Assembly (NCBI GenBank): GCA_964016885.1 | Contig: OZ024741.1 | Location: 179,924,001-179,988,000, forward strand | From: Eledone cirrhosa | Taxonomy: Eukaryota | DNA length: 64,000 nucleotides | Reading direction: 5' to 3' | Shown: piece after piece, positions 1 through 64,000 of the stretch | How the letters are laid out: every line of letters begins with the position of its first letter | Position numbering within the stretch: the first letter of the stretch is position 1 | Made by a program: the position numbers and the translations under genes | Notes under the pieces: model-generated | Databases searched by the model: none | What the model was told of the DNA's origin: nothing | What the model saw: the letters and a program-made list of their open reading frames with translations, nothing else

Positions 1-165
1 CTGAATACTCAGCAGAAAATGAGTACCGGTAATAGTTGGTGATTTAACCTGCGATGGACTGGCGTCCTGTCCAGGGGGCAGTCTTGTACTCTTATTCGCT
101 TCACGGAAACCATCAAGCGCCCGCTTGATAAGCCTCAGAGCTCGAGACATACTTTAGACTTAGCA
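1..165 (+). mobile_element. 3' part of a SINE-like interspersed repeat
   Basis: Contains gcgatggactggcgtcctgtccagggg, resembling conserved central domains of metazoan SINEs, and ends in a short (actttag)-like tail. Recognised from memory, not by search. Confidence 0.4.
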
Positions 166-279
166 ATCATAAGGTTCCAGTTTCAATCTCACTGCATGGC
201 ATCTTGGGCAAATGTCATTTACCAGAGCTTGAGTAAAATTGTGTTAACGGAAACTGTTTGGAAGGCCGTTGGTATGAAC

Positions 280-510
280 TGTACCTGCAATTCAAAGTGC
301 CAGCTTTGTTACACAGTGCTATGCTGAATCTTACCGAGAATTACATTACGGTTACACGTGACAATGGAATTCTCAACCAATTGCACGTTAAATTAACGTG
401 CAAGTATCTGAGCATTCCATGGACACGTATACCTTAAACGTAGTTCCCAGGGAAATTCAGCGTGATACAGTGTATGTAACAAGGCTGGCTCCTTTGAATT
501 ACAGACACAT
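280..510. repeat. ~230-bp imperfect palindrome (MITE/fold-back-like)
   Basis: Centre ttgcacgttaaattaacgtgcaa (381-403). The left arm (caattcaaagtgccagctttgttacaca...tggaattctca) is an imperfect reverse complement of the right arm (tgagcattccatgg...tgtaacaaggctggctcctttgaattaca). Confidence 0.7.
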
Positions 511-514
511 CCCA

Positions 515-630
515 TTTCCTCCAGTTGAGTGAACTAAAGCAACGTGAAATAAAGTGTCTTGCTCAAGGACATAATGCACTACTGAGATTCGAACTTGAGC
601 CGAACACTCCAACCACCCCAATCACTAAGA
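515..630 (-). mobile_element. tRNA-derived SINE head fragment
   Basis: Reverse complement gives gttcgaatc (B box)...tgtccttgagcaagacactttatttcacgttgct, matching the SINE at 61620-61940. Confidence 0.65.
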
Positions 631-699
631 CACACATCTTCATCACATAAACATACCTTCACAACATACACATACTTCCACAACACACACACCACATAT

Positions 700-923
<224 letters not shown>

Positions 924-1390
924 AGAACCTCCAATGATTCTATCATAATACTGAGATTTAGAATTAAAATTGCCCATAAGTTGAATAAAACTCCTATTAA
1001 AAAGCAATAAAAATGGGAAAATACATCTGCCTCAGTCTCTTTTAAACCTTTCAAGATGGAAAGAAACAATATAATTCTATTTAAGAAAATTTATATTATA
1101 TATAATTACTGAGTCAACGTCAACGATGAAGGCTTTAAGTGGTCGTACGATCTGTTAGAAATAACAGCCAGATTTCCTTTTATTTTTCCTCCTTTCGAGA
1201 TCTATAAATAAACTACCAGTCTAGTATTGGGTTCGATCTTTTCTTTTTGTCTCTTATTTTCTGGTGGAAAATATCGACCGTGTCCCGACCTAGGGTGGGT
1301 TACGGCAGGTTTTAAATGTTCGAGATACACTCTCTGCAGAAACTCTAATCCAAATCCAAACCGCAATGCTATAACTCCATTATTAGTTAA

Positions 1391-1583
1391 CCCTTTAGCA
1401 TTTAAACCAGCTGTATCCGGGCAGAATTCTGTCAGCTCATTTTCTATAAACTGGCCATAACTGGCCACACATGTTGATGTTAAGGTATTGTTCTCAAAAT
1501 CTCATAGATTCGATATTATGTGAGATAAAGACTTTACCATGAAAATACAATAGTATATATATACTAATGTAAATGCTAAAGGG
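1391..1583. mobile_element. piggyBac-type MITE
   Basis: 14-bp perfect TIRs ccctttagcattta (1391-1404) and taaatgctaaaggg (1570-1583), flanked by TTAA on both sides (1387-1390, 1584-1587). CCC...GGG termini. Confidence 0.85.
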
Positions 1584-1863
1584 TTAAAGACTCTTTGCCT
1601 TTATTTATTAGGGATGCTATCCGTCATATGATGGACGGGTAATGAAAGGTACCTACTTTTACCACTGTAGGTAATATCAGGTAATATTACAGACGTTCCT
1701 AAGCATAATTTTACCTTCTGTGTTTTTATTTATTCAAATTTAATAATGCATATACAAGATAATGAAATGAATACTAAATTTTAAAATAAAAATAGTTATG
1801 AAATAAAAAAAAAAGATTAATTAAAACAAATTTCCCATTTATATATTTGAAATAAATAGTTAA

Positions 1864-1876
1864 ACTACTACTAGTG

Positions 1877-1927
<51 letters not shown>

Positions 1928-3935
1928 ATGATTGTTTCATTTATTGGCCACAAGGGCCGACATACAGAGGACAATACAATAGACAGGGACAGTGAAGGTT
2001 TACATATATAACGTGTAAAAATATAAATAACAATAAGAAAACAAGAAAAATACAAAAATGAGAATTCCCCAATAGGGGGGATAACCACATAGGGTTGACT
2101 CAGCTACCCCACCAATCCTGAACCATCCGACGATTCGAGGGCACCCCTCTCCTCCTCAAACCAGCTTACAGGCGCATGATCAGAGTAGTCCCACTCACAC
2201 AGGCCATTCTCGCCACATTCACCCACCTTTTAGCAAGTGTACTGGTGTGGGGAAGCACTTCGCTCTCCACTCTCACCTTCCTTTCCAGGTGAAACTTGAA
2301 GAAGTTGATGAGGGATTGGCCGAAGAGAAAAGTGTCTGTCTTCATTCCTTTCAACCTGCTCCACCATACAGCCTCTTTCGCTACTGTCACCAGTAAGAGC
2401 CAAAAGAAGGCGGCGGGTCGATCTTCACTATGGACTTGGCCGATAGCCGGATCCGTTCTATACGCGACAACAGCTGTTGTCAGTAATGCACGGACGATGG
2501 ACGAGTGCGTGCAGAACGGTTTCGTCGCCGTGTGCGCATCTCGGGCAGATCCATCTGACAGCACTTCTGTGCCTGTAGAGTTTATCTCGAACCGGAAGTG
2601 CCCCCTCCCCCCGGTAGCACTGCCAAGAGAGCGATTTATGGAAGTTATCCATCGTACCCGACTCGAAGGTTCTCCGGAACAACCACTAATCCTCTATATA
2701 ACTCGCCAACCACTAATCCTCTATATAACTCGGGAGTGGAAGTTCTACTGACCGCATTGCCCGCCTGGTAGAGGGCAGTGAATGCCTGGCAACATTCTTG
2801 ATGCCAGGCACCCAGTCTCGGTCTCTTCTTGACCCAGAACATCTTCTTGACCCAGCACAGCAGCTCAGTCAAAGAGACGAGCTGCGCAAAGGCCCGCCTG
2901 ACAAACGGTGACCACACCTGCTCACCGTTTAGGCAGAATATCTGGAGATGCCGTAGCCTCAGCGCATCATTAGCCACGAAATACTCAGCCCTCTGCGTAG
3001 AGGGTGCTGGTAGCAGATGGACCGTCTCACCAATGGAAACTGTCCTCTCCACAAGAAGTTGAAGAGGAGCCGTTCCAATTTGGCGAGGCGCTAATGGGGT
3101 CAAGGCGCGACGGTCAGGCGGAAGTAGATGACGGACGCGATGTACGCGTTCGCCACCCCGACCCGTTTTTTTCAGGGACAGCTTCCTCTCGGCTCATTTT
3201 TGGGTGGTGGACTTTCCTCTCCAGGTGCCGAGTTGCAAACCCACCGACTTATCCGGGTTAAGTTTCGTTTCCGTCAACCTTTCATATTCTTCCAATAAGG
3301 TGGCGACCACCTCGAATTCAGAGGTGTCCGACACCATCACGGTGATGCCGTGCTCATAAACTGACACAGCCTTTCCGCGTCCCGGTTCAAGTGGGATGCC
3401 CTGCAACACCTCCAGCTTCCGCAACAAAGCCTCGAGAGTCAATACGTACAGAAGTGAGGAGAGAGGGCACCCTTGACGGACCGATCGGGAGATCTGAAAC
3501 GGTTCCGAAAGGTGGCCATTAACTTTGACCACCGAACATATGCCGCTGTGGATTGCAGCGATCCAGCCTCTGATGACGGGACCAAAGCCAGCTGCCTTGA
3601 GGACAGCCTCCAGGTATCGTTGGTCGACCCTATCAAAAGCTTTCGAGGGTAGGGTTTACACACTATCCTCTCTACAATGTATCACATGAGGTGGAGGTTG
3701 TCGTGTATGGACCTGGTCGGGATTGCGCAAGTTTGTGCCTTCCGAACCAAATCCCAGACGACAAACGCCAACTTCTTAGCTCACACCTTGACCAAAATCT
3801 TAAACTCTGTATTGAGCAGAATTATGAACCTGAAATTATCTAATGTGTCCCTCTTATTCCTGTCTTTCCTCATCAGCGTCACTACACCCCGGCTCACAAA
3901 ACTGGGAATACACTCATTCTGCTGCCAGATACAGT
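1864..3935 (-). mobile_element. 5'-truncated, degraded Tx1/L1-clade non-LTR retrotransposon with (TAG)n tail
   Basis: Fragmented minus-strand ORFs (RSVRQGCPLSSLLYVL; ALRLRHLQ; CPRC...ETVLHALVH) homologous to the 6859-9256 ORF. 3' UTR has aataaa followed by (tag)n at 1864-1927. Confidence 0.9.
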
Positions 3936-3960
3936 AGAACACTTCGAATAGATCGGAGAA

Positions 3961-4150
3961 ATAATAATTGTTTCTACTTTTGGCACAAGGCCAGCAATTA
4001 CCCAGTACATTACTGGTACTTTATTTTATCGACCCCCGTAAGGATGAAAGGAAAAGTTAACCTCGGCGGGATTTGAACTCAGAATGGCAAGGTCCGTAAC
4101 TCTGTGCGTCAAAGCATTGCGTCCGACCCTCTACCGATACTGCCAATCCA
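3961..4150 (-). mobile_element. ~190-bp tRNA-derived SINE (family A)
   Basis: Reverse complement has A-box-like tggcagtatcgg and B-box gagttcaaatcc. Near-identical copies at 22595, 22799 and 49350. Confidence 0.85.
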
Positions 4151-4284
4151 CAATACAATTTAGCTATAATTAATTACATATGTAACTTATTGACTGGCAC
4201 TCGACTTAATTGATTCCGACTGACAATTACTCGAATTTCGCCAATACTGGCTTGTCACCATTTGTGTGTGGTGTATGTGTACAT

Positions 4285-4285
4285 T

Positions 4286-4368
<83 letters not shown>

Positions 4369-4373
4369 ATCTC

Positions 4374-4422
<49 letters not shown>

Positions 4423-4445
4423 GTATATATATATATATATATACG
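4285..4445. repeat. (CTTT)n(CT)n(TA)n microsatellite
   Basis: Directly visible. Confidence 0.95.
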
Positions 4446-4499
4446 TATGTATGTTCACCTAGTTTTATAATTTCATAATTTTTTACCTATAGAGAGAGA

Positions 4500-5407
4500 G
4501 AGAGGGAGTTTCTAACATAGATTCAAAACTCTCTCATTGGAATTGACACATCAACTAGGTAGATATGTATGCATGTCTGCATGCACACATGTGTGTGTAG
4601 ATATGGATGTTAATGTATGTGTGGGTGTGTATGTTTTGAGTTATATGTGTGCATGTGCATATGCTTTATATCTGTACATGTGTACATGTAGTTATTAGAT
4701 GCAAATTTTTTGGAATGCTTTACGTATTTTTACTGTTCCATTAATGGATTGTACTTATAATTTCCTAACTAGTCGTGTTCTTTCTGTTTCTGTGAAGCCC
4801 AGCTTCTCAAGATTTGTACTGAGGCAGTTACTAACATATCCCAGTGCCCTATAATCACAGGCATAAATCTGAAGGTATAGTCAGGGTGGAGTATCTGTAG
4901 ATTTCTCATTAGTTCTGCATAGATATACTCCTTTTCACTCATTTTTAATATTATATTGGCATCTGCTAGGCAGCTAACTTCCACCACTGTGCATGCCTTT
5001 TTTCCCCCTGTCCCATATCATTGTATCTGGTCTGTTATGCCTGCATTTTATCAAGGGTTTTACTGGAACATTCCACCAGTACTCCTTCATATTATGTATG
5101 TGTGTCTTCCACATTGCTGTAACTTTTAATGTGTTTATCGTCGGGGCTAGCCTTTCTACGGATTGCATCGTACAGTGTTTTGGCCACTACATCATGGCTC
5201 ATAGGTAACATCTTTGGACACGTAATTATGGCATGGATGACATCTTCGATGTTAATTCTGCAGAGTCTGCACTTGTTGTCGCATCTAGGTGTTTTGCCTG
5301 CATCCCTATCTTGTGAATCAGGTATTTTGTGCTGATTTCCTGTTCTTGGATAGCAAAAGCATATCCTTCAAAGTGGGAGCCAATGTAGCGGTTGTTGATC
5401 CAAGATA

Positions 5408-5408
<1 letters not shown>
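4500..5408 (-). mobile_element. 3' fragment of an RLE-encoding non-LTR retrotransposon (R4/Dong-like), pseudogenised
   Basis: Minus strand encodes a CCHC knuckle (KCRLCRINIEDVIHAIITCPKM) then HNRPD...VEVSC...K.Y.EL...PVIIG, the typical restriction-like endonuclease domain. Frameshifted. Confidence 0.75.
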
Positions 5409-5411
<3 letters not shown>

Positions 5412-5440
<29 letters not shown>

Positions 5441-5780
5441 TGTATGTATGTATGTATGTATGTATGTATGTGAGTGAATGACCCCTAGCCTTTTTCAGGG
5501 CATTCTTCTAGGAGAAGGCAACTCAGGAAACTGGGATAACTCCGATATAAAACCTGCGGCTCAGTAGTTACCGATAATGTTGATCTTTTCTTCTTTTCGG
5601 GTTCTAGCTACTGTCGCTCAGAGAGTGGGTTTGGCTCAGTGCACAGTATTTCCTCCCTTTAAAAAATATCTTCACGCACAGGCATTGCACGATAGTATTA
5701 ATTAATAATTATTAATAATGGTATATCGTGCAATGGCCATACTCGATAACGAGGGGGCAGCCACCATGTATGTATGTATG

Positions 5781-5814
<34 letters not shown>

Positions 5815-6519
5815 TGTATGTATGTATGTATGTATGTATGTATGTATGTATGTATGTATGTATGTATGTATGTATGTATGTATGTATGCTGCTGCAGTTG
5901 GTGCTACTGGTAACATGTATCCCAGTACAACCTGTCTCATGGTCGGGTCGTTGGCGACTAAACTGGCAACCCCACCAAGGTTTCTTGGTGAGGAGGGTGG
6001 CTTTGGACATCCTGCAGGACTAAAAACAAAACCTGTCAAAAGGCAAAGGGGCTCTTAAGAGTCAATATCCATCCAAAATCACCGGGAGAGATGACCCCTT
6101 AGCCTTTGTCAAGGCAGAATTCTAGGAGAAGGAAAACTCTGATATAACACCTGCAACCCTGATGGTATCCAATGATGTTGAATTGTTCTTCTTTTTGGTA
6201 AATATCATCTTGGTTAAGAGAGTGGGACTGGCTTTGTGCAGTGCCTTTGCTCACTATAAAAGCTTCACGGCACAGGCATTACTTTATATCTGGAGATCTC
6301 TCTGCACTTGTCGTCACATGGTACCATGGGCCCAGCACTATGTGTCAATAATTGTCACAGGTGTAGTGTTTGTACCAGAGTTTTCAAGTCGCTGGCTGGA
6401 CTAAAAAGTCACACTCGTTCAGCGCACTGGTAGGGGTTCTCCTACATGGATATAGAGTAGTGGCCGTACTCGAAAACGAGTTGGCAGCCACCATGTATGT
6501 ATGTATGTATGTATGCATG

Positions 6520-6520
<1 letters not shown>
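5412..6520 (+). mobile_element. two related non-autonomous RTE-like/SINE units, each ending in (TATG)n
   Basis: 5475-5700 and 6090-6285 are homologous (tgacccc(t)tagcct...ttctaggagaagg...aactc..gatata). Both units end with tggcc.tactcga.aacgag..ggcagccaccatg followed by (tatg)n. Confidence 0.6.
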
Positions 6521-6615
<95 letters not shown>

Positions 6616-6758
6616 GTGTGTATGTGTGCTTACTACAAGTGTAAGGCAGACCCTTACTCTAGTAGTAAGAAATAGAATAAACATTTATCCTGAACAAAAA
6701 TTGCTCGTTTTACTTCAATCGAGCTGATATGGGAACTTTTTGTTATTAAATATATCTA

Positions 6759-6840
<82 letters not shown>

Positions 6841-9582
6841 CGATCCACTATCCGGTCTTTGCGAGACCAGGATGGACGGGTGATCCTTGAACCTAAGCAG
6901 ATGTGCGAGGCTTTTCAAAAGCACTTTGCCGGATTGTTCGGAAGGGGCGGGGAGCCGGTTGGGGATGTGGACTTCGGTCCATACCTCGACGGCCTGCCGC
7001 GTCTCTCGGACAGGGAGGCGAAGTCCTGCGAAGAGCCGATTTCAGCCGCTGAGATAGAGGACGTGCTGAGCCAATGCGGCAAACGCAAATCCCCGGGTCT
7101 CGATGGTCTTCCATACAAACTATATCTAGCTATGCCGGACTTGTTCCCCGATCTCCTCGAGGCGGTCTACTGCAACTGGCAACAGAACGGGAGAATTCCC
7201 TGTGCTGTGACCAAGGGCGTAGTCACGCTAGTGAGGAAGGACGAGAACAAGGGGGACGATATAAATAATTTCAGGCCCATAACTCTGCTAAATACAGAGT
7301 TACAGATTTTGGCCAAGGTGCTAGCAAAGAGGTTGGCGCTTGTCGTGGGTAACTTAGTGGGAGATGCGCAGACATTTGCTATCCCGTCCAGGTCCATCCA
7401 CAACAACCTCCACCTCATGCGATACATCATAGAGAGGGTTGGGAACGAACCCGGCTTTGGTGGGGCCCTGATCAACTTGGATCAATCTAAGGCATTCGAT
7501 AGGGTCGACCATGGTTACCTGGATGCGGTGCTAGCGGCGGCAGGCTTCGGACCCGTTTTCAGGGGCTGGATCAATGCCATGCACAGCAGCCGCATCTGCT
7601 CTAGGGTCAAGGTGAACGGCTACCTCTCGGAGCCGTTCGAAATCGCGCGGTCCATCCGACAGGGGTTCCCTCTCTCCTCCCTTCTGTATGTAATGACTCT
7701 AGAGCAACTGCTGCGGAAGTTGGAGTTCTTGCAGGGCATCCCGTTGGAACCGGGATTGCGGAAAGCGGTGTCAGCCTACACCGATGACGTAACAGTAATG
7801 GTGTCGACGGCCTCGGAAATCGGGGCGATCGGCACCTTACTGGAGGAGTACGAAAGGTTTACAGGGGCTAAGCTGAACCGGGACAAGTCGATCGGTCTGC
7901 AACTCGGCACGTGGAGGGGCAGATCTGTGCCCTCCGATGGCGTCGTCGGGCGCTGGACGGAGGGCCCGGTGAAGTTGCTCGGGGTCTGGTTCGGACCAGA
8001 CCTCCAGGTGGAGAAGAACTGGGGTGAGGTAACGAACAGGGTGTTTGCACTGACCCAGAAGTGGGTCGAGTGCAAACTGTCCCTGAAAGGTCGGGCGGAG
8101 GTGACGAACACTTATATAGCGTCCGTCATCTACTACCGCCTGACCGTCGTGCCTTGCCCAAGGGAAACGCTCGCCAAAATGGAGCGCGCACTCTTCCAAT
8201 TCCTTTGGAAGAAGCGGGCTCCTATGGTGAGGAGATCCATCTGCTGTCAACACCCTTCGAAAGGCGGGCTGGGGATGCCGTGGCTAATGATACGTAAACA
8301 CGCATTAAGGCTACGGCACCTTCAGGTATTCCTATCGGGTCAACCGGTGTGGGCCCCGTTTGTGAGGCGAGCCTTTCACAGACTCGTCTCACTCACCGAG
8401 CTGCAATCCTGGATCAAGCAAAGACCGAGAAAACTGGGCGCCTGGCACACCGAGTGTGCCCAGGCGCTCACGGCTCTCTGGCAGGCGGACCCGGCTGTAA
8501 GTGGAGAATCCACCTCGTCATTCTATAGAGGGCTGGTGGTTAGCAGGTGCGACGACACCCTCGGAGAAGCCCTAGGCATGGAGGAAGACGAACTGGCCAA
8601 CCTGTTCGGTAGGACATTCAGCCCGGGACCTAATGGGTAACTTCCAGAGGTTCCTGGCCTGGCAATGCTACAGAAGGGCTCTGCCCGTTCGAGAAAGGCT
8701 CTACAGACACGAGCGCCCGGGTAGGGACCCCTCGAAAAAGATCTGTCCGAGATGCGTGTGCGACGAGGAAACCGTTTCACACGCATTGGTACACTGCTCG
8801 GACATTGCCGATCTGTGGGGCTATGTCGAACAACTGCTGTCAAGGGTGGGACCGATCCGGTTGACCACCCAGTCTATTGTAACGATCAAGCCGCCTCCCC
8901 TCTTCAAAAACGAAGAAGAGGCGGTGTTTCTGTGCGTAATAGCCATGGCGAAAGAGGTTGTATGGTGGACGCGTCTGAAAGGACTGAGGTCAGACATCTT
9001 TCTCTCTGGCCAACAACTGGTCCGTTTCTTCCGATATCATTTCGGAAGAAGGATCAGGATGGAGAGAGATGTGCTGCACCCCAGCCGTTTTTATGAAAGT
9101 GGCGAGAATGGCCCGTGTGAATGGGCCTTCACTCTACATCAGACTATAGGTGAGGAAGATGAAAGACCAAGGAAGCACCCCTTCTCTTGCACACTTTTTT
9201 TCGGGGGTGTGTGCGACCCCCAAGGCGCCTCCTCTCTATTGAGGATTTTGTTATAAATTTTATTCTGTTATATTTTATTTTATTTTTATATTTTGTTATT
9301 GCCTCCTCCTTATTGAGGACGCCTTGTTTTGTAAACTCCCCCCATTGTACTTGTCCCACTTTTGATGCCCTGGTGGCAAATAAAAGAAACATATCTATCT
9401 ATCTATCTTTTGTTATAAATTTTATTTTTTGTTATATCTTATTTTATTTTTATATTTTGTTATTGCCTCCTCCTTATTGAGGACGCCTTTTTGTGTAAAC
9501 TCCCCCCTTTGTACTTGTCCCACTTTTGATGCCCTAGTGGCAAATAAAAGAAACATATCTATCTATCTATCTATCTATCTAT
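6841..9582 (+). mobile_element. 5'-truncated Tx1/L1-clade non-LTR retrotransposon inserted in (TCTA)n
   Basis: RT ORF, 3' UTR with aataaa, (tcta)n on both flanks (6755-6840 and 9558-9582). The 3' UTR is tandemly duplicated. Confidence 0.92.
6859..9256 (+). pseudogene. ORF2 reverse transcriptase plus C-terminal zinc knuckle; endonuclease missing; frameshift near 8635
   Basis: Motifs KSPGLDG, FRPITLLN, LDQSKAFDRV, RQGFPLS, AYTDD, KLLGVWF, GGLG; downstream frame has CPRC...EETVSHALVHC. Confidence 0.92.
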
Positions 9583-9604
9583 GTCTATTATATATATATA
9601 TATA

Positions 9605-11614
9605 AATATAGACATAGAATATTCGAAAATATTCTGTATGTTTATAATAAACATTTTGAAGACCTAATCGCTATAGAATAGAATACGTCACGTATTACAA
9701 TTAGATTCTCGATAAAAGCAAGGGAAGTAATCTACGCGTTTCATTCTTGTTAGAAATCTTCAGGACTACATATCCAGTGCTTTTATCGAGAATGACACAG
9801 CTAGAGACTTATAGAATACTTAGCTGTGTACAGGAACTGGTTTGAAAGAGCGGTTGCCGGTCCGGCAGAAATTAGAAATTGGAATAAATGCTCTGAAATA
9901 GCGATATATATGTGAATATAGACATAGAATATTCGAAAATATTCTGTATGTTTATAATAAACATTTTGAAGACCTAATCGCTATAGAATAGAATACGTCA
10001 CGTATTACAATTAGATTCTCGATAAAAGCAAGGGAAGTAATCTACGCGTTTCATTCTTGTTAGAAATCTTCAGGACTACATATCCAGTGCTTTTATCGAG
10101 AATGACACAGCTAGAGACTTATAGAATACTTAGCTGTGTACAGGAACTGGTTTGAAAGAGCGGTTGCCGGTCCGGCAGAAATTAGAAATTGGAATAAATG
10201 CTCTGAAATAGCGATATATATGTGAATATAGACATAGAATATTCGAAAATATTCTGTATGTTTATAATAAACATTTTGAAGACCTAATCGCTATAGAATA
10301 GAATACGTCACGTATTACAATTAGATTCTCGATAAAAGCAAGGGAAGTAATCTACGCGTTTCATTCTTGTTAGAAATCTTCAGGACTACATATCCAGTGC
10401 TTTTATCGAAAATGACACAGCTAGAGACTTAAGTATTCTATAAGTCTCTAGCTGTGTCATTCTCGATAAAAGCACTGGATATGTAGTCCTGAAGATTTCT
10501 AACAAGAATGAAACGCGTAGATTACTTCCCTTGCTTTTATCGAGAATCTAATTGTAATACGTGACGTATTCTATTCTATAGCGATTAGGTCTTCAAAATG
10601 TTTATTATAAACATACAGAATATTTTCGAATATTCTATGTCTATATTCACATATATATCGCTATTTCAGAGCATTTATTCCAATTTCTAATTTCTGCCGG
10701 ACCGGCAACCGCTCTTTCAAACCAGTTCCTGTACACAGCTAAGTATTCTATAAGTCTCTAGCTGTGTCATTCTCGATAAAAGCACTGGATATGTAGTCCT
10801 GAAGATTTCTAACAAGAATGAAACGCGTAGATTACTTCCCTTGCTTTTATCGAGAATCTAATTGTAATACGTGACGTATTCTATTCTATAGCGATTAGGT
10901 CTTCAAAATGTTTATTATAAACATACAGAATATTTTCGAATATTCTATGTCTATATTCACATATATATCGCTATTTCAGAGCATTTATTCCAATTTCTAA
11001 TTTCTGCCGGACCGGCAACCGCTCTTTCAAACCAGTTCCTGTACACAGCTAAGTATTCTATAAGTCTCTAGCTGTGTCATTCTCGATAAAAGCACTGGAT
11101 ATGTAGTCCTGAAGATTTCTAACAAGAATGAAACGCGTAGATTACTTCCCTTGCTTTTATCGAGAATCTAATTGTAATACGTGACGTATTCTATTCTATA
11201 GCGATTAGGTCTTCAAAATGTTTATTATAAACATACAGAATATTTTCGAATATTCTATGTCTATATTCACATATATATCGCTATTTCAGAGCATTTATTC
11301 CAATTTCTAATTTCTGCCGGACCGGCAACCGCTCTTTCAAACCAGTTCCTGTACACAGCTAAGTATTCTATAAGTCTCTAGCTGTGTCATTCTCGATAAA
11401 AGCACTGGATATGTAGTCCTGAAGATTTCTAACAAGAATGAAACGCGTAGATTACTTCCCTTGCTTTTATCGAGAATCTAATTGTAATACGTGACGTATT
11501 CTATTCTATAGCGATTAGGTCTTCAAAATGTTTATTATAAACATACAGAATATTTTCGAATATTCTATGTCTATATTCACATATATATCGCTATTTCAGA
11601 GCATTTATTCCAAT
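9605..11614. mobile_element. head-to-head tandem array of a 310-nt hammerhead-containing monomer (retrozyme/Penelope pLTR-like)
   Basis: Period 310 (9607, 9917, 10227). Orientation flips at 10430/10431, then about 3.8 inverted copies follow. Copies are essentially identical and the array is flanked by (TA)n. Confidence 0.93.
10483..10525 (+). ncRNA. minimal type I hammerhead ribozyme (copies at 10793, 11103, 11413 on +; 9727-9769, 10037-10079, 10347-10389 on -)
   Basis: gtagtc-CTGAAGA-t-ttct-aaca-agaa-t-GAAA-cgc-GTA-gattac. Helix I gtagtc/gattac, helix II ttct/agaa, palindromic ACGCGT helix III, enclosed by a perfect 16-bp stem (10459-10474/10532-10547). Confidence 0.85.
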
Positions 11615-11621
11615 ATATATA

Positions 11622-11659
<38 letters not shown>

Positions 11660-11717
11660 CAGTATATATACGTGTGTGTGTGAGTGTGTGTAAAATCTAT
11701 CTATCTACCTATCTATC

Positions 11718-11759
<42 letters not shown>

Positions 11760-11837
11760 TATTATATATATACATATATATATATATTTGTGTGTGTGTG
11801 TGTGTGTATACACACATACTCACACACACCCAGACAT

Positions 11838-11877
<40 letters not shown>

Positions 11878-11912
11878 GTAATATATATGTAATATATATA
11901 TATATATATATA
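11615..11912. repeat. TA/GT/CA microsatellite cluster
   Basis: Directly visible. Confidence 0.95.
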
Positions 11913-12368
11913 CCTAACTATTTCGCTACTTTCTACTCTCACCCCTCTTTCTTCCTCTCCCTTTCTCTCTCTCCGTTCCTCCCTCGCCTGACCCTCTAGT
12001 AGTTCTTTTCTCACTTACAACTGCTGGGATCAGACGTGTGTCTTTTTTCTCTCGACCACTTTTTTCTCTCATCGTGTGGTTTTGGATTTTCTTACCTTAA
12101 GTTGCTCGCACGTTGCTTCGTTTGTTGTCTTTTTCACTGTTTTCTCTTTTCTTCTCTTTTGCTTTCCTTCCCTCCCTCCTCCGTTTTCCCAATAACTTAT
12201 CCAGTTATTGACGCCCCGGACGGTAGATATCTTGTCTTTAAAGCGTAGAAATATCCGCGACCCCAGTAGACAACTGATGAGGAACCCCCCCCCCCGTTCT
12301 TGCTTTCTTCTTATTCCCACTCCATTTTAAGATACCTTAAATAACAACTACACAGCCATTTCTATTCT

Positions 12369-12425
<57 letters not shown>

Positions 12426-26637: not shown

Positions 26638-27420
26638 TATATTAATTCAAAATATTAACAAAATAGATATTCTTGTTATCAATTATATTTTATTATACAT
26701 ATTTCAGAGATAAGTTCAACAGTACGTCCTCATCAGATAAAATAAGATGATGCATGACATACCCTGACATAGTAGATGGCTAAGATTCAGTCATGGTAGT
26801 GATTAACATATGACAAAACTCAATATTTATACCCTAATATTGAGAACATGAGAACAATATATAATACAAACAATAGAGAGGGTGCGTGTAATACAGCTTA
26901 AAAAATACATGGCATCAATATAACAGTTAAACATTTTTTTTAAACTACTGTTTTTTTCGAGGCACCTACTAAATATATGATCACATCAGCTGTTTCTTCC
27001 TCTATGCTTTCCTTTCTTTCCTCTTTCTTCAGAAGTTAAAAAAAAAAAATTTTAACTGTTATATTGATGCCATGTATTTTTTAAGCTCTATTACACGCAC
27101 CCTCTCTATTGTTTGTATTATATATTTTTCTCATGTTCTCAATATTAGGGTATAAATATTGACTAAATCTTAACCATCTACTATGTCAGGGTATGTCATG
27201 CATCATCTTATTTTATCTGATGAGGACGTACTGTTGAACTTAACTCAGTACCTCTGAAATATGTATAATAAAATATAATTTATCACAAGAATATCTATTT
27301 TGTTAATATTTTGAATTAATATTAATAATTCTGGAAAACATTTTTTGTTGAGTGCTTCCAACCTATTGTAAAACTCTCATTCTTTGATGTATTCATTGAA
27401 CCTTGTTTAACTTTTAAATA
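26638..27420. mobile_element. fold-back Penelope pLTR-like element with ~290-bp arms
   Basis: 26638-26935 is inverted at about 27050-27325; flanked by (TA)n. Confidence 0.8.
27209..27275 (+). ncRNA. type I hammerhead ribozyme (partly deleted inverted copy at 26686-26744)
   Basis: tattttat-CTGATGA-ggacgtactg...cagtacctct-GAAA-tatgt-ATA-ataaaata, with an 8-bp helix I. Confidence 0.8.
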
Positions 27421-28129
27421 TATATATGTATATATATATTTGTTTATATATATATATATATATGTTTATATATATATTTGTTTATACTATAATAAATATA
27501 TATATATTATAGTAAGTAGTTAACCGAACAGGGCTGTGTGGACCACATTGTGGTCTGTCGGTTGTGAAGTAGATAAAAGGATGTGCTGAACGACTTGTAT
27601 AAATGGGGCATATTCAGTTGGTTCAGGTACATTTAAAATCCGTTATATATATTTCGCTGAGGACTATCAGTTATGATAGTCTGAGTTTTTCAGACAGCAA
27701 AACCTATAAAACAATGGAAGTTTATAAAAGACCTTTAAGTGGAAAAATCCAATAATTTTTTTGAGAAACGTTTTTCTTACCCTGGACTGCCGTTTTCCTC
27801 TGTCAAATCTGAAGGAGCCTCGTGAGGTGGAACGACAGGTGTAGAGGGTATCTCTGTCTGTTCCCAGTGGCAATGCTTTTGCCATCTTGTCATCGAGGCA
27901 CAGCTAATATATACTGTCCAGTCAAGGGTGTAAAGTTTTACAGTTCCCCTTTTCTTTCTTTTTGTCTCCTAATGTTCTCTCTTTCTGTTTGTAAATCTAT
28001 ACAATTAAGTATAAATAAATATATATTTTTTATAATAATTTGAAGATATGCGATAAAGTTAGCAGGTTCCATCGAACCTCAAGATATAAAGTAAAGTAAA
28101 TAAGAATAAACTTATAGCTTTTGCTTGAC

Positions 28130-28730
28130 CATCACGTTTATCAGCCCAGTGTTATAGTTGATCTACATGGCACATTGTATCCCGTGTGACAGCTAATTAG
28201 CACGGTACATTAAGCCCAGTTTAAAAACTGATCCATATAGCATATTGTGTATACTCTCATAGTTGATCCTCACAGCAGATTACATTCAGTGTCATAGCTA
28301 ATCAACATGACACAGCACATTACATTCAGTGATCGGCATAGTACATTACATCCATTGTAATAACTGATCCACATACCACATTGTGTATACACTCATAGTT
28401 AATCCTCACAGCAGATTACATCCAGTGTCATAGCTAATCAACATGACATAATATATTAGGTTCAGTGATTGGCACAGTACATTACATATAGTGTGATAAC
28501 TAATCGGCACGGCACATTACGTCTACAGTGATAGCACATTGTATCTAGTGAGAGCTGATCCACACAGCACATTGCATCAGAATGTTAACTAATCCATACG
28601 GCACATTATTTCCAGAGTTAAAGCGGATCAACATGGAACAATGCCTCCAGTATGACAGCTGATCCACATTGCACATTATGATCAGTCTAATAGCTGATCC
28701 ACACGATATATTACGTCAAGTATGATCGTC
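28130..28730. repeat. degenerate ~33-bp minisatellite
   Basis: Recurrent gctgatccaca..gcacattgtatccagtgtgata. Confidence 0.75.
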
Positions 28731-29688
28731 CATTCACACTTTCATTACTATATTTCCATGAAAGACACTGCCTGTGATTTTCGAATGGTTTGGAAGTAAT
28801 CAAGAATTTGGAGAGATTTAGTAATATAAATAACTTTCTCATGTTCAAAACACCAGCTTAATAAAGCTGGTGTTTAGAACATGGCTTAACAAAGGATAGG
28901 GATTTTAGATGAATAAAAACACTTTAAAATGAACTGATCAGTATCGTAAAACCATGAGTGGTTCAAGCGGATCAGTATCATCCTATGAAAAATGTTCGAG
29001 CAGTTAATGTAACCTTTGTTAAAACATCAACTTTACGTTTGTTTTTTACCCACCCTACTGTCTTCATTCCCTTTTGATATATTTCTAGTCATATCGAATA
29101 AAACTGTTCCTATTCTATGTTTGTAAATGTTAAATCCAACAGCAACGATGATAGATGAGAAATACTCAGCAAATATATATTATTAAAAAAAATATAGTTA
29201 CTTTCATTCATTCATATATATCTATCTATCTATCTATATATAAATGCAAGTTTACGATTCTGTGTGTCCGCCTAAAACTAGCAAACTACCGGACCAAACT
29301 CCTCAAAATTACATATACATATTCACTATGCACTGGGACAGGTAACGGTCGAAAGAGTTTTACTTTCCAAAGCAAGGAATTAATTTAAATTCAATTTATC
29401 TTATTTTCTAATGAATATCAAAAGAGATAATCCATTTTGTTTTTTTATGTTCTCCTGTCTGTAGATAAGAGAGTGGGGGATGGGAGAGAGAAAGAGAGTG
29501 GGAGATGGGAGAGAGAGTAAGGGGATGAGAGAGAAAGAGAGAGAGAATGAGTGGATGGGAGAGAGAGAGTAAGGGGATGCGAGAGAGAAAGAAAGAGAGT
29601 GTGGGAGATGGGAGAGAGAGAGAGTAAGGGATGTGAGAGAGAAAGAAAGAGAGTAAGGGGTGAGAGAGAAAGAGAGAGAGTGGGAGAT

Positions 29689-29739
<51 letters not shown>

Positions 29740-30707
29740 AGTGGATGTGAGAGAGAAAGAAAGAGAGTAAGAGGATGAGAGAGAAAGACGATGAAAAAGA
29801 GAGAGGGAAAGCTTCCAGCGTTGTTAACTTTTATTTATTATTTTTACACACTTTTTAACTCTCCCGCTTCCTTAACGTTATTTATCTTTTCTTTATTTTT
29901 TGTTCTCTATTCTGTAGAGAGAGGGGGATGTGAGAGAGAGAGAGAGTAATGGGATGGAAGAGAGAGAGGGAAAGTAGCCAGCGTTCATTAACTTTTATTT
30001 ATTTATTATGTTTACACACTTCTTAACTCTCCCAATGTTATTTATCTTTTATTTATTTTTTGTTCGTTATTCTGTAAAGGATGAGAGAGAGAAAGAAAGA
30101 GAGGAGATGAGAAAGAGAAAGGGAGCGAGGCGGATGGGGAAAGAAAGACAATAAGAAAAGAGAAAAGATGGGAGAGAGAAAAAAAGTAAAGAGACAGGAC
30201 AGAGGGGAGTGATTGGAGGGATTCTTTACCTAACGTGTATCCGCGTTTATATATATATTTACGCATACATATTATTATGGGGGGTGCGCGTTCTTTAGTA
30301 GACGATATATGTTACCATCAAAACTTATTTTCTACATATATCTAAAGGAATCACAGATGCTTTTATAGAAGTTGTATATATGTATGTATTTAGCAGACAA
30401 AAATAAGCGGTATTTTTAAAAGATATTATTTGAATATATTATTTTCCGCTGTTATTTGAATTAACACAGAAAATATTTTTTTTTGTAGTGTTTGTCGTAT
30501 TTTTTTTTTGGGGGGGGGGGGGGGGGGTTGTTGATACAAATGATAATTTCAGTATACAATCTGAAATCCCAATATTTTCTATATATGTCTAAAATTAATT
30601 ACACCTAATATACATTCATATAAAGAGATCATTTAAAACAACTTTACTGAGTGAACAATACATTCTATAGTTGTTTCTATTACGGAAAGAGTGTGGTGTG
30701 TAATAAT

Positions 30708-30770
30708 TGTTTCTACTTTTGGCACAAGGCCAGCAATTATTCCAGTGCATAACTGGTACTTTATTTTATC
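30708..30770 (-). mobile_element. 5'-truncated SINE family A inserted in the Helitron
   Basis: Matches the SINE 3' end; 17-bp TSD gtgtggtgtgtaataat at 30691-30707 and 30771-30787. Confidence 0.88.
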
Positions 30771-30829
30771 GTGTGGTGTGTAATAATATCACTTCAAATC
30801 CCTAGAAAACGTTCCAGATCATTATATGG

Positions 30830-33800
30830 AAGGTCATCTTCAGAGGCTAGGAGAAAGAAAACACAGCGATCTGAAGAAAGTGAAGAAGTTCGGCATGCCC
30901 GTCTAGCTGCTAACAGAGCCCAAACAGCTTTAGCATGAGCACACCGTTTGGATGAAAAGGAACAAAGGACTGCTGCTACACGAGAACAACAAATTAAGGA
31001 ACAGCAACAAATCAGACGAAATGCTAATCAAGCACATCGTTCTACTGCCCGAGCAGGAAGACAAGCCACAAGTAAAATAAACTGGCTGATGGGTGCTTTT
31101 TCGTATGACCCCCAAAAGGACTACAGCAGTAATCCACAAATCAACATTGGGAAAATGAACAAATGCTACCAGTATTGTGGTGTCAAGAAGCGGGCAGCAG
31201 AAACACCAAGTATATGCTGCTCAAAAGGCAAAGTGAGCCTTAAAACAATACAAGAACCTTCTGAATTTCTGAAGAATCTGCTCCTTCAGAATACACCAGA
31301 AGCACGACACTTCAATAAATACATCATAAAATATAATTCTGCTTTTCAAATGACATCTTTTGGGGCTGACAGGAATGTGACTGACTTTAGATTCTGTACA
31401 ATTTATAAAATTCAGGGACAGTGTTACGACTTAATGGGTGGCCTTCTGCCACTTTCACAGGAGCCTCACAAATTTGTGCACGTTTACTTCATGGGTGGAA
31501 ATAAAACACAGGCACAACAAAGATGTACCAATGTCCATGGTGGATTGCAGTTCTACATAGTCATAAAGTTACAAGAAATGCTTCACCAACATCACATGTA
31601 TGTCAGTGTATTTAAATATGCACTGGAGCATATGAACAACACCAGAGATCGTAAAATCACCATTAGGGCAGACAAACGCCCAGCTTCAGAACATGAATGC
31701 AGATTCAATGCACCTGTCACTGATGAAGTTGCAATCATAATGGTTGATGAACAACATGAACGACGCGACATTGTTTTGCAAAAACGAAGTGGACATTTGG
31801 AGCGAATTTGTGAAACTCATAGAGCGTATGATTCACTCCAATATCTGCTCATCTTTTGGAATGGTCAAGATGGATATCATTTTCAGCTACGGCAGATCAA
31901 CCCAGGAACGGGACAAGAAACTGCCGATCAATCAGCTGCAAATAATTCTATGCTTTCATGGTACATGATCACTTCAACCAAGTTCTGCGATTCAAAGAAG
32001 TAACCAGCCAGTTCATGGTGGACATGTATGCCAAAATTGAAACAGAAAGATTGGGTTTTCTGCGAAGGAATCAAACTAAGTTGAGGGCAGATAACTACAT
32101 CCACCTTAGAGATGCTATCAATTCTGATGTTGACCCAAGAAATATTGGCCAGCCAGTCATACTACCATCAAGCTTCACGGAAGGACCACGTTACATGCAT
32201 GAACGTACGCAAGATGCAATGGCCTATGTCAGAAAATTTGGTCGGCCAGATCTCTTCATTACATTTACATGCAATTCAAACTGGTCAGAAATATCAAATG
32301 AATTATTTCAAAATCAAAAACCAAAGGATCGACATGACCTCATTGCTCGGGTTTCCCATGAAAAGCAAATAAAACTCATCTGGCTCCTAAAAGAAGGAAG
32401 AATCTTTGGTGGGCTTAGTGCTTGGATGACCACTATTGAGTGGCAGACCGGAGGTCTTCCTCACTCTCACACACTAATCTGGTGCAAGGAGAAGATAAGA
32501 CCAGATGATGTTGATAAGATCATTTCAGCAGAGTTGCCTGATAAAGGTACTGATCCAGAGCTCTTTAAAACCATCAAGTCCAAACTCATTCATGGTCCAT
32601 GTGGAGTCATCAATCCAGCCTATCTCTGCATGAAAGATAAAAAATGCAGCAAACATTATACTAAAGCTTTTATTCGGGAAACTCGGACTGACAATAATGG
32701 ATACCCACTTTATCGTAGGCGTAGACCAGAACATGGAGGCAATACTGCAAGCCTAACAGTTCGAGGAGAGGAGCTGACCATAAACAATCAGTGGGTCGTC
32801 CCACACAACAAATTGTTGTGTAAACTTTTAAATGCTCATATCATATGTTGAGTATTGCAGCTCCGTCAAGGCCGTCCTATATGTCACAAAATATATCAAC
32901 AAGGGCAGTGACATGGCTACCTTTATTAATGACAAAGAACTCAATGATGGTGGGCTGGATGGGGTCAAACGGTATCAAACAGGTCGATACATCTCCAGCA
33001 ATGAAGCTATCTGGCAAATCTTTGGATTTGATATCCACCAATGCCACCCAACAGTGGTCAACCTCGCAGTCCATCTGAAAAATGGACAGAAAGTGTACTT
33101 CACTGAGATCACTGCTCATCAGTTGGCACAAGAATCACATGACACTACACTAACTGCTTTCTTTAAACTCTGCCAGAATGATGAATTTGCTCGATCTCTC
33201 CTATATGCTGAAGTCCCAACATACTACACCTGGACCAATTGCAAGACCTGGAATCGAAGAAAGCAGGGTCATTTAGTGGAAGGTCATGAAGTCAAGTCAA
33301 GTGATGCTATTGGGCGTGTTTACAATGTCCATCCCAACAACAGAGAATGTTTTTATTTACGGCTACTTCTGCATACTGTTCGAGGACCAACGTCATTTGA
33401 GGATCTTAGGTGCTTCAGAGGAAGGAAGTGCGCAACATACCAAGAAGCATGTAAACAGCATGGACTCCTGCATGACAATGGACACTGGAAGAAGTGCCTA
33501 AAAGAAGCAGCAATCACTGGAAGAAGTGCCTAAAAGAAGCAGCAATTATTTGCTATTATGCTCACAGCATGTGGATTTGATGAAGCTCATTTACTATGGC
33601 AGGAGTACAAAAACAATATGTCGGGCGACTATCTAGACCTAGCCCGAAGACATCATGGCAATATGTATATGAAATATACCCCCAGGATTTACAATCAAGC
33701 TCTCTGTGACCTGTTCCATCGAGTTCAGGCAATGAATAGCACATTAGCTAACTGCTGGATGCCAGAGCCAGATGAAGAAATGGAGGTAGCACAAGACATT

Positions 33801-35190
33801 TTTCAGGAGACAAACTACGATATTCAAGCATTGCGTAAGTTCGTGGATGAAAATGAACCTCGATTAATGGATGACCAGAAATACGCCTACCACATCAGCG
33901 AAAACATTCAAAATGACAGGGGAGGACTTTTCTTCATCGATGCTCCTGCTGGCACAGGCAAGACATTCCTCATAAACCTCCTGCTTGCAAAAGTTCGCCA
34001 AAAGCAACATATTGTCCTTACTGTGGCTTCAAGTGGCATTGCAGCAACACTTCTGGATGGAGGAAGAACTGCACACTCCATGTTTAAGCTGCCATTAGAT
34101 CTCACACGGCATGAACAATCTGTTTGCAACATCAAGAAGAACTCACTCAAGGGCAAGCTTCTGCAAACATGCAAGATGATAATTTGAGATGAAGCTACTA
34201 TGAGCCATAAAGGAGCAATTGAAACTTTGGACCGGACGATAAGGGATCTGAGAGAAAATAGTTGATAATGGGAGGAGTGACTATGGTTCTTGCTGGTGAT
34301 TTCCGACAAACTCTGCTTGTAATTCTTCGAGGGACTCGAGCTGATCAGGTCAATGCCTGTCTGAAAACATCCTATCTCTGGCCCCACTTTCATCTGCTGA
34401 GCCTTACAACCAACATGCGAATGCACTTAACTGGTGATGAAGGTGTCAGTGAGTTTGCCATCCAACTACTTAAATTTGGAAATGGACTTCTTGAAAAGGA
34501 CTCCAATGGCCATATTCAGTTGTCATTTGACACAGAACAAGAACTGATTGCCAAAATGTTTCCAAACATTCAGACCAGGCAATATGATCCGAAATGGCTC
34601 TGTGAAAGAGCAATCTTAGCACCTAAAAATGTTGCTGTGAAAGAAATCAACAGAAGGCTGCTGGAGATGTTACCGGGAGAGAAAATATGCTACAAATCAG
34701 TTGACACAATCACTTCTCAAGGTTGTAAACTATCCAACTGAATTTTTTAACAATCTTGAACAAGCGGGAATTCCTCCACACAACGTGATACTGAAGCTAG
34801 GAGCTTCGGTTATGCTACTTCGCAATCTGGATCCTCCAAAACTTTGTAATGGCACAAGACTCATCATCAAAAATATGATGTCCAATGTTCTAGAAGTTGC
34901 AATCATGTCAAGAAAATTTGCTGGTGACATTCCCAGAATACCTCTGAAGCCAACTGATTTGCCATTTGAATTTCAAAGACTTCAATTTCCGATCAGGCTC
35001 AGTTTTGCCATGACCATTAATAAATCTCAAGGGCAATCATTGAAAGTCGTTGGGTTGAATCTGGCATATCCTGTCTTTTCACATGGTCAACTCTATGTTG
35101 GCACAACAAGGGTTGGGAACCCTGATTGTCTCTTCATTGTGGCACCACAGGGAAAACATCAAGAATGTTGTTTATCCAGAGACTTTGGAA
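30830..35190 (+). pseudogene. Helitron Rep (HUH-Y2) / PIF1-like helicase, with frameshifts and stops
   Basis: Motifs DLFITFT, EWQTGGLPHSH, YVTKY, DAPAGTGKT, GDFRQ, LCNGTRL, FAMTINKSQGQ, HGQLYV spread across six or seven frames. Confidence 0.95.
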
Positions 35191-36104
35191 TGAACAATGT
35201 CGTAATTCCTCATTCAATGACAATACACACAGATCCTAATTACTTAGTCATGTAATTTGCAAGGAATTCTGAAGCCGCAAATTTACTGCATGGTTTTACT
35301 TTGGAAGAATATGCAGGCATTCCCGGGTACCTCTGCTATATAAAGTAGTATAAGTGATGACTTTGTTGGGTAGAAATAGCAACCAAATTTCCTTCAAATC
35401 CCACCTTACTTTCTCAGGTATGTATATATGTATGAAGCAAAAAGGAATGGTTCTATAAGATAACTCGATCTATTAGAAATATTAGCAAATCACAAATAAC
35501 TGTCTTACACACATACATGTGTGTGTATGTATCTATGTATGTCATGTGAGCCACTATAACTGTTGGTATAGCTAATAAAAATAGAAAACAAATCTCCCTC
35601 AAACAAGATCCTACTGCCATAGAGGCAAAGATTGGTGAAAGTTACAGTGTACAAACTTGAATACACTTTCCCCGAATTACAGAAATGAGTAAGTAAATGC
35701 TTCATTCAATCATAAACCAATGCTAAATTTATTTCCTTATTTTATTTATGGTTTTTAAAATAGTCTTTACATGTTTGAATTTCAGAGGTTCAGATTGAGC
35801 AAAAAAAAAAAAAAAAAGAAAGAAAAGGATAAATAAAAAAAATCTAAATGTATTTTTTTGGTCATGCCCTTTTCACTGACAACATACCTAATGATTCATC
35901 TATGAGTAAAGCATTATATATGGTGACTGTAATGGGGAGCAGTATTCAAAAAATCACCACTGGAAAAAACTTATATTTTTATCTAGATGATTTACTTTGA
36001 CCAAACGGCAATAAATATTCTGCTATAATTCCTACTTTGGTTAAAATCATATTTGAATGGTCAAATATTTTGTAATGTGTGCCAAATATATATATATATA
36101 TATA

Positions 36105-37075
36105 TATTAAGTGTAATTAATTCTTTTACAATGGAATTAGCTCAAAAGGAAATATTCCTGAGCCGTGTATAAAAGTAATATATATGAGTAATATATATGA
36201 TGAAACAGATACCAACACATCTGTATTTATATTGCAAAAGAAAGTTAGCCAGAATGAAGAATATTAATTATTTTACCACAGTTCGTCCACATCGATTTAA
36301 AATAATAAATCGACAAAAACTAGCTGCGCTGCCAAATGGCTATGATGTTTATACATATTTAAACTTCAAAGTCAAACCTGTTCAGTAGATAAGTTTAAAC
36401 CTCAAAATCCAAACATGTTTCGAGATGAATATAAGTGTAGGAATATCATGCCACTGCTCTCCTCAGTAAACATCCAGAGACAATTGATAAGCTTCACTTC
36501 TAAATAATTTAAAAGACTGTGTGACGCACATGGGTTCACAGATTCAAGCTAGTCTCATAACCGTACTGCTAGAAATAACAGTCGTATATATGAGGCGAAT
36601 TTCAGCTCGACGAAGAGCAGTTATATTAAGTGTAATTAATTCTTTTACAATGGAATTAGCTCAAAAGGAAATATTTCTGAGCCGTGTATAAAAGTAATAT
36701 ATATGAGTAATATATATGATGAAACAGATACCAACACATCTGTATTTATATTGCAAAAGAAAGTTAGCCAGAATGAAGAATATTAATTATTTTACCACAG
36801 TTCGTCCACATCGATTTAAAATAATAAATCGACAAAAACTAGCTGCGCTGCCAGGAGAGCAGTGGCATGATATTCCTACACTTATATTCATCTCGAAACA
36901 TGTTTGGATTTTGAGGTTTAAACTTATCTACTGAACAGGTTTGACTTTGAAGTTTAAATATGTATAAACATCATAGCCATTTGGCAGCGCAGCTAGTTTT
37001 TGTCGATTTATTATTTTAAATCGATGTGGACGAACTGTGGTAAAATAATTAATATTCTTCATTCTGGCTAACTTT

Positions 37076-37078
<3 letters not shown>
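36105..37078. mobile_element. 519-nt HHR monomer: partial tandem plus inverted segment, flanked by (TA)n
   Basis: gtgtaattaattcttttacaatgg at 36111 and 36630. From about 36853 the sequence is the reverse complement of about 36240-36462. Confidence 0.88.
36408..36470 (-). ncRNA. minimal type I hammerhead ribozyme
   Basis: Minus strand reads ttta-CTGAGGA-gag...ctc-GAAA-cat-GTT-tgga. Palindromic AACATGTT; helix I is weak (G-U rich). Confidence 0.65.
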
Positions 37079-37110
<32 letters not shown>

Positions 37111-37849
37111 ATGGAGGAGAGTTAGCTGCTGTTTCTAGCAAGTTTAGTGACCTCACAGAGGATATGTGTTTTCTAAATTTAAGACAGTAGGGAGGGGTGT
37201 GATATGGGGGAGAGTTAGCTGCTGTTTCTAGCAGGTTTAGTGACCTCATAGAGGATACTATTGTGTATAGTAAATTAACTGATTCTTCTTTCTTCCACGT
37301 TCGTTGAGAGATGTTTTAAAAAAGATTTATCGCTATTTTTTTTGTTGTAGAATAAATTTATCTGTTGCTTATGAATAATTGTTGTTTCGACTCAAAATCA
37401 TACGTTCTCTCTCTCTCTCACTCTCACTCTCTTCTCTCTCGCACTCTCTCCTTCATTTCTTTCTCTCTTCTTTCTTCGGCGTTCCTAAAGGAAGTTTGTA
37501 AGTTTAAGCGTGTATAAGAGAAAGTTTCAGCATGTATGTAGTTTTATCGTATTTTAAGGGGAGTAGAGAGAGGGTATCAAATTGTATTAGAGGAGTAAAG
37601 CGTCATGTATTTAGTTTTATCGATTATTTCCATAATTGTGGGTGAGTTTGAAATAAATAAATAGTCGTTGACCTAAGTTAGACCATTTACAACATTCTTA
37701 CAGACGTTGAGTCATATCGGTTTGAAATTGTGCAAATGTATACACATGGAACATGCACATACACACACACACAACAACAATCTGCCTTTTATAGATAATT
37801 GTTTCTACTTTAGGCACAAGGCCAGCAATTACCCAGTGAAACAATAAAT

Positions 37850-38157
<308 letters not shown>

Positions 38158-38467
38158 TTGCATTCGTAAGGCGAAGAACTTGCTGGAAAGACTATTTGCT
38201 TGTTAATTATACTGACACTTCATGTTAGGGCTTAACCTTCATTCAAAATCTGTTACATTTCAACAAAAGTATTTATGCTTCTAAACTTATGCCTCAAATA
38301 TTTACATCCAAACTGTTGTTTCTGCCCTATTGTGCTTCATTAGTGCGAACTAACTGTACATATAGTGAATTTAATAATTCACTATATGTACAGGCACTAG
38401 TGCTTCTCGGCACTGCACAGAGCAGACGCACTATGGGCTATGTATTTTCGTCTTCTGCTAGACAGAA

Positions 38468-38760
38468 TTCTTCTTCTTCTTCTTCTTCTTCTTCTTCTTC
38501 TTCTTCTTCTTCTTCTTCTTCTTCTTCTTCTTCTTCTTCTTCTTCTTCTTCTTCTTCTTCCTGAGAGGAGGCTTTTGGAGGCAGCCTCAAACACTCCCTC
38601 CAGTGGGTCCTGTCAGAAGCAACCGTCTCCAACTGATCCGGTTGGATCCCCAAACGTGACCAGCCAAACTCATGGATGTTATCCAACCATCTTTCCCGGA
38701 GTCTTCTTCTTTACGCGTCAGATTCCTTACAGTCGATATCTGCTAAAAAGGAAATCCTAG
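38468..38760 (-). mobile_element. RTE-like LINE 3' end with (GAA)n tail
   Basis: WMDNI...ASDRTHWR peptide followed by (gaa)n at 38468-38560. Confidence 0.7.
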
Positions 38761-39192
38761 AATACAGGGTTCGAATTCAGTTAGATTTTATTTTAAGGTG
38801 TTTACCTTTCATGTGTATTTTTATGGTTATATTCTGCATTCACTTTGTGCTTGAAATGGTAGTTAGAGACATCCCAATATAGATATATATATATATTTCG
38901 TTTCTGAATTTGTTTAGCAAGATTCTTTATCTGAAAACGTGTGTTGAAACCGATATTGTTATACTTTAGGAGGGTCATGTTGCCAATAAGAAACACACGC
39001 ACCAGTTGCTTTCACTTCAATTTATTATTATAAATTTATAAATTTAGGAATTTATAAATTTCCGGTTGGTTGGTTGATTCCACAACCAGAGGATTGTTTA
39101 TATATTGTCAAAGTTCTTTCGTCACACATTCTGTGACCTCTTCAGTGACTGGAGATTCTTTTCTTTGTTTTTGTCCTACGCCATCTTGTTTT

Positions 39193-39333
<141 letters not shown>

Positions 39334-39508
39334 TATATATATAATATATATATATATATGATATATATATATACACATATGATATATATATCATATATCA
39401 CATATATATATATTATATATCATATATATAAGTATATATATATTCATATATATATATGTTCTGTCCTACGCCATCTTGTTTTTGTTCTGTCCTACACCAT
39501 CTTGTTTT

Positions 39509-39610
<102 letters not shown>

Positions 39611-39872
39611 GGTATATATATAATATATATATATATATATGATATATATATACACATATGATATATATCATATATCACATATATATATATTATATATCAT
39701 ATATATAAGTATATATATATTCATATATATATACATATATATGTAAAAGTTCTATTTAAATTGTTGGGATACAACAAGCAAATATTTTTATAACTGATAT
39801 AAAGCACTCAACAAATATTTGGAGTAAAAATACGATATTAACAAATGGAAACTATATTTATAAAACCATATT

Positions 39873-39937
39873 TATTTCATTATACATATTTCAAGGACAC
39901 CAAGTTAAATTATGGTGTGCTTTCATCAGACAAAATA
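39873..39937 (-). ncRNA. hammerhead ribozyme in the Penelope pLTR (inverted copy at 43217-43281, +)
   Basis: tattttgt-CTGATGA-aagcacacca-taatttaact-tggtgtcctt-GAAA-tatgt-ATA-atgaaata. Confidence 0.85.
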
Positions 39938-40103
39938 TAATATAGATCAGTTTTATAAATAAATATTGACATACCCTTAAAAATGCAACCATTACTGTTG
40001 GAAGCTCCAGGATTGTGGAGTTGTTTAATTATATTATTATTAGTATTGGATATTTTTATTTTTAAAATAAGCCGTTGGGTTACAGAAAAAGAAAAAAGAT
40101 AAA

Positions 40104-40207
<104 letters not shown>

Positions 40208-41499
40208 AAAACAACAGAAAGAGGAAGATATATATAGAGAGAGAGGAGACAGAAAGAAGGGGAGAGAACGAAAACTCTAAGTCATATCTTGAGGAGTTAA
40301 CTTAACAATTGAGATGAAATGAATAAATAAAATTAGAAATGTTAATGATCATGAATGGAATATACATATATAATATGAGAAATTAACCATTGTTTAAATA
40401 TGATTAGATGTTTAGTTAATCATTTAAAAATTGAGATCAATATATTAAAAATTGGGATCTATACATTAAGAAATCCATATATTACTAGAGAACTACATAT
40501 CATATAACACGTATACACACGCAAAAATACATATAAATATATATACACACTTATAAAATACATAACATATCTAACTACGTATACAATATATACACACAAA
40601 GCATAAAGGATTCTTTAATTTAATTTAAGATATAGGAATCTTAAAAATGTTATAAGTGTTAAGATATTAAAGGAAATTTTATGTTATACACACTTTATGT
40701 TATTAAACAAAATTTTTTTTATATAAGTTTTATAAGATTACCTGTTATGTATTTATGGCTGTTATTATATGTCTATCTGTCACGAATCTTGGGATAATCA
40801 CTATACATAAGTGCAATGAAATTGTATGGATATACACACACACGCATATACACAATTCTCACATATACATATATATACATGTGTGTGTACCCTCAGCCAA
40901 TAGGTAGATACGCATCACGCATACATATACATACAGACAGACATACATTCATAAAAACATATGTACATGTATGTCAATACACACATATACATATATACTC
41001 ACATATAGAGAGAAGTATATATAAATACAGTACATAGTATAATTGAGTACATAAAATACAAAAGAATTATATTACAATTTGGAAATATAATTATAAGCAA
41101 TATAACTTTAAAAGCAATACAATTTTAAAATATTATAGAATATTTTAAGTTATAATTTCAAAATAATAGTACGTTTAATAGATTTAGTATAAAAATTCAT
41201 CTTACGTATATTTAACTCAAAATTTTGAAAGGATAAACTTTCGAAAATAGGAGAAGCTATCAGAACAATAAAAAAACAATAAAAAATAAGAAATAGGAAA
41301 TATTTTCTCCTTTCAAGAGCTCTCAATATATTTCTCTAGAATAGTTTATTATATTTATATTATTTATATTTAGGAAGAAAAGTTATTTTTACTTGAGTGT
41401 ATAATCAGTCAAAAAAGATAAAGGAATCTAATGATTTATCGACAGGTTCAATATATTAATAAAATTAATTAATTAATTATATACTACATTTTAAATTTA

Positions 41500-55939: not shown

Positions 55940-58900
55940 ATAAGATGGTGGGTACTCTGGGGAAGAGTGTGTTTCGATGGTGTGTACAGTGGGGGAAGAG
56001 TGTGTTAAGATGGTGTGTACAGTGGGGGAGGTGTGTGTTAAAATGATGCGTACAGTGGGGGAGGAGTGTGTTAAAATGGTGTGTTCTGTGGAGAAGGAGT
56101 CTGTTAAGATGGTGTGTACAGTGGAGGAGGAGTGTGTTAAGATGGTGTGTACACTAGGGGAGGTGTGTGTTAAGATGGTGTGTACAGTGGAGGAGGAGTG
56201 TGTTAAGATGGTGTGTACATTGGGGGAGGAGTGTGTTAAGATGGTGTGTACGGTGGAGGGGGAGTGTGTTAGGACGGTGTGTACAGTGGGGTAGGAGTGT
56301 GTTAAGATGGTGTGTACAGAGGGGGAGGAGTGTGTTAAGATGTTGTGTACAATGGTGGAGGTGTGGGTAAATATGGTGTGTACAACGGGGGAGGAGTGTG
56401 TTAAGATGGTGTGTACAATGGGGGAGGAGTGTGTTAAGATTGTGTGTACAGTGGGGGAGGTGTGTGTTAAGATGGTGTGTACTCTGGGGAGGAGTGTGTT
56501 AAGATGGTGTGTACTCTGGGGAGGAGTGTGTTAAGATGGTGTGTACGGTGGAGGAGGTGTGTGTTAAGATGGTGTGTACAGTGGGGGAGGTGTGTGTTAA
56601 GATGGTGTGTACACTGGGGGAGCTGTGTGTTAAGATGGTGTGTACAGTGGAGGAGGAGTGTGTTAAGATGGTGTGTACAGTGGGGGAGGAGTGTGTTAAG
56701 ATGGTGTGTACAGTGGTGGAAGAGTGTGTTAAGATGGTGTGTACTCTGGTGGAGGAGTGTGTTAAGATGGTGTGTACAGTGGGGGAGGTGTGTACAGTGG
56801 GGGAGCTGTGTGTTAAGATGGTGTGTACAGTGGGGGAGGAGTGTGTTAAGATGTTGTGTACAGTGGAGGAGGAGTGTGTTAAGATGGTGTGTACAGTGGT
56901 GGAAGAGTGTGTTAAGATGGTGTGTACTCTGGGGGAGGAGTGTGTTAAGATGGTGTGTACAGTGGGGGAGGTGTGTACAGTGGGGGAGGTGTGTTAAGAT
57001 GGTGTGTACAGTGGGGGAGGAGTGTGTTAAGATGTTGTGTACAGTGGAGGAGGAGTGTGTTAAGATGGTGTGTACGGTGGAGGGGGAGTGTGTTAAGACG
57101 GTGTGTACAGTGGGGGAGGAGTGTGTTAAGATGGTGTGTACAATGGGGGAGGAGTCTGTTAAGATGGTGTGTACAACGGGGGAGGAGTGTGTTAAGATGG
57201 TGTGTACGGTGGGGGAGGTGTGTGTTAAGATGGTGTGTACAGTGGGGGAGGTGTGTGTTAAGATGGTGTGTACTCTGGGGAGGAGTGTGTTAAGATGGTG
57301 TGTACAGTGGGGAGGAGTGTGTTAAGATGGTGTTTACGGTGGAGGGGAGTGTGTTAAGACGGTGTGTACAGTGGAGGAGGTGTGGGTAAAGATGGTGTGT
57401 ACAGTGGGGGAGGTGTGTGTTAAGATGGTGTGTACGGTGGAGGGGGAGTGTGTTAAGACGGTGTATACAGTGGGGGAGGAGTGTGTTAAGATGGTGTGTA
57501 CAACGGGGGAGGAGTGTGTTAAGATGGTGTGTACAACGGGGGAGGAGTGTGTTAAGATGGTGTGTACAGTGGGGGAGGTGTGTGTTAAGATGGTGTGTAC
57601 TCTGGGGAGGAGTGTGTTAAGATGGTGTGTACAGTGGGGAGGAGTGTGTTAAGATGGTGTGTACGGGGGGGGGGAGTGTGTTAAGATGGTGTGTACAGTG
57701 GGGGAGGTGTGTGTTAAGATGGTGTGTACGGTGGAGGGGGAGTGTGTTAAGATGGTGTGTACAGTGGAGGAGGTGTGGGTAACGATGGTGTGTACAACGG
57801 GGCAGGAGTGTGTTAAGATGGTGTGTACAACGGGGGAGGAGTGTTAAGATGGTGTGTACAACGGGGGAGGAGTGTGTTAAGGTGGTGTGTACAGTGGGGG
57901 AGGTGTGTGTTAAGATGGTGTGTACTCTGGGGGGGAGTGTGTTAAGATGGTGTGTACGGTGGGGGAGGTGTGTGTTAAGATGGTGTGTACAGTGGGGGAG
58001 GTGTGTGTTAAGATGGTGTGTACTCTGGGGAGGAGTGTGTTAAGATGGTGTGTACAGTGGAGGAGGAGTGTGCTAAGATGGTGTGTACGGTGGGGAGGAG
58101 TGTGTTAAGATGGTGTGTACAGTGGGGGAGGTGTGTGTTAAGATGGTGTGTACTCTGGGGAGGAGTGTGTTAAGATGGTGTGTACAGTGGAGGAGGAGTG
58201 TGCTAAGATGGTGTGTACAGTGGGGGAGGAGTGTGTTAAGATGGTGTGTATTCTGGGGAGGAGTGTGTTAAGATGGTGTGTACAATGGGGGAGGTGTGTG
58301 TTAAGATGGTGTGTACTCTGGGGCGGAGTGTGTTAAGATGGTGTGTACAGTGGAGGAGGAGTGTGTTAAGATGGTGTGTACAGTGGAGGAGGAGTGTGCT
58401 AAGATGGTGTGTACAGAGGGGGAGGTGTGTGTTAAGATGGTGTGTACTCTGGGGAGGAGTGTGTTAAGATGGTGTGTACAGAGGGGGAGGAGTGTGTTAA
58501 GATGGTGTGTACAGTGGGGGAGGTGTGTGTTAAGATGGTGTGTACTCTGGGGAGGAGTGTGTTAAGATGGTGTGTACTCTGTGGAGGAGTGTGTTAAGAT
58601 GGTGTGTACAGTGGGGGAGGTGTGTGTTAAGATGGTGTGTACACTGGGGGAGGTGTGTGTTAAGATGGTGTGTACAGTGGAGGAGGAATGTGTTAAGATG
58701 GTGTGTACAGTGGGGGAGGAGTGTGTTAAGATGGTGTGTACAGTGGAGGAGGAGTGTGTTAAGATGGTGTGTACGGTGGAGTGGGAGTGTGTTAAGACGG
58801 TGTGTACAGTGGGGGAGGAGTGTGTTAAGATGTTGTGTACAATGGGGGAGGAGTGTGTTAAGATGGTGTGTACAATGGGGGAGGAGTGTGTTAAGATGGT

Positions 58901-60250
58901 GTGTACAGTGGGGGAGGAGTGTGTTAAGATGGTGTGTACAGTGGGGGAGGAGTGTGTTAAGATGGTGTGTACTCTGGGGGAGGAGTGTGTTAAGATGGTG
59001 TGTACAGTGGGGGAGGAGTGTGTTAAGATGGTGTGTACAGTGGGGGAGGTGTGTGTTAAGATGGTGTGTACAGTCGAGGAGGAGTCTGTTAAGATGGTGT
59101 GTACAGTGGGGGAGGTGTGTGTTAAGATGGTGTGTACGGTGGAGGGGCTGTGTGTTAATATGGTGTGTACTCTGGGGAGGAGTGTGTTAAGAGGTGTGTA
59201 ATCCGGGGAGGAGTGTGTTAAGATGGTGTGTACAGTGGGCGAGGAGTGTGTTAAGATGGTGTGTACAGTGGGGGAGGTGTGTGTTAAGATGGTGTGTACT
59301 CTGGGGAGGAGTGTGTTGAGATGGTGTGTACAGTGGGGAAGGTGTGTGTTAAGATGGTGTGTACAGTGGAGGAAGAGTGTGCTAAGATGGTGTGTAACCT
59401 GGGGAGGAGTGTGTTAAGATGGTGTGTACAGTGGAGGAGGTGTGTGTTAAGATGGTGTGTACTCTGGAGAGGAGTGTGTTAAGATGGTGTGTACAGTGGA
59501 GGAGGTGTGTGTTAAGATGGTGTGTACTCTGGGGAGGAGTGTGTTAAGATGGTGTGTACTCTGGGGGAGGAGTGTGTTAAGATGGTGTGTACAGTGGGGG
59601 AGGAGTGTGTTAAGATGGTGTGTACAGTGGGGGAGGAGTGTGTTAAGATGGTGTGTACTCTGGGGGAGGAGTGTGTTAAGATGGTGTGTACAGTGGGGGA
59701 GGAGTGTGTTAAGATGGTGTGTACAGTGGGGGAGGTGTGTGTTAAGATGGTGTGTACAGTCGAGGAGGAGTCTGTTAAGATGGTGTGTACAGTGGGGGAG
59801 GTGTGTGTTAAGATGGTGTGTACGGTGGAGGGGCTGTGTGTTAATATGGTGTGTACTCTGGGGAGGAGTGTGTTAAGAGGTGTGTAATCCGGGGAGGAGT
59901 GTGTTAAGATGGTGTGTACAGTGGGCGAGGAGTGTGTTAAGATGGTGTGTACAGTGGGGGAGGAGTGTGTTAAGATGGTGTGTACAGTCGAGGAGGAGTG
60001 TGTTAAGATGGGGTGTACAGTGGGGGAGGAGTGTGTTTAGATGGGGTGTACAGTGAGTGATGATTGTCGTATGGTGGTGTTCAGGTAGTGTGGGATGTGT
60101 TAATTTTTGTGTACATTGGGTCAAGTGTGTGTTAAGATGGTGTGTATACTGGGGAGTAATGTGTTAAGATGGTGTGTGTGTGTGGTGAATGAGGTGTGTG
60201 TTAAGATAGAGTTGAATATATGTGAGGACTATGTTAAGATGGTGTGTAAA
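55940..60250. repeat. 33-bp satellite array (~4.3 kb)
   Basis: Consensus gtgtgttaagatggtgtgtacagtgggggagga with 32-bp variants; degenerate at the edges. Confidence 0.97.
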
Positions 60251-60481
60251 CCAACAAAAATGGCCGTGATGTGTGAGTTACAGAGAATATTGGCAACAAG
60301 TACCAAAACTCAACCGTCGAATTTGATGTACCTTGTTTCAGTTGCCTCTGACATTACTGCAGATCCATCCGGGATCCCACTATCTAGAAACTAGCTACAC
60401 GCTGTACTGGGGTATTTTTCAAAACAAAACGGACATGAAATTTCATGGCGAAGACAATGTACGTATAGAATTAAATGTATG

Positions 60482-60553
<72 letters not shown>

Positions 60554-60699
60554 TTGTGTGTGTGTCTGTACGTGTGTGTGTGTGTACGTGTGTGTGTATA
60601 TATATATATATATATGTGTGTGCATATATATATGTATATATATATGTATACGTATATATATATATATATAATTACCTATTTATGTATATATATATATAA

Positions 60700-60740
<41 letters not shown>

Positions 60741-60741
60741 C

Positions 60742-60777
<36 letters not shown>

Positions 60778-61129
60778 GTATATATATATATATATACGTA
60801 TATATATATATATATATATTTTAAAAAATAGAGGTGTAACACACGAGTTGTGATATATTAGTAAAAGGAAAAGAAAATGCTGACAAATTTTTCCCAGTGA
60901 AAAATAGTTTAATTAGGAATAACTATAAATTAGTAATAAGTATTAGTTAACATTCAGTTTTAGTTTTAAGTTTTCATCGGTTGCGCATTTCTAATGCTTT
61001 TAAAAAATAATTTTGAGATAGAGCGCTCGTGATGTTTGCTCTAATCAGATTAGCCAATCGAATAGCTTTATCCTTTTTTTTAACTTGGTCTATCTATCAA
61101 TCCTTTTCAGATAAATGATGACAAACATC

Positions 61130-61420
61130 AAGCTACCTCAGTAAATCAAAAGGAATGCTATAACCGTTGCCTTGAAAGTAGAGCACTGTGATTTAGAGAT
61201 TGCTTGCTTCTTGAAAGTTGCACAGTTGTTTGTTGTTAAGTTCGCAAAGAGCTGGAAGCCGCCGACGGGAATTCTACAGCAGTAGCCAAACGTATCCAAA
61301 CGTAAAACGCCTGCTAAGATTCCTAAACCTTCAGAATACCCGGAACACCAACCCGAGCTAAGGAGCTCAAGGTTTCAAGACACCCTATCAGAAGAATTGT
61401 GCATGAACACCTTCGATTTG
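61130..61420 (+). mobile_element. possible Tc1/mariner transposase N-terminal remnant
   Basis: Translates as KRNAITVALKVEHCDLEIACFLKVAQLFV..VRKELEA, an HTH-like pattern. Weak. Confidence 0.35.
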
Positions 61421-61619
61421 TCATGTGATACAGAGAAACCAATTCATGTCCGCAAAGACAAAAGATAACCGTCTGATCCGCACAGAGCGCTTGTTAAGCA
61501 AGTTGAAACATCAAGAGTCTGGAATGCTGGACCAAAAGACCAAATCGAAGGAGTAGCGGAGGGTAATGTAAAGACGCTAAAGACTTAAAGAAACATTGGC
61601 TATTATTAGCTTTCCATTT

Positions 61620-61940
61620 GAAGGCGAATGGTTTAGTAGTTAGAACATTGAGCTTTCAATCGAGAGGTTGTGAGTTCGATTCTCGGATCGGGTGATACGT
61701 TGTGTCCTTGAGCAAGACACTTTATTTCTCGTTGCTCCAGTTTACTCAACTGTAGAAATGAGTTGTGATGTCACTAGTGTCAAGCCGTATTGGTCAGTGC
61801 CTTTCCATTGGACAATATCGGTGGCGTGGAGAGGGGAGACTGGTCTTCCACAAAACAAACCTTGCTCAGGATTGTGCCTCGGAGGGAAACTTTCTAGGTG
61901 CAAAACCATGGTCATTCGTGACCGAGTGGGGCCATAAGAC
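61620..61940 (+). mobile_element. tRNA-derived SINE (family B)
   Basis: A box tggtttagtagttag, B box gagttcgattc, followed by tgtgtccttgagcaagacacttta. Confidence 0.8.
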
Positions 61941-62054
61941 CTGACGGACACCAGGACCAAGCGTCGATTATATCTTCCCTCTCTCCCCCTTTTCACTTAT
62001 CCTTCCTCCCCTTTCACGTTTGCTGCGATACTAATTGGGCACATTTTGACTCTG

Positions 62055-62086
<32 letters not shown>

Positions 62087-62099
62087 AATATATATATAT

Positions 62100-62162
<63 letters not shown>

Positions 62163-62786
62163 ACACTCTTTCTCTCTCTCGTTTGTTTGTCTGTTTTATT
62201 TTGTTTTATTTTGTTTTATTGTCATCACACACGCATCATACCTGCAGAATTGTTTACCCGAAACTGCTCACCCCAGATACAGAGACCTCACTTTCTCGTG
62301 CGAAACTACACGACCAGGGGATAGCTGACGAGGTATAACTTGTGTAACTTTAATCTCCACACCTATTGTAACTTTGGTCTCCACTTACTACTTTGAAGCT
62401 AAACTCCCCCACTTGCAGATTGCGCATCAACATGAAATATTTTTCTCCACAAAGTTCGATCACAAGCAGCAGAGTTTAAATACCTTTCTTTTCATTCTCA
62501 ATTTCTTAACACTCGTACATCTATTCTTAATTATCTATTCTTTCACCCACCCAACCTCATAACTTTCTGTTTCTCCGTAGTGGTCATTGGCCACTATTTT
62601 CCGTAATTAGGCTTATTTTTACCCGAAATCTATGCTGTTATTATTAACGGCATTTGCCTGTTTCACAGCTTTTTCTTGCGTTTGAGTTTCCCATTTTTCT
62701 ATGAACTTCATATTCCCTCAACGCTTCATTTCGAGAATTCGATACACTCAACACATACACACACACACACACACATATATATATAT

Positions 62787-63419
<633 letters not shown>

Positions 63420-64000
63420 CATATATATATATATGCATGTAATAACCCACATTAAATCATATGAATTTAGCACTGGCTATTAAAATACTTGATGAGAAAT
63501 TTGAAGTGGGCTTAACTCTCATATCTGACCTGGGCCTATTGCCAGCTTTGCATGGACCTACATTTTACATCTAGACTAAGCCTATTACTAGCTTTGAAGG
63601 CCTGTATTTTACATCTAGATTAGGACACGTAAGAGGCTCCTTCGAGCGGCCGGGCAAGTGACACCTCCATTAGCACCGCAACGCTAGTTAGATATAATGC
63701 AATGCTAGTTAGATATAATGCAATGCTAGTTAGATATTATTTCGGAGGGGGTAAGTTAATAGAATACCCACATACATACAGGTTCTGAGGCTTTCTTCAT
63801 CAACCTCGATCGAGACGCCAGGACAGAACTCTGAAGACTTGTCCGAGTAATTTATATTCGTAGGTGGAATATTTATGACGGACATGATGAATTGGAGGGA
63901 GAATAGGGGCAGTTTCTCGAAAAGTAATCAGTTGCGATTATACAACTTCAGTACTTTGAAACTCATTTGTTAAACCCTAATACACAAGTAATTTTGTTGT

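Follow-up and report, generated by a model that had tools for sequence, protein, structure and literature searches.

A 64-kb window of the Eledone cirrhosa genome (64,000 nucleotides of contig OZ024741.1, assembly GCA_964016885.1) contains a 310-bp tandem unit that reverses its orientation within the array, and the question raised by this locus is how its two arms came to be joined. The first-pass annotation of the window had read the flip, together with twelve others, as part of the integration mechanism, a view supported by the present analysis, and had attributed it to a self-primed or template-switching cDNA, a view that is weighed below against the priming of two cDNAs from the two ends of one target.

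The focal array, its hammerhead motifs and a neighbouring Penelope-like element

The focal array consists of two head-to-head arms of 838 and 1185 bp (Table 1), in which 9594-10431 pairs with 10441-11278 over 838 bp with three mismatches, two of them at the outer TA edge. The arms are identical to each other at 826 of 827 positions; alignment to the 310-bp unit shows a right arm free of mismatches as far as 11614 and a left arm with a single internal one (10410) before its outer edge. The orientation flip at 10430-10441 was thus confirmed, with 2 nt of TA microhomology between the arms, and its loop, previously given as 11 nt, is of 9 nt (10432-10440), one extra A-T pair closing it; 11 nt is the offset between the 5' ends of the two arms. 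One arm is nested in the other, and the left arm halts at the short site of its family, one unit inside the long arm. According to the predicted fold of the 310-bp unit, the flip is located in the loop of its natural hairpin. A location at the hammerhead ribozyme (HHR) cleavage site was ruled out, the junction lying 78-89 nt upstream of it. On its own, the geometry of the focal junction is compatible with fold-back as well, and cannot decide between the two readings. Two non-LTR RT fragments in opposite orientation (2182-3960 and 7000-9572, approximately 70% identical) precede the array, the second ending in a 164-bp duplication and a TATC run that adjoins the focal insertion.

A pattern scan identified 15 HHR sites in the window, compared with none in any of 20 Markov controls. 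Every full 310-bp unit carries one, with a 6-bp helix I and a short helix III with a CGCG cap, so that the focal array contains seven at 310-bp spacing, all of them pattern calls. A relaxed scan of the window yielded no further loci, and Rfam gave no match in the window at the gathering score. At E values of up to 10, the 150 matches listed of 249 were mostly hairpin or microsatellite look-alikes of miRNA models, rejected as chance, and no hammerhead family was among them. The unit has a GC content of 34%, its longest stop-free stretch is of 59 amino acids, and the monomer fold was computed at -72.5 kcal/mol, a figure without shuffle control. The array therefore shows the features that define non-LTR retrozymes, namely one type I HHR per tandem unit of 150-450 bp, a GC content below 45% and a non-coding nature. 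It resembles the metazoan representatives described in PMC7229834 and 10.64898/2026.07.22.740005 in its low-GC tandem unit of about 300 bp, its HHR per copy, its lack of coding capacity and its high self-pairing. A solo HHR pattern with a palindromic helix III occurs at 25315-25375, tied to neither a tandem nor an inverted arm.

The same window harbours a Penelope-like element (PLE) with HHR-bearing pLTRs inserted in (TA)n, the inverted 5' pLTR of which is identical to the 3' pLTR at 208 of 212 positions of unique sequence. Its coding remnant (41581-42864, minus strand) was recovered by tblastn with an Argonauta protein (P0004, residues 278-738; E 7e-58) across three frameshifts, and shows over 42858-41581 a PLE-type RT followed by a C-terminal endonuclease region of the GIY-YIG type. 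The best named homologues are from Argonauta and Octopus. The CxCX5C linker, CxxC and CxH motifs are all visible in the frame translations, and the N-terminal RWK and DKT motifs, present in the Argonauta relative, were lost in the window copy through 5' truncation. Pfam assigned no family to the two ORF pieces or to two of three intact relatives, and to the third only a DUF (E=0.09), so that the clade call is based on homologues and motifs. On these, the element would match the Hydra clade of endonuclease-bearing PLEs, characterized by the same three motifs, HHRs and (TA)n targets (PMC8557442). The Penelope link drawn in the first-pass annotation is thereby backed by this Hydra-clade remnant and its inverted pLTR. 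A described member of the clade, Hydra-1_Obim from Octopus bimaculoides, is annotated as having 'no pLTR' (PMC8557442); the window copy, compared with it by description only, lacks its 5' part, carries frameshifts and has both a direct and an inverted pLTR that are clearly recognisable. An Asn-rich stretch of the ORF (42027-42300), also found in cephalopod relatives, resembles the N-rich inserts of rotifer Penelope elements (PMC3846280).

BLAST found no match between the 310-bp unit and the Hydra-type pLTR at 39742-43322, the sole pLTR in the window, and the kinship of the unit to a PLE pLTR is structural only (TA target, tail and inversion). The 310-bp array probably represents a non-autonomous retrozyme that moves in trans, presumably through a Penelope-like protein.

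Inverted insertions across the window

Fifteen two-armed insertions were identified in the window, all of them head-to-head (Table 1). Eleven of the twelve other flips listed previously proved to be true inverted-arm junctions; ten are local (15802, 16348, 17030, 18230, 22102, 23830, 26935, 36853, 48865 and 62900), and the eleventh, at 42861, is the inverted pLTR, whose partner lies 2.5 kb away. The twelfth, at 24010-24045, is an inversion, but with adjacent, non-overlapping arms, and is thus not a self-inversion. The junctions at 13018 and 48341 were absent from the earlier list. With microsatellites masked and arms required to lie within 200 nt, perfect arms of at least 16 bp were found at 22 loci, compared with none in any of 20 Markov resamples; 13 of these loci are junctions, six represent one unit-internal hairpin of the array repeated, and three are unrelated hairpins. 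The hairpins at 1387-1587, 22283-22505, 28840-28883 and 38354-38393, without paired family ends, were left out of the fifteen. The first two are short elements with terminal inverted repeats, probably remnants of MITE-like DNA transposons. TA-flanked partial tandems of about 1.5 units and without inversion at 17196-18097 and 18597-19026 are single-arm counterparts of the two-armed insertions.

Table 1. Positions in the window of the focal array, the Penelope-like element and the two-armed insertions.
Feature	Positions	Strand	Description
Focal left arm	9594..10431	-	2.7 copies of 310-bp unit; HHR-sense leftward; outer end is the family short end (unit position 218-229) in (TA)n
Focal right arm	10430..11614	+	3.8 copies of 310-bp unit; outer end is the tailed end (unit position 255) in (TA)n
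TA microhomology	10430..10431		2 nt, common to both focal arms
Unpaired loop	10432..10440	+	9 nt, part of right arm
Focal tail	11578..11614	+	~37 nt, right end only
Type I HHR motif	10483..10525	+	Helix III capped by palindromic CGCG; pattern scan
Other focal HHR motifs	10793, 11103, 11413	+	Pattern scan
Other focal HHR motifs	9727, 10037, 10347	-	Pattern scan
Two-armed insertion	12903..13040		Junction 13018; loop 0; 95-nt tail on left; not classed as nested or staggered
Family B	15568..15942		Junction 15802; right arm from HHR core to short end; left arm with 107-nt tail; staggered
Chimera	16119..16782		Family C (-) and family D (+) joined by 30-bp snap-back at 16348; separate (TA)n at either outer end
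Two-armed insertion	16940..17180		Junction 17030; left arm with 5' extra (HHR stem I) and short end; right arm with 62-nt tail; staggered
Family A'	18139..18382		Junction 18230; left arm with ~17 nt 5' extra and short end; right arm with 32-nt tail; staggered
Two-armed insertion	21966..22166		Junction 22102 at HHR 5' boundary; loop 3; 72-nt tail on left; not classed as nested or staggered
Family E	23736..23903		Junction 23830; right arm with ~34 nt 5' extra and short end; left arm with 77-nt tail; staggered
Family F	23918..24218		Junction 24010; left arm limited to the tail; right arm covers the adjacent upstream part to short end; staggered, non-overlapping
Family F relative	26641..27417		Junction 26935-27050; arms 266/311 identical; HHR in both; 95-nt tail on right; probably nested
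Family D, 519-bp unit	36108..37079		Junction 36853; 1-nt microhomology; arms 746 and 227 nt; ambiguous
Penelope-like element, putative Hydra clade	39742..42864	-	5'-truncated, frameshifted; RT YRDD, CxCX5C linker, CxxC, CxH
3' pLTR of this element	HHR at 39873-39937		88-nt tail
Inverted 5' pLTR	42864..43322	+	Ends at short end in (TA)n; nested
Family E	48318..48517		Junction 48341; right arm with 5' extra and 79-nt tail; nested
Family B	48725..48909		Junction 48865; ~7-nt microhomology; right arm with 5' extra and short end; left arm with 111-nt tail; staggered
Family A'	62788..63311		Junction 62930 (= 62900); left arm with ~27 nt 5' extra and tail; right arm 1.3 units, short end; staggered in either register

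The two-armed structure is found at six of the seven strictly called HHR loci and at 12 of 14 HHR or HHR-family loci, compared with none of 12 other TE copies and not in one minisatellite (Fisher p about 1e-5). The greater frequency of inversions in HHR families than in other repeats, on which the first-pass annotation had staked its reading, therefore held within the window (12/14 vs 0/12). The Helitron and RT labels of the control repeats were taken from Pfam, and the SINE, L1-like, RTE and CRE-like labels are ones we presume; three control rows concern a 72% inverted match of two L1-like fragments 3.2 kb apart, counted as independent copies. Two decayed Helitron Rep/Pif1-helicase regions (30939-35255 and 51685-55086; Pfam Helitron_like_N and Pif1_2B_dom) and a 33-bp minisatellite with about 129 copies and a very strong G skew (55941-60177) are also present. 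Template switching during replication of pre-existing satellite DNA, by fork stalling or inverted amplification and apart from retrotransposition, would agree with the position of the focal flip in the loop of the unit's natural hairpin. We nevertheless consider it extremely unlikely, since flanking host DNA is not duplicated, the ends are element-specific and none of the 13 control repeats, a 4.2-kb minisatellite among them, is affected.

The outer ends of the arms, hand-placed from alignments, lie within 12 nt of (TA)4+ in 28 of 30 cases, compared with 2.5% of background positions; the exceptions are 15568 (29 nt away, via a GA run) and 24218 (none), and the (TA)n flanks would hide any target-site duplication. 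The end points of the two arms differ in every one of the 15 insertions. All ten two-armed insertions of families A/A' (three), B (two), E (two) and F (three) combine a short end on one arm with a tailed end on the other (nominal p=0.001; ~0.016 on the six loci that did not define the sites), with tails of 32-38 nt in A/A', 107-111 in B, 77-79 in E and 87-95 in F; single-copy families have tails of 62, 72 and 95 nt. At all seven loci measured, 18-175 nt separate the HHR cut from the short end downstream of it. The HHR core was looked for and not found in families E and I, so that their orientation was set by end geometry. The family-A short end is a real priming site, at which a longer arm (63311) and the single-arm copy 18597-19037 also terminate; the halt of the focal left arm at this position thus fits independent priming. 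Family D has three ends, all different, 16782 being ~30 nt short of 37079.

The strong TA targeting and the chimera of families C and D would also be expected if two independent insertions had entered the same TA tract in opposite orientation and their arms had been homogenised later by gene conversion, as would the arms that differ by indels (26935) or at 9 of 114 positions (62900). This explanation is very improbable: the arms are not separated by a TA tract (the filler at 24010 is AT-rich and nothing more), every one of the 15 insertions is head-to-head, their 5' ends are usually no more than tens of nt apart, and a short end is invariably paired with a tailed one.

Arm geometry and the joining of the cDNAs

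If a single target-primed cDNA had folded back on itself, the arm that owns the loop must contain the other arm entirely. Seven of the 15 insertions are staggered, each arm having sequence absent from the other (15802, 17030, 18230, 23830, 24010, 48865 and 62900), and one (16348) is a chimera in which family C, the snap-back and family D lie between two TA tracts; these eight are not obtainable by fold-back of one target-primed cDNA. Four insertions are nested (10431, 42861, 48341 and, probably, 26935), one is ambiguous (36853, nested only if the loop is of 390 nt) and two were not classed (13018 and 22102). The clearest staggered cases are 23830, for which the reference is 95-98% identical, and 24010; the owner of the loop was assigned from HHR structure at 15802 and 17030, and from a diverged reference at 18230. 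The simplest form of the earlier reading, a snap-back of a single target-primed cDNA whose copy is then linked to the second end of the target, accounts for the nested junctions, the near-identical arms and the local stems at 23830 (12 bp with a 6-nt loop) and 16348 (30 bp). As a general route it is contradicted by the eight insertions with private sequence in each arm, and it is improbable on two further counts: it predicts arbitrary stops, yet copies end at the recurrent short site, and the inferred 3' end of the focal cDNA has no stable fold (MFE 0). A short snap-back of the kind proposed earlier can be seen at 23830 and 16348, where it would bridge the two cDNA ends; as a general mechanism, fold-back is not supported.

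All three features expected of twin priming were found, namely head-to-head arms, outer ends at priming sites and microhomology at the join, which amounts to 1-2 nt at 10431, 16348 and 36853 and ~7 nt at 48865; fillers occur at 18230, 24010 and 48341. The insertion at 24010 has the geometry of L1-type twin priming with an AT-rich duplicated filler. At 18230, 23830, 48341, 42861 and 36853 the arms are 99-100% alike within the locus, compared with 81-93% between loci, and such locus-specific variants common to both arms point to one template. Family B arms, 100% identical within and between loci over 28 nt, are uninformative on this point, and those at 62900 are only 90% alike. Seven of 14 arm pairs are identical, and the near-identity of the focal arms adds to the suspicion of fold-back chimeras made in the library or the assembly; such an artefact is barely credible, as the other seven pairs differ, the ends are family-specific, unique flanks are present on both sides and the structure is documented for Penelope (PMC8557442, PMC3846280).

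Two regularities of the arms were noted besides. The family E copies 23813-23905 and 48315-48438 have only two differences in 124 bp, both in a 27-bp duplex and mirrored in the arms, which reflects a shared template or arm-to-arm conversion. The arms at 36108-37079 are offset by exactly 129 nt at both ends in the 519-bp unit (746 = 519 + 227 vs 227 nt), either by chance or by equal-length synthesis followed by loss of one unit; equal arm lengths, as in lock-step synthesis, occur only at 36853 modulo one unit, and were rejected as a general rule.

We give somewhat better than even odds to programmed twin priming, a scheme in which cDNA synthesis begins from both ends of the cut target, at two start sites on the RNA, and the products are united by microhomology. 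A TA tract would be cleaved on both strands by a Penelope-like protein, and either free end would serve as primer for a separate cDNA copied from the RNA that bears the ribozyme. One cDNA would begin at the short site and the other 32-111 nt further 3', the difference being the tail; both sites would be fixed, and the pairing of strand with site is presumed. The distal cDNA would halt at the proximal site, as at 24010, or pass beyond it, perhaps through strand displacement or because the template is multimeric or circular; such passage would yield overlapping, near-identical arms. The two cDNA 3' ends would finally join, by a route that we infer, via 1-7 nt of microhomology, the homology being created in some cases by a short snap-back (23830 and 16348). 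The geometry, ends, microhomology, HHR motifs and Hydra-type ORF are observed in the window; two-strand cutting with extension and two RT start sites would be transferred from the literature on a different clade, and the mechanism as a whole is deduced from the assembly sequence of one 64-kb window. In that clade, the PAc Penelope protein, modelled as a dimer, cuts DNA on both strands and extends each of them, with a preference for AT-rich targets; its RT begins at two internal positions that bound the tail downstream of the HHR, whose cleavage is dispensable (PMC11167929). The two strands are alike in start site in bulk assays of PAc (PMC11167929), which, if it applies here, would count against twin priming at two sites. 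Internal duplications arise in L1 twin priming, likewise head-to-head, when the distal cDNA passes the second primer (10.1101/2024.08.27.596794).

Three further points count against twin priming: small loops and near-identical arms are what self-priming predicts, the ends of family D do not recur, and at the focal locus a fold-back copy could have been caught by the TA run that the unit itself carries at its short end. The strongest rival is a self-primed hairpin, in which antisense RNA or free cDNA folds back and is copied to a palindrome, one arm of which is trimmed by the endonuclease at the short site before both ends integrate. Such self-priming has been proposed for the head-to-head palindromic junctions of Penelope (PMC3846280), and the tail has been attributed to endonuclease-mediated resolution (PMC8557442). 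It accounts for the small loops, for the identical arms and, if cutting sets the ends, for the staggered ends. Six arm 5' ends lie 0-10 nt from the HHR core (15802, 17032/17034, 22104/22105 and 36853), an observation that also favours it; at the 5' boundary of the ribozyme, the transcript may begin or RT may stop. The hairpin model leaves unexplained the non-overlapping arms at 24010, the chimera at 16348 and the single-arm copies that end at the short site; the short end of the focal array lies one unit within the long arm, and target-primed RT proceeds in vitro on both strands from the tail boundaries (PMC11167929). We therefore hold it to be unlikely, though a serious contender. Three family A' 5' ends (18248, 18599 and 62930) are situated about 15-20 nt downstream of the point at which a degenerate HHR would be cut (close to 18897 in the reference copy), as they would be on a template of cleaved RNA; the focal arms extend through uncut HHR motifs.

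Relation to known systems and significance

The insertions share with PLEs that bear an inverted 5' pLTR (PMC8557442; PMC3846280) the head-to-head 5'-truncated copy, the palindromic junction, the tail at one end, partial tandems, (TA)n or AT-rich targets and, in the pLTR, the HHR. They differ in that most have no ORF and in their tails, of 32-111 nt compared with the 30-40 bp described (PMC8557442; PMC3846280). Head-to-head arrays or paired ends are not described in the main texts of the retrozyme papers PMC7229834 and 10.64898/2026.07.22.740005, where 'inverted' appears only in a reference title. LINE-1 twin priming likewise uses two target ends that prime one RNA and joins the cDNA ends head-to-head by microcomplementarity, but there the second primer anneals at a chance site, and overlaps, seen in 17% of cases, have a median of 22 bp (10.1101/2024.08.27.596794); the window insertions have family-fixed sites, no poly(A) and overlaps of up to 838 bp. 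In synthesis-dependent MMEJ (PMC5728401, PMC2943611), limited synthesis at secondary structures makes new microhomology, as at 23830, 16348 and 24010, although the ends joined in the window are cDNA ends.

Head-to-head palindromic junctions, one-sided tails, TA targeting and the self-priming hypothesis are already known; the end geometry, with its paired short and tailed ends and its stagger, is new. The origin of the tandem and inverted structures of PLEs is stated to be unresolved in PMC8557442, and the only explicit model found was self-priming on antisense RNA (PMC3846280). Self-priming, inferred in the first-pass annotation, is a published hypothesis and not an established mechanism, and the Penelope texts consulted contained no demonstration of the RT template switching that the annotation had presented as established. 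The literature searched yielded no paper that applies twin priming to PLEs or describes inverted retrozyme arrays; older Penelope papers may hold the idea. The staggered geometry argues against the published self-priming reading.

Long double-stranded RNA, which might be edited and might mask the ribozyme, had also been suggested. The HHR-sense strands point away from the focal junction, so that a dsRNA hairpin would need read-through from outside; the predicted read-through transcript of the focal arms folds as one long duplex. The fourth right-arm HHR (11413-11455) lies beyond the 838-bp duplex, and masking would therefore be partial. Cephalopods are a lineage with heavy A-to-I editing. The 24 substitutions between arms (five A/G, six C/T) are not clustered, a pattern uninformative on editing because editing acts on RNA. 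An antisense pLTR promoter, as suggested in PMC3846280, would be an alternative source of a hairpin transcript, and most non-coding editing sites of cephalopods overlap repeats (PMC9068888).

The focal inversion is a real feature of a known class, and the end-pairing rule challenges its self-priming explanation. Tests of end pairing and stagger separate the models from sequence alone, and an in vitro system exists (PMC11167929). The anatomy of the insertions ties non-coding retrozyme arrays to the Penelope machinery independently of sequence similarity, and, given 15 such events within 64 kb, a large share of the genome's inverted repeats could originate in this way. A possible generalisation, put forward tentatively, is that twin priming is obligate and programmed in PLEs and their retrozyme parasites, a dimeric RT-endonuclease acting on palindromic (TA)n and using two fixed sites on one RNA, with the distal cDNA displacing the proximal one. 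If true, it would replace the self-priming model by one rule for inverted pLTRs, one-sided tails and long palindromes, and these elements would keep supplying the genome with hairpins.
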